Of a stretch of 64,000 bases of DNA, positions 1-64,000 are shown piece after piece (positions within the stretch are counted from its first letter, which is position 1; each line of letters begins with the position of its first letter). Made by a program: the position numbers and the translations under genes. This stretch comes from Phyllosticta citribraziliensis (lineage: Eukaryota). The notes beneath the pieces were generated by a model. That model was given only the letters and a program-made list of their open reading frames with translations, was not told where the DNA came from and ran no database searches. The stretch spans positions 434,001-498,000 of the forward strand of contig NW_027117341.1 of NCBI RefSeq assembly GCF_038025025.1, read 5' to 3'.

Positions 1-2396
1 GGACATCTGATAACCGTGGGCGGGTGTACAGTATCGGCAGCAGTGAGAGAGCAGAATCTTATCTGATGGTAGTGTATCTTTTATCCACTCAAGCGCATTG
101 CCTGTGCATCTAACTGCCTAGCTATGGAGCGGTTGGTCTGCTGCGCTTTTGGTGTGTAAGTGCAGAGGTGGGTTGGGGCGATGGATGGGGGTTCATCGTT
201 CCCGTTCGGTTTGGATGAACAAATGGTTGCTCAGTGGCATCGTGTACCAATGGATGCCCAAGTACTGTGCATTTCTCGGGAACGCGAGGCTCTGATGAAT
301 CGTGTCAACCCCTTCCATTGCACTGCTTTCCGGCTGCGCGAACCGGCAGTGCGTACGTACGTACTGCAGCCGTTCTGTGATGAAGACAATCATGGCTGCG
401 AGTCACTCAGTTCGACCAAACAAGTGAATCGAGAGGCGTCCAACAGCGGGACGACGACGTCCATGAGGAGCAAAGAGAGGACATCCACGAGCGCCGTTCT
501 AGTCCCGCTGGCCATTATGTCGCTGTGTCACCGGTCAGACAGATGCACGAGTAAGTTGGGTAGCTGAGTGCTCGAGTAAGTGAAGCGTTGACGGAGGAGC
601 GTGAGAGAAGACGAGACAGCGAGCGTAGAAAAGAGGAGAAGAGCGTCGAAATACGGACTGCAACGGACGAAGCAGGGGGGATAGCATAACCAGCGCCAGT
701 CAGTCAGTCAATCGGACTTCACCTGGTCTAGGGAAAAACAGACGAGACGAGAGGAGCCCGGGCCAGGTCGAATGTGGGTATCAAACTTTGTCTTTTTTCT
801 TCTCTCTTGCCGCGCTTGCTCTGACTTAGTCGTCTTAGTCGTCTTCGTCGTCGTGGAGACTGGCCGGGGGCGGGTGGATGGGTGGAGAGGAGAAGGACGA
901 CTGGACTAGACGGCTCGGGGGGAGGCTGGCCAGTGGGTCTGCGAAATGCGTGCGGATACGCCAAGGCATGACGAGACGAGAGACGTGTCTATCGTCTTTT
1001 CCGTGGGATGACGAGGTCCTTGGGAAGAGGAATAGTTGGCAGCTACATGATGTTGGACATGCGGGGAGAATGAGATAGTCGGCAAAGCCATGGCATTGAT
1101 ATCAGGTTCCGAGTAGGTGCTGACGAACTGCAGGATAGGTGGATGAACGGATATCGGCATGGAGTCGCATAGATGGCAGTGACTGGGAGAAACACAAAGC
1201 GCCCAGTCTCAAACCAAGACGCTATGCATGTAGTCGACGAGCATTTTGGAAGGTGGTTGGGCACGTCGATTTGCACTCGTATAGCTCGGCGACTTTGAGT
1301 GGGACATCCGCGGAGACGGGACTTGATGTGCCAGACGATTTTGATACAGGAATGTTGGTGTAGACGAAACGCTGCGCCTCGATCCGTCCCACCCTGACTC
1401 GACGCTGTCCGACGGCGGTGGATTGGTTGGTGGGTAGGTGGTGTGCAGTTGGTGTCGCGACCCAGACCAGCATTGAGACAACGACGACGTATGCGAGCAA
1501 GCGGGCCACACAGGACAAGGGTGATAAGCAAGATTGGCAAGCGTCCGCCAGGCGACTCTTCGCTCGGTCAAGTCGTCTGGGCGGGCGTCATCCGTCTCGG
1601 CAAGCTTGGGACATGCTCACTGCCCCCCTGTGCCCTTGGGACTGGAGCCTCGCTGCCACACGGCACCTGCATGGCACTGCCGTTGGATAAAATCGGACCT
1701 TTGCCGGGGAATCTAGAAGCGTTACGCCAACATGGTGTCAAGGAAGGTTTCACAATCGAGATGCGTGCATCTGAGAAGTGGCAGGTAAGCCGACATGGCA
1801 GCAGGGTTGTGGAACAATATCGTCATGACGAGAACGCCGCAGGTTGTCCCATCTGTGGATTGACAGTATTTAAGACTCGCTGGTGCCTGTACCTGTCAAC
1901 ATGGTGCAAGTTGGTAACGCAAGGCTTGGCGTTGACGGACAGACAGATACCTAATCACGTCAACTCGTGCGCCAAGGTTGTCTGCAGACTGTGAGATTCC
2001 AACCTCGTGCATTTGACGGAATCTATGTTTTCGTGCTCGAATTCGTAGAAACGATGCCCCTGCCGCCAGCTTCGGTTGAAAACATGGTCTGAAAAGAGAC
2101 TAAAACAAGTACGACCGACCCTATTTTTTGAGCACCCAACCACCAAAAGACCTCTTGGTTGTTCCCCGGGGACCAGCGTTACGGATTTGGGGAAAAGTCA
2201 GAGGAGTAAAAAACAAACGCCATCGCCATGAACCATGCATCGTCAGACCAAGGGGTCGTCAATGTGAAAGTGGCCGGAAACGGAGAATTTTGTTTGGAAG
2301 AAGGCAATCCAGTAGTCGCGTTGGCGTTGATGAGCCTCAAACGCCCTGCCAATTTAGGAATGATGGAATTTGAAAGCTGATTGCACCTCATGGGTA

Positions 2397-3828
2397 TCAA
2401 GCAGTGGCAGCGGCCTCGTCGGCCTTGGCCTTCTTGGGAGAGTTGCCGCCGGGGGCAGCGCCATCGTCTTCGCGAGCACGCTTCTTGTTGTCCTCCTTGG
2501 GCGCTGAGTTCTCAACTTCGACGATGGGAATGCCGCTGGACAAGTCAGTATACATGACCATCAAGCAATCATAGGTGAGACTTACCGAGCATCGACTTTG
2601 GGGCTCTTCTTCTCCTCCTTCTTTTCGGAGTCGCCCTCACGTTCCCGGTTCCTGTCATTGGGACCGCGACCACCACGTCCACCACGGCCGCCGCGGCCTC
2701 CGCGACCACGACCTCCGCGACCAGGACCGTCACGACCACGACCGCGTCCGCGGCCACGGCCATCGCGCTGGAAGTTGGCCCTGTCCTTGTTCCAGTCATC
2801 GCTGCGGTCAATGCCGTTGTAGTGAGGAGGTCTCGTGGGCTGCGGCTTGATCTTGCCATCCGCAATGTCCTTGGCCTTCATCTCAACGTACTCCTTCTTG
2901 CTCATGATGAGGAGGTCATTGCCCTCGTACTTGGGCTTGGGGTCCAGCTTGAGGAAAGCCTGTTGGGTCGCTTCGTCTTCAAACTCGACAAAGACGCTGC
3001 CCTTGAACTTTTTCGAGGGGAACGTGCGGCGCAGACGGATAGACTTGAATGAGCCGTATTGCAAAAAGAACTTTTCAATGTTGAATTGGGTCATCTCGTT
3101 CTCATCGCCGAAGCCCTTGGCGTAGATGCTGCGGGGCAGGGTGTGGTCGTTGTAGATTCTGACGGCGTTGTCGTCAAACTTGTTGCCAAACTCTTCGGGC
3201 AGGGGAACCTTGCGACGGATCTCTTCGTTGTCGACAACTTCAAGGAAATCGCTCTCCTTGAGGGCATTGACGACGTCGGAGTAAGGCTGGAAGCGGCGCA
3301 TGCGGCTGAAGTTGTGAATGACCTTGATGGGAATGGGCTTGTTCTCATAGCCGGCGGTCTTGTCCATGAGGTACTTGTCGAGGGGGAGGTTGGAGTCAGA
3401 GAAGTAAAACTCGACCTGGGAAAAATTAGTGTCGGCGCAGAACTAACATGAGCTTGATGAGTTACCTGCTTGCGGATTTCGACAGGGTCGTTGCTTTCTT
3501 CACCGACGTAGGCGGGCACTCTGTCGTTCCTGTACTTGCCGCCGCGTTGATTGCTACCGCGGAAGTTTTTGTTGTGCGGCCGTCTCTCAGGCTTGGATGC
3601 ATCCTTGTCTTCAGACTTGGGCTTCTGTTCCTGAGCAGGCTGTTCCGCCGGCTTCACTTCTCCTCCATCCTTGGACTCAGCCTCGGTGGGCTTGGCCTCA
3701 CCCTCCTCTTTCTTGATTTCGCCTTCGGCAGGTGTGTCATTGGCAACAGCAGCGGCGGGCTGATCAACAGTTTGGTCCTGGATCGCGGAGCCAGATTCGA
3801 CATCGACCTTGACCTCGTTTTCAGACAT
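2397..3828 (-). CDS. LHP1: La protein homolog (La motif + RRM + RGG tail)
   Basis: Exons 3828-3466, 3415-2586, 2535-2397 with GT-AG introns. Splicing gives the La motif 'IRKQVEFYFSDSNLP', the RRM RNP1 'KFKGSVFVEF', RGG repeats and a basic C-terminus (KKRAREDD...PKKAK). Confidence 0.95.
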
Positions 3829-4252
3829 GATGTGGTCGTGTTTTTGAGTGTGGAGACGGGTCGCGCAAAGGTGAGGTTGATCTGGTGGGGTCGAGTCAGT
3901 CGGGACAAAAATTCGAGGACGAGGCGGGGAGGTGATGGAGCAAAGAGAACGTACAGGTTGTGGAGGGGAGTTTGTCAAGCGCGGCGATCAAGGAGCAAAA
4001 GCCGGGCGGAGGTTGAAGAAGAGAGCGAGGGCGGAAGGGGAGGTTGAGTTTTGGTGGGCGTCGCGATTTCACTTCAGTCCAAAGCGCAAAGCAAGTCCGT
4101 CGCCGTCGCGGGCGGTGCCAAGATTTCACTTGCAGCTGCCCTCCGATTGGTCCGCCCGTGTGAAGCCTCAGGTCGCGGAGCTCGCTGCGGCCAACTGAAA
4201 GTTGAACACCACACCCGTCCACCTACACCCGCTCGCGCAACCACCACCCACC

Positions 4253-5616
4253 ATGCGGAAACGTCTTCACGCCCTCAAGCGGCCCGTGAGTCTCCTCTCC
4301 GCGGACTTCTGGCTTGTCGCTCACAACTGCGCAGAAAATCAGGGCCGACTGGTCCAAAGAGAATCTCTACAACCTCGCCCGTATGGGCCCGACCAAAGTC
4401 AATGGCACCTTCTTCCAGCAAAAATGGGCAGCAAAGGCCAGGACTCGCGCGTACCACGGAGAGCAGGTCAACGAAGGCCAATGGGAGCGCATGTTCAGCA
4501 AGACAATTCCCGCCGTGGCACCAATGGACGTCTTCAAGCTCGCCAGATCCGACGGAAGCGAGGAGGCTGCTGGACGAGGAAGCGGCGAGGACCTACAAGA
4601 CACAAGCATCATCAACAAGACCATGACGCCGTACATGCAAATGACCTGGCATCCACTCGAGCGGAGACTAGACAATGCCGTGTGGAGGGCGCTGTTCAGC
4701 AGTAGCGCCAGGCAAGCACGGCAGTTTGTTGTGCACGGATGGGTCAAGGTAAATGGAAAGACTGTAAGCGCTATCTTCCGGTTGTGTCATTGACTGCCCT
4801 GACCAATCCGAACAGATGAAGCACCCTGGCTACATGCTCAATGCCGGCGACATGTTCCAAGTCGACCCAGACCGCGTCCTTTACGCCACCGGCGCACGCA
4901 AAGACCAAAACAAATACAACAAGGGCATGTTTGAGATCACAGCGACAAGCAAACCGACCACGACTGAAGACAAGCCCGCCGACCCCGAACAAGCATCCTC
5001 TGAAGCCGAGGCAGAATCAGGCGAAGAAAAGCAACTGTCTCCGGAAGAGCAGCAAAAGGCCGAAGAAGAGAACCGCGACCAAATGACCAAGGAGGTCAAG
5101 GAGAAGCTCAAGTCGCTGCAATCACGCGTGGATCACCTCATGACAAACACCGAAGACCTCAGCCCTGCCCGCAAGCAAGACCTGCGCGGCTTCCGCCAGG
5201 TTCTGCGCAAAATGATGTCCCGCGCCAAGGGCCTCAACACCTTCACAACCGACGACCTGGAGGAGAAGCTCGGCTCCATCGCGCGGCGACTGACGAAGCC
5301 GGCCAAGCGGCCCTCGTCCGACGAGTTTGCGGAGCAGCGCCTCGCTGATTACGAGGAGAGCCTACTCCAGGAGGCCCTGACCAAACTACGCGAGAACCCC
5401 TTTGACCGCTCCAAGCCCTATCTGACGCCGTGGCGGCCGCGGCCGTACATGTCGGCCTTTGCCTTCATCCCGCCCTACCTCGAGGTCAACCAGAATGTGT
5501 GCGCAGCCGTGTTCTTGCGCCCGCCGGTTGCCAGACCCGGCATGGCGGAAGTGCCGACGCCGTTCCCGTACGACACGAACCAGTTGGCCTTCAACTGGTA
5601 CCTGCGCAGACGGTAG
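4253..5616 (+). CDS. NAM9: Mitochondrial small-subunit ribosomal protein S4 (Nam9)
   Basis: Exons 4253-4285, 4335-4763, 4816-5616. S4 motif '[53 protein letters not shown]' and C-terminal '[21 protein letters not shown]...FNWYLRRR'. Confidence 0.93.
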
Positions 5617-7632
5617 ACGAGTTGTATTCTGTTTGGTGGTTGTGGATCAGCAGATGACTGGCCTGCTGCACACATGCAGAAGTGGCATGGTCGAGGAGAT
5701 GGTAGCGTCGAGGGAGACGAACCAGCGCACTATTTGACGCACCGCATGGCCGCTCAATATGGTTGTACCTGTCCGAAAGCACAAGATGTTGGCAGTCTGT
5801 CTGCCGTGACGTGGAAAACGGACGCGCAACCGAGTAGACGGATGGTTGGACGGACGAATGTGAGCGCCACAGCCACTGAACTCATCTTCTACAGGGCTGC
5901 AAAGCCCATCCGTCTTTGGATGCTTGACAGCTGCCCGGGTGGCTGTACCATCTGGTCACGCATGTATTGTACTAAACGCTCAACCCCTCCTCATCAATGG
6001 CGTCCAAAATATATCCCCTTTCAAATGTCCACGCTGCTCAAACTCCTTCATGTCTCGTAGGTATCCGCCCCGCCAGTGCCATTAGCCTACATGTAGTCTT
6101 CAAAGCTTCACCTTGTCCTGGGTAGCTACCAGCAGTAACTCAACACCTAGTCTCAACTTCAAAGTGCCTCGTCCCACGAAGACAACCAAAAGAGGTAACG
6201 AGAAGTGAGCACTCCGAAGCTCAATCGCACCATTGTCATAACCTTCGCCTTTTCTGTCACAAGGTGAATTGCAAAGCTACTTATCAACCTCGCCATTGAT
6301 GCGTCGACGTCGGTACCAGCCAGCCCGCGGCCGGCCACTGCTTCAACATCTGCCCATCCCGCGACACCAACGCCTTGACTTCATCTCTACTCACCAAAGA
6401 CTCGATCGACCAAAGCAAGCCTCCCACCACCACCAAACAGCGTGCCAGATCCGGCCATTCCTCGCTCTCAAACCCGTCTTACTTCATTCCCAGCACAACA
6501 CAACAAAATATAGTCATGCTCTCCCGCTATTTTCAGCATGTACGACCATAGCAGGTAGAAAACTCGGAACCCCGTCCGCTCTTCCATAGATAAGCTACCT
6601 TGCGGCCGATTAGTAGTTGCGTGGGTGACCAGCAGCGAATCCCGGCTGTTGTACGTTTTGCCCTTTTTTGTTCTTTTGTCTCCCGAGATCAGGGGGCGCG
6701 GTGGGGTGTGTGCACCGGGATAGGACAGGGGGGCTGGGTTGATGGGAGGTGGGACGGTGCGGTGGGTGGGTTGGATGTCGAGCTATAGCGCACAAACGGC
6801 AAGCGGCTTTATAGTAGTAGATGGGGATTGTGGTTTTGGTTCGTGGCGTTCTTCTCGCTTTTTTTTTTTTTTCTTCCCCTTTTTTCCTCGTTATTTTGTT
6901 CTCCGCCAACAACTCGGGGTGGGATACCACGGCTCAAGACGGGTTGTGCAATGACGTCGCCAAACCTCCAGTGATATCGAGCCAGTCATTTGTTCGGCAT
7001 GGCAAAAGTGAGTGATGCGCGAGGCGTTCGGGACACCGATGTACTGGATGGACGCATGTATATTTATCCGTCTTTATGTGCGAAACGGACGAGGGACATA
7101 TTCAATTCACTTCAGCGACGAGGGAGACCCAAGGGCCACCAGGCCGACATTATCACAGGCCAAAAAAGAAGTAGACCGCACGTCAGAAAGAACGGCTCCA
7201 TTCAATTCATCAAAAAGAGCCAAGCAGCTGCCATTACTGAATTACGCTAAATATCAAAAGAGGCAAGATAGATGTATGCTTAGAGCCCAATGAGAAACCA
7301 CCAACACCATGCTTCGACGAGTGGGTGTCGTCTAAACCAGAGACGACCAGCCGATGAGGCCCCGGAAGTGAACGCAATAGATTTTGGTTCAGGACAGAGG
7401 CGCTAGGAATGAGAAAGGGAAATTTGCAGCCTGGGGAGGCTGACTTGCATGGCGCCTCGCTCGATGCCATATTGGAGTGAGTGTCGAAGGAGCCAAGTAG
7501 ACACTTGCCGCAATGTGTCCGGAACATCAAGTATGCTGCAGTACGGGCGAAAAAGCAGAAGCCAAGAATGCGAAGCACGATTGTCGAAGACGAGACGACA
7601 CAGGTCAGGAGAACCACACCCTAGGCAGGCAA

Positions 7633-10600
7633 TTATGAGCGATCCGACTTGGTGTGACCCCGCACTCTCTTGAAACAAGCACTAGAAAAAGAATCAAGTC
7701 AGTCAAAAGTCCCTCAGAGACGGCGTCAAACAGGATACGTACAACTCGTTCTTGGTCGACTCGCGCAGCTTCTTCAACACAACGCGCAACTCACCGAGCT
7801 CCGACTGGAGCTTGACTCTTGCATCATTGTCGGTGCGTTCGTCTAGAGCAAGGTAGATGGCACTCTGTATCTCGCTGGCCTTTTCTGTGGTGAAATTGCC
7901 AAGGGTCTGCGCCATGAATTCGACGTCCAGCGTCGCTTGCATTAAGGCGGCCAGGCTGTACTTTGGCCTGGCTTTGAAGTTTTCAATTAGATGCTTGCTG
8001 ATCTGCTCGAGCAGGTACTTGAGAATCTGGCTTGTGAGCGGCGCTGCCGTCGTCGAGACCTGGGTGTGAACGACCACGAGCTCGAGCAAGACGTCGTAAA
8101 CGTAGGTCCGAGCGTCGGTGGGCAGTGGCGAGTTTGGTTCCCAGTCGGGAGAGGCGATACCTTTGCGAACGAGGGCGCCGAGTTTGGTGCTGATGGGGGT
8201 AGTATAGGATTGAAAGAGCCGTGCGTAAATTTGAGACAGGGCGTCGTCCACCTTGTTGGCTTCTTCAGTGAGCTTGACGCTAAAGTGAAATTCGTACTGC
8301 GAGACCAGCTGAGGGATGAGATCTGTGCGGAGAGCCTGCAGATTAGACAAAGTCAAGAGGATGCGGATATTCTTGTCTCCAGCATCTAAGTTGTTAGACG
8401 TCATGTCTCTTGTAGCCAGAGCCCGCAAAGGAAGCGTGAGATCATCAACGTCATCTTCCCATGCCGTGTTATCAAGACTTCTCGGCCTCTCCACATTCTC
8501 TACCATGCCTTGGAGGACTTTGTAGATGCTCGTCACAAACTGGTTTCGAACGACCGACAGCAGCTTGCCTGACGGGGGAATGACAACCTCGTTGGACCCA
8601 GACTTGGTCATGGCTTCGGAAAGGTAGAGAATCTTTTGCATGCTTGCAAGGAGCGAGCTCTCGAGAGCCATGAAGCGGAATGGCATGTAGGTGAGGTATT
8701 TGTTTTCTGACCAGCGGGTCCAGTCTTCCAGCGACTTGACATGATCCGCGTCATCGTTCCATGCAGCGGCGACAGCTTGGACGCAACGTTCTCGGACGCC
8801 TCCGACAAAGACCTTGAGCTCGTCTACCGAACGCGCACTATCGCGAGTAATTTGAAGCGCTGCAAGTTCGCTGGCTGCCGCACCCACCAACAGGAGGACT
8901 TTGCCAAGGTAGTGAATACCACTCAGAGAATTGGCGTATGGCGCCCAGAAAGCATACTTCTCCCAAAATTCTCCTTTGGTGGGCGATGGAGGTGGGTGGC
9001 TGAGGTCAAATTTGAACCTGCTCTCGAAGCTTGGGGTGAGGGGCATTCCAGCGGGCGTCCTGGGAGTCGCGGGAGTGCTTGGTACCGGAGAGTAGAGCAT
9101 GGAAATATCTTGGATTGGTGCGTCATTGAAGAATGAGGCAACCCCGTCTCGCAAAAGGTTAACCAGCTCCTTGGCACCTTTTTGCAGGTCCATGACGCCT
9201 GACGAGGACAGGCGATGGTGCTTCTGGCTCTCACCATCGATGCCAATGGGAAGTTTTGATTGGGCTCTGCCATCGATGAAAGATGATGCAGTCTCCCAAA
9301 ATTCGACGATTTCTCCAAGTACTCCGCCCTGAGGAGAGAGCAGGGCGCCGAGAGACTGGTATTCGTATTCCCAAAAGTCAATGACTTTGGCAGAATCAAT
9401 CTTGACTCCGTGGCCGGGGCGATCTAGATTTTCAGCTGACCGCAAGTGGATGGCAATTTGTCGAGGCGTTGGCTTCTCTCCGTTACCCAGACGTCTGCGC
9501 AGAATCTCAAGCTCGACCTTGGAGCGTTCAAATGTCGCAGTGATTTTGCTCTTGAGGAAGTCGTAGCGACTCCACAGCCAGACCCAAATCGGGTTGTCTT
9601 CCACGCCCAGCTCGAGCAAGATCTTGATGAGTTCCATGTGTTGCACCGGCTTGTCTTCTCCAGACTGTTCCTGCTTGGTGAAATGGGTTCCGGCAAGGCG
9701 CTTCCAAATGTCACGCTTAAAAGTTGCGACTTGTTCCTCGACATCGCTCCACATGCGTGCCGTCAAGATGATTTGGTGAATCTCAGAATCGGTCAAGGCG
9801 ACTCTGCTCTGCTGGGCGCTGTCTACGATCTTTTTTGCGTCGTGGGCATATCTGCGTGCCTTGCCATACTCTTCAGGAAGCAGCTCAAAGTCGTTTCTCT
9901 TGATGCAGTCCTGAATTGAGGATCCGACCTCAAAAAGACTGCGATGCCTTTCCACGGATGCCAGAATGGCCTTGAGGGTTTCTCCTCTTTCACGTCCTCC
10001 CAAAGCTGGACCCCAGATTTCCTCGGCCTTGACTGCTACCTCCAAAAGTGGCGCTTTGATTCCTAGCACGCCGTATTCGCTTTCCTTTGTCAAGGCGGTC
10101 CTTCGCTTGTCACCTCCGCTGGCCGTAGTCTGCGCGGCTGGTTGAACGCTGGCGCGGCGAAACTGTCCAGTCTTGCTGAATTGGCGAGAGTGGCCTCGCG
10201 CTTGAGCCTTTTGCTGTTCTTGCCGGCCCTGGTCCCGCATCTCGTTGTAGACATTATCAATGGTGGCTTTGGCGCGGACGAAGCGTTCAAAGTTGGATTC
10301 GACGAGGACTTTTAGGGAAGCCGACTTCTTCTCAATGGAGCGCGACAGGAAATCGAGGCCTTGCAAAAGGGATTCGGTGGACGCATTGCTGTGTACTTGG
10401 GAGAGGAAGAGACCCGGGTTGAAAGTGGTTGAGGACAGCAGGAAGCGGTTTCCTTTTGGTCGTTAGCAGGAAACTGGGGGTGGAAGTTTAGCTAGATGTT
10501 ACGGACTCAGCTTGAGGTCATCGTCCACGGGCAATCCTCTTTGACGCAGCACTTGTACCACGCTGGGGGCGTTGCCAAGCGGATCAGGCTCGTCCTTTTG

Positions 10601-10831
10601 AACGAGAGCGTCTATGCCCTCCTTGGTCTTTTCGGAACCCGGGACGCTGCTGCGCAAGCTCGATCGTTGGAGCACAGAGTAGCGGGACTGTCTGCGAACC
10701 GGCACAGACGTCTTTGTGCCCTCATTCTCCGAGTCGTCCTCGTCGTTGTCGTCCTTCTCGGCAGGCCATTCGGAGGGGTAGAGGGTCTTGATGTTGTAGT
10801 GCTCGAGCAGAGAGCGCTCCGATTCGGGCAT
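7633..10831 (-). CDS. SEC5: Exocyst complex component Sec5
   Basis: Exons 10831-10507, 10452-7743, 7681-7633. Motifs 'DEPDPLG', 'RNRFLLSSTTFNP', 'LKVLVESNFERFVRAKATID', 'ALMQATLDVEF' and C-terminal 'FACFKR'. Confidence 0.93.
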
Positions 10832-11116
10832 GGCGTCTTGATGCGGCAGACGTGGGGATATTCCAGGCGGGATGCGGTGAGGACCGGGTGGGAGGAGAGG
10901 TGGTCGAAGTGAAGGGGCCCCTCGGGTGTAGTTCTGGGGTGGCCGAGACAATGCCGCGCTGCGAACGGCCCGCGCGGCGGGCACCGGGAAAGCAAAGCTT
11001 CTGATCTTGCTTCTTGCCCAACTCCCACTCCTCCACCACCTCTCGTCCGCCCCACGCCCTACCGTAATCATACCTTACCGCACCGGTCCTCGCCGCACCT
11101 CGTCGTCTCTCCCACC

Positions 11117-12494
11117 ATGCTGGCTAGCCGCTCCTTCGTCTCGCCTGCCAGGCAATTCCTGCGCCAGGCCCAACACGCCCCCAGGTGGACTCCCGCCTTG
11201 AGGACCTACGCGACGGCCGCCGGGGACAAGGTCGCAAAGTTCAAGGGCCAGAAGGGCAATGACGGCAAGTACACCGTCACCCTGATCGAGGGCGATGGCA
11301 TCGGTCCCGAGATTGCGCAGTCGGTCAAGGACATTTACTCGGCCGCCAACGTACGTGCGCCAGGGCAGCATTCCTTCCACTCGTCCGGGGACGCAAGAAT
11401 TGACAGCTGCCATAGGTGCCCATCAAGTGGGAGTCGGTCGACGTCACCCCCAGGCTGGTCGACGGCAAGACTTCCATTCCCCAAGAGTCGATTGACAGCG
11501 TCACGAGGAACTACGTCGCCCTCAAGGGCCCGCTCGCCGTATGCATTACCATGCTGTCCCACCCCCGCGAACAAAGCCCCATCTGACATGTCTGCAGACT
11601 CCCGTCGGCAAGGGTCACGTCTCGCTCAACCTCACTCTGCGCCGCACCTTTAACCTCTTTGCCAACGTCCGTCCCTGCAAGTCCATTGCTGGCTACAAGA
11701 CGCCCTACGACAACGTCAACACGGTCCTGATTCGTGAGAACACCGAGGGTGAATACTCGGGCATTGAGCACGTCGTCGTCGACGGCGTCGTCCAGAGCAT
11801 CAAGCTCATCACTCGCGAGGCCTGCGAGCGCGTCCTCCGCTACGCCTTCCAATACGCCCAAGATGTCGGCCGCAACAAGGTCCGCGCCGTCCACAAGGCC
11901 ACCATCATGAAGATGTCCGACGGTCTCTTCCTCTCCACCGCCCACAGGGTCGCCAAGGAGTACCCTCACATTGAATTCGACGCCGAGCTGCTCGACAACA
12001 CCTGCTTGAAGATGGTCACGGACCCTACCCCCTACAACGACAAGGTCCTCGTCATGCCCAACCTGTACGGAGACATTCTGTCCGACATGAGCGCCGGTCT
12101 CATTGGCGGTCTCGGTCTCACTCCCTCGGGCAACATTGGTGACGAGTGCTCCATTTTCGAGGCTGTCCACGGCTCCGCCCCCGACATTGCCGGCAAGGGC
12201 CTCGCCAACCCCACTGCCCTGCTCCTCTCCTCCATCATGATGCTTACCCACATGGGTCTGCACGAGCACGCCAACAAGATCCAGAACGCCATCTTCAAGG
12301 TCCTCGGCGAGGGCAAGGTACGTACCGATCCATCAACACCAGCCCCCACGTGTCCTCCCTGTCGATCCCTGCCCCAATTCTCTCCCCCTTGCGGCGTAGG
12401 CTAACTCTCCCTTCAACCGCAGACGATAACCGGCGACCTGGGCGGCAAGGCCAAGACGGCCGAGTACGCCGACGCCGTCATCAAGGCCCTCTAA
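11117..12494 (+). CDS. IDH2: NAD-dependent isocitrate dehydrogenase, catalytic subunit 2 (mitochondrial)
   Basis: Exons 11117-11350, 11416-11538, 11598-12317, 12423-12494. Motifs 'GDGIGPEI', '[21 protein letters not shown]', '[14 protein letters not shown]', 'NLYGDILSD', '[14 protein letters not shown]'. Arg/Ser-rich presequence. Confidence 0.96.
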
Positions 12495-13011
12495 GTGTTG
12501 TTTTTGTGACGTGGAGAAAGAACAAAAAAGCGTCGTCGTTGTCGTCTCGTCTGTCGTTGTTCTTGTTGGATCCGTTGTCATTGTTTTGGCAAGCAAGCGA
12601 AGCGCTGAGGGATTCTTACAGGCAATATAGACAAATTGTTGGATCGTTTTTCCTTTTTTTGTTGAAGCAATTGTCGCATGAGTGGTGAGTTGAATTGGCG
12701 GGTGGGTGGTGCCCGATTGTTTATAGAGGATTGGTGGGTGGGTGGATGGGCGATGGATGCACCCCCTTGATGGCAGTGGTAGTCGTCATGTATCATATCA
12801 TATACTAGACGGGCGGCAGGCATATCAAAGACATATACAACCGCACACATATGATCCTTTACACGACGGCCGATGACGCCTTCTACGCGGACACGATTCA
12901 ATGCCTTGCTTGCTTTCATTCATTCTTTCCGTGCTTGCTCGGCTCCCTCGTCTCGTGATGCCTCAGCCAGGTATCATCGTACAAGGTACAGGTACGTATA
13001 CGTAAAGAAGT

Positions 13012-14880
13012 CTACATACCTACCTCCCCCCCCGCCACGGTGGCCGCTCTCGCCGGATCGTGCAACTCGTACGGCGGCGGCGGTTCGGCCGGGACGCTGT
13101 ACTGTCTGCCCTGCGCGTGCGCGTTGGCGTTGCTGCTGCCCGGGGACGTCGCGGTGCCGCCGTCATCGCCAACGCCAACCCCAACGCCTCGTGCGGTTTT
13201 GCTTGGTTGCGATTGCGTTTGCGTCGCCGTGCCTTTGAAGGAGACGGATTTACTGTGGCTGCCGGAGAGCTCGTCCTCAGCGTCGTCGTCGTCGTCGTCT
13301 TGCTCTTCTTCTTGGTTTTGGTCGTCTTCTCTGTCCACACGCTCCCGCGCATCTCTTCTGGCGCGCTTGGAGGCGGAGGAGGGCAGCGACGGAGATGTCT
13401 CGGCGCTGCTGCGGTCGAGATCATCGTCGTCGTTGTCATCGGCGCCGTCATCAGCGTCGGCTGCGTCGCCGTCGGCAGTTCCGTCGGTAACGGGCCCACG
13501 CCGCCGCTTCTTCTTCGTCCCGGGCGCTGCTCCGTTCGTCCGACGACCGCCGACGCCGCCGGCCGTACTGTTTGTATTATTGTTGTTGTTTTCGCGTTTG
13601 CGTTGATTTGGTTGATTTGGCAGTTGTTGCTGCTGCCGCCGTTTCGACGCCTTCAGCGGCTGCACAAGTCCTGCAGTCGCGTCTGCCATAACGGCGGCGC
13701 CATCATTCGCTGCATCAGCACTGTTCCCAGCTTTCCCCGCTGTCTTGGTCCTTGCTTTCGCCGGCCGCGGTAGTGGCAGCACAACTCGCGGCGCAGCGTT
13801 GCCCGCACCAATGCCGTCGGCCAGCGGCGCCGTCGACGCGTAGGCGACTAATGACTGGAAGAGCGCCCTCAGGGCGGCGCGCACGCTGGCGGGAGCAGAC
13901 GCGGGATTGACGAGTTTGACTTTGGCGTCAGAGGAGAGGGCGACGAGGGGCGGGATGACGAGCTTGGAGACGTGGATGGAAGCGTGGGTGAGGGGGAGCG
14001 CGAGGTGCGCAGAGAGGTAGGCGGAGAGCGCAGCGGAGAAGGGGCCAGTGAGCGCGGGAGGATGGTTGTGGTAGGAATGCTGCGTTTGTGGTGGGTGTAG
14101 GATTGACGGGTCGGCAGTGACGAGCTGCGTGCCGCGTGATAGATATTCGGACACGTCGTCTTGCGCTATTCGAATATCGATGCCGCGGAGAAGGGCGGGC
14201 GTGCCGGCGTGGAATATGCTAGGGAAGGATAATTGGAGTTGGAGCGGCCCTTTCAGAACGTCGGCGACTGTGTCGATGGAGGCGTCTGCGTCGATTTGTT
14301 GGAGTAGCGTCTCAAGGGTAGAGGAGAGGAAAGAAGAGTGTAGTTTGAGCGGCGCAACGCGGGCGTCGAAGGTGGTGCTGAGGTGGTCGACGAAGGTGTC
14401 GCGCACCCCCGATGGCATTCGGACAAGAAGGAGTGGGAGAGACGTGAAATCGGCCAAGCTGGATGGACTCGGCTTCTCTGGATCTCGCAATATCAGGGCC
14501 GAGTATGTGGCTTTTTGGTAGCGCAGCTGGACGTGTATGCCTCTGGCTTCGTGCGCCTTCACGATTGGCGCCTGAGTAAACTCTCCTGGCTCTTCCTCGT
14601 CCTCATTCTCCCGATGTATCCTCTCCCAAGACTTCTCATCTCCTATGAGATCCCATGTGCAGTCCTCCAACGACCCTCGGTTGTCCCCCACGTCCAAAAA
14701 GCCAACGTCAACACCTCGTAGCGTGTCGCCGCGGAGTATGTCCTTCAATCGCCGGGCGTGTGCGCGAAGTGAGCGGCTTTGTAGAAGCGGATTGGATCCA
14801 TGATACAGAGGCGATATGCGATATGCGGAAAATGTCGAGTTGTACAGTGGGTAATCGGGGACAGGGTCGTCGTCAGCCAT
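13012..14880 (-). CDS. Kinetochore Sim4/CCAN subunit CENP-L (Fta1)-like protein with long low-complexity C-terminus
   Basis: Single 622-aa ORF. N-terminal 'PLYNSTFSAYRISPLYH...HARRLKDILRGDTLRGV' and 'FTSLPLLLVRMP...HLSTTFDARVAPLKL' resemble fungal Fta1/CENP-L from memory; no search was run. Confidence 0.75.
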   Translation of the reverse strand: MADDDPVPDYPLYNSTFSAYRISPLYHGSNPLLQSRSLRAHARRLKDILRGDTLRGVDVGFLDVGDNRGSLEDCTWDLIGDEKSWERIHRENEDEEEPGEFTQAPIVKAHEARGIHVQLRYQKATYSALILRDPEKPSPSSLADFTSLPLLLVRMPSGVRDTFVDHLSTTFDARVAPLKLHSSFLSSTLETLLQQIDADASIDTVADVLKGPLQLQLSFPSIFHAGTPALLRGIDIRIAQDDVSEYLSRGTQLVTADPSILHPPQTQHSYHNHPPALTGPFSAALSAYLSAHLALPLTHASIHVSKLVIPPLVALSSDAKVKLVNPASAPASVRAALRALFQSLVAYASTAPLADGIGAGNAAPRVVLPLPRPAKARTKTAGKAGNSADAANDGAAVMADATAGLVQPLKASKRRQQQQLPNQPNQRKRENNNNNTNSTAGGVGGRRTNGAAPGTKKKRRRGPVTDGTADGDAADADDGADDNDDDDLDRSSAETSPSLPSSASKRARRDARERVDREDDQNQEEEQDDDDDDAEDELSGSHSKSVSFKGTATQTQSQPSKTARGVGVGVGDDGGTATSPGSSNANAHAQGRQYSVPAEPPPPYELHDPARAATVAGGEVGM

Positions 14881-15443
14881 GGCGAAGTGGATTTGCGCAC
14901 GCTACGCGAAGCGCGTCAAGATGGAAAGCGACGCGCAAAGGACTACCTGGACGTGTCAGAAGCAGTGTCTGGACGCGCCATGTCCTGGGATCCGAGGAGA
15001 CCTTGATCGGAGCGAGGGCGGGGAAGAGGTGTTGAAGATTGCGGTGCGGTTGTTTACCACGGGCGGGCAGCATGACGGGAGTCCGGCGCGTCCAGGCCCG
15101 CTTCGGCAAAGCTTCGTCGGTCTTGTTCCGGAAATCCCTGTCGCACATCACCCGCTCGTCTCCACACAGTTCCCTCCCTGTCTTGATGTCCACTCCATCA
15201 TGGAGCTTTCCCACCTGGTGGGACTTTTGAGATATTGGATGACCAAGTCCTTCCCTTCCAGACATCCGGACTTGTCATCGAAAACTGTCATCCCATGGCA
15301 GTAGAGAGGAAGAGGCATACAAATCTCGACTTTGTATTGTTGCACAGGAAACGGCCTTCAGGAACAATGCCGCCACCTCCTACTATAATCAACAGATCAA
15401 CAGAGCATGGGTATCTGGACTGGCCTGGACTGGAAAATAAAAT

Positions 15444-17037
15444 CTATGCATCCAACACCTTCAACATGTCCTCCTTATTCACAAACTTTGCCCTCTCCTT
15501 TCCCAACTCCTTCCCCTTGGCCCTCTCCGTCCCATCAATCTTCTTCCAGTCTTCCCAGCTTACAGTCCTCAGCCCCCTTCTTTTTGCCTCATCCCTCAAA
15601 GCATCCCAACCTCCGGCGTCTCCGTCGATGAACTTGGCCTGTTGTGCCCAGTCCTGCACAATCGTATCCGCCGTGGCAAATGCGTCGTCCATGGTCGTTG
15701 CAATCACTCCCGTCGGTCCGTTCTTGACCCATCCCGCACAGTAAAGCCCTGGCAAATGCATCGCAGTCAATTCTCCAGGCCCAGAATCCGGATCCACGAC
15801 TCTTCCTCGGCCATCGTTGGGAATGACACCGCGCCGGTCATTGAACGGGACGCCGATGTCGCTCATTTCGGGAAGCTTTGCAGACTTGTAGCCCACAGAG
15901 CGAAATGCGACACTTGCGGGAAGGACTTCGGATTCCGGGGTGGCAACGACAGAAGCGTCTTTGGCAAAGACGGACGTCGGAGGATCAAAGGCATTCTTGG
16001 TAAAGGTGACGCTCGAAAGGGAAGTTGGGTCGGTGGATGATGCGTTGAACGAGGTAGGGCTAAGAAGAAACTTGAAGGTCCAATTCTTGGCTGCCACTTC
16101 GGCAGGAGTTTTGGCCGGGCTCTTGAACATTTTCAAGAGACGCTGCTGAGGGCGCGACAAGGCTTTGGCATCAGCTTCGCCGGGGAAAAAAGATTCATCG
16201 AGAGGCGCAAAATGAGCGCCAGGGAGATTGAAAAGCTCGCGGGCTTCTTTGTTGGAGAATGCGGCTTGCCAGGGTCCTCTTCGCCCTACAATCTTGACCG
16301 ACTTGACTCTGCTTTTGGCGAGGGCGCTAGCTGCGTGCTCCGCAATGTCGGTCTTTCTGAGTTCTCCCAGGTCGCACAACAGTATGCGAGCTACGTCCAA
16401 GGAGACGTTTCCTTGACCGATAATAACGGCCTCCTCCCCAGCATCGAGCTTGGGGTTCAGGTCTGCAAATTCCGGCAGACCATTATACCATCCAACAAAT
16501 GCTCTCGCCGAGTATACGCCTTCTAGATCTTCACCGGGAACACCGAGCTTCTTGTCGTAAGATGCGCCATAGGAAAAAAGGACGGCGTCGTAGTGGGGAA
16601 CTAGTTGCTTCAACGGAATATCGTGTCCTATATTTACGTTCCCCACAAAATTGAAGCGTGGGGATGCGGCGACTTCTTCAAACTTTTCCTGGCATTTCTG
16701 CGACATGTCAGACGTGAGTCACCGCTAGAGCTAAGAAACCAACCTTGACTTCTGGATGGTCTGGAGCCACTCCAAAGCGCACCAGACCAAAGGGGACCGG
16801 CAGTTGCTCGTACATGTCCACCACGGCATCTGGAATCCTGTTCATGACTCTGTAGGCAGAGTAGAATCCCGCGGGACCCGAGCCGATGACGGCCAGGCGG
16901 AAGGGCTTGTCGCCGCGCGCATAGGGTACCGTGGCATAGGATCGTGCGGAGAGCAAGGACCGTTTGGGCGCAATGCGAGCCCGCAGCTCCAAGGTGCAGG
17001 AACGGCAGACAAAGGGAGCGCGGCGCGCAAGTGACAT
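15444..17037 (-). CDS. ARH1: NADPH:adrenodoxin (ferredoxin) oxidoreductase, mitochondrial
   Basis: Exons 17037-16744, 16697-15444. FAD motif 'IGSGPAGFY', 'PFGLVRFGVAPDHPEVK', NADP motif 'IGQGNVSLDVAR', and 'GWVKNGPTGVIATTM'. Confidence 0.95.
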
Positions 17038-17676
17038 GTTTTGGTGTTCTGTCACAGAAGAGGGACTGGACTGGAGCTGGCAGTTCCTTGAGCCCCGCGC
17101 TAGCGTCCCCGTGCGCGTCATCGGCCCGGTCGTCGATCTTCGGCCCGCACCCCACAAGCCATCAACACCAGGACCACCGCACACATCAACTCCAACGACT
17201 GGCTGGGAGAGGCTGGTCGCACATCGTCCGTCCTGATCGAGTCGTGGGCGGACGGGAGGCTGGATTCATGTCTCAAACGCATGCGGGCGGGCCCTGGATG
17301 GGGCGGTTGTTGTCAGCGCGACAGGAGCCCGTCACCCGTCACCTATCATCAAAAGCCGCCGCAACATGTCGAGGCATCTCCGGCCGAGTGGTACCACGAG
17401 GGCCAAGCTCGTCTGTCTGCGACTCTGCCGCATCTCACGCGCTCAATGGCTGGCCAGGATGCGGCATTCGCCAGTCGCACACGACCAGGTTATCGTTGCT
17501 CGGGCGACGCTGCCGTGTAAACGCTGGGGGCTGCCTTTATGATGGCATCCGCTCTCAACCTTCCATGTGCCAGCCTTTGCTCTCCTTGCCCTTGGTATCA
17601 TCCTCCTCATGCAGCCTTGTTGGTCCTGCTGAGCCATTGCGACTTCATTCTTCGTCTTTTTCCCTAGGCTGTCGTC

Positions 17677-19911
17677 ATGGGCGGTCCTGACCAGCCTTAT
17701 ATTTACGAGCCGCAGCGGAACTCGGTCACGTCCGACTCTTTGTACGGCTTCAATCCAAAAGCCGTCACCCAGGCGAGTAGAGCCGCTGCAAGAGCAGCTG
17801 CTTCCAAAACCCCAGCCAGCTCTGTTCGCGAAGGCCCCTTGATCGACTTTAACCGCCACCCCGACAGCTATCTCATCGGACAATATGACCACTCAGACGT
17901 GGAGCCCATGAACCCAAAAACCAAGGAAAGGGTCAATTGGGCCAAATGGATCCAATTCGCTTTCCGAGCTCTCCAATTGATCGCTGCAATCGGGTTATTG
18001 ATCTGCGTCATTTGCATCAAGGGAACCCAAGGCTTGGAGGGCTGGATAATCAGAGTCTCGGTCAGTTTGCTCAAGAACTGCAAGATACATGACTGATTTG
18101 ACCAGGTCGCGGTGGATGTTGTCTGCATCCTCTATGCTGTGTACCATCTGATGCGCCGAGTCGCTGGACGCGCGCCGGCGAGCGCTGCGAGCTACCACTT
18201 CTTTGCCCTGTTTGCTGACGTCGCCTTGATTCCTTTTTACGTCTTTACTGCCATGATGGCAAAGAGCAATCTTTCGGAGGCAGTTGGTGCCGAAGGGCGC
18301 TGGCGCACCTTTTTCAAGTCTGAATCGGCCACCAATAGCATCTTCAGCGCTACTTGGCTTACAGGAGTTACCATCGGAGGTCTGCACCTGATTTCGGTTT
18401 TTCTGGATCTTTACCTCTTAATCATCTTCCGCAAGATTTCAAACCTGCCGCCAGACATGAATCCATTGGACGACGAAATGACGTCCGAGGAACTGCGCCG
18501 AAAGCAGATGCGGTCGTCCTCAATGTCCGAGTTTATAGCCCCAGACAAGCGGTTCAGCGATCTGACTGGAAGTACTGTCAACCTGCCGAGTCCATCTCGT
18601 GCCTCCCTTCTCGAGGAACCTCCTTTACCAGACCTCCGCTCCATGCCTTTTGCACAGACACGCAAGGACGGCCAATTCTCTTACTCTCCCCACACTCCGC
18701 GCTCGGCACGCGAATCTCGGACCAGTCTACACATTTATACGCAGCCTTACTCTGCTCACTCGTCCCGTGCAGACCTCCACAGCCGGGACGGCAGTCAGAG
18801 TCCAGCCAAATCGACCGTTCCCAGCGTGTTTTCAAGGTGTGATAGTCCCACCAAGACTGTCGCATCGAGTGTGTATTCGACGTCCACTGGTGGTGGTAAG
18901 AATCACTCTGCGCCTTGCTCGCCACCTCGGTCCTCCCACCAAACCAAGCGCAAAAGCCTGCAAAATGACAATTGGTTCGTGCTCGCGGACCCAGAGGAGC
19001 CCCATGAAAGCCAGCCACTGAACCGCCGCTACTCTTTCGAGGCCGAAGACGACAAGGCCATTCCTCTGCAGCCATATAGAGACAATGCGCACGCGGGGCT
19101 CAGGTTCTCCTTCAACCTTGACAGCAGCCCCCTGACGGGACCGAACTCGTCTCCGACCAGCGCCCAAAACAATTCTTCGCCGGCACACCTGCGCCCCTCA
19201 CCTCTCCGCATGAATCCACCCTCGCCAGGCATCAAATCAGCGAGCCCACCTCCGCCAATGCCCTTTAGCCGCACCAGCACGATCAGCAGCGACCGCAGCT
19301 CCAACATTGGCCGCGCGCTCACCACGGCGTCAACCGTGACGCGCACGACGGCCGACTGGTCGACAACGGACTGGACCAAGCAGCCGGCCGGCGGCAGCAG
19401 CAACCTAAAGGCCGGCAAAAAGGGCCGCTACTACGGCGACCTGCGCAGCGCGACGGCCGCCGTCACGGGCAAAGACTCGCCGCACTACTACTCGGCCGCC
19501 AACACCAACAGCCGCAACAGCCCGGCGTCGTCGGCTCCTCACAGCGCCGGCCCCAGCCCTGGCGCCACGCCCTCACCCAGCAGCGCAAAGAAGGCCAAAG
19601 CCGCCGCGCGCTACAAGGCCGCCACGACGCTCTCTCCCGCCACGGCCAACGCCAACGCCTCTCCCTCCAAGGCCAAGGCGCAGAAGCAGCTCGGCATCAG
19701 CCCGGAGCGGTCCGGGTACGCGCGCGTCGAGGCCGGCCCCCGCGTCGTCAGTCGCTCCGGCGTCGATCTGCAGATTCCGTTTGGTGACGAAAACGGCGAT
19801 TTGGGTTTGGGCCGCAATCGCCACGTTAGCGGGAAGATGGCCGAGGAGGGACGGGTGGGCGCGGGTGCGTGGGAGGGGTTGGTGCAGCGGAAGGTCAGTG
19901 GGTTGGCGTAG
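17677..19911 (+). CDS. Fungal membrane protein: N-terminal 4-TM (MARVEL-like) domain and long Ser/Pro-rich cytoplasmic tail
   Basis: Exons 17677-18060, 18106-19911 (GTCAGT...CAG intron). Four hydrophobic segments start at 'FRALQLIAAIGLLICVICI', followed by 'FRKISNLPPDMNPL' and a disordered tail ending 'GKMAEEGR'. Confidence 0.75.
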
Positions 19912-20731
19912 TAAGCGTGGACTGAGGCTTGCTTGCCTGGTGTGCGGAATTTTGGCTTCTTGTTGAATGTGCTTTGCGGTCTTGTTGGATTGCGGAATGC
20001 CTTTGGTGTGTGTGTGTACGCGCGCGAGCTCAAAAGCTTTGACGTGGTGGACGGGCGGTGGGCGGTCGTGGTGGGGCGATGGTGTTGACGATGTTGACGA
20101 TTCCTTTGGACACGGGTTACGGGATTCGACGAGACATGGAAACGACGTACGGATTTTGTCCTGGCGTTCTTGCTTTTTCTTTCGTTTTTGTTTTCGCTAT
20201 TGGAACTGCTGGCTCTTCAGCAAGGATGAAGGGTGATGGCGTGGCAGTAAAGTATATTATAGTATAGTAGTATAGCTCAGTTCAGCTGAGCTTTGTTGAG
20301 TAGGTAGCGGAGAAAGAGGATGAGGATGAAAGGGGGGAGAGGGTGAGGGGGGACTAGGAAAGGCTGAATGAATAACGGACTATTCTTAATCTTGGATTCG
20401 GTTTTCCGGATGAAGTGAAGCAGGATCCGAAAGTGTGAAGCTTCCACACTTGGGGATTGAAGTGCTCTCCATCATTCGCAAGGTGGGAATTAAGAACGTC
20501 GTTGCTGCACAACAGTGAAGTGTAAATTGCATCCTCAACGCAGAGTCGCCGAGTTTTGAGACATATGGGCGGCTTCCCGTGAGGAAAGGAAAGACAAGAC
20601 AGTGTCTCAGGGCCTCCGAGTCCCAATCGCAACAGCAAAGTCAGTTTGACCAGGACTTCGTCTCCTCAGGAACTTGCGTCAACTGACTGTCTGGCAGACT
20701 GTAGTGGGTTTTGCGGGGTGGAGTGTGGTGG

Positions 20732-23113
20732 TTTTATACCTCAGAAGCTCTTCGCCGGACAACTCATCGGCACATGGAAATCTACGCGGCGATGCTCGTG
20801 CTGTCAAATGACCGCCTTGCGCGCATGTCAATCAGCAGCAGAGATAGCAGCAACAGGTAGGCTGGCTCATGAAAGCATCAGCCCCGCTTCAGGTGTGCTT
20901 GTGATGAGCAGTAGACGTATAAAAGCCTTGCGGACAAGAGAGACAGTGGTGTTTGACTGCAGACAACCTCTTGCGAGTTCAAGAGGGCGACGCATCTAAC
21001 GATGACTGCGGTCTTCTTTGGCCTGCGAGTGTTCGTGTGCACTTTCGGTGGTTGGGAGTTGGAGTCAGAGCTTGGAGAGACGGTGGAAATTTCGATGGTC
21101 AAAGACGGGACGGTACTTCATCATTATGGCGAAATGTTGATGGCCCTCAGCACGCTGATGTCTTTTGAGACACTGCCTTTCAGATAGTGACAAGACTCTG
21201 TCAATCCAGAGCAAGCAGTACAAATCCAAGAAATCGAGATCAACGACACAACGACTCTGCAGAGTGCACCCGTCCAACTGAGGCTTTTTTACCCGGCAGG
21301 CCTGTGCAAAGGTTGTTAACAAGTAAATTCAAGCGGAGCCCGGCGTGGTTTTATACCTGCCACGCCGCCCCGTGAGTCAGACCAGTCAGCACAAGAAGCA
21401 CATGCACAATAAGGGCGTCGTGGGCATAAAAGCAGCTCAGTTCCCTCTCTTCTGCGGCGCATCTCACGAACGAGATAGATGATTCATTAAAAGTCACTGT
21501 CAAAGAGGACTACACTGTTCCGCGCTTGATACAACAATCTCTATCACTTTTTGTTCTCTTTTATTGGTGTAGGGCTCTGGCTGCGCGTCAATGGCTAGTG
21601 ATGCTGATTGACATGATGTAATAGCATCAACCTCCATTATCATCATCCCACCATAGCCTTCACGACCCTAGAGTCCAATGGGGCATAGAAAGCTAAAGCA
21701 CAGAAAAACAGAACAGAACAGAACAGACAAAGTAGAGCTAGGCAAAGTAACTCCGCCAAACAAGTCAGGTTGTGTTCCAGGATCTTTACCGCGGCAAAGT
21801 CACACCGGCCGCGAACTTCTTGTTCAAGATTGTGCGGAGGTGGATGTGTGTTGAGAGAATGTGGCGAGGTTGTGCGCTTTTATACTTGCGCCGTCTTGGC
21901 AGGGAGGTAGTCACGCGCGTGGAGGCTTCGAGCGCTGACGCGGAGTGCCGACGCGGAGAGACCGAAGGTGTGGGTATAAAAGCCGGACTTCCTTCGCTCT
22001 AGGTTCTTTCTTCAGTCAACAGATCCGCCGGCGGCGTTTGGATGTCAAGTTCTTACTGGAACGCTGAACTGTTTTTGGTCGGCCTGCTTCTCCTCCTCAC
22101 TTCCCAGGAAATTCCACATATTTATTCTGACTGCGTGATAGATGCTAAAAGTTAAAGAAGCCATTCTCCATCACGCAGCACTGACGGCACTCTTTACTAC
22201 TCCCTCATCATAGTGACTGCCGCGGTAGAGGTCTATATGGTAGAGAAAAGAAGGCAAAGCAGCGCAGCGCAGCCAAACAAGTGGTATTTTTGAAAGCGTT
22301 CCGCCAGCAGAGTACCAGGTAATCGAAATTTCTCTCTTTCTACATGGTGGAAAGCTGGATGTCTGTTAAGAGAATGCGGGCAGAGGTCGTGGCCTTTTAT
22401 ACTGCCGCACTCTGGAAGTTGACTGGGAAAGCGGAGTGGATGGGGCACGTGGACCCTTCAAGACTCCGCGGGAACGCCGGGCGAGGATACGGGTGTAAAG
22501 GCTGGAATTCCTTCGCACTGCATTCTTTCTGCAGAACAGTTTCGCCTTTCCCGAGTACCAAATATGACAACCGTGGCTTCAATGGTACTGCTCTTGCCCT
22601 GGTTGCGGCTGCTCTCTATTTCCTTCTTCACTTCCCCGGAGAAATTTATGTTCTGGCTACGCGACAGACACTGAAGGCTGGCAACGCCATTCTCCATCAC
22701 GCAGCGCCGACGCCATCCTTCACCACTTCCTCATCACAGTAACTGCACCACACCGCAGCGACTCAAGTCTGTAGGGCGAGCAACGCAAGAGAGAGCAAGA
22801 TGAAGCGGAGTAGACGGACAAGCAAACAAGTCGAAGATCTTCTTTCATGTGTGGGAGCTCCTTGAGTTTTTTGTGCTGACAAAAGACACTCAAAGCTCGC
22901 CTGGCGAGGAAGATGCTCCAGCAGATTGAATAGCGAGATATATACCCATCGGTGCCGCTGCTGCAGCCGGCGCGTCGCGATCAGCTGCAAAACACATGAC
23001 AGAATAAGAGAGCTGCCGGGCAGGTGGATAGCACATTAACCCGGGCTCGTGATACCTGCCCGCCCACCTGGCTACCTTAGCTGAAGAGAGTGAGTGAGCG
23101 AGTGGATATATAA
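20732..23113. promoter_or_regulatory. Five periodically spaced divergent TATA-box pairs
   Basis: Minus-strand TATA elements at 20732, 21349, 21878, 22395, 22938. Plus-strand elements at 20918 (TATAAAA), 21425 (CATAAAA), 21975 (TATAAAA), 22494 (degenerate TGTAAAG), 23107 (TATATAA). Promoter activity is inferred. Confidence 0.55.
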
Positions 23114-23350
23114 CCCACCCTCCCTCCCTCTCCTTCGCAATCTGCATAGTGCCCAGTTTCCTCACGCACGACAGGAAATCTCCTTTTACGGCCAAAATGA
23201 CTGGGTTACAGCAGAAGCAACGATCATGGTACTGTTTTTGTCGTCACCTCTTTGTTTTTCACTGCCTAGTCTGTTTAGTGAAAGTTTCTAGGTAAATTGC
23301 ATTTCATCATCATCAACCAAAACATTTCTTTAGCAAGACGTCACATTACT
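21300..23350. repeat. Diverged tandem repeat of about 515-550 bp (2 clear copies, 2 more degenerate; possibly extends to about 20730)
   Basis: Collinear shared blocks: GCCATTCTCCATCACGCAGC at 22160 and 22686; CAAACAAGT at 21757/22274/22823; TGGATGTnTGTTnAGAGAATG at 21841/22356; TCCTTCGC at 21990/22509/23131; TCTGRCTRCGYG at 21576/22126/22652; GTGGTTTTATACCT at about 20728/21345. Confidence 0.8.
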
Positions 23351-24073
23351 ATCCCCCACCATTCCCACCTGATGCTGAAGTTGAAGTAGAAATCAGAAGG
23401 AGAGGAGGAGGCAGACGCAACAGTTTTTTTTCTGGAATAAAGTAAAGCGCACCAAAAACCGTTCCACTCACCACCGCACTCACATAGTCGTCACATAGCC
23501 ATGAGCCCCTCACGTGCCCCCCCTACCTCATCTGCTTAAGCACCCACGCGCTCTGCCCACCTGCCAGCCTCCCCGCTTACCTGCCAGCGCACCAGCCACC
23601 TTGAACTAGAATCATGCACGTACACGCGCACGTGCACAGCACAGCACATACACCACCACCCCAGACAAACTAGCACCCTGGCCCCCTATAAAACCCCAGA
23701 AGCGCGCCGCCCCAAACTGCAACCGCAACCACAACTGCAACCTCAGTCCCTGACAGCTGGATCGGGGATCTGACAGGAAGCTAAGCTCTCTCCACCCTCC
23801 TTTCACTGCCTGTTCTGGGTCGCAGAGGGAGCACTGACTGTGTGGTGGGGTTTTGTGCGCGGTTATAAAGTGAGGGATGGGGAAGGTGAGGGAAGGTGAG
23901 GGAAGAAGGGACAGGCAGATAGCTATACATGAGATGGGTTGATGATGGTAGTCGCTGTTTCGATGTGGTGGCGGCGCACCACGACGTGTGGGTGGGAAAG
24001 TGGGAAGTCAGGAAGTCTGAGGCGTGATGCGTGTATGAAATGATGGACACACCCTTCACGATATTACCATGCA

Positions 24074-24395
24074 CTGACTGTACTTGACTTGACTGTACTT
24101 TGCTGTCTGCCTATCTGCCTGTCTGTCTGTCTGCCTGCCAACGGATCTGTCCATCCATTCACTTGTCCATCTGTACCCATCTCTCTCTGTGTCTGTCTGT
24201 CTGTCTGTCTGTCCATCCAACAACCTGTACCCACATTCCTTACCAATCAATCCCAACAACCGACTAGGAGTCAGTGCCCTCCAACCCACCCATCCAATAA
24301 AAACGGGGACAGGCACTTTGGCCCTCGCAAACTGCACACACTACTCCATCCATCCATCTGTCCACCATCCATCCAACATGATCCATCCATCCATG
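24074..24395. repeat. Microsatellite cluster (CTGT)n / (CATC)n
   Basis: Runs of ctgt/ctgc at about 24104-24138 and 24187-24213, and catc at about 24347-24393, downstream of the RhoGAP gene. Confidence 0.85.
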
Positions 24396-25337
24396 AACGA
24401 CAAACAGAAGCATCGCATGGACCGAGATCAAAAAAGCAGCGAAGAGAAGAGAGGAGCAGCAGTTGTTGATTGTACACAACACACAACACACGCACCGCTA
24501 GGGCGACATGCTTCCATACTATTCAAAGCATCCAAGCAGAAGAGAGGAAGAGGATATGTGGTGGAGGAGGAGGAGTCTGTTGACGAAGAGAACAAAGTGT
24601 GAACCAAAAAAAAAAGAAGAAGCGGAGAAGGAAGAGAGTAGCACCCATCCATCATCCAGCGGCGGTGGTAACCAGAGAACCATTCAGATCCAATCGTACA
24701 CAGCGACAACGACGGCAACAACACCAACGAGAGCAGCAGTAGCAGCAGCAACGACAACAGACGCAAGAGGTGTTTGTTGTAATGGTGATGGTATGGTCGA
24801 GGGAGGGAGAGGAAAGATTGAGAAAAGGGGGGAGTCGGTCAGCGACAACAACAGTGACAAAATGAGTCAGACAGAGAAGGAAAAAACGACGCATGACGTG
24901 ACGAACCTTGCCGCAAGACGGCAAAAAGGCAGCAGCAGCCAAGAAGTGAATCAAAAGGTGAACAGAAAAAAAAGAGACGCCGTAAAACGTACAACTGCCA
25001 GGCCCAGCCACCATCGCCTTCTCCGGGCCAGGCTACTTATTTCACAAACTCTTCCCCCGCAACATACGAACCGACTGACCGCGCCGGTGCTGAAGAGGAG
25101 ACACAAAAAGGGGGGCAATGACGACAATGATGTGGAAGAGTGGAATGAAGGAAGTGTGAACAGAACAAAAAAAAACGCGTGGCGTAATGACGACAACAAG
25201 CCTCGTGGAAGGAACCAAAACAACGACTAAACCAATCGCTTAGCAATCACACATCAATACAAGACGCAAAAGGTCGAGCCGAATCAAATCGAAGCGCAGC
25301 GAGCGCAACCCCGTCATGTCGCGTAACATGGCCGTCA

Positions 25338-28300
25338 TTAGATTTGGTTCACCGTCACAGCGGCGAGCTCATCTTCAGGTGCGAAGACGGCCTTGTTGTT
25401 TTCGAGCAGCGCCTGAATGGCGTTGCGCTGAGGGCCCATGTCTGTCATTTCGCGCTCGATGCTCATCGGCCGCATAACTGTAGGGGCGAACACGACGGCG
25501 AGGTTGACGGCGGTCATCTGAAGGATCTTGCATTAGCCGCAGTCTCAGGGCGTCGGCGCGGATGACGTCTGATCATTGTGTCCCAAATGCACGTTTCACA
25601 AGACGAGACGAAACCAGGGGGATTGTACGACTTACCAAATTCTCCTTTTTGTGCTCCATGACACGGGCAAGATGGAATATCAGAAACTCTAGGCAGTTGC
25701 GGTGGTGGTTGGGGAGGTTGTCAATGGCGCGGCGCATGGCGAGGACCTGCTTCTCGATGTCTTGCATTTGGCCGGCAGATAGAATGTCGTCATACACGTC
25801 AAAGGTGATGAGTGGGTTTGGCAGTCGGCGGAAGTACTGCTTGAGGGCTGACGTGACGGCGTGAATGTCGAGGTCGGGATCGGAAATGTCGTACTCGGCG
25901 TCCTTTTCGAAGCCCGTGCGGACCTGATTCACCTGGCTGGAGCCACCGCTCTTGCGATAGATGCCTTCGACGTCGACGCCTGTGACGGTTAGCACCATCT
26001 TGACATGATGGAGAAAAGCACACACCTCTAAGCTCCACCTCCTGAATGCACCTGCGGACAATGCTCGGCACGGTGGCCTTTTCAAACTCGCAACGCTCAA
26101 CCAAGTCAGCACCAAACAGAGACTCCGCCGCAGACACGTTGGTAGTGCTGTTGTTGTAACCGTGAGTTGGCTTGGGCATCTGGACTGGCTTCTGCTGGCT
26201 GCCTTGACTGCCGCCTCCGAAGAATCCAAACCCTCCCTTTTTAGGATCAAGGCTGACCTTGGACGCAATGGACGGGTCAGAAGACGGTTGCATGCCGGCC
26301 GATATGGAGCCGTATGGCACACCGCCGAGGGTCAGACCATCGTGGCGCTCATACGGCTGCTGCGACGCGAATGCGCCCTTGAGACCCTTGGTAACGTTCT
26401 TGGCAACGGCCTGTCCGCCCTTTTTCCAGTTGAACTTGTTGGCCTTGGTCTTGCGAATGTCGACAACTTTGGGCGCTGCGAGGACAGTCGGTTCTTCCGG
26501 GTCGTTGACAAGATTTTGCATGTGGTGCTCCTGGACGGCGCGTTGGAGGTCGGTGATGCTGACTTCTGCTTTGGACTCTTTTTCGACATTAGTGTGGTAG
26601 ATTCCGAGACCATTGGTTGCTGTTGGGATCCCACCGTCGAGGCCATTTGGACCGCGCTTGAGGTTTTCCGTGATGCCGTGGAATAGCGAGTTGTTGAGTT
26701 CCATGAGCTGCGAGTTCTTCTGGCTAAGAGACTCGAATTCTTGGTAACCCTTGTCCTTCATCTTGATGAGGCTGAAAATGTCCTCGTTGACCTCGTTCCT
26801 CTTTTGCACGAGCTCCTCAATCTCGGCAATGGCCTTGGCCTTGAAGGTGTCCAGCTCGGCAGCAAAGTCGCGGAAAAAGGCAGACTGGAAGGACTGCAGG
26901 TCCAGAGGCTTCTTCTGTTCCTTGGCCGCCTTGAGATGTTCCGTCATGAGATCCAACTCCCGCATGACGACCTCGCGCTGCGTATCGAGCACGGCAATGG
27001 TTGACCTCTTTTCCTTGAGCTCGCTGTTGACCTGTCGGATGTCGGACGATTTGCTGGCCGACTCGCGCAGGCCAGTCGCCTCCGTCTCCAGCTCCGAGAT
27101 GCGCTGTTGTGCGGAACGAAGCTGGGCTCTCAAAAAGGCTGTCTCCTCCTTGTGGTCGGGCGATGTCGCAATTGGACTGGAAATCTCCAAACCTCCATTC
27201 ACAGGAGACTTCCACTTTTGGGTTGACGGAGCCCTGACGACTCCGCCGCCCCTGTCACTGAAACTGCGGCCATGCTTGACGGCGTTGGAAACGCGTCTCA
27301 GCACGGAGTTAGTGTCCCCGTCGCTGTCCCGGAAGATGCGCGCCATTTCGTCATCCACCGAAAAGTCTCCTCCCGCGCTGTATCGGAGCAAGTTGGGCGA
27401 CACGGGTTGCGATCCGTCGCTGAGCGTGCTACTAATGGACTCTTGGTGCAGCTTGTGCCCGCCTTGCGGAGGTTGCGGCGGTGCTCGTGGAGCGGTGAAA
27501 GAATCGCCAGCCTCCTTTGTTCCATGATACTGCGGTCGTGAAGCGGAGCGAGGAGGCACGTCCATGATGCTTCTCGATGTCGGGGACTCGACCGGCTTTG
27601 AGATTGTCAGACCGCCATTCATTGTTGCAAGCGTGTTGATGTCTCGGTTCGCCAATGCAGAGTTTGCAGACGCCTTGCGCTCGTGCGACGGCTTCGGAGC
27701 GGTAGGAGTTGATGGCGACGACTCTTTCCGAGTGGAGTGGTGATGGCTCAGCGAATCGCCTCTCTTGGGCCGCTCCACAACCTGCTGCGGCACTCCGAGA
27801 GGAGCAGCCATCGGGCCCGGCTCATCTCCGCGCTCATAGTCCTGCGAAGTGGGCGTGTAGCTCGAGCTTGCAGACACAGGAGACGTAATGGCGCTCGACT
27901 CGGATTGGGGCCCCCGGCTGGAAGCTTCTCGTGGAGCAGCGTCGACCGGAGAGTGCAGATCCGATCTCGAACGGGTCCGGCTGACCTTGCGGTCCTTGGG
28001 CACCTCTTGCAACTTGAAGCCCTCGCCGAGCGCCGGTGCATTGGGCGTTGCGCTTGAAGTCTGGGCGCGCGACCGTTCACCGGGTGTTGCGGAGGCAGCC
28101 CCAACCTCCTTGCGACGAATGCCGTCGTTTGGCGCCCGGCTTCGTTCTTGGAACGCAATGTGTGGACTCGACGTGGACTTGTTCCTCCGCTCGAGCGAGC
28201 TCGACCGCGACGAGGCGTGGTGTTCCTTGAGCACATCTCGATGTGAGCTTGTGCTGCTGCCTGGTTTCCCACCGTTGAAGTAGTCTCTCGGATTCTTTTC

Positions 28301-29349
28301 GTCCTCGGACCTGTTCTGCGACCTGCTGTCGGCGAGCGGCGACGGGCCGGGGACGGGGTTGGGGTCGAGGGCAAAAGGAACATTTGCAAAAGTTCCGTCG
28401 TCGCTATCGAGGTTCGGCATGTCCGATTTCCGCTTTTCGCGATAGGTACTTGCGGGCAGCATCTGTGGCTCTGGCCGGGCGTTAGCGCTGCGAGAAGACT
28501 CCAGCTCGAGCAACAATTACCATTCTGGTGCTCCAAAGAGGCCGGCGAAGCATCTCTCCGCAAGCTCGGTGCGTGATCACGCACAGGCTTTGCTTGGCGG
28601 AGGTTTGGTGAGGGCTCCTCGGGAGTCTCGATCTCAGGGAGCGACTCATTATCTGGCTGAAAGGTCGTCTGAGGGAGGGCTTGCGGCGGCAGGGCAGGAA
28701 GCGACTTGTCCAGGACTACTGGAGCCTTGCTCTCTGCCTGCTGCTGGCGATTAGCCTTTGACTTTTTCCTCCGACGCGCCATGAGGGACTCATGGCAGCT
28801 CATGCAAAAGATGCCTTGGGAAGTCCTTGCATAACGGAGATTTTCAATCTTGCGCTTGCAGTTCCGACAGCGAAAGCAGCTTGCGCAAAAGGCCTGGTCT
28901 CCGGTGAGTATGGCGAGGTCCTCAATCTTGTTGCCACAGGCGCTGCAGCAGTAGGTGCAGTTGTTGCAAATGAGAGAGCCGTCGCCGAGGAGGAGCAGGT
29001 TGGCGTCCGAGTCGAGGAGGGTGCCGCAGGTGTTGCATCGGAAGCAGTCTATATGCCAGCGGTTGCCAGCTGCGAGGGAGTCAGTCTCTACGGCGCCCAT
29101 GATGTGTTTGTTGTGAAATGTGGGGTGGGGTTGGGTTGGGTGTGCAGAGGGGGGGGATCAAGGAGGGAGGTCAGGGGAGAAGCGCACCCAACTCAAAGGC
29201 CTTGCCCTCTTCGAGAACCTTGGATCGTGTCAGCGTCGTGTTAGCATGCCAATTGAACGTGGATTGCCTACTTCGCCGCAGCCCTTGCAGTGGTAAATGA
29301 CGTCGACGTCGTCCATTGGGGACTCTGGGTAACCGCTTGGCGAGTCCAT
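25338..29349 (-). CDS. RGA1: Rho GTPase-activating protein with two N-terminal LIM domains, coiled coil and C-terminal RhoGAP (Rga1/Rga2 family)
   Basis: Exons 29349-29272, 29218-29188, 29069-28521, 28470-26026, 25979-25636, 25517-25338. LIM motifs 'CKGCGEVLEEGKAFELAGNRWHIDCFRCNTC' and 'CSACGNKI...CASCFRCRNC'. GAP motifs 'EGIYRKSG', 'AVTSALKQYFRRLPNPL', 'NLMTAVNLAVVFAPT'. Confidence 0.9.
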
Positions 29350-31787
29350 TGTCGGGCGAGGCAGCGAGGGACGGCGACGGAGATGCGGCAAAAGAGCGTG
29401 TCAAAGGCACGACGAGGAGAAATCTGAAGGCGGGCGAGTCGCGAGCGAGGGCCCAGGGGCGCGGTAGGGCTGGGCGGGGGTCTTGGTGTCGTGAGGAATT
29501 AAGGGAGAGGGCGGCAGGAGAGACGTTGGACTGCGACCGCTCGCATGACAGGGCGCGACGGACGGGAGGCAACGAGCGGCAGGACTGGACGGGGTCGAAT
29601 CGGGGCGACGAGGCTCTTGAGGGCGGGGCAGGCTGTCGTTGAGGAGGGCGAGCTGCGGCGGGCGTGGTGGTGGAGCGAGAGGAGAGAAGACTGGACTGGA
29701 CTGGACTTAGGGTACGGGCAGCAGAAGCAGAGATGTGGGTGCGGGTGTGGGAGACGGAGACGGAGACGATGTCTGGCTTGGCTTGGCGATTCTGGGGCGG
29801 GCGGGAGGCGACCGCGACCACGACCACGGCCAAGACCACGAACGACCTAGGCCCAGAACCGAAGCCGACTACTGGGAGTAGTTCAGGGTCTGCAGCCTCA
29901 ATTCCAGTTCTGCGAGCGGTTAGGCAATTGCTTGGTCATGCAGTCTATGTACACACACACAAGTGACAGGTAACTAACCTTGGCCAATTCTCAGACCTCA
30001 GACGTCCGAAAGCTGCTGAGCTGATTGTTGGAGCGGAGGTGAGGTGCAGGTGCAGGTGCAGGGCAGGTGCAGGGCAGGTGCAGCTGGCGCGCGAGTCATG
30101 CGGGGCGGGCTTGAATCAGTTGCTGGAGCGGCGGGCCTTGAAACCTGACCTGAAGCCCTGAAGCTCTACAGGCACTGCTGCTCCTCCTCTCCTCTCTCCT
30201 CCTCTCCTCCTCCGCCGTCTGCTTCCGCGCACACGTGTCCACCTCAGTCAAATCACCACCAGCACCAGCACCAGCCTGCGACCCGTGGCGGCACCGGTCA
30301 GCCAGATGCCAGCTCCAACCGTCCTTGTTGGTCAGAACACCGTCTTCGAAACCCCATCACCGCGTCCCCTGCATCCGTCTTCAGCGCAACCACCCACCAC
30401 TGACCACACACGCCGCAAACCCGACGTGCGCCACTCGAATCCCGCATGACGAACACGCAAGGGTCCCGCACATGGGTTCCCGGGACACTCCCGACGTCTG
30501 CCACACCACGCCTCCACCACCAAATGTGCTTCTCATTTCCACGTCTCTGCCAACGAGACACCAGCGTCGTCCCGCTAGCACTATCCCACGTTCCGCCCAC
30601 TCCATCATCATCATGTCTCCCATGCTCCTCCACAACCCCCCCCCCCCCCATCATCCACTCACGCACTCACCGCGCCTCCCCCTTGAACCCCCCTTGGATC
30701 ACTTGCTGCTCCATCGCCACCCCTGCCCTGCAAGCCACATCACACAAACCGCACCCGACGCCTTGCCTCGATTGCGCTCAGGTCGCTGCAACCGCGGCAC
30801 TGCGGCCGTGGCGCCGGCCGAGCGCGCGAACCACTGCCCAAAAAGAAACCATCCAACACGCGCGTCGCGGCCGCCCGTGTGTAGTTATCAAAGTCGCCGG
30901 CAAGGAAACATGCGGACGCGAGCAGCAGACGCCATGTTTCCGTGCACAAGACGGACTCTGTTGATCTGTTGATCTGTTGATCACCGCCACTGCCTTGCGA
31001 CCCTTCATGAACATCTGCTCGCTTTCCATTTACCTACCTAACCACACCCATACATGCCCTTCTCACTACACATCCTCCTCCCTCGCGCACTCATTCCCAC
31101 GCCTGTGGTTAAACTTCATCACCCCGTGCGCTTAACGCGCCTGAGTAATGCGCGCCCTGCTTACATGCTTTTTCTTTTCTCCGGCCTTGGTTGCCAACCA
31201 ACCAACCAACCTTTTGCACAAGCTACGGGGTCTAGACTCTGAGCTCTGGGCAAGGCCGGGGAGCAGTGCGCGCGCGGGTGCTTTTACCAATCGCTTAGGT
31301 TTGGCGTCAGGTTAGGGTTGAGGAACCAACTCGAAAATGGCCTTGTTTGTCCTCGTCCTTAGATTCAAGGCAGGCAGGCAGGCTGGCAGATAGACATGCC
31401 AAACCACCACAGCGATAAGATATATAAAATATCCATAAGAATAAAAAAAAAAACATCCAACCAACCTACGTACGTACTAAAAGTATATCTACCAATGAAC
31501 AACCATCCAACGGACCGGCCGTGTCGAGGCCATGCAGTCAGCGACGACCAGACCAGACCAGACCAGACCAAATCACAGAAACGACTTGGAAAAGACAAGA
31601 CGAGAGAGAAGAAGAAGGGAGATAAATCTGCCCCGCTCTCTCTTTTGAGGTGCTTGACTAAAAGGAAAACCCGATCCCGATCCCTCCACTAAACGCCTCA
31701 AGACCCATCCGCACCCTACCGTCCCTACCTACCTTATCCTACCCGTCCCATCCCATACCGACCCAGCCCCAACCCCACCCCCATCCA

Positions 31788-31816
31788 CCCCCCCCCCCCC
31801 CCCCCCCCCCCCCCCC
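31788..31816. repeat. Poly-C homopolymer (29 nt) within a C-rich tract
   Basis: Uninterrupted C run, flanked by ccca/cccc repeats from about 31705 to 31870. Confidence 0.9.
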
Positions 31817-32388
31817 GTCCCACAATCCACCTAGCCCACACACACACCCCTGGTGAATCCACCACCCCCCTGAACCCATTACTGACAGTCCACGCATGCA
31901 CCACGTGCCTCAATTCTCTGGGGCAGACAGAGAGCAGTGTAGCAGTGGGAGAAGAAGAAGAGAAAAGGACTAGAAGAGCAGAGACCGTGACAGGCAGGCC
32001 AAAAGAGACAAGACAAGACACGCAACAACAGCCATATGCATGCCCTTCTATCCCATCCATCCCTCCATCAACCATGCATGCACTCTGGGGGGCAATCCAT
32101 CGACGGCAGTACCAGCAGAAGTAGTAGTGATCTATGCGTCCATGCGTCCGTCCGTCCGCCAAATCGAAGAAAAAAAAAAAAAGAGACAACAAGAAGAAGA
32201 AAAAGGCAAAAGGCGGACAAAAGTCGAAGCCAGGCCGGGCTCACCATGGGCCGAAACCAAGCAACCAAGTCTCAAGTCTCGCCCAAGAAGGCTGACACAA
32301 CCGTACGTCGGCCCTCTCAACGACAAACAGACACAGACGCAGACGCCGCAAAACTTTTTCCTCGCCACCAAAACAAGACCGCTCCCAA

Positions 32389-35300
32389 CTACGACCTGAC
32401 CTTGCGCGCGAGGTAGTACGTGATGAGATTGACGTGGCCGGCATCCGCACCGGCTAGCGCGCGCCAGAAAGCGCCGCCCTTGTCCTTCTCCTTGGCCTCC
32501 TCGGGATGCTCCTCGCCGCCGTCGGCGCCGCTGAGCCGCTCGTACAGCGCGACGCAGAACTCCATGTCGGCGCGGCGCACGTCCGGGTCGAAGCTGGTGA
32601 GGAACGACACGGCGAGGCGGCCGAGGCGCCGCGCTTGCTCTTCCGTCAGCGTGGCCGCCTTGCCCGGCGGCGACGTGAGAATTGTCGAGAGCGTGTGCAG
32701 GGCGAGCGTGGTGGAGCGGTTCGAGTTGGGGGCGGCGGCGTCGGGAGAGACAGGAGAGGCGGGCGAGGAACTGGTGGGAGCGTCGCGGGCGAGGCTTTCG
32801 AGGAGTTCGCTGAGCGCTCCGATGCACACGGCTGCGTCGCCGTTGCGCACAATCTCGTCGGCCGTCTTTTCAATCTCCACGGTGATGTGCGAGGCCGATC
32901 CCCACTGCGCGCGGGCAGAAATGACGGAGCAGAGCGCGCGCGCATTGTATGGCGCCGCCTTTTTGCGGTGCAGGGAAATCATGGCGCGAATTGTGCCCAA
33001 CACTTGCGTCTTGAGATTCATCGCCTTGATGCTGGGGGTTTTGGGGTCAGTTGGCGCTTCGAGGTACTCGAGCATGGCGAGGACGAGCTCGCCGAAACGC
33101 TCGTCGCGCTCTCCCCAAATGTCCATGTTTCCCTTGACTACCTCCTGTAGACGTCGGAATCCGTGCGCATCAAGCGACTTGGCCTTGATGCGCTCGATGC
33201 CGCTCGAGAGCAAGCGGCGAGTACGGAGGACTTCGGCGCGATCCTGCACCACTTCTTGACCGTTTGCCTCGACCGTCTTCTGTGACTCGCCGTTTGCTTG
33301 AGACAAGTCAGCGTCGGCTATGCGGTTTTGCTCATTGACAGGAACCTCCTCAAGAACTGGCTTTTCATCAGTGGATGGCTGGGGCGCGGTACCATCATTC
33401 TCCACAAATGGGTCCTCAAACACCTTGACCTCTTCGCCGTTAGCTGGAGTCTGACTGCGCTCGGGGGATTTGAAAATGGGGCTCTTGCTGCCTTGCGCCA
33501 AAGCACTGAGCTGGGGGGAAGAAATTTCGATGGCGTCTGAGAGAGGTCTGGATGTGGTGGGTTGAGGCGAGCTTGTTTGGGCGGGCCGAACGTTTTCGGA
33601 CTGTGAAAGTGCAACCTTCGGTATAACCATGGTAAAGGTGTCCTCTGCAGTAGAATCGGTTGCTACGTTCTCAGGCGCCTTTGCTTCTTCCGAACGCTGG
33701 TTCATGGGAACAACCATGGTAAAGTCCTCAACCTTGGATGGGCTGCTTGGTGGGCTTTCGGCACTGGGAGTTTTGCGATGGCCCGGAGCTTCGAGGCGAG
33801 ATTTGGGTCTCACAGGGCTCATGGCCGGGCTATCTCTTGACCCAGTCGGCGCACGAGGCCTGGAGACGCCCTTCATGGTGTTGTATTTCCGGGCGGTCGT
33901 CGACTTCTCCGGGCTGTTGGACGGGCTCATGTCAGGAGTCGCAGCCTGAGCCTCCTTGTTTCTGGCTGCATAAGGGTCTGCGGTCTGAGGACGGGGCACC
34001 ATTCTAGGCCGGCGAGGTTTGGAGGTCAGCGTGCCGCCTGCATTGGTCGATGAAGGCGCCTGTGAGCCTGGGCCGCGCGATGTGGAAAAGGACGAGGGAG
34101 GGCGAGAGTTGGTGGATTTTGCGAGAGAGCCTGCTGGATGACGATCACCAGCAGCAGATGTGGATTTGACTGGAGAAAAGGTAGACTGTGCCGAATTTGG
34201 GCGCTCTATTTTGCGTGCTGCTGCTCTTTGCGCAGCGATGGCGTCTCGGAGAGACGTTCGAGACGGCTGCGACTTCAACCTGCCAAGAGTTCCCTTGCTG
34301 TTTCCTGCGGCTGGAGCATTGGGGTTGTTGGGATCTCTCTGAAGAGCTGATGCCTGCTTGGCATCAAGAGTCTCCATGATACTGCTTCGAGGTTAGCATA
34401 GCAAAGTAGAACCGGCGGAACAAACATACGCTTCTCCTTTTTCAGGCCAGATTTTGGCAAAAACCCAGTATGTTGATCTAAACCCCTCCTTCACCTTGGG
34501 GTTCGCATCTCCGAGACCTTTTTTGATTAGAGTGATGGTAGAATCCAATCCGCCACTGTGCTCAAACTGGGCCTTGTGCGTTGCGTTTCTCTGGCACAAT
34601 GTCTTGATCCACCCAGCGGCGGACGAGCGAACCTGGACGTTCTTGTCGGCAACGGCAAATCCGACGTGCTGCAGCATCCGTGGCGTGTATGTGGTGTTGG
34701 CAAAAATCGTATCTACCGTCACGAAACCGTTTTGCGCGGCAATTGACTTTGTGTTTGCGCTCATCTTGATAAATGTCTGGAGTAGAATTTCGACCATGTG
34801 GTCGATGGCGGGACCAAGAGTTTTGGCAAGTTCTTGAACCAGCTGACATCCGTTGGAGGACATGGTCGTCCGAAGTGATGATGCGACCTTGATGATGCCA
34901 TCGAGAAGGCTCTTGATGCCTGGCACAAAGGTCTGACCGTACTCGGTAGGCGCATTGCCCTTGAGCAAGCGGCGCAGCTTTGTGACATTCCTATCTCTTG
35001 CCAGCCAATTGTGCTCCGTCTCCCTGCCTTCGAAAGGTGGCAACATGTCTCTGAACATGTCGTCGAGCTCTCGTTGCGTGTAGACATACATGGGATCCAT
35101 TGTCAAAACCTCTGGCGGAGGCGCTTGAGCATCAGCTTCGCTTTCAGCTGGCGTTTGGGCTGCAGACGCCGTCGATGCTTTGAGGTCAACTTCGACACTA
35201 CCAGGCAGGCCAAGGTTTGCGATGATGTAATTTGCGATCGTCTTGCGGACATTGTGACTGGATAGTTGCTTTTTGAGGTCGTTTTTGGCGCGGTCGGGGG

Positions 35301-35991
35301 CGTTTCTAGAAATTTCCTGTCAGCATCTGACCATGCGGAACAAAATTCAATCTTGTGTGACCAACCTGAACAGCTCGACGACGGCCGATTTGGCCGTCTC
35401 GCGTACAGAGCCATCGGAATCTTCGAGATTGGCGACTAGATAGGGGACAAAACTCTTGAATGGCAAAGAATCGGTCGCATGCATCTACAGTCTGTTAGGA
35501 ATGTGTGGCGCATATTCTGGCGCTTGGCTGACCTTGACAACCCACTGCATAGCGTGCTCTTTGGCCTTGGAGTTCTGGCCGCCCAGCGCGCCTTCGCGGA
35601 TGACGCCCTCAACGCCGCCATGGTTGTACGGCCACAGGTCTGAGAGGGCTTGCTGGGCAGCGATGCGATGGCCTTCCCTAGGGTCGGCCAGGCGGTCTTG
35701 CAAGACGGGAAGCAATTGTTTCGACTGGGCGGCGATGATGGAGGTCTGCGACTGCAGGCTGAGGCGCTTGATGAGGTGGGACAGGGTTGAAAGGCCGGTG
35801 GCGACGAGGGTCGACGAAGCCTGGGAGGCAATGGCTAGGCGCACGCATTCGAAGATGTTGATCTGCGCCCCTTCAGGCACGCGCAGGTGCTTGATGGACG
35901 ACTTGAGGTCGTTGAAGAGTTTGATTTTCTGGTCGATGGGAACGGTCGGTCGCTTCAGCGTGGCCAAAAGGCTGGCGGCCTGGTCCTCCAT
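32389..35991 (-). CDS. STU1: CLASP-family microtubule stabiliser Stu1 (TOG/HEAT repeats)
   Basis: Exons 35991-35533, 35484-35366, 35305-34430, 34381-32389. CLASP-N motifs 'FEGRETEHNW', 'SLRTTMSSNGCQLV', 'DKNVQVR', 'DANPKVKE' and C-terminal 'DPDVRRA...NLITYYLAR'. Confidence 0.92.
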
Positions 35992-36303
35992 GGCTGAAGG
36001 ATGTGGCGTGGAGCGGATCGTGCTGGGCGCTGGGAATGGGAGAGAGATGAAGTTGTGTTGACGACTGGAAGTTGCGGCGGCGGCAAGGCCAAACAAGGCC
36101 CGTGCGCCTATAGACGGGAGAGCCCCAACCAGTCCCCTGCCCGCTCTCCTCCGCATCCTTGACTGCAGCCCCTGTGCATATCATGGCACCCGCCCAAGCC
36201 CGACTCCAATCTGGCCTGTCCGCAAGGGACTCTTCAGAACCATTCCAGGCTCTCGTACAGTCGTAGCTACTGGACGTACAATAAACACTGCCCGGTCCCG
36301 TGA

Positions 36304-37125
36304 ATGGCGCCCACCCCCGTCTACTTCCAGCTCGCCATGTCTCCCGCCGTCTCCACCTCAACCTCAGCCTCGAAGAAGCACCTCTCCAAACACAAGCCGC
36401 TGCTCCGTCTCGAGCTGCGCGACCTGGGCCACGATGGCACCAAAGCATTCCTCGACCATCTCGACGCCACTTCCGTCGTCGACGAAGCTGTTTCCGGCGT
36501 CCTGGACTGGCTCTACTCGCCGCACTCGATCATCCCGCCCGTGCGCTCCATCACCCTCGTCCTCCGCTCCATGGGTGGAGTCGCTTACACAACGGGCATT
36601 GACCTCGACCCGGACCACCACAAGGAGATTCACTTTAACCTAGACTACATCAAGGGCATCAAAAAGGAGCGCCGCAAGGACGAGATGCTCGGTGTCATCC
36701 GCCACGAGATGGTGCACTGCTGGCAGTGGAACGCCCTCGGCACCGCTCCTGGCGGCCTGATTGAGGGCATCGCTGACTACGTCCGCCTGCGCAGCGGCTT
36801 CGTCCCGCCGCACTGGAAGCAATCGGCCGACGGTGACTGGGACGCTGGGTACCAGCACACGGGCTACTTTTTGGATTATCTGGAGAAGACCTACGGCGAT
36901 GGAAGCGTCATTGCCATTAACGAAGCCCTCAGATCCAAAGAATATTGCGAAGAAAAGCTCTGGGAAGAGCTTTTTGGAAAGCCGGTTCAGAAACTCTGGA
37001 AGGAGTACAGTCATGCCCTCGACCGGAAGCACGGTGACAAGGACAAAGAGAAGGATGAAGACGAAAAATGTCCAGAAGGAAAGGACAAGGAAAAGGCAGA
37101 TCCCAGTGTCTCTGTCGGAGCTTGA
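36304..37125 (+). CDS. BSP (basic secretory protein)-family putative zinc metallopeptidase
   Basis: Intronless ORF; start could be 36304 or 36337. Motifs 'GVAYT', 'HEMVHCWQW', 'PGGLIEGIADYVRL', 'WDAGYQHTGYFLDYLE'. Confidence 0.88.
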   Translation: MAPTPVYFQLAMSPAVSTSTSASKKHLSKHKPLLRLELRDLGHDGTKAFLDHLDATSVVDEAVSGVLDWLYSPHSIIPPVRSITLVLRSMGGVAYTTGIDLDPDHHKEIHFNLDYIKGIKKERRKDEMLGVIRHEMVHCWQWNALGTAPGGLIEGIADYVRLRSGFVPPHWKQSADGDWDAGYQHTGYFLDYLEKTYGDGSVIAINEALRSKEYCEEKLWEELFGKPVQKLWKEYSHALDRKHGDKDKEKDEDEKCPEGKDKEKADPSVSVGA

Positions 37126-37336
37126 ACTGAAAGGTTTTGGTCTTGGTGGACGTCTGAAATGGTGTCTTGGTGTTCTCTACTCAGCCTTTCTAATAAGCCA
37201 CGTCTTGGAAGAAATCTTGAAAGTAACTCGGCGCTGGAACGCTTCGCTGGAGGAAGTGGCAGTATAAAACAAGCTGTCTAGCAGCTGGATGTTCCAAGAA
37301 AAGAATTGAAGAAATCTCTACTCAAACGTCCCCAGT

Positions 37337-38216
37337 CTACGGAAGACTCTTTTGCGGCGGGTCGTTGGGTGGAGTCCTGAAGAATTGCGGAAAAATTGTC
37401 CTCAGTTCCTCGAGGTCGTGAATCTGGTATTGCGAGGCTTGCTGGGGAGGCTCGGGCTCGGAAGACTCGACCAGATGGGCCGCTGTCCACCCAAGCTCCA
37501 AAGCCGCTTTGCAGTTGATAAAGGAGTCATCTGGGAAGAAATTAAATCGACGTCCGTCATGTGAGGATGCAAGACACCCACCAACAAAATAGCACTCCTC
37601 GACTCTTTGGACGCCGGCTTCTTGCATTGCTTTTGCAAACATGTCCTTGTGCGGCTTGCACACGAATTTTGCTGCGCCGTAATCGCAAAAGGTGATGCCC
37701 TCGAAGAAGTCTTCAACGCCCAGCAGGCGGACGACGCGTTTGCCGTGGTTGACGTAGGCATTGGTAAAGAGCCAAAGACGGACTCTGTCCGTGTCAATGT
37801 CTTGCAGCAGCTTCTTGAGCTTTGGGTTGGGCTTGATGACCTTCTCAAGCGGCAGGGCATCGTCGACTTTGCTGTTGTACTCTAGCGGGTCGACCTTGTG
37901 GTGGCGAACAAGGCCTTCAATGGCAAGGCCGTACTCCTTGTAGTAGCGGTTGTGCAGTTCGTTGGCTTCGTTCTGGGTGAGGGCCAGATGGGTCTGAAAG
38001 TACTGGTCTGGAGAGGCAACAGATGTGAGAGGGCCGTCGACGGGATCCGGAGCACAACCTACCAATCAAATGGGACATGATCTCGGCGACCTTTGTGCTC
38101 TTGGGATAGAGCTGGTGCAGTCAGCACCTGCAGGCTGCAATATGTAGTCACGGGATTTGGCTTACACAGTTGTCTATGTCGAAAAAGAGGACTGGCTTGG
38201 AGGAAGAGGACACCAT
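37337..38216 (-). CDS. SDT1: HAD-superfamily pyrimidine 5'-nucleotidase (Sdt1/Phm8-like)
   Basis: Exons 38216-38166, 38111-38063, 38007-37582, 37530-37337. HAD motif I 'FFDIDNCLYP', 'YYKEYGLAIEGL', 'WLFTNAY', 'CKP', and motif IV 'FVDDS' after splicing. Confidence 0.9.
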
Positions 38217-38948
38217 GTTGGCAGTGTGGAAACTTGTTGCAGCAAGGAGGGGTCTTTGAAAATGGCGGGAGCGGGCGACAAAGGAAGAGCCCGAGGAGCA
38301 CAAAGTGTGTAATGGCCGTAGACGATGTAGATGCATGTGTTGAGGAGTCAGAGAACCTTGGGGCAGTTCCTGGACCAGAGGCGGAAGTCAGGCCGGATGG
38401 GTGGGTGATGTCATGAGTCATGGGGGGATCTCGGGCGAACCTACTGCACTGCTCCCGTCGGCTGTCTCCGCAAGGAATCAAGTCGATGGGATGCAAGCAA
38501 GATGGGCGTGGAATAGAATGAAGCAGTGTGGATATCGGGTGGTCACGGGGGAGTGCAGAAGCCCGCCCGGCTCCAGAATTCGGTATGTCAGTCTTCACCA
38601 TCGGCTAGCCGACCCGAGGGTCTGTCGTTGTTCCTTGTGCAGCTCAGCTCGAGCTGCAAAGGTACATGTAGGCCAGTCCAGGGCGGTGAGCAAACTGCCA
38701 GGCTGGGGGTTCCTTCGGCCAAGCAGCCCGGCCAAGCCCGACCGACCACACTTGTACTGAGTACTCAGTCAGTCCTCGCTCACCCTCCCGAGTACTCAGT
38801 CGCATTCAGCCCGTCCATCGCTCGCTCGTCGTCGCCCTACATCTCCCATCTCCGCCGCACCAGGCGCTTTGGCTTTTGACAACTTTCTCTCTGAATCTGT
38901 CCAAGCCTCGCCGCGCTTGCTGTAGCCACTGCGACCGCCCCAGTCCTC

Positions 38949-41651
38949 ATGGCTTCTACTGGGCCGGCGCCTCGAGTGCAGGCATATGGGAATGGCCACG
39001 GCCATCCTCCAACCCCCGGCCTTGATGCTCGCCGATACGCAGACTTCTACAACCAGCTTGCTCAGTTGCGCGACCAGGTGCTCGCGGGCAAGCACCCGCA
39101 CTTCAAGATCCCTGACCATGTGCTAGAAAAATTCGTGGTTCAGAGTCGACCTTCGCCTACTTCGCGCGTTGCTGCCAACGGGCCTGCCAACGGCACACTC
39201 CCCCATCCCCTGCCTCCCCACCCTTTGGGCCAAAGCCCCTACACACCAACCCCCACACACGCTTCATCGCGGTCTGCGAGCGCCCAACACCCTTCTGTGC
39301 CGAAGCCTCCCTCCGAGATTGATCCTGTGCTTCTGACCAAATCCGACGATCTCATACGCGCTGAGATTCAGCTCAAGCGCCAACGAGTTGAGCGCTTGCT
39401 CAAAGATCAGGTTGAGCAGAGACGGGTGCAGTCAAAGGACAGAGATGCCACTCAAGATGTTGGTCCGGAGCTTGACGTAGCAGAAATACTGGCCAAAGTC
39501 CAGGACAAGGTTCCGCCGCTGTCTGCTTTGCCCCAAGAGACTAATGCCAACAGCCCGGCAAGTGATTCTTTCGATGAAAACTCGTATTACTCAAGCCAGG
39601 CAAACAGTTGGTCTTCGGAAGAGAGTGCGGGAAATGCAAGCGCCGCAGATGGCGCAGAGCCGCCGCTTTCTCGAGTCGCCAATGCCAACTCCGATTTCGC
39701 CAAGAGTATTGGCCTTTCCCTCTCGCAGAGGGAACTGCATGACGACTTGAATTTGGTCGACGACGGAGAGGAATCGGACTACGAGCCCCCTGGAGCCGAA
39801 GCTTTTGCTCCTGTGCCTCCGCCGGCCGACCCCCTACAACCCGTGAGCCACCGACCAGGAGCAAATGGCGCATCGGCAGTGCAGTCTAGTTCCACCCACG
39901 GTTCGATACCCTCTCCAGCAGTCCCCGTCATCACAAGTCACATTTCAACCCCAGTGGCCCCTCAACCCGCCCGCGTTTCGCCGCTGACACTTGCCAAAGT
40001 TCCTGGCTTGGACACTTCCCGAGGCTCTGGTGTCCAGCATCCTGTCGAGAGCGCGCAGTCATCCCCCAGAAATGCCAACCGAGGGAAGAGGAACGCAAGC
40101 CGCAATGATAATGAGCCCCGCTCTGGCCGGCAGAGCCCAGCTGCACCCCGCAACCAGAACAACAACTCGCGGAAACGTCGCAGGGAGCAAAAGGAAGCCC
40201 AGAAAGAGCCTCAGAAGCGAAACACGAACGCGAACAAACGCATCGCTGACTCTCCGGAACCGTACATCAAAGAGGAGCCCGTCTCACCACCTCCTCTTGG
40301 AACTTTGCCAGAGTCGTCATCAGATGCTGCACGTCGGGGGCGCGCTGGCCCAGATGACGTCGAAATCATTTCACCCCGTGAGACGCGTCCTCCAGTGTAC
40401 TATGTCGAGTACGAGCAGCCGCCGCACGCACCCAGGTATGAGATGGAGCCAGAAGTTGTTCGTGTGCCTTCACGTGTTGCGTACCGCAGGGTTACCGAGC
40501 GAGATGATCACGACCTCAGAAGATATGCGAGCCTGCAGTATGCCAGACGGCCTTATTCGCCGCAGCCAATTCCTTACGAGCCTGTCCGCTACATCGAGGC
40601 CCCACCAAGCGCTCCAATATACAGGGAAGGCTCTGTTCGACCAAGTCCCAGATACATCCGATCCGAGAGGTCGCTGTCTCCCCCCTATGGCCCAGATCCA
40701 TATCAACGGATGCGTACGCCTGCGCTCATGGCACCGCCACCACGCCAGAGGCGCATAGTTGTAGATCAGTATGGCAACAGGTACTACGCAGAACCAGCGA
40801 TCCCAGACATGCGAGCTTCAATGGCACCGCCGACTCGTGTTCGCAGCGGCGCAGTCGAAGAGATGATGTACGAGCATCCGAGAGCACGCGCGCCGACCCT
40901 CCAACCCATGACGCGGGCGGTAGACTTCGAAGACGAGGGCGTACAGCGCATGCCGCCTCCCCAGCACCGCCGATTCTACGACGAGGCGGACCTCGAGCCC
41001 GTCGACGTGCACAGAGGCTACAGGCAACGCGACTACTCGATGCGCCCCGTCGACCGCGAACCGTTGGCCCCGAGAGACGACCTCGGCCCTCCGCCGCCAG
41101 CAGAGCCCCTCGACCGCCGCCCCTTCCGCTACGAAGATATGCCCCCGCCGTCTATGCCGCCCGCGCGCGACTTTGCCGGCCGATCGTACAGCGTGCGGCC
41201 CGAGGCGCTCGGCGGCAGCAGCAGCAGACGCGACGTCCCAACCGACTACCACCTGTCACGCCACGGCAGCGTGGCGCCGCGAGGCGAGTATCCGCGGCGC
41301 GCAGCAGCCGGCCCAGCCGCCGAGCAGCAGCTTCTCGGCCCTCCTCCGCCTCCAATCGCACCTCCGCCGCAGCAGCGCGCCTACCGCGAAGTCAGCGTCG
41401 TCGGCGGTGGTGGCGCCCATCATCCAGCTGGCGAAGCAGCAGCGCCTCCCCCTGCTGCGGCCCCGTACGACGATCACCGACATGGCCGCTACGCTGCCGG
41501 CATGTATGCGGTGCCGCCGCCGCCGCCGCCGCCCGTGCGCGGTAGCAGGTACGCGGATGAGCCCGACTTGCTGGAGCGCGCGTCGCCCATGGTTGATGCT
41601 GGGTACATGTTCAACGGCGAGGCGGTGCCGCGGGTTGCGTACAGGTATTGA
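38949..41651 (+). CDS. Uncharacterised 900-aa Pro/Arg-rich, largely disordered protein, probably nuclear
   Basis: Long intronless ORF with short ordered-looking islands ('LRDQVLAGKHPHFK', 'IDPVLLTKSDDLIRAEIQLKRQRVERLLKDQ', 'SFDENSYYSSQ', 'PYIKEEPVSPPP', 'RIVVDQYGNRYY') and a basic 'RKRRRE' NLS-like motif. Confidence 0.8.
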   Translation: MASTGPAPRVQAYGNGHGHPPTPGLDARRYADFYNQLAQLRDQVLAGKHPHFKIPDHVLEKFVVQSRPSPTSRVAANGPANGTLPHPLPPHPLGQSPYTPTPTHASSRSASAQHPSVPKPPSEIDPVLLTKSDDLIRAEIQLKRQRVERLLKDQVEQRRVQSKDRDATQDVGPELDVAEILAKVQDKVPPLSALPQETNANSPASDSFDENSYYSSQANSWSSEESAGNASAADGAEPPLSRVANANSDFAKSIGLSLSQRELHDDLNLVDDGEESDYEPPGAEAFAPVPPPADPLQPVSHRPGANGASAVQSSSTHGSIPSPAVPVITSHISTPVAPQPARVSPLTLAKVPGLDTSRGSGVQHPVESAQSSPRNANRGKRNASRNDNEPRSGRQSPAAPRNQNNNSRKRRREQKEAQKEPQKRNTNANKRIADSPEPYIKEEPVSPPPLGTLPESSSDAARRGRAGPDDVEIISPRETRPPVYYVEYEQPPHAPRYEMEPEVVRVPSRVAYRRVTERDDHDLRRYASLQYARRPYSPQPIPYEPVRYIEAPPSAPIYREGSVRPSPRYIRSERSLSPPYGPDPYQRMRTPALMAPPPRQRRIVVDQYGNRYYAEPAIPDMRASMAPPTRVRSGAVEEMMYEHPRARAPTLQPMTRAVDFEDEGVQRMPPPQHRRFYDEADLEPVDVHRGYRQRDYSMRPVDREPLAPRDDLGPPPPAEPLDRRPFRYEDMPPPSMPPARDFAGRSYSVRPEALGGSSSRRDVPTDYHLSRHGSVAPRGEYPRRAAAGPAAEQQLLGPPPPPIAPPPQQRAYREVSVVGGGGAHHPAGEAAAPPPAAAPYDDHRHGRYAAGMYAVPPPPPPPVRGSRYADEPDLLERASPMVDAGYMFNGEAVPRVAYRY

Positions 41652-44232
41652 GATGAGAGTTGAGAGCTGAGGGGGACAGTCCTTTTTCCTGCCGCGTTGG
41701 CGCTGCTGGGCAGTAGAGCAGACGCATGCGTCGATGGCGGGAGACGCCAGGCAGCCCTGTCTTGTCTTGCTTGCTTGCAGGCGTTGTGTGTGTAGCATCG
41801 AGCAGAGTGTTTGGGAAGCAGCGCACGGATGGAGGAGTAATGGGGCGAGGGGACGAAAGCAGACATGCTCGTCAAAGGAAGAGAAGAGGGGAGGAAAGAC
41901 GTTGTTTCAATCAATCACTCGTGGACAGCGGAGAGGAAGCCCGGTGCGGGCGAGCGGGCACGGGTGCTGTCGTGTTTGGTTTGGCAGCTTCATGTTTATG
42001 CGTCGAGGGATTGATTGGTCCCCGCCGTGGCTCTGGGCCGCGATGGCAGTTGACGGACGTTGTCTGAGAGGAGAGAAGATCCATTCGTAGAATTATTGCA
42101 TCCTTCGTTTCGCGTTTTGCGACTCTTTGGCATGGTGACTGTGTTTGAGTGGGTGAGAGTGTCGTCTTGAGATGGATATTCAGCTTATACAGGCACGTGT
42201 CAAACACTTGACTCGACTCGACTCGACTCGACGCATGGCCATTTAAGATTCGGCAGCGGGAGAGCAAACGGCGACGGTACTGTGCCGGATGTTGTTCAAG
42301 GCCGGCCTACGCACCCCTAGTGCCTTGACCATCACGCCACGTTCAGATAAATCTGCATCTACAGAATGCAACAGGGGACGTCTGACAACGTGCTTCGGCT
42401 ACTCGTCGCTTTCACCCTCCAACACAGCTCCCGTCTACCCCTAGCTCCCACGCTACATTATTGCCGACACGACGTGCAAAGAAGACAGCGCACCCGCAGC
42501 GGTAAAGATGGCATAGCACTGAGTGGCAACGACTGACAATAGCTGAGGGTGGCAGTGCCGGTAGCTGTGGCAAGGCAAGAAGGCTAGGCACCGTGCCTTG
42601 GCCTGCCCGACCTTCCGTGTCGGAGACGGGACGGACGGACGGACGGACGGACTGTGGGGATGAGCGACGGATAGGTTGTCCGAGGCCGAGGCCGAGTCAG
42701 GTCCAATGCGTCGGAGGATAGGGGGCAAAGGGGGGAGGGATTCGATGATGGATGTTGGGGCATGCATGAGTGCGAGAGCTGAGATGGGTGAGGTGAAGGG
42801 AGGGGATGAGACGAGACGCGACGGCGAGATGGCAGGCCACGCTACGCGGCGTCGACCTTGCCTTTCTGGCATGCAGCCTGCGCTAGGGGAGTGCCTACGC
42901 CACGCCGCCGGAAGCAGCCAGGTCGCAGCAGGGTTAGCGCGAGGTGGCTAGTGAGCTGGCTAGATGGCTAGGTACGGTAGGTAAGGTAGATGAGAGAGGG
43001 AGGGAGGGAGGGAGGGAGGAGGCGGGCAGGGAGGAGGGAGCGGTGACGTCGGTCTGGCGGGCCACCCACCCCGTCGGCTCCGCAGACAGCGGGAAGGTGA
43101 AGTACTGGGTGGTGCGTGGCGAAGGGGGCAGGGCAGCAACGAACGACAGCTGAAAGGGGGTGGTGGTGGTCAGAAATAGTGGTGGTGGTGGTGAGCGAAA
43201 AAGAGCGAGAGCAGGTCAGTCGAGGGGAGGGGGGGGTTACAGGCCAAACGACGGCTTGCCATGACGAAACAAGGCTGCCGGCTTTTCCGCCGTCCCGCGC
43301 CCGCGACGGGCCAATGGCGCGTGGGCGGCCTGACGGGCTCGCTGCGAGGGTGAGGGTGAGGGTGAGGGGGGCTGTGTGTGTGATGAGCGAAGGGAAGGGG
43401 AATGAAGCAGAAAGGTGCATGTGGTGAGTGTGTTGACGTTGGTGTGCTGCTGCTCATCTGACTATGTACACGTTCCGACGGCTCTGGTCTGATGCTTTTT
43501 TTGGTCTGCTCTGGTCTGTCTTTGTTGGGAGCAGACAGACTCGACCTTTTGCATCAAGGTTCGGGACGGCACACACCAACTTAGACACTGAGGTTCCTGA
43601 ACGCATTCCGGCGTCTAGTGTCTGAGGTGGTCGAGTGGCCAGCCATGTTTTGTTTTTTTTGACTCTGGCCGTTGCATCCTGCTGTCGTGTGGCCCAGCCT
43701 GATGTGTGATGACCTCGTCTTGCCGCCACCGCAGCCTGTCAGAGGGTCGACGACTGTCTGTAGCTATTCGAGTCGCAAGCTCCAGTCCGTCCAGTCCAAT
43801 CCCATCCCCTCCCATCCATTCCATGGGCGGCGTCAAGTCAAGGACAAGCAGGCAAGCATCAAGCATCGAGCTCCCGCTTCCGCGGCTGCACGCTCCCGTT
43901 GGCTTGGGGTGGTCAGGTTGCAGGTAGTCAAAGGCAGTCGTAGCGACGAGGAAGCAAATGGACAATCTCCATCGACTCGAGTCTTGTTGTTGTTGTTGTC
44001 CTCTCGTCGGCGCCCGGGATCGACTGCTTGGCGCGCGTTACTTAGTAAATCACTCCAGCTCCCGAAGCGGGATCGCTCTCGCCTACCGCCCTTCTCTCGT
44101 CCAACGACCACCACCCCAGCCAACCTGAACTCCACCAATCTGCACCGCACCGCGACTCTTCCATCTCCATCTCCCCCCCGCCCCCCCTCCATCTCGCTTT
44201 CTACTCGATTGCGGGGCGTGCTCCAGGCCACG

Positions 44233-47200
44233 ATGCACAAGATATCAAACTTCACAGGCCAGGCCCGCCATGGATGGGAGAAGATGACGCCCTCGATGGG
44301 CTTCGGCATGTCACGATCACATAACGACCTTCCCAACCCGCCCGTCAAGCGACCCACCAACGCCGCCGCCGTCACGCCCACCATAACCCCCGGCACCTTT
44401 GTCAATCTCTCCTTCAACGTCCCCTTTGCCAGCAACCTCGCCGGCCCCGACGCCGACGATGTCATCTACGCAAGTCCTGGCGCCTTTACCCGCTGGACCC
44501 GCCAGGAAGACGTCCAAGATGCCTCACCGCCACCTCCCGCCCACACCCTGCCCGTCCACGTAGCAAACGTCGACAACCTGCGCTCCCTGTGCCGACACCT
44601 CTCCACCACCAGCTCCGGCGCCTTGGAAGCGACCGTCGTCTGCTCCGAGCCCAAGCCGTTGCCCGGACTACAACGCGCAACCACCCTCGTCACAAACGTC
44701 TGTCTGTCCGGAGAGTCTGAGCTGGTGCGCTCGATACGTTGCAAGATTCTCAACGAAACGCCCATTTCGCTGGTACGTCTGGATTCGGCCCGTGTGAGGT
44801 GGCTGTCGGGTGTGTTCAGTGTGCTGACAGGCTTTTTCGCCCTTTCCCAGCGGTGTGCCACGGTAGACATAGATTACAGCCTCGTCTTTGAACACGAAGG
44901 CGTCAAGTCGCAGGTCCTCAACCACCTCGACGAAATTGCAAAAGTCACAAAGGCCGACATCTTTCTGCTCCAACCCAAGCCCGTCGACATTGAGTCGGCC
45001 AGCATCAACGGCACCCTGCACGATGCCGAGCAGCGCCTCCGCTGCGCCATCTACGGCGACATGGAGAGCGCAGAACACGCAAAGACCCGAGTCTTGATCA
45101 TGATCGACCAGATCGTACGTCTCGAGTGCCTGGCCAATCATGTCATGTTCATCAACTAACGTTGTCAGCTCCACCGCCATGTCGACACAATGAAGCTTGA
45201 GCTCTCGATGCACACGCTCATTTGCGGCCGCGTCCGCAAGAACATCAAGTTGATAGAGTCAGCCACCAACACTGCCATTTACTTCCCGCCGCCCTTTCCT
45301 AGACTGTACGGCTACACCCCGCCGGGAGCCGTCAGACGACCAGAGGACGAAATCATCATCACGGGCAAGAATCCCGACGACATTCTTGCGGCCAAGCGCA
45401 AGTTGCACGATCTGGTCCTGAGCACACGGGCCTTTGTCAAAGAGGTTGTCGTCACTCCCACAAAGATCGACAGCATCCTGCTCGAGCGCCTCGATAAGGT
45501 GCGGAAGATTATCGAGAACAATGGCTCCTACATTTTGCTGCCTCCACTAGGATACCAGCGCGGTCCGATTCGCGTCCAGGGAACTGATGTACTGAACGTT
45601 GAGCGGACCGTGCGGGAGCTCATGGCTTTGGTACGTTTCCCAATACGAAATGCTGTGCCATATCTTGATACTGATGATCTACATTGCAGGCCGGCCAATT
45701 CTACAGCGCCTCGTGGTGCATCACCCACGCGGACCAGAACCAGAGGCCACCTACCCCTGATGACGTGCGGGCCATGCTGTCTGACATTTGCATCAACTCG
45801 GGTGCTGAGATTAGCTTCGAACGGCTCAACTTTCACATTAGCGGCTCCGACGATGCCGTCAAGGCTGCCATGATGGTGATCAACAACATCCCCTTTGTCA
45901 GGAAGTCGCAGTACCAAATCAGCGTCAAGATCGAGCTGGCCAATGAGCACAAGGAATTCGTCAGCGGCAAGAAGAATGGTAAGATCAACAAGATCATGAG
46001 TCAAAGCAACGTTCAGATTGTCTTTGACGGCTTCAACGAGTACAACTTTTACATCGTTGTCCGCGGCGGACGCTACGACGACGTCAAGGGTGGTCTGGAC
46101 CTTGTTGAGCAGGAGATGCCTGCTGCCATATCTTTCCACGTGCCCGATCAGTACCACAAGCGCATCATTGGCATTGGCGGCCAGCACATTCAGAGGATCA
46201 TGAAGAAGTACTCGGTCTTTGTCAAGTTTTCCAATGCCATGGACCGCGGTGGCCTCGGCAAGGAAGAGGACGACATCAAGGTCGACAACGTCATCTGCCG
46301 TACGCCTGCTCGCAACGCTCAGAACCTCGACCTCGTCAAGCAAGAGATTATGGACATGGTTGAAAAGGTCGACGCCGAGTTTGTCTCGGAGCACGTCGTC
46401 ATCAACCGTCTGTACCACCGTGAGCTCATTTCTCGCATGTCCGAGATTGAGGACCTCGAGAAGAGGTGGAACTGCAAGGTCGTCTTTCCCAGCACCGAAG
46501 AGGCCAGTGACGTCGTGACTGTTTCCGGTCCCGAGTACCAGGTGCCTCAGGCTGTCGACGAGTTTCTCGTAAGTTACCGAAATAGATTATAGCGCACTCG
46601 AGCTGACAGGTTTCAGGCCATGGTTCCCGAGACGCATGAGATGAGCTTCTTCGCTGCCCCTGACTTGAAGGATTACCTTAGGTCGGAGGAGTTCAATAAG
46701 GATGTGCTCGCCAAGATGAAGACTCAGTACAACATTGAGGTTCACGTCAACGAATCGCAGCCTGGCCTCGCCGACAACCCGGACCGCTCCGTCGAGACTG
46801 TCGTCATGAGTTACACTCGCAACTATGCGGGTGGTCTCAAGGACGCCCTCGACGAATTCGTCGCTCGCCTTGCTGGACATGGCCTTGAAGTCACCCAGAT
46901 CATCAAGGGAGCCATTCCCAGGCCCAAGTCCGACTCGTTTGAGGACAGCCTGCCGTACTTTGCCTCCAAGGTTCTGCAGCCTGCCGAGCCGCGCGTCGAT
47001 TCGACCGACTCGCCCACGCGATCCGTGTTTGGTGATGACAGCAGCGAGCGTGTCGGATTCCTCGACCGCCTCCGCAAGCCTGGCAGCATGTCGTCATTCA
47101 CCTCCTTCATTGACCGCAGGAAGAATGGTTCCAACTCGCCTGGCTCCCTGTTCACGCACGGCTCTCGCAACGCGTCCAAGGCCTCGCTGGTCTCCTTGGA

Positions 47201-47477
47201 GTCGCAGAGCAGCTACCGCAACCCCTGGAACGATAGTGGCATCAACCTCCCCGATGACGACCAGCATGCCAATGGCTGGACCGCGCAGCCAGCCGCCGCC
47301 GCCGCCGCCTTTCACCACTCCAACTCGTCCAAGCTTTCTTTTCACAGTACCACTGCTACTGCCGCCCCTGGTGACATGACGCCACGGTACGACCCGCGCG
47401 CGTCTGTCGACAGTGGGCGCCCTAGCACTTCTCATTCTGCTTCTGGATACCCGGCCCCGATTGGGCCTCCTCGTTGA
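44233..47477 (+). CDS. Multi-KH-domain RNA-binding protein (Mug60/YLL032C-like)
   Basis: Exons 44233-44772, 44851-45114, 45169-45630, 45690-46568, 46617-47477. KH cores 'HTLICGRVRKNIKLIESATNTAIYFP', 'HKEFVSGKKNGKINKIM', 'YHKRIIGIGGQHIQRIMKKYSVFVKF'. Confidence 0.88.
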
Positions 47478-49310
47478 TACCTCGAAAAGTCGTGAAAGAG
47501 ACGTTTTTTTATTCGACGAAAAAGCTTTCTCTCTTTCTCTTCGTCAGTGAAGATACCCCCGCAAACGAACTTTTTGCCCTCCCCAAAAAACAAAACATAC
47601 ACGAACTGGGAGACGACGACGAAACCAAACTTGAAATACCCCCACCCCAACTCCTCCATTGACAATCGAAATATCTGGCTATGAAAGAAGAAGACAATAT
47701 ACCCCCACGGGCGAAGGCAAGAGAGGGAAGAAAAGCGAAATACCCACTTGTGGCTTTTTTTCATCTCCTTGTGGCTGCCTTCGCCCCTTTCTTCGTGTGC
47801 TGTATCTACGCGGTGTTGTTTTGTCTTGTTGTGTTGCGGCGCTTTAGTGCTGGTTTGGCGGGGCAAGGGCGTTTTTTCTTTTTCTTTTCCTTTTCGTTTG
47901 ATCTCATTGCGGTGCTGCGTTTTTCGTGTCTCCTTGTTTCCTTGTCGCAATCCTTTTTCTACCCTCTCTCCTGTGCTCTTTTGAGTTATGCCCCCCTATA
48001 CGTGAGTGGGGAACGGATACCTCGTCTCGGCTTGCTTCTTCACTCACAAGACCCCCCTTTCCCTTTCTCTACTACTACTACTACCATCCCCTCACTCACA
48101 ATGTTAACAAGGCGCGAAAAGAAATATACCAATTTGCTTTTTGAAAAACCTTTGACGACTGCCTCCCTGCCTGTGTTGTTTGTCTGTCGTTGAATCATGA
48201 TCTGAAACCCCCTGGATGCTGTGCTGCTCTTTTCCATCCATCCCTCCTTCTTGCCCTGTTCGGCGCCTTTTGCACGTGTGTTTACTTTTGCATGGTTGCT
48301 GGGTTGCGCATGGATAGGTAGGTTGGTTCCAGGTCTGCAGGCAACGATGGAGGCTCCGAGGTGGAAGGCAACGACGGAGAGGCAGAGGAGGATGCGGTCA
48401 CTGGGAATCGAGGAGGCAAGCAGTGTGTCCGACAGGTTCTGGTTTTTGGGTTCGTTCGTTCCTCAGCAACCTCGTCTTTCTTGTGGTACGCTTTTCGTTC
48501 CCAGTCGTCTCCTGGCGATGTGAGATGCAAGTGCACAACACGGCTTCGTTTTTTTTTTTTTTTTCGATAGAGAATTTGAATTGAGTTCAACTGAATGGGA
48601 CAACGGGCCACCTCAGATATATACAGATGAGCGTCCGGCTGGCTGGCTATCTAACGCCGCCGCGTGTTGGGTGATTGCAGCGTGCCGATCTTGCGGCGCG
48701 GGAGAGGGATACAGTTGGTTGGTCTCGGAGCGAACAGCTATCTCTGGCAGGTATTTATATGGACACGATTTCGGTTGAGCACCAACACGATGAGTGTTTT
48801 GTGGACTGTGGCACAGTAATGGAAGCGTCTAGTGTGGGTTCGGATATGGGGGTGGCCGGCTTGAGCATGGAGGGTTCCTTGTGGATGGTGAGTGTGCTGT
48901 GATTGGCCGCAGCCGGTCGAGCTCCAGATGACGCAAGGACCGCCATCCATCCATCATTCGGCATCCATTGTAAGGTGGGGAGCTCTCGGTGTCTTTCTTG
49001 TCTTCGTGCACCTCTACACAACGAACGGAAAGCTTGCATTGCATCCTGTGACTCTAGTCGCCGTTTAGCGAGTCGACTCCTGCCTGGGTAAGTGCATTGC
49101 AGACTGAAGGTGACGGGGTCGACGCGAGTGCATTGTCGCTGACTTTGTTTTCTGTAGAAACTCGACCACAGCTCCATCTCCAACGTCCAACTCTTCCATC
49201 CATCCACGAACGAGTCTTCGATAAACCGCGCACCGCGCCACACTAGCGGCACATAACCCACGCCACATCACTCTTGCACCGAGGAGACAGTCAAAACACC
49301 ACCAACAATA

Positions 49311-50082
49311 ATGGCAAGCACGAGAGCAACAACAGCCGCGCTGACGCGCCTCTCCGCGTCGACGCCGCGCGCCGCATCACAGGCGCAGCGCAGCTTTGGC
49401 GCGTGGGCAAAGACGGCGGCGGCGGGCAGGCGGACTGTGCTTGCTGTGCCAGCTGTTGGCCACCACCGTGCCGTGAGGCCCGTTGGACCTGTTGTGGGTG
49501 CATTTGAATCGCGGCGGTGGGATAGCAGCCAGGCGCAACCGCCGCAGGGCGAGGGCGAGGGTGAGAAGAAGGGGCAGGAGCAGGAGGCAGTGAGGCCGGA
49601 TAAACAACAGAGCAAGATCTACGACTTTGAAGACGTGAGTTTGTTTTGTCCAAGCAAGCAAGCAAGCAAGCAAGCTACCTGCACACCCCCAACCAACGCC
49701 TAACGCTCCCTCCCCGCAGATCCAAAATCTCATCGCCATCGCCATCCCCTTCGCCGAAAACCAATCCGCCTACCTCAGCGACGGCAGCAAGCCGCTGCTC
49801 ATCGACGTGCGCACGCCCTCCGAGTACGCCGCCGGCGCCATCCCCTCCGCCGTCAACGTGCCCGTCACCTCGGCGCCCGACGCCTTCTTCGCGACCGATG
49901 AGGACTGGGAGGACAGGTTTGGCTTCCCCAAGCCCGACGCCCGCCGCGAGGTCGTGTTTTATTGCAAGGCGGGCGTGCGGAGCCGCGCGGCGGCCATGCT
50001 GGCGAGGCAGGCGGGCTATGTTAATGTTGGGGAGTATCCGGGGAGTTGGTTGGATTGGGAGAGGCAGGTTGGCAAGGAGTAG
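49311..50082 (+). CDS. Single-domain rhodanese / thiosulfate sulfurtransferase, mitochondrial (Rdl-like)
   Basis: Exons 49311-49634, 49720-50082. Motifs 'LIDVRTPSEY', 'IPSAVNVP', active-site loop 'FYCKAGVRS', 'YPGSWLDW'. Arg/Ala/Ser-rich presequence. Confidence 0.92.
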
Positions 50083-50903
50083 GAGAGGGAGAGGGATGGG
50101 TTTGCTGTGGGCTTGAAATGGGGTGGGCTTCAGCGAATTGTAGTGGGAGCTGCAGTCGGCTGGATGCAATGGGCCTGTGACGAGAAAAAGGCTTTGTGCT
50201 CAGCATAGAATCAAAAGGCAACTTGAAGTCGATTGTCTGGACTTTCTGCTCGTTTGGCACGCATAGGTATGTTGCTTCGCCACCACTGCCGTCTCTGCCC
50301 CTGAAGGTGTGCGGGAAATTCGAGGATCGCTGGGCGAGGTGTGATGATGGGGTGTTCCGGAAAGCCGGACAGAGGGCGCACGCACGCACAAATGGACGGT
50401 GCGGTCCCTGTTTGCGGAGACGGAGACGGAGAGGCAAGGTGGTGCTGGGGGTTTTGGGAGAGCGAGTTTCGGAGGCGGGAAGCACGAGAGGGGTGAGGTT
50501 GGAGTGAGAACTGAGAGGACGGTAGGGCTTCACCTCGACAGTCGTCTGGTTGTTCAACCCGTCGTGGTGAAGAGGAGAGGAAATAGGAATCTAGACTCGG
50601 CGTCGTCAGCTTGCGAGACGACGATCAGGCGGCGTCCACGTTTCGAGAACGGAAGGCGTGATGTTCGTGCCCCGCGTCAGTCTGCCCCACCATCCCATTT
50701 CACCGCCACCGCACGTCTGAGGGGTAGTACCTGTACTGACTTCATTGTACACATCCCTTACCTCTTGTTCACCTACATTACCACCTCCAGCTCCGCTCTG
50801 TCGCTGTCTTCGTGCCATCTTTCCACTGCTGCTCTTTTGCCCTGAATCCTGTTCAAACAACCAAGCCCCTCTTCTCCAACAAATTGACCCTTCCGTTGCC
50901 GCC

Positions 50904-51723
50904 ATGCCTACCTTCTTCGACACCATCAAGAAGTCGTTTGTCGACGTTCCCGTCGACGCTGCCAACGGCAATGCCATCAAGACGTCCGACTTCCTCGAGG
51001 CTTCCGAGTCCCTGACGACGCTGTTTGGTACGGCTCCCTGAGCATACATCGGATGACATGCTCCTGAAGCTTCAGAATGGTCGCTGACTCACCCGCTGTA
51101 GATGTCCTGGGCTCCGCTGCTTTCAAGCCCGTCAAGTCGGACATGAATGGCAACATCAAGGTACGACGGCCCACATTGACAGAGAGGAGCAACGGTGGCA
51201 TGTGGAGAACCGCGGACGGCTAACTAGCAACGCAGAAAATCCGCGACCGCCAGAACGAGAAGCCCGCCGAGAGCGACAACCTCCAAGACCTCGTCCGGAA
51301 CGAGATCAAGGAGAAGAAGCACACTGCTTCCGAGGGTCTGCTGTGGCTGACGCGGTAAGCCGTCCCCCTATCTCGAGGCTCTGCCTCCGACGACCAGAGC
51401 AACGATGCTAATTCTCAACGACGCACAGCGGCCTTGACTTCACGGCGCAAGCCATCCGCACCAACGTCAGCAACCCGTCGCAGGAGCTGGCCGAATCGTT
51501 CCGCGCGGCGTACGGCAACACGCTCAAGCCGCACCACTCGTTCGTCGTCAAGCCCATCTTCAGCGCCGCCATGAGCGCGACGCCGTACCGCAAGGACTTT
51601 TACGCCAAGCTCGGCGACGACCAGGCCCAGGTCGCCCAGCAGCTCGAGGCGTGGCTCGCCGCTCTCGAGCGCATCGTCAGCATCATCAAGCAGTTTCAGG
51701 AGACCAAGGAGGCCAAGTGGTAA
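50904..51723 (+). CDS. Glycolipid transfer protein (GLTP, HET-C2-like)
   Basis: Exons 50904-51027, 51102-51160, 51236-51354, 51429-51723. Motifs 'FLEASESLTTLFDVLGSAAFKPVKSDMNGNIKKIR', 'EGLLWLTRGLDF', 'AYGNTLKPHHSFVVKPIF', 'PYRKDFYAKLG'. Confidence 0.93.
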
Positions 51724-52288
51724 ATGGGAGAGTAGGGAGTGATGGGGGTGGCATATGATATCCGGGAAATAAATTTGGATGGATTGGAGCTTCAGTTGCG
51801 AGATTTGCAATGCATGGTTTTCTATGATGAGGGGATTAGAGTGCTTCTCAGAACTGTGTACAGTGGACATTCTACTTGGTGTTCTGTTTCTGAATGCTAC
51901 CCCTTTGAATATATGCCAGAATACAAATCAGAGCCAAGTTCTGTTCACCACTGACTCCATCTGGTGTCGATGGGACAACGGTACCTGATCGTCGGTGGAT
52001 GTGCATTTGATTGGCTGGCGTGTCATGGGCGAACGGGCCGATCCCTGTCCTCTCGAGCTTGAGCTGTCCAGTCCGTCGCAACTGATCTCAGAGCTCTCCA
52101 TTTCACCAACCTCTCTCTCCACCCAACTAAGATAACCACACTGTTTTCCTCCTCCCACCGCCAGACTCGCCCTACACGATCCACGCGTTTCCATCCCGTC
52201 ATATCTCACCCCTTAAATCGACAATCCGCCGCGGCCCCACAACGAAACACCCCGCAATCGAAAACGCGTCGCCCGCCAACGCACCGCG

Positions 52289-53497
52289 ATGCCCCCCAAG
52301 AAACGCGCCAAACCCTCCACATCTACCTCTACCGCGAATGCGAGCACGGCGACACCGAGCAAGCCGTCTGGAAAAGATGCCGTTGCGAATCTCACCTCCG
52401 CACACGCCGCAAGCACACCAAACACCGCACACGCGTCCGCGGCCGCCCTTGAGATCCTCAACGATCCGTGGACCGACGACGAGGAGATTTCGCTCTTCAA
52501 AAACATGATTCGCTACAAGCCGACTGGCCTACACAAGCATATACACATGATTCAGATAGCGAGCTCCATGTGTCGCGAGGGCTTCAGCTACCAAGGGACG
52601 CCGAGCGCGGCGACGGACCCTGGCCATAGCCCAGGAGGTCACAGCAGTCACGACCACACGCGGATCCCCGGCATCTGGAAGAAGCTGGGGGAGCTGTACG
52701 ACCTGGAAGCGTTGGACGAGCGGGAGAACGCGCACACGCTGGCGCAGTGGCCCAGCGTAGTAGAGCGGGCCGGGCTCGAGGGCAGTGATGGCGACGCGAG
52801 TGCGGGCGGAGGCAGCAGCGCTAACAGCGCTGCAGGGGACACCACCATGGGGGACGACGCCGAAGGCCACGCCGCGCGAGAACCTGGCGATGAGGCGGCG
52901 GACGCGGACGACGGCCCGTGGTTCGGCTTGCCCGCCGACGAGTATGCGCAGTTGATGTGGGATCGCCGCATCGCGACGACGGCGGCTGAAGAGGACAGCG
53001 CTGCTGCGGCTGCTGAGCCCGAGACCGAGGCCAAGGGCAGGAGGAGGAAGACGAGACATGCGGCGGCGCGGCCGAGCGAGAGTCCGCCCATGTTTCCGGA
53101 TCTGCTCCCCAAGGTTGGCGATCCGCCACCTATCTCTATCGAGGCCGACGACGCCGACGAGTCTCGCGGTGCCGCTCCCAACACGGCGGCCGCGGCGGCG
53201 TCACCTGCAGCCAGTGGTGGCAGAGCCACGCGCGCAAGAGGGGGACGTGGAGCCGCGCGCGGTGGCCGGAGCAGTAGAGCTTCGACGCGAGCCAAGGCGC
53301 TGTCTCCCGAGGAAGAGTCAGACGAGGAGGAATCAGAAGGCGAGGAAGAGAGCAGCAGCAGCAGTGGCAGCGGCAGTGAAGAGGAGGAAGAGGACGAGCC
53401 GGCCGAAACGAAGAGTGGCGGCAGGGGGTCTGGAAGGGGTGGTCGGAAGGGGACTGCTTCGACGAGGGGGAAGAGCACGGGGAGGCGCAAGAGGTGA
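52289..53497 (+). CDS. EAF7: NuA4/TINTIN subunit Eaf7 (CT20/MRGBP family)
   Basis: Intronless. Begins 'MPPKKRAK'; 'WTDDEEISLFKNMIRYKPTGLHKHIHM', 'HTRIPGIWKKLGELYDLEALDERE', 'FGLPADEYAQLMWDRR'; acidic/basic tail. Confidence 0.85.
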   Translation: MPPKKRAKPSTSTSTANASTATPSKPSGKDAVANLTSAHAASTPNTAHASAAALEILNDPWTDDEEISLFKNMIRYKPTGLHKHIHMIQIASSMCREGFSYQGTPSAATDPGHSPGGHSSHDHTRIPGIWKKLGELYDLEALDERENAHTLAQWPSVVERAGLEGSDGDASAGGGSSANSAAGDTTMGDDAEGHAAREPGDEAADADDGPWFGLPADEYAQLMWDRRIATTAAEEDSAAAAAEPETEAKGRRRKTRHAAARPSESPPMFPDLLPKVGDPPPISIEADDADESRGAAPNTAAAAASPAASGGRATRARGGRGAARGGRSSRASTRAKALSPEEESDEEESEGEEESSSSSGSGSEEEEEDEPAETKSGGRGSGRGGRKGTASTRGKSTGRRKR

Positions 53498-54160
53498 TGT
53501 GGTGGTGCTTTGCCAATTTGGAGATTTGAGTGTTTGATGGTGGAGAGCGGCAAATACTTGTCAAAACTGTCTTGCATCAGGAAGAGGCGCATTCAGTCTA
53601 CACGCACGATACCCAGTGAATGCATGGTTTAGATAACTTTCTCGGTCCTATGGCGTTGTTTGAACAGGGGGTTCCAAGGGAGACGATAACGGGTCGTGTT
53701 GGAGCCGGGCGATGCGACTTCAGACTGCATTGACCATGTACATCAGTGCTGAACAGAACGGCCCCCATCCAGATATACAATATAAATATGGAGTTGAGAT
53801 GGTCAAAGAAAACAGCCCCCACGCCCCGTTGTGTGGAATGACGTCAACCAACGACGGGACCGCACTCCACCCGCCCAACCAGACGAACGACTCTTTTCAG
53901 CCATGCAGCTGACCATCGCCATTGCAAACCTCCAATAATGGCACTTTGCCGTCGCATCCTTCGAATGCCCAGAGCCCACCGAGCAGCCACGCGTGTCTCG
54001 CGCCCCGACTGAATCTCAGACCTCGTTCTCGTCTCGTCCCTCTTCTCGCTTTATACATAAACGTCCCGGGCCACCGACACGACATGCGCCGCGCTGCGCT
54101 CTTTGGCCCCATTGCTTTACGACGCCGGTTTAGTTGTCGGTTGCTGCCAACTGCATCATC

Positions 54161-56795
54161 ATGAACGACGTGCTCCCGTCGTACGAGGCTGCCAATGCCT
54201 GGGACGTGTGGCCCATTGTCGCAACGTACATTTCGTCGCAAGATCTGTGTGCGGCGGCGCTCGTGTGCCGCGAGTGGGCGCAGATATTCACGCGCCAGCT
54301 GTGGGGGAACCCGGCGTCGCATTTTGGGGTTGAGAACGATGTCGTCTACGGTCAGTACTTCGTTCGTCTCCATTTGCCGTGACAGTTGCAGTCGTATAGT
54401 TCAGGTTCTGACAGATATCATTAAAGTGGCTCTCACGCGCTTCAAACGCACGCTGGCATGGGCGCGCCTCTGCACGCGCGAAACGACTCACACGCTGCAC
54501 CTGCCGCCAGCCCACGCCGAAATCTACGACGGCCCGCACTCGGACTGGCTGCGCAACGTGCTGGAGCGGCTGCCGCGCCTGCAGTCGCTGGTCGTGGCCG
54601 GGCTGCCCTTTTTCGACCATGGCGCCCTCATGACACTGCGACGGCCCAGCGCCATCCGCCAGACGTCGCTGTCCGACAGCCTGGCCCGCTTCGTGCCCCA
54701 GCACGACCTGCCGCTGTTTGCCCTGCGCTACCTTGATGCGTCGGCTGCGCCGAACACGACGTATAGTGGGCTGGCGGAGGCGCTGCAGCACTTCCCGGCG
54801 CTCATGTATCTGGACTTGTCGAGGACTCGCCCGGCGAAGGACGCCCATGTCTTGTCTGTGCTGAGGCATTGCTACTGTTTGCGCGTTCTCAAGTTGCGTG
54901 GGCTCGCGCTGACGGACGTCGAGATGGAGGCGTTGGCCTCGGCCGTGCGGCTCAGACTCAAGAGCTTGGATGTTAGGGATAACCAGCTAACCGATGCGAG
55001 CGCGCGGCTGTTGCTTGACCACTGCTTCAACACCAAGAGGAGGATTCCCTTGCGGACGGGGCCGGAGGCGCTTGATGTAGCAACGCCAGTCCGTTCGCCG
55101 TCCTCGGCGTCGGACATGCCCCCCAGACTTGATCCGCGCTTGATTGAGCAGTACGACAAGAATGATCTGGATGAGCAGTTGAGGCTGGTGCTCATGGAGG
55201 AGTTCCACGGCAATGCCTACATCAACGAGACGTATGACGGTGGCATCACGCATCTGTACATTTCCAACAACAGTCTGACAGTCGAAGGCGTATCGGGACT
55301 GCTCCGCTCTAGACGTCTGAATGTGCTCGACGTGGGTACCGTGGCCAGGGGGTGGACCGAGGTGCCGAGACCCAAGTCGTTGCTCGCCCCTGAAGACAGT
55401 AGCCAAACGGAATTCGCCATGCCCGGCGTTGAGAAGCTCACGCCCGTCATCAAAAAGTACGCCGCCGACAAGTTGACCTATCTTCGCATCAATCACGCCG
55501 TCATCACCGAGGAGACGTCGGCTGCAGACATGATTCCTGGGCGTGCAGAGCTGGTGGGCGACTTGAGCGTCTCGAGACCGGCGAATGCTCAGGAGCTGGA
55601 CAGTAGTTTCAACGAGATTCACATGATGTCTAGCGACGAGACGGCCGTTCACGAGATGCCTGGGAACGAATATCCAACCCACTTACCATATCGAGGCGCT
55701 CCGCTGATCGAACTGCCTGGCGATTTACCCCAGATATCGACATCGTTCAGCAGTCCTCAAGTCACAGTCGAGCCTCCCTCAGCGCGTACACCGCAAACGC
55801 AAAAAGACGACCCCTTCAACACACCCCCCGAGCCACCGCTGCCCCCCGACCCCTTCACCTCCGCCCCCGAGCCCCTATCCAACCTCACGCCCTCCCCCAG
55901 CGCCACGCTCGCCGCGCACCTCCGCGACCGCCTGTCCCTGCGCCAGTCCGACCAGCGCCACCTGCACCCCTCGATGCTGCCGCGCGCCGAGCAGCTCGTC
56001 CTCACTGACATCCCCGCCACTGCGCCCCCCGACGCCCCCGTCGTCCGCCGCCTGCCCCAGTTCGTCGCCGACTGCGCCGCCGAATCCGCCATTGCTCGCC
56101 TGCGCGCCAAACGCGCCTACGACCTCCCACCCGGCCGCGACCGCGCCGTCGCCGAGCGCGAGTACGCGCGCTCGCTGTTCGCGCTTCGCAGCGTCGTGCT
56201 GGAAGTCGTGCCCCCTCCCGCCGACGCGGACGCGGACGACGACGACGACGCGTCCGGCACAAAGCAGAAGAAGCCCTCCCCCTGGCGCGTCTACCCCACC
56301 AAAAGCAGCACCGAAGACGCCGACTCCGAAACCTTCTGGGCGGCCGCCGAAGGCGACTTTTCCTTCTTCGCCGCCGACGAGTGCGGCGTCCCCGCGCTGG
56401 AGCCGGGCCGCGGGCCGCCGCCTGGCAGTGGCGAGAAGATGGTCGCTGCTGACGAGTTATCCAGTGGTTTTGGTGCTTGTATCGATGCTGGTAGTGTAGC
56501 GCGGCAAGGCCAAGCTGTCCAGCGGCCCGAGCACGTCGACGTCGTCAAGGCCGTCGCGGCGTTTCGCGCGGAGCGCCGGGCAGCGTATGGCAAGGCGGTC
56601 GAGGCAGCTGCAGCGGCGGCGATGGCGGCAGCGGAGACAAATGATGCGGAGCTGCAGCAACCTGTTTCGGTTGATGGGCATTGGGAGGGCGAGATTCGCG
56701 TCGTTCGCCTGCCAATCCCCTCGCGCGGGGGAGAGGGTGGCGGGGAGGTGGATTGCTATGGGAATTATTTTGAGAGGGGGTTTAATTATAGGTAG
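54161..56795 (+). CDS. F-box-like / RNI-type leucine-rich-repeat protein
   Basis: Exons 54161-54350 and 54427-56795 (alternative in-frame acceptor at 54414). F-box-like 'VWPIVATYISSQDLCAAALVCREW'. LRRs 'LQSLVV', 'LRYLDAS', 'LMYLDLSRT', 'LRVLKLRG', 'LKSLDVRDNQLTD', 'ITHLYISNNSLT'. Confidence 0.8.
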
Positions 56796-57039
56796 GGTAG
56801 TTGACTGTGGGTTTTGTTGTTGTGTGATGGTGGAGACGAACACTGGTGGTGGTGGGTAAGAAACGGTGTGATGGGGCTGTGCTGGAAGGACTTCGCAGTG
56901 TGCGGACAGACAGAACAAGGAGACAAACAGAGAACAGTCTGAAAGTTCCGATACCCCGTCGTGGTCGCAGGACACGCAGCAGTCCGCAGTGTTCCTGCTC
57001 CGGAGATGCTTTGGTTGTCGAGAAGAGAAAAGGAGGAAG

Positions 57040-58188
57040 TTTATATACTCTCCACTGGTGGTCTTCACGAGGAAAGATTGAAGAGGGGGAGGCATGTGTA
57101 ATATCACATGGCGCGAAACACGCACAAATGCGGGATGTGCGTTGTCAGGAGGTGTGTGCGGAGTCAGGGGGCTCTCGGGCATGTGTTGCGCGCATGCCAT
57201 TCGCATGTGCGAGAAAGCCGGTAGCGTATAAATAGACAAACCTCGTCCGCCAGCAGAGGAGAAACGTATCACTGAGTTCATTCCCAAGTTTCTAAGAGCA
57301 GGAATACCAAAATGCATCCGTTTTTCTACACTTGGCTGTCCATCCGCTGAGATCTGCCATTAAAACGACGTTTCCAAAACACGTATATCTCCAGCATCCG
57401 AGTCTTTTGCAGGCTATCATCGCCATACCACAACACTGACGCATCAGCGCCCATACCCTCTTGCAAATTTGGCCAGATACTCGGCCGCGGAGGCGCGCGA
57501 AACAAAAAGTGTATTGTCTTGCCAATAGTCTCGCTCCATACGTCTGTCCAAGACTGATGCTGGCGAAGTGAGGAGCATGGGCGGGGCAGAGAGGTGGGTT
57601 TTATACTCGACGAGCTGGCAGCCAGCACGCTCGTGGGTGTGTCCGGGTGGGTGCCTGGAAGACGTCACCAGGCACATGCCTTGCGCTCGTTTGCGGCTCG
57701 TGAGAGCTACTCCGACGGTCATCCAAGTATAAATGCACGAGGGAAGGCCGCTGCAGAACTCAGCGACAATGGTTGTCTACTCCGCGAACGACGTGGTCGG
57801 ATGCGGATCGAAGTACGGACTCGTTTCTGCCTCTGCTGGAGCTCCTTGACACCTGCGACATTTTTCTCTGCGTCTCGCAAATTTCCCTCGATAGAGATTG
57901 CTTTGGGGAGCATCGTGTAGAGATGACGTAGCATACATACCATGGTGCGCAAGAATTAGGCGCTACACCATCACCGCGCGATGGAGAGACCCCAGAAAGG
58001 CGAGTATATCCCAAAAGCTGGGCGCGGCCAAGTATCGCTAAGCGGATTGAGGTAAGGCAGCGAGGGAGACAATAGTGCAGAGGAATTGCCAAGTGAGCAG
58101 CCAAGTCAATTTTCTTCTGACACTCTGGACTGGGTCGTGGCGGGCGGATAGTTCGGGGAGCAGAGCGCGAAGGGGACGGGCTTTTATA
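57040..58188. promoter_or_regulatory. Second cluster of alternating divergent TATA boxes
   Basis: Minus: TTTATATA 57040, TTTTATA 57599, TTTTATA 58182. Plus: TATAAATA 57227, TATAAAT 57728. No convincing CDS between them. Confidence 0.45.
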
Positions 58189-59025
58189 GGTATTCGACGG
58201 CGCCGCGCACGCACTGGCCCTGTGATCTTATGACTGCTACTCACGTGTGAAGGAACTCACTCAAAACACAGGGAGGGGGAAGTGTGCGCAAGAGTGCATT
58301 TTGGGATGCTGAAGAGCGGCCGGCGACATCTCACAATTCTGCCTCTCGTCAAGATGCAAATCAAGATGCTCATTCATCACTGCTATCGCCGTCAAGTCTG
58401 AGTACATTCGTAAAGAAACCACTTCCTCCATGTTAGACAGAGAAGCAACCAGACACAGACTCTATCTATTTATGCTGACTCGCTATGCAAGCAAGCAAGC
58501 CATCTATCAATCCATTCATTCACATTCCCAGATCCCCAACGCCTGACAGTAAGGAATTGCAAAACCCAGAACGCCACATGCCGCACAAAATACCACTCCG
58601 AACCATGACCTGTAAGAATATCATCGGCTTTCCCGCCGTTCAAGTGTCGGCGCTCACACAATATCGCCGTCGCTTCCAATACAAACGCCGTTGAAGCAAA
58701 AGATCAGGTTGTGCAGGGCACCACCGCTTGCTGGAAACAAGATGGAAGCAGAAACAGACAAAGAGGGGGAAGTTTGAAAAGAAGGGACTGTGGTTGAGCG
58801 AGCCGGCACTCGCTGTGGTGGTGATTATGGGTGCTCGCTGTGTTGGGAAGGCAAAAAATGGGTAAGATGAGAAATGTGGAAGGGAGAAATGTTGGAGAGA
58901 ATGAAGTGCATGGTGGTGATGTTGACCATTGATCGAAGAGGAAGAAGGCCAGACCACAACACCCTCTGTCGTTGTGCCCGTCGAACAGAAACTGGACATC
59001 CATCTGGCGGATGTCAACGAACCAC

Positions 59026-60144
59026 TCAAATCGACTTGAACTTCAACGCCGCCTGCTCCGGCGAGAGATGGAACCCGCCCATCTCCTCAAACTTCGCCGC
59101 CGTATACACCCACACCTCACGCTTAACCATCTCATACGCCTCAACAAACAGCCTCTCCTGGTGCGGCGACATGGAAGGCAGCGCAACAGGTCGCGCGGGC
59201 GTCGAACGCGGCTCGCGCGGAATGTGGAGGTAGTCGCGGTAGTTGAAGTCCGGCTGGCCCTCGAGCGCAGCGATGCGCGGCGCGATGCGCTGGAAGCGGC
59301 CGTAGACGGCGTTGTTGGTGAAGGTGGGCTCGAGGCCCTTGCTGACGCGCTGCTTGTTCAGCACGTCGGCGATGTCGTCGAATTGCATCCGCTCGACGCA
59401 GCGCATGCGCTTGATGGCGATGTTTTCGGGGTCCTTTTCCGGGTTGACTTTGCGCGAGAAGTCTTTGAAATGCTTGCCGGCGAGGCGCTGCTTCAGCTCG
59501 CGGGCTGAGGGTGTGGTCGTTGTGGTGGTGACGATTTCGACGTCTGTGTCGGAGCTGGCGGCGCTGGCGGCGGATTCGGTTTTGAGCGGTATGAAGAGGC
59601 TGTCTCCATCCTCGCTGCCTGACGCGTGAGACTGCGTCGTACGGTCAGGCTGCTCCGAGTTCCGACTCAAACGACGTCGACGACCGGTTTCCTGAACTTT
59701 GGTCAGACGATGTTGACTGAACTGATTCGCGCCGTCTGCTGAGTCTGACCCTGGGCCTTGCTCGTCTTCCGGACTGCGAGACCGCTTTGTGCTGACAGGA
59801 CCACGTGGATGCACGTCGTTGTCTGTCAAGTTGTTGTCTTCCATGTGTTTCTGCATCGTGCTGCGCGCATGAACATGGACTGCGCGTTGGTGCTCGGCGG
59901 TGGCACTCCCCAGTGGACCTGGGCGGTGGCTAACGGGTGATCCAACAGGCATCTGGGAAGAGTTGAGTGTCTGGAGGCCGCGTTCAAACTCGCGAATTCG
60001 GTCGTCCAGAGTAGCGTCGTCGGGTAGACTCTTCTTGGAGAGTCGGGGATCAAGGTTTGATTCTCCGCGACGGACCTGCAGAGCTGCGAACGATGGTAGC
60101 AGAATTCGATTGGGGAGCGCGTGAGACAGGCGAGGAGAAGTCAT
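59026..60144 (-). CDS. Hypothetical protein with disordered N-terminus and C-terminal helical (HTH/Myb-like?) domains
   Basis: The 3' half (59026 to about 59500) has strong coding-type GC3 bias: 'DPENIAIKRMRCVERMQFDDIADVLNKQR...FTNNAVYGRFQRIAPRI' and 'ERLFVEAYEMVKREVWVYTAAKFEE'. The start is uncertain (ATG 60144 or downstream). Confidence 0.65.
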   Translation of the reverse strand: MTSPRLSHALPNRILLPSFAALQVRRGESNLDPRLSKKSLPDDATLDDRIREFERGLQTLNSSQMPVGSPVSHRPGPLGSATAEHQRAVHVHARSTMQKHMEDNNLTDNDVHPRGPVSTKRSRSPEDEQGPGSDSADGANQFSQHRLTKVQETGRRRRLSRNSEQPDRTTQSHASGSEDGDSLFIPLKTESAASAASSDTDVEIVTTTTTTPSARELKQRLAGKHFKDFSRKVNPEKDPENIAIKRMRCVERMQFDDIADVLNKQRVSKGLEPTFTNNAVYGRFQRIAPRIAALEGQPDFNYRDYLHIPREPRSTPARPVALPSMSPHQERLFVEAYEMVKREVWVYTAAKFEEMGGFHLSPEQAALKFKSI

Positions 60145-61637
60145 GGGAGGGGAGTGGGATTTGCTGCGGGACTCGCTTGGTGGTTGACCATGGTTTGGAG
60201 TGCGCTCACTGTTTCTTGTCAGCAGAATCACATGGAAGCTCTTGTTGTATTCACTCACTGAGTGCTGATGCCTTGTGGCATTTGAAAGATGTGCTGATTT
60301 GAAGGAGTGGTAGGCGGCATCTGAGGATGCAAGGACGAAACCGAAGTGGGCTTGGGGGGTAAGGAGGCTGGAAGATGATGGTTGGTAATGTGCTGGCTGT
60401 ATATTGATTAGTGGGATTCCGTGACCACGTAACGGGAGCTTACTTGGCTCTGATGCTCTGTGGCATCTGGAAGTCCGGCTGGTTCGAAGACTGAGTGGGA
60501 GGCATGTCAACTCGAGGGGTTGTTGGAACTCTAGGAGTCCAGGCAAACGAGTTGAATGAAGCAGACATCCTGGGAGTCAATCAGTCACTCAAGAGTCCTG
60601 GTCTTGCGGATTGTGAAGAACAAGAATCAGAGTCAAGAAGGGGGGCTGTTGTCGGATGTTGTCGTAAGTCAATGTCGTTGAGAGGATCTGAGCTAAGGCC
60701 AGAGAGATTCGAAGATTTGAATTGGCTCTTATGGTCGTGCGGTAAGAATTGATGCCACCAAACGATGTTGTAGAATGGAGGTGGGGCCGGCGAAGGGAGG
60801 GGCAAGGGTTTCTTTTATCAGCTCAAGGACGGGCTGGGACAACTCTTCGCCGTCCAGGCAATCAGTCACCAGGCCAAGCCTTTGGCCATGTGAGTGTGCT
60901 ATGGCCGCAGAGAAGTCAGGGGGTCAGGGGTGTCTGCCTGCGCGCAATAGGCTGCGGCTTGTGCCTGAAGCGGGTGACCAATGAGAGGACTGATATCGTG
61001 CTTGCGTACCGCCATGGTGGGAGCAAAGCATGCGCTGCAATCGCATTAGCTTGTGATAGAAACGTACATGACTATCGAATTGCAAGGCATCGCCAGGGTA
61101 TGAAATATTCGTAAAAGTGATGGAGGAGACGTCTGAGAGAAAAGAGAAAGACATTGACTGTAGTTTTGGACTGAAGGATTCTGAGAATTGGCCGTCTCCG
61201 GTGCCCTTTGGACAAAACCAAAGCTTATCGTTATGTTGAGCAAATAATGGATAGCAACATTATGCAGTGATGATGGAACACAAGGAAGCTTGAAACCAAT
61301 GTGCAGCTTGACAAGGAGAGAGGAAATACATGAAATTTTGAGTGGGACAGGTTGATTCAAACTCCCACGGCAAGCGTTTGTGCTATGCCTCTTGCAAACT
61401 CGGTGGCCAATTCGGCTTCAACCCAGTCGTCAAACTTCTAGGACCTGGTCCTCAGGCCAGCAGAGGGTGGGCCTGTCCAGAGAAATTTGAAACGGAGTGA
61501 CAGAGAACCGTGACAGACATGCCAAAGGCGCCGGAATGACCCAACCCGTTTGACGTTCATTTTCTCCACTGACGAAGACAATTTTGACCATTGAATGAAA
61601 TCTCCAACCAAACTCATAGACCAAAGGCCGGTCCCAA

Positions 61638-61883
61638 TCAACGAAGGGAAACGTAGGTAGCAAAAGCTGCAGCCCGGTTGGCTTTATCACGGCGTTCTCG
61701 GCTTGCCGCTGCAGCCTCGGCGTGCGTCTTTGGAGCACTATCCTTTTCGGTAGAGTCCTTGTCAGACTTGTTCTTGGAGAACATGTTCTTCAAGACGCTG
61801 GTACTTGATGCCTTGGTGGAGGAGCTCTTCATAGATTCAGTGTCGCAAAGAGTCTTTTCGTCGGAGCTTTGCCTGGTAGACAT
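61638..61883 (-). CDS. Small (81 aa) Ser/Lys-rich hypothetical protein
   Basis: Strong fungal start context (CATCACCACC-ATG-TCT), pyrimidine-rich leader, coding-like codon use, helical C-terminus 'KANRAAAFATYVSLR'. Confidence 0.7.
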   Translation of the reverse strand: MSTRQSSDEKTLCDTESMKSSSTKASSTSVLKNMFSKNKSDKDSTEKDSAPKTHAEAAAASRERRDKANRAAAFATYVSLR

Positions 61884-62845
61884 GGTGGTGATGATAGAGG
61901 AAGTGTGTCGGGGGTTTGAGGGTGAGATGCCGTTTTCCGCTTAGCCGAGAGTCGTGAGAGTGATGGACTGGAAGTGAGGGAATATTCTTTCACAGTTGAA
62001 GTTGTCGAAGAGGGAAGATTTGGAGAGCTCGGGAATAGATCTGTTGAGTCAGGAACTCTGATTGTACCGTTAGAGCGGGGGAGCTTGTCTCTTTTTATCT
62101 GTGGAAGTGAGCAAAGAGTCATGCCTGCGAGCTTTAAGCACCGTTACTCCAGATACTTAACCGGGGAATCTATCGCGGCCGACCTTCAGTTTGCGCCACG
62201 TTCCGCAAAAATCAGAAAGGCTGCAAGTCAGCTTTTGCTCTCGCTGACGCTCTGCGGCGGAGTTGATGGCCCATCATAGTATGGCGTCAAGTGAAGAAAG
62301 CTTGTGCGCCAATGATTGGAGCATCAGCCCCAGGATACGGTAATTTGCATGTCAACAAAAGCGATGGGCGGTGGCTTCCGCTGTATGGCTTGGGCTGACG
62401 GTGTAGGATGCTCGAAACGGTGCGCCGCTTTTGGACACCGAAGGAGCTTGACGTGGGAATAAGATGGTGCACGTGCGTCGACGGGGCAAGGGTCTGGATG
62501 ATTCCGTCACCGGGTTGCTGCTTTTGGTTAGAGGCCGGGGAAGGCACCGACCATGTCAAAGGGCGGCAGCCTGGACATCATAACACATCAACAGTCCAAG
62601 TTGAGAGAACTTGCTCCTCACTTGTATATTGCTGCCTGGTGGTCTCTCACAGGGCGTGTACATGCAAGGGGCGCGCACACAATGTGACTCCTCCATGTCA
62701 GAGAGCATCTCGAGCATTTTCGTGTCGAACGAGTGACAAGCTTTCTTGGGGCGTTTATGGCTTGGGTGGCTTTGTCACCTTCACTGTTTCTGGATTTAGC
62801 TATGGTTGTTTTTCCGTGCGGATACATGGAAAATACTTTACTGAC

Positions 62846-64000
62846 TCACGCCACAGTTGGAAATGGAAACGACGCCGGGCTCTTGTATCCATTCCTACCA
62901 ACCGATCTGACTCCAAATATTACATTGTCCTTGCTCAATGGGACAGTTGCCGAGTTCACATTTTCAACTTCCACCACCCGGGTCCAGAGCGGTGCGTTGG
63001 TAGGCCTCCAGAGAATCTCGTAGCCTTGCAGCTCGGCATCATCGCTCGGCAGCCACAAAAGCGTCGAGTTGTTGGCTAGGATGCTGGTGTCGATGGTGAG
63101 ATTTCTGACAGAGCCAGGAGCTTGCGCCAGCGACCACAGCGCAGCCATATTGACCTTGGCCACTCGCGTTACAAAGTCGTAGTCGACGAATTCCGGCAGA
63201 TCTCCGAATTGTTGACCGTTTTCGATTCGGTTATCTTGGTGTTGATGCGCAAAATTCTCATTTGGCTCTGTGAATCGGACAGCGGAGTAACCTTGCTCCA
63301 AGAAAGGACGATGGTCACCACCCCGCAGAAATCGGTCCAGGCGGTATATTATGGCGACTTTCATGTCGGTGGCGTCGTTTGCGCCGACCTCGGCGATGAA
63401 GCGCGCGAGCTGACGCGCGGGAGAATCGTTTCCGCCCCCGGCCGTCAGACGCTGCGCTCTTTGGGTCTCGTCCTCGGTCAAGGGCAGACCCTGGGCAAAT
63501 ACTCGGATGCTGTTTGGGTCGCGAAGGTCTCCTTCTCCCGTTGGGCTTCCAATGATGTCATTGGTAAACATGCCTTCGACGTTCACACTGGAATTCTTGA
63601 GGGTTTGCGCGAGATATCTGGCTCCGTACAGCCCTTGTTCTTCTCCTGCGACTGCGACAAATAATATCGTGGCTCGGGGCCTTTTGGTCGCCATAATGCG
63701 AGCAAGTTCCATCACGACTATAAATGAGTATAGAACAAGACCTGAAGCGAAGGGTACTTACGCGCAACTCCGGATGCGTCGTCATTGGCGCCGGGTGCAT
63801 CGTCGGTGTAGTTGTCAATGTCTGTCACTCGACTGTCGTAATGTCCCGAGACAACGTAGACGCGTGATGGATCAGATGAGCCTTCCAGTCTGGCAATGAC
63901 ATTGTCGATTCGCGTTGGGAAAGGAAACCTCTCGTTGATTTCTTGGACATAACCCTCGACAGACACGTTCATCCGTCCCTCTGAAGTCTCGGCATGTTTG
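62846..64000 (-). CDS. Peptidase family M28 (zinc aminopeptidase-like); 5' end lies outside the window
   Basis: Exons >64000-63762 and 63717-62846. Zinc-ligand motifs 'SGHYDSR', 'APGANDDASGVA', 'AGEEQGLYG', 'NDIIG', 'GGDHRPF', 'HQHQD'. Confidence 0.92.

Follow-up and report, generated by a model that had tools for sequence, protein, structure and literature searches.

A gene-free interval of Phyllosticta citribraziliensis holds one of many arrays of TATA-driven non-coding units that may be small-RNA genes

What kind of element carries pairs of TATA boxes at near-regular steps through a stretch without genes? This question is raised by a part of the window (the whole 64,000-nucleotide stretch of DNA that was analysed) enclosed by the 3′ ends of a convergent gene pair, an ORF on the + strand that ends at 19911 and a RhoGAP gene on the − strand beyond approximately 25300. 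A sequence-only reading had described 4–5 homologous units in tandem, each with an outward-facing TATA pair. All ten TATA words that it listed are located where it placed them, of which the plus-strand words at 21425 and 22494 are present in degenerate form (CATAAAA and TGTAAAG, respectively). The scarcity of such words elsewhere was borne out, as 6 of the 11 TATAAAA words of the window fall within 20730–23350 (2.6 kb; binomial P 1.8e-6). The proposed period and spacing also hold: the minus-strand TATAs follow one another at steps of 617, 529, 517, and 543 bp, and the intervals between facing TATAs measure 440, 462, and 429 bp, with a fourth of ~453 bp. The TATA pairs and their boxes are arranged as follows.

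20330–23990, no strand: whole array of putative TATA-driven non-coding mini-genes
20731–20925, no strand: divergent core 1; minus TATA 20731–20739, CACATG 20771, CTTGTGA 20898, plus TATA 20917–20925
21348–21432, no strand: divergent core 2; minus TATA 21348–21356, GCACAAG 21389, CACATG 21399, degenerate plus TATA 21424–21432
21877–21982, no strand: divergent core 3; minus TATA 21877–21885, plus TATA 21974–21982; without CACATG
22394–22501, no strand: divergent core 4, duplicate of core 3; minus TATA 22394–22402, decayed plus TATA 22493–22501
22937–23114, no strand: divergent core 5; minus TATA 22937–22945, CACATG 22993, CTCGTGA 23046, plus TATA 23106–23114
23686–23987, + strand: further plus arm; TATA 23686, ACU tracts 23805 and 23837, motif doublet from 23939

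The claim of homologous units did not survive alignment, since the sole alignable pair represents one duplication (21729–22220 against 22247–22746, 63% over 516 columns, E 2e-34). Among 30 pairwise comparisons of the intervals, two were strong (z 37 and 20, both being this duplication), two weak (z 4.1 and 3.3), and 26 at or near chance, and a profile built from three units found no additional unit in the window. Nor are the TATA words always kept while their flanks drift, as had been supposed: a plus TATA has decayed inside the duplication, of which the best-kept part is the interval centre (80% vs 45–78% elsewhere). The identical 20-mer at 22160 and 22686 was confirmed, and it has no other exact occurrence in the genome. 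The duplication also holds a short stem that is present in both copies.

21729–22777, + strand: single tandem duplication (~518 bp), copies 21729–22245 and 22247–22777; one core and both half-intervals
22130–22179, − strand: 13-bp stem with a 24-nt loop; copy at 22656–22705

In the copy, four one-sided G-U changes leave all 13 pairs of the stem intact, and do so on the minus strand only; the 5′ arm is invariant between the two. The longest-identity run has a P of 0.013. The kept minus-strand hairpin together with the decayed plus TATA fits a one-strand product in the fourth interval. A genome search for targets of the 20-mer gave none that was convincing (one site with 2 mismatches and three with 3); the site with 2 mismatches (locus L004) was inspected and is probably a chance match.

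The array does not resemble a satellite, LTR, or MITE, as had been noted, with no second copy in the genome and no tandem array at the locus; dispersed or tandem copies and terminal repeats, as expected of a transposon, MITE, solo LTR, or satellite, were not found. Two short ORFs tested in the array had no Pfam match, and a search of the locus with Rfam gave nothing at gathering level and no tRNA. The genome holds many such arrays, and the present one is not a local tandem repeat. Within the stretches examined, 59 convergent intervals of 356–546 bp were found in 23 regions on 10 contigs, while ten control 10-kb stretches contained no core and no interval. Most of these intervals do not align with one another, yet they have the layout in common. 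Divergent TATA pairs occur at 20 sites (the reversed control has 1), CACATGC with a TATA at 60 against 1, and a TATA with an ACU/A-free tract in 172 matches against 18, some TATAs being counted more than once. CACATGC was also present in 14 of 21 held-out cores, a circular count that was given no weight. One search returned 67 matches that were mostly a single AT-rich repeat and were set aside. The arms mostly stand back to back on cores with CACATG and CAC(A/G)AG boxes, and the facing partner lies ~455 bp away, so that the centre is common to both arms. No partner is visible for 48 of 175 arms; the functional unit is the single TATA-driven arm, with convergence common but not obligatory. Alignment of 35 array spans gave 26 matches in all, 22 of them inside one array, and local duplications are present in many arrays. 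We infer that local tandem duplication makes new units, whose layout is then kept as the sequence drifts. Upstream synteny is kept in 80 metagenome loci holding orthologues of the upstream gene; no TATA array lies downstream of those orthologues in the 31 of the 80 loci checked, none of the 80 shows unit homology, and their motif doublets (18 in 898 kb) are at background. These fungi are distant (27–59% protein identity), which makes them uninformative on other Phyllosticta species.

Each arm follows one order. Beyond bHLH-type boxes upstream of the TATA come the TATA itself, a pyrimidine-rich stretch, one to three tracts consisting of ACU and an A-free run, and a central palindrome. The first tract is located near +90 and the next ~38 nt on (about +130), as in the tracts of this array.

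20581–20641, − strand: leftmost minus arm, two ACU + A-free tracts, starts 20641 and 20603 (+98, +136)
21005–21056, + strand: two ACU + A-free tracts, starts 21005 and 21041 (+88, +124)
21206–21219, − strand: ACU + A-free tract (+137)
21514–21562, + strand: two ACU + A-free tracts, starts 21514 and 21546 (+90, +122)
21695–21800, − strand: three ACU + A-free tracts, starts 21800, 21765, and 21733 (+85, +120, +152)
22068–22098, + strand: ACU + 31-nt A-free tract (+94)
22242–22313, − strand: two ACU + A-free tracts, starts 22313 and 22282 (+89, +120)
22587–22639, + strand: two ACU + A-free tracts, starts 22587 and 22630 (+94, +137)
22802–22831, − strand: ACU + A-free tracts, starts 22831 and 22811 (+114, +134)
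23231–23245, + strand: ACU + A-free tract (+125)

The 175-arm set had been chosen for ACT, and ACT frequencies were therefore taken from unselected sets only. The longest A-free run opens with ACT in 58 of the 78 discovery arms (shuffles, 12%), in 29 of 40 held-out arms against 128 of 1200 shuffled, and in 77 of 105 unpaired array TATAs. Of 70 distances between successive tracts, 62 measure 26–49 nt (a mean of 30 and a maximum of 43 under the null). In the accessible portion of PMC4046813, the start sites of A. nidulans are placed 30–45 nt past the TATA. Several roles of the tracts were tried and rejected. An intron branch point with a pyrimidine tract is contradicted by the first AG being preceded by Y in only 37 of 78 arms, with no 5′ splice sites; ACT as a start site, by G at −1 in 47 of 181 cases compared with 0.8% at A. 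nidulans tight starts. Pairing between left and right A-free tracts had a mean rank of 0.52, and C-free guides were rejected as a general rule.

The central motif is a degenerate 20-bp palindrome, RYG AYG NTG NN CAN CRT CRY, located from ~+190 to +260 and usually doubled with a spacing of 23, 26, or 29 nt. The training set of the motif model included this locus, so the following matches are in-sample.

20456–20475, no strand: single motif copy inside a local hairpin (minus-strand z −3.0)
21105–21153, no strand: motif doublet, spacing 29
21598–21646, no strand: motif doublet, spacing 29
22155–22200, no strand: motif doublet, spacing 26; overlaps the identical 20-mer at 22160–22179
22681–22726, no strand: motif doublet, spacing 26; overlaps the identical 20-mer at 22686–22705
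23294–23362, no strand: two motif copies 49 nt apart, rightmost plus arm

Doublets were detected in 15 of 20 held-out units, compared with a mean of 0.0 and a maximum of 1 in 40 trinucleotide shuffles, and in 58 of 128 training units. Of 116 pairs of same-strand TGAYG words, 29 have a distance of 20–26 nt (13.6 under the null; 0 of 3000 draws), and clusters of YCAT and TGATG occupy the centre. Pairing within a motif copy was not above chance (0.453 vs 0.478) and that between copies was below it (8.48 vs 8.89), which indicates that the element is double-stranded. The spacings and the main half-site offsets (8, 11, 14, and 17) are all 2 mod 3, so that by arithmetic a 2-nt overhang sets the 5′ base on the U-rich register, a one-in-three agreement. 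The 23/26/29-nt register, strong in the sequence, is that of a motif and not of reads.

Duplexes cut by Dicer, with 2-nt overhangs and a 5′ U on both strands, would suit these spacings and offsets. The earlier proposal of convergent short non-coding units as a dsRNA and siRNA source also gives the best reading, by way of a central two-sided motif in Dicer-like geometry, while its locally tandem unit is abandoned. As judged from sequence, there is about an even chance that the arms are mini-genes of Pol II and that siRNAs are diced from their overlapped centres; the mini-genes would most likely represent an undescribed kind of small-RNA gene. One bHLH-type factor would switch the arrays on together, and two facing transcripts would overlap across the centre, or an RdRP would copy the unpaired arms. 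Dicer would then cut the duplex into about two siRNA duplexes of 23 or 26 nt, of which both strands would begin with 5′-U and carry a UG-N-UG-N seed, and Argonaute would be guided by them. A part in processing or routing is probable for the ACU/A-free tracts. The two Dicers and four Argonautes of the genome count for this reading, although such genes are ordinary for ascomycetes. Counting against it are the weak U at motif position 1 (0.27–0.33), the centring of the spacing on 26, 26 nt being long for fungal siRNAs, the arms with no visible partner, the one-strand product suggested by the fourth interval, and the lack of a convincing target for the 20-mer. Against the TATA and ACU sites, motif copies show no phase (no Rayleigh statistic above 3.2), and nothing was hence seen to set a dicing register.

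This lack of phase with the promoter elements also suits the main rival, an explanation that we regard as unlikely but worth weighing, in which the doublet is a DNA element. A protein that is dimeric or of the zinc-finger type would bind its alternating half-sites, ~13 bp apart, cooperatively, and would terminate or insulate the two transcripts or organise the chromatin, short RNAs being by-products or a matter of transcription interference. The ATGAY of the motif resembles a bZIP half-site. The motif occurs in either orientation, in unpaired arms too (sense only in 15, antisense only in 13), the absence of pairing within and between copies is what such an element would give, and convergent transcription alters chromatin in Neurospora according to the accessible text of PMC3764098. 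Spacing steps of 3 bp (23, 26, 29) are however awkward for a helical-phase rule, the strict orientation of the ACU/A-free tracts to their own TATA points to a role at the RNA level, and a purely regulatory element leaves the upkeep of some 200 sequence-distinct units unexplained. The same strand-specific tracts with fixed spacing, and the YCAT and TGATG clusters, would suit functional long non-coding RNAs or duplexes without RNAi, for instance scaffolds for proteins, with ACU/U-rich tracts and YCAY/UGAUG clusters being read; this is rather improbable, and leaves the two-fold symmetry with its mod-3 ruler unexplained. We consider it improbable as well that each arm is a hairpin milRNA precursor, with facing promoters that merely permit dense packing. 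The 13-bp minus-strand stem kept in both duplicates and central G-U-tolerant stems ~0.7 bp longer than in shuffles argue for it, and some Neurospora milR loci are served by Pol II, as stated in the available part of PMC3547838; against this, the mean folding z is ~0 over 78 arms, doublet copies pair less than chance, and five of six other paralogous pairs have no common hairpin, the sixth being a recent 83% duplicate. Tiny peptides, decayed genes, or neutral tandem duplications are very improbable and already disfavoured: despite the many local duplications, A-free tracts that read slightly more hydrophobic than shuffles (2.16 vs 1.94), and 81 of 148 tracts in an ATG-started frame, there is no upstream ATG in 53 of 148 arms, frames are mixed, first ATGs have no Kozak bias, splice signals are absent, the coding potential of the centres is below shuffles (−0.8; CDS 3.6), no small-peptide cluster with a common frame emerged, and a layout common to units that cannot be aligned, and found again in held-out loci, is not neutral decay.

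Returning to the small-RNA reading, among the closest known loci are the disiRNA loci of Neurospora crassa, which show convergent Pol II transcription in gene-rich regions and both-strand small RNAs; here, facing promoters are read in the sequence. According to the accessible part of Dang et al. 2013 (PMC3764098), disiRNA loci cover between some hundreds of bp and >10 kb, overlap with ordinary genes, and do not require Dicer; a repeated promoter module, a fixed length, or an internal motif is not described in that part. Fungal milRNA genes (N. crassa milR-1 to -4, PMC3547838; re-analysis PMC9757828) are intergenic, lineage-specific small-RNA precursors with a TATA-like element, as the arms would be, but the major milRs are Pol III hairpins with a T-run end, as far as those texts extend. 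The present arrays have no general hairpin, a stem-loop precursor not being found family-wide, and their payload is two-sided; among 118 arms, a T5+ run occurs in 39 and a B-box-like word in 2, so that no Pol III pattern of T-run terminator and A/B boxes emerges. Plant TAS/PHAS genes, especially TAS3, are dedicated Pol II non-coding genes with a central pair of related siRNAs between flanking processing signals, and the arms would resemble them in this layout. TAS genes are few and a miRNA trigger sets their phase, whereas the arrays comprise hundreds of units with facing promoters, and no phase-setting trigger site was found among the TATA/ACU positions. C. elegans 21U piRNA mini-genes are tiny, very numerous, sequence-unrelated, clustered Pol II genes defined by common upstream motifs, and the arms would be like them in all these respects. 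Each 21U gene gives one single-stranded RNA from its start site, needs Piwi and a dedicated promoter complex, and is not known to have a convergent partner or central dyad. The interface-induced trans-species miRNA genes of Cuscuta (10.1101/2022.07.06.498962) form a large small-RNA gene set with a common promoter element in a plant-associated organism, as the arrays would. As far as that source describes them, they encode hairpin miRNAs under a U6-like snRNA promoter, in contrast to the TATA, bHLH-type boxes, and double-stranded payload read here. Box C/D snoRNAs were also considered; C and D boxes occur together in 9 of 175 arms on either strand, with no Rfam match, and snoRNA guides were rejected (rDNA complementarity in 86 of 175 vs 82.6 shuffled).

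A search of the literature found no description of such an array, in agreement with the first reading. The existence of dedicated, selected small-RNA genes in fungi is an open and disputed matter, as is any action of fungal small RNAs across kingdoms. A family of non-coding genes, some 200 or more in number, under common regulation and with a grammar that can be read, would allow exact predictions of small-RNA starts, lengths, strands, and the switching factor; should RNAi prove wrong, it would still form an undescribed class of fungal genomic element missed by standard annotation. It is conceivable, though doubtful, that Phyllosticta maintains several hundred siRNA duplexes as a programmed library, each duplex with its own facing mini-promoters in one bHLH regulon and both strands in codon register (U-G-N repeats), that would wobble-silence many foreign coding RNAs of the host plant, competing microbes, or viruses. 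More speculatively, U set against purines at the first position and G against pyrimidines at the third could let the seeds pair by wobble with a large number of coding sequences. Matches of motif halves to coding sequence are approximately twice as frequent as those of shuffles, mostly in one frame (0.95 vs 0.42 per 100 kb), and the enrichment is nearly equal antisense (0.84 vs 0.95), which points to a pattern rather than targeting.

The array of putative TATA-driven non-coding mini-genes occupies positions 20330-23990 of the window (G000:C4:434001-498000; the host genome, G000, comprises 31.35 Mb in 22 contigs) and is flanked on both sides by gene 3′ ends. The protein of the upstream gene shows 97% identity in Phyllosticta citrichinensis, 91% in P. 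citriasiana, and 82% in P. capitalensis, which places the genome in the genus Phyllosticta. Rfam, tRNA, and own-genome DNA searches with the locus gave no match. A smaller array of this type was also observed at 56830-58190, in which CACATG boxes and ACU tracts are present and the intervals between facing TATAs measure 381 and 463 bp.

Gene ends and TATA motifs at the two arrays (window positions)
19911, plus strand, end of the gene upstream of the array
near 25300, minus strand, end of the downstream RhoGAP gene
57048, 57606, and 58189, minus strand, TATAs of the smaller array
57226 and 57727, plus strand, TATAs of the smaller array

The TATA words placed in this locus by the sequence-only reading are present, and 6 of the 11 TATAAAA words of the window fall inside 2.6 kb (P = 1.8e-6). 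The 20-mer that it reported at 22160 and 22686 is an exact repeat found nowhere else in the genome. Its four or five homologous units were not confirmed; a single duplication was found, which aligns 21729-22245 with 22247-22777 at 63% identity. Comparisons between intervals scored at or near chance in 26 of 30 cases, and two interval pairs scored (z = 37 and 20) because this duplication spans one core, i.e., a back-to-back TATA pair, together with both half-intervals. The units share one grammar despite their differing sequence. Two short matches were also seen: an inverted one of 17 nt (16/17; BLAST E = 1.7, likely chance) between 20824-20840 in the first core and 21599-21615 in a central motif copy, and one of 80% over 40 nt between 22159-22197 and a lineage-specific region just 5′ of an ATG (L004:1500-1539), which is probably chance.

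Across the genome, TATA boxes arranged back to back were detected at 20 sites versus 1 in the reversed control; 8 of these 20 strict divergent pairs lie at 0.79-1.96 Mb of contig C6. Fifteen stretches, consisting of the present locus and 14 other regions, contained 49 divergent cores (39-189 bp) and 39 convergent intervals (356-520 bp). The cores are enriched in CACATGC (22/49 versus 1.6 expected), CTTGTGA (14/49 versus 1.1), and CTCGTGA (9/49 versus 0.7), which correspond to the E-box and N-box words recognized by bHLH factors. Searching next for CACATGC plus TATA gave 60 sites versus 1, and the new regions added 20 intervals of 380-546 bp, bringing the total to 59 convergent intervals, spread over 23 regions of 10 contigs. 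Ten 10-kb control stretches picked regardless of motifs contained no convergent interval. Among 35 array spans, 22 of 26 alignments fell within one array, indicating that new units originate through local duplication and diverge afterwards. On contig C2, a two-unit block is duplicated and inverted between arrays approximately 140 kb apart (L172:4157-5098 and L173:6294-7164; 58% identity over 966 columns). A back-to-back TATA-like pair is also present in an AT-rich, many-copy, apparently RIP-mutated repeat family (L088-L102).

When the arms, each running from one TATA, were aligned on that TATA, a pyrimidine-rich stretch appeared at +10 to +50 with an initiator-like word. This is in line with the tight start sites 30-45 nt past the TATA described for A. 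nidulans (PMC4046813). On the 3′ side of the initiator-like word come ACT and an A-free run. ACT stands at the start of the longest run of this kind in 58/78 arms (shuffles, 12%), in 29/40 held-out arms, and at 77/105 unpaired array TATAs. Most arms carry one or two such tracts, the first peaking at +80 to +99, and the distance from one tract to the next is 26-49 nt in 62/70 cases (versus a mean of 30 and a maximum of 43 under the null). Genome-wide, a TATA followed by this tract gave 172 matches versus 18, and no facing partner is visible for 48 of 175 arms. The shared layout and the genome-wide matches therefore point to the single arm as the gene. By eye, TCAGGGG, which includes the STRE word AGGGG, recurs just 5′ of or within the central zones of several arms (L173:4657-4700, L187, and L133).

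On the two strands of the central zone, TGATG(A/G) occurs 149 times versus 20 in a flank of equal size. TGAYG words on one strand repeat with spacings of 23, 26, and 29 nt; pairs at 20-26 nt numbered 29/116 versus 13.6 expected, and the trend was the same in each of three subsets (6/26, P = 0.08; 9/30; 14/60), and an unseeded profile put opposite-strand words half a period off. A model trained on 128 units described a 20-bp degenerate palindrome, RYG AYG NTG NN CAN CRT CRY. In 20 held-out units it occurred 47 times versus 9.6 in trinucleotide-preserving shuffles, and 15 of these units carried doublets versus at most 1 in the same shuffles. Doublets were found in 4/4 convergent intervals of the present locus (in-sample), and their frequency was 50 per 140 kb of array loci, 2 per 100 kb of controls, and 18 per 898 kb of other fungi. 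One at 61215 lies outside every recognized array and may be chance. No covariation was detected between the halves of one copy, and the two copies of a doublet pair less than chance, which together indicate a symmetry of the double strand, not of a hairpin.

All doublet spacings, and the principal half-site offsets as well, equal 2 mod 3. So strict a class implies a ruler of constant length (20, 23, or 26 nt) within which the motif slips by 3 nt. At these lengths a 2-nt 3′ overhang puts both 5′ ends on a U-rich register, by arithmetic and as a 1-in-3 agreement; the same arithmetic puts them on a purine register for a blunt end and on G for a 1-nt overhang. On the favoured reading, the overlapped centre would be diced into about two siRNA duplexes, in whose seed pattern U faces first codon positions and G third, these being the bases that wobble. 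Motif halves matched coding sequence approximately 2-fold more than shuffles, mostly in one frame, but the antisense strand matched nearly as often, so that this is a pattern and no proof of targeting. The one 20-mer searched gave no convincing genomic target. Given the observed architecture and grammar, we assign about an even chance to the predicted transcription, co-regulation, duplex formation, dicing, and targets. Against this reading, motif positions bear no relation to ACU and TATA sites, i.e., nothing sets the phase, and the spacing is centred on 26, at which the 5′ U is weak. At the present locus a one-strand product is favoured, since the plus TATA of the fourth interval is decayed and both duplicates retain a 13-bp minus-strand stem despite four G-U changes; 5 of 6 other paralogous pairs had no common hairpin, and folding across arms was average, with no general hairpin signal. 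The chief alternative, which we consider unlikely, is an array for cooperative DNA binding. Tests of the arrays as a hairpin or Pol III milRNA gene (PMC3547838 and PMC9757828), C/D snoRNA cluster, peptide gene cluster, and transposon were negative.

The diced mini-genes would be closest to the phased-siRNA gene TAS3 in their way of working and similar to nematode piRNA clusters in build. Convergent transcription, predicted here from sequence, would be shared with Neurospora disiRNA loci (PMC3764098). Across 100 kb of arrays Rfam gave no match, and a literature search with limited coverage of subscription journals yielded no description of such arrays. The genome encodes two Dicers and four Argonautes. 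Two Argonaute genes (C1:2297058 and C1:2313699) lie approximately 16 kb apart on contig C1, and their Piwi segments are approximately 43-45% identical, hence the pair is not a recent duplicate. A Dicer gene at C5:872831 lies approximately 25 kb from the array on contig C5, which may be coincidence.
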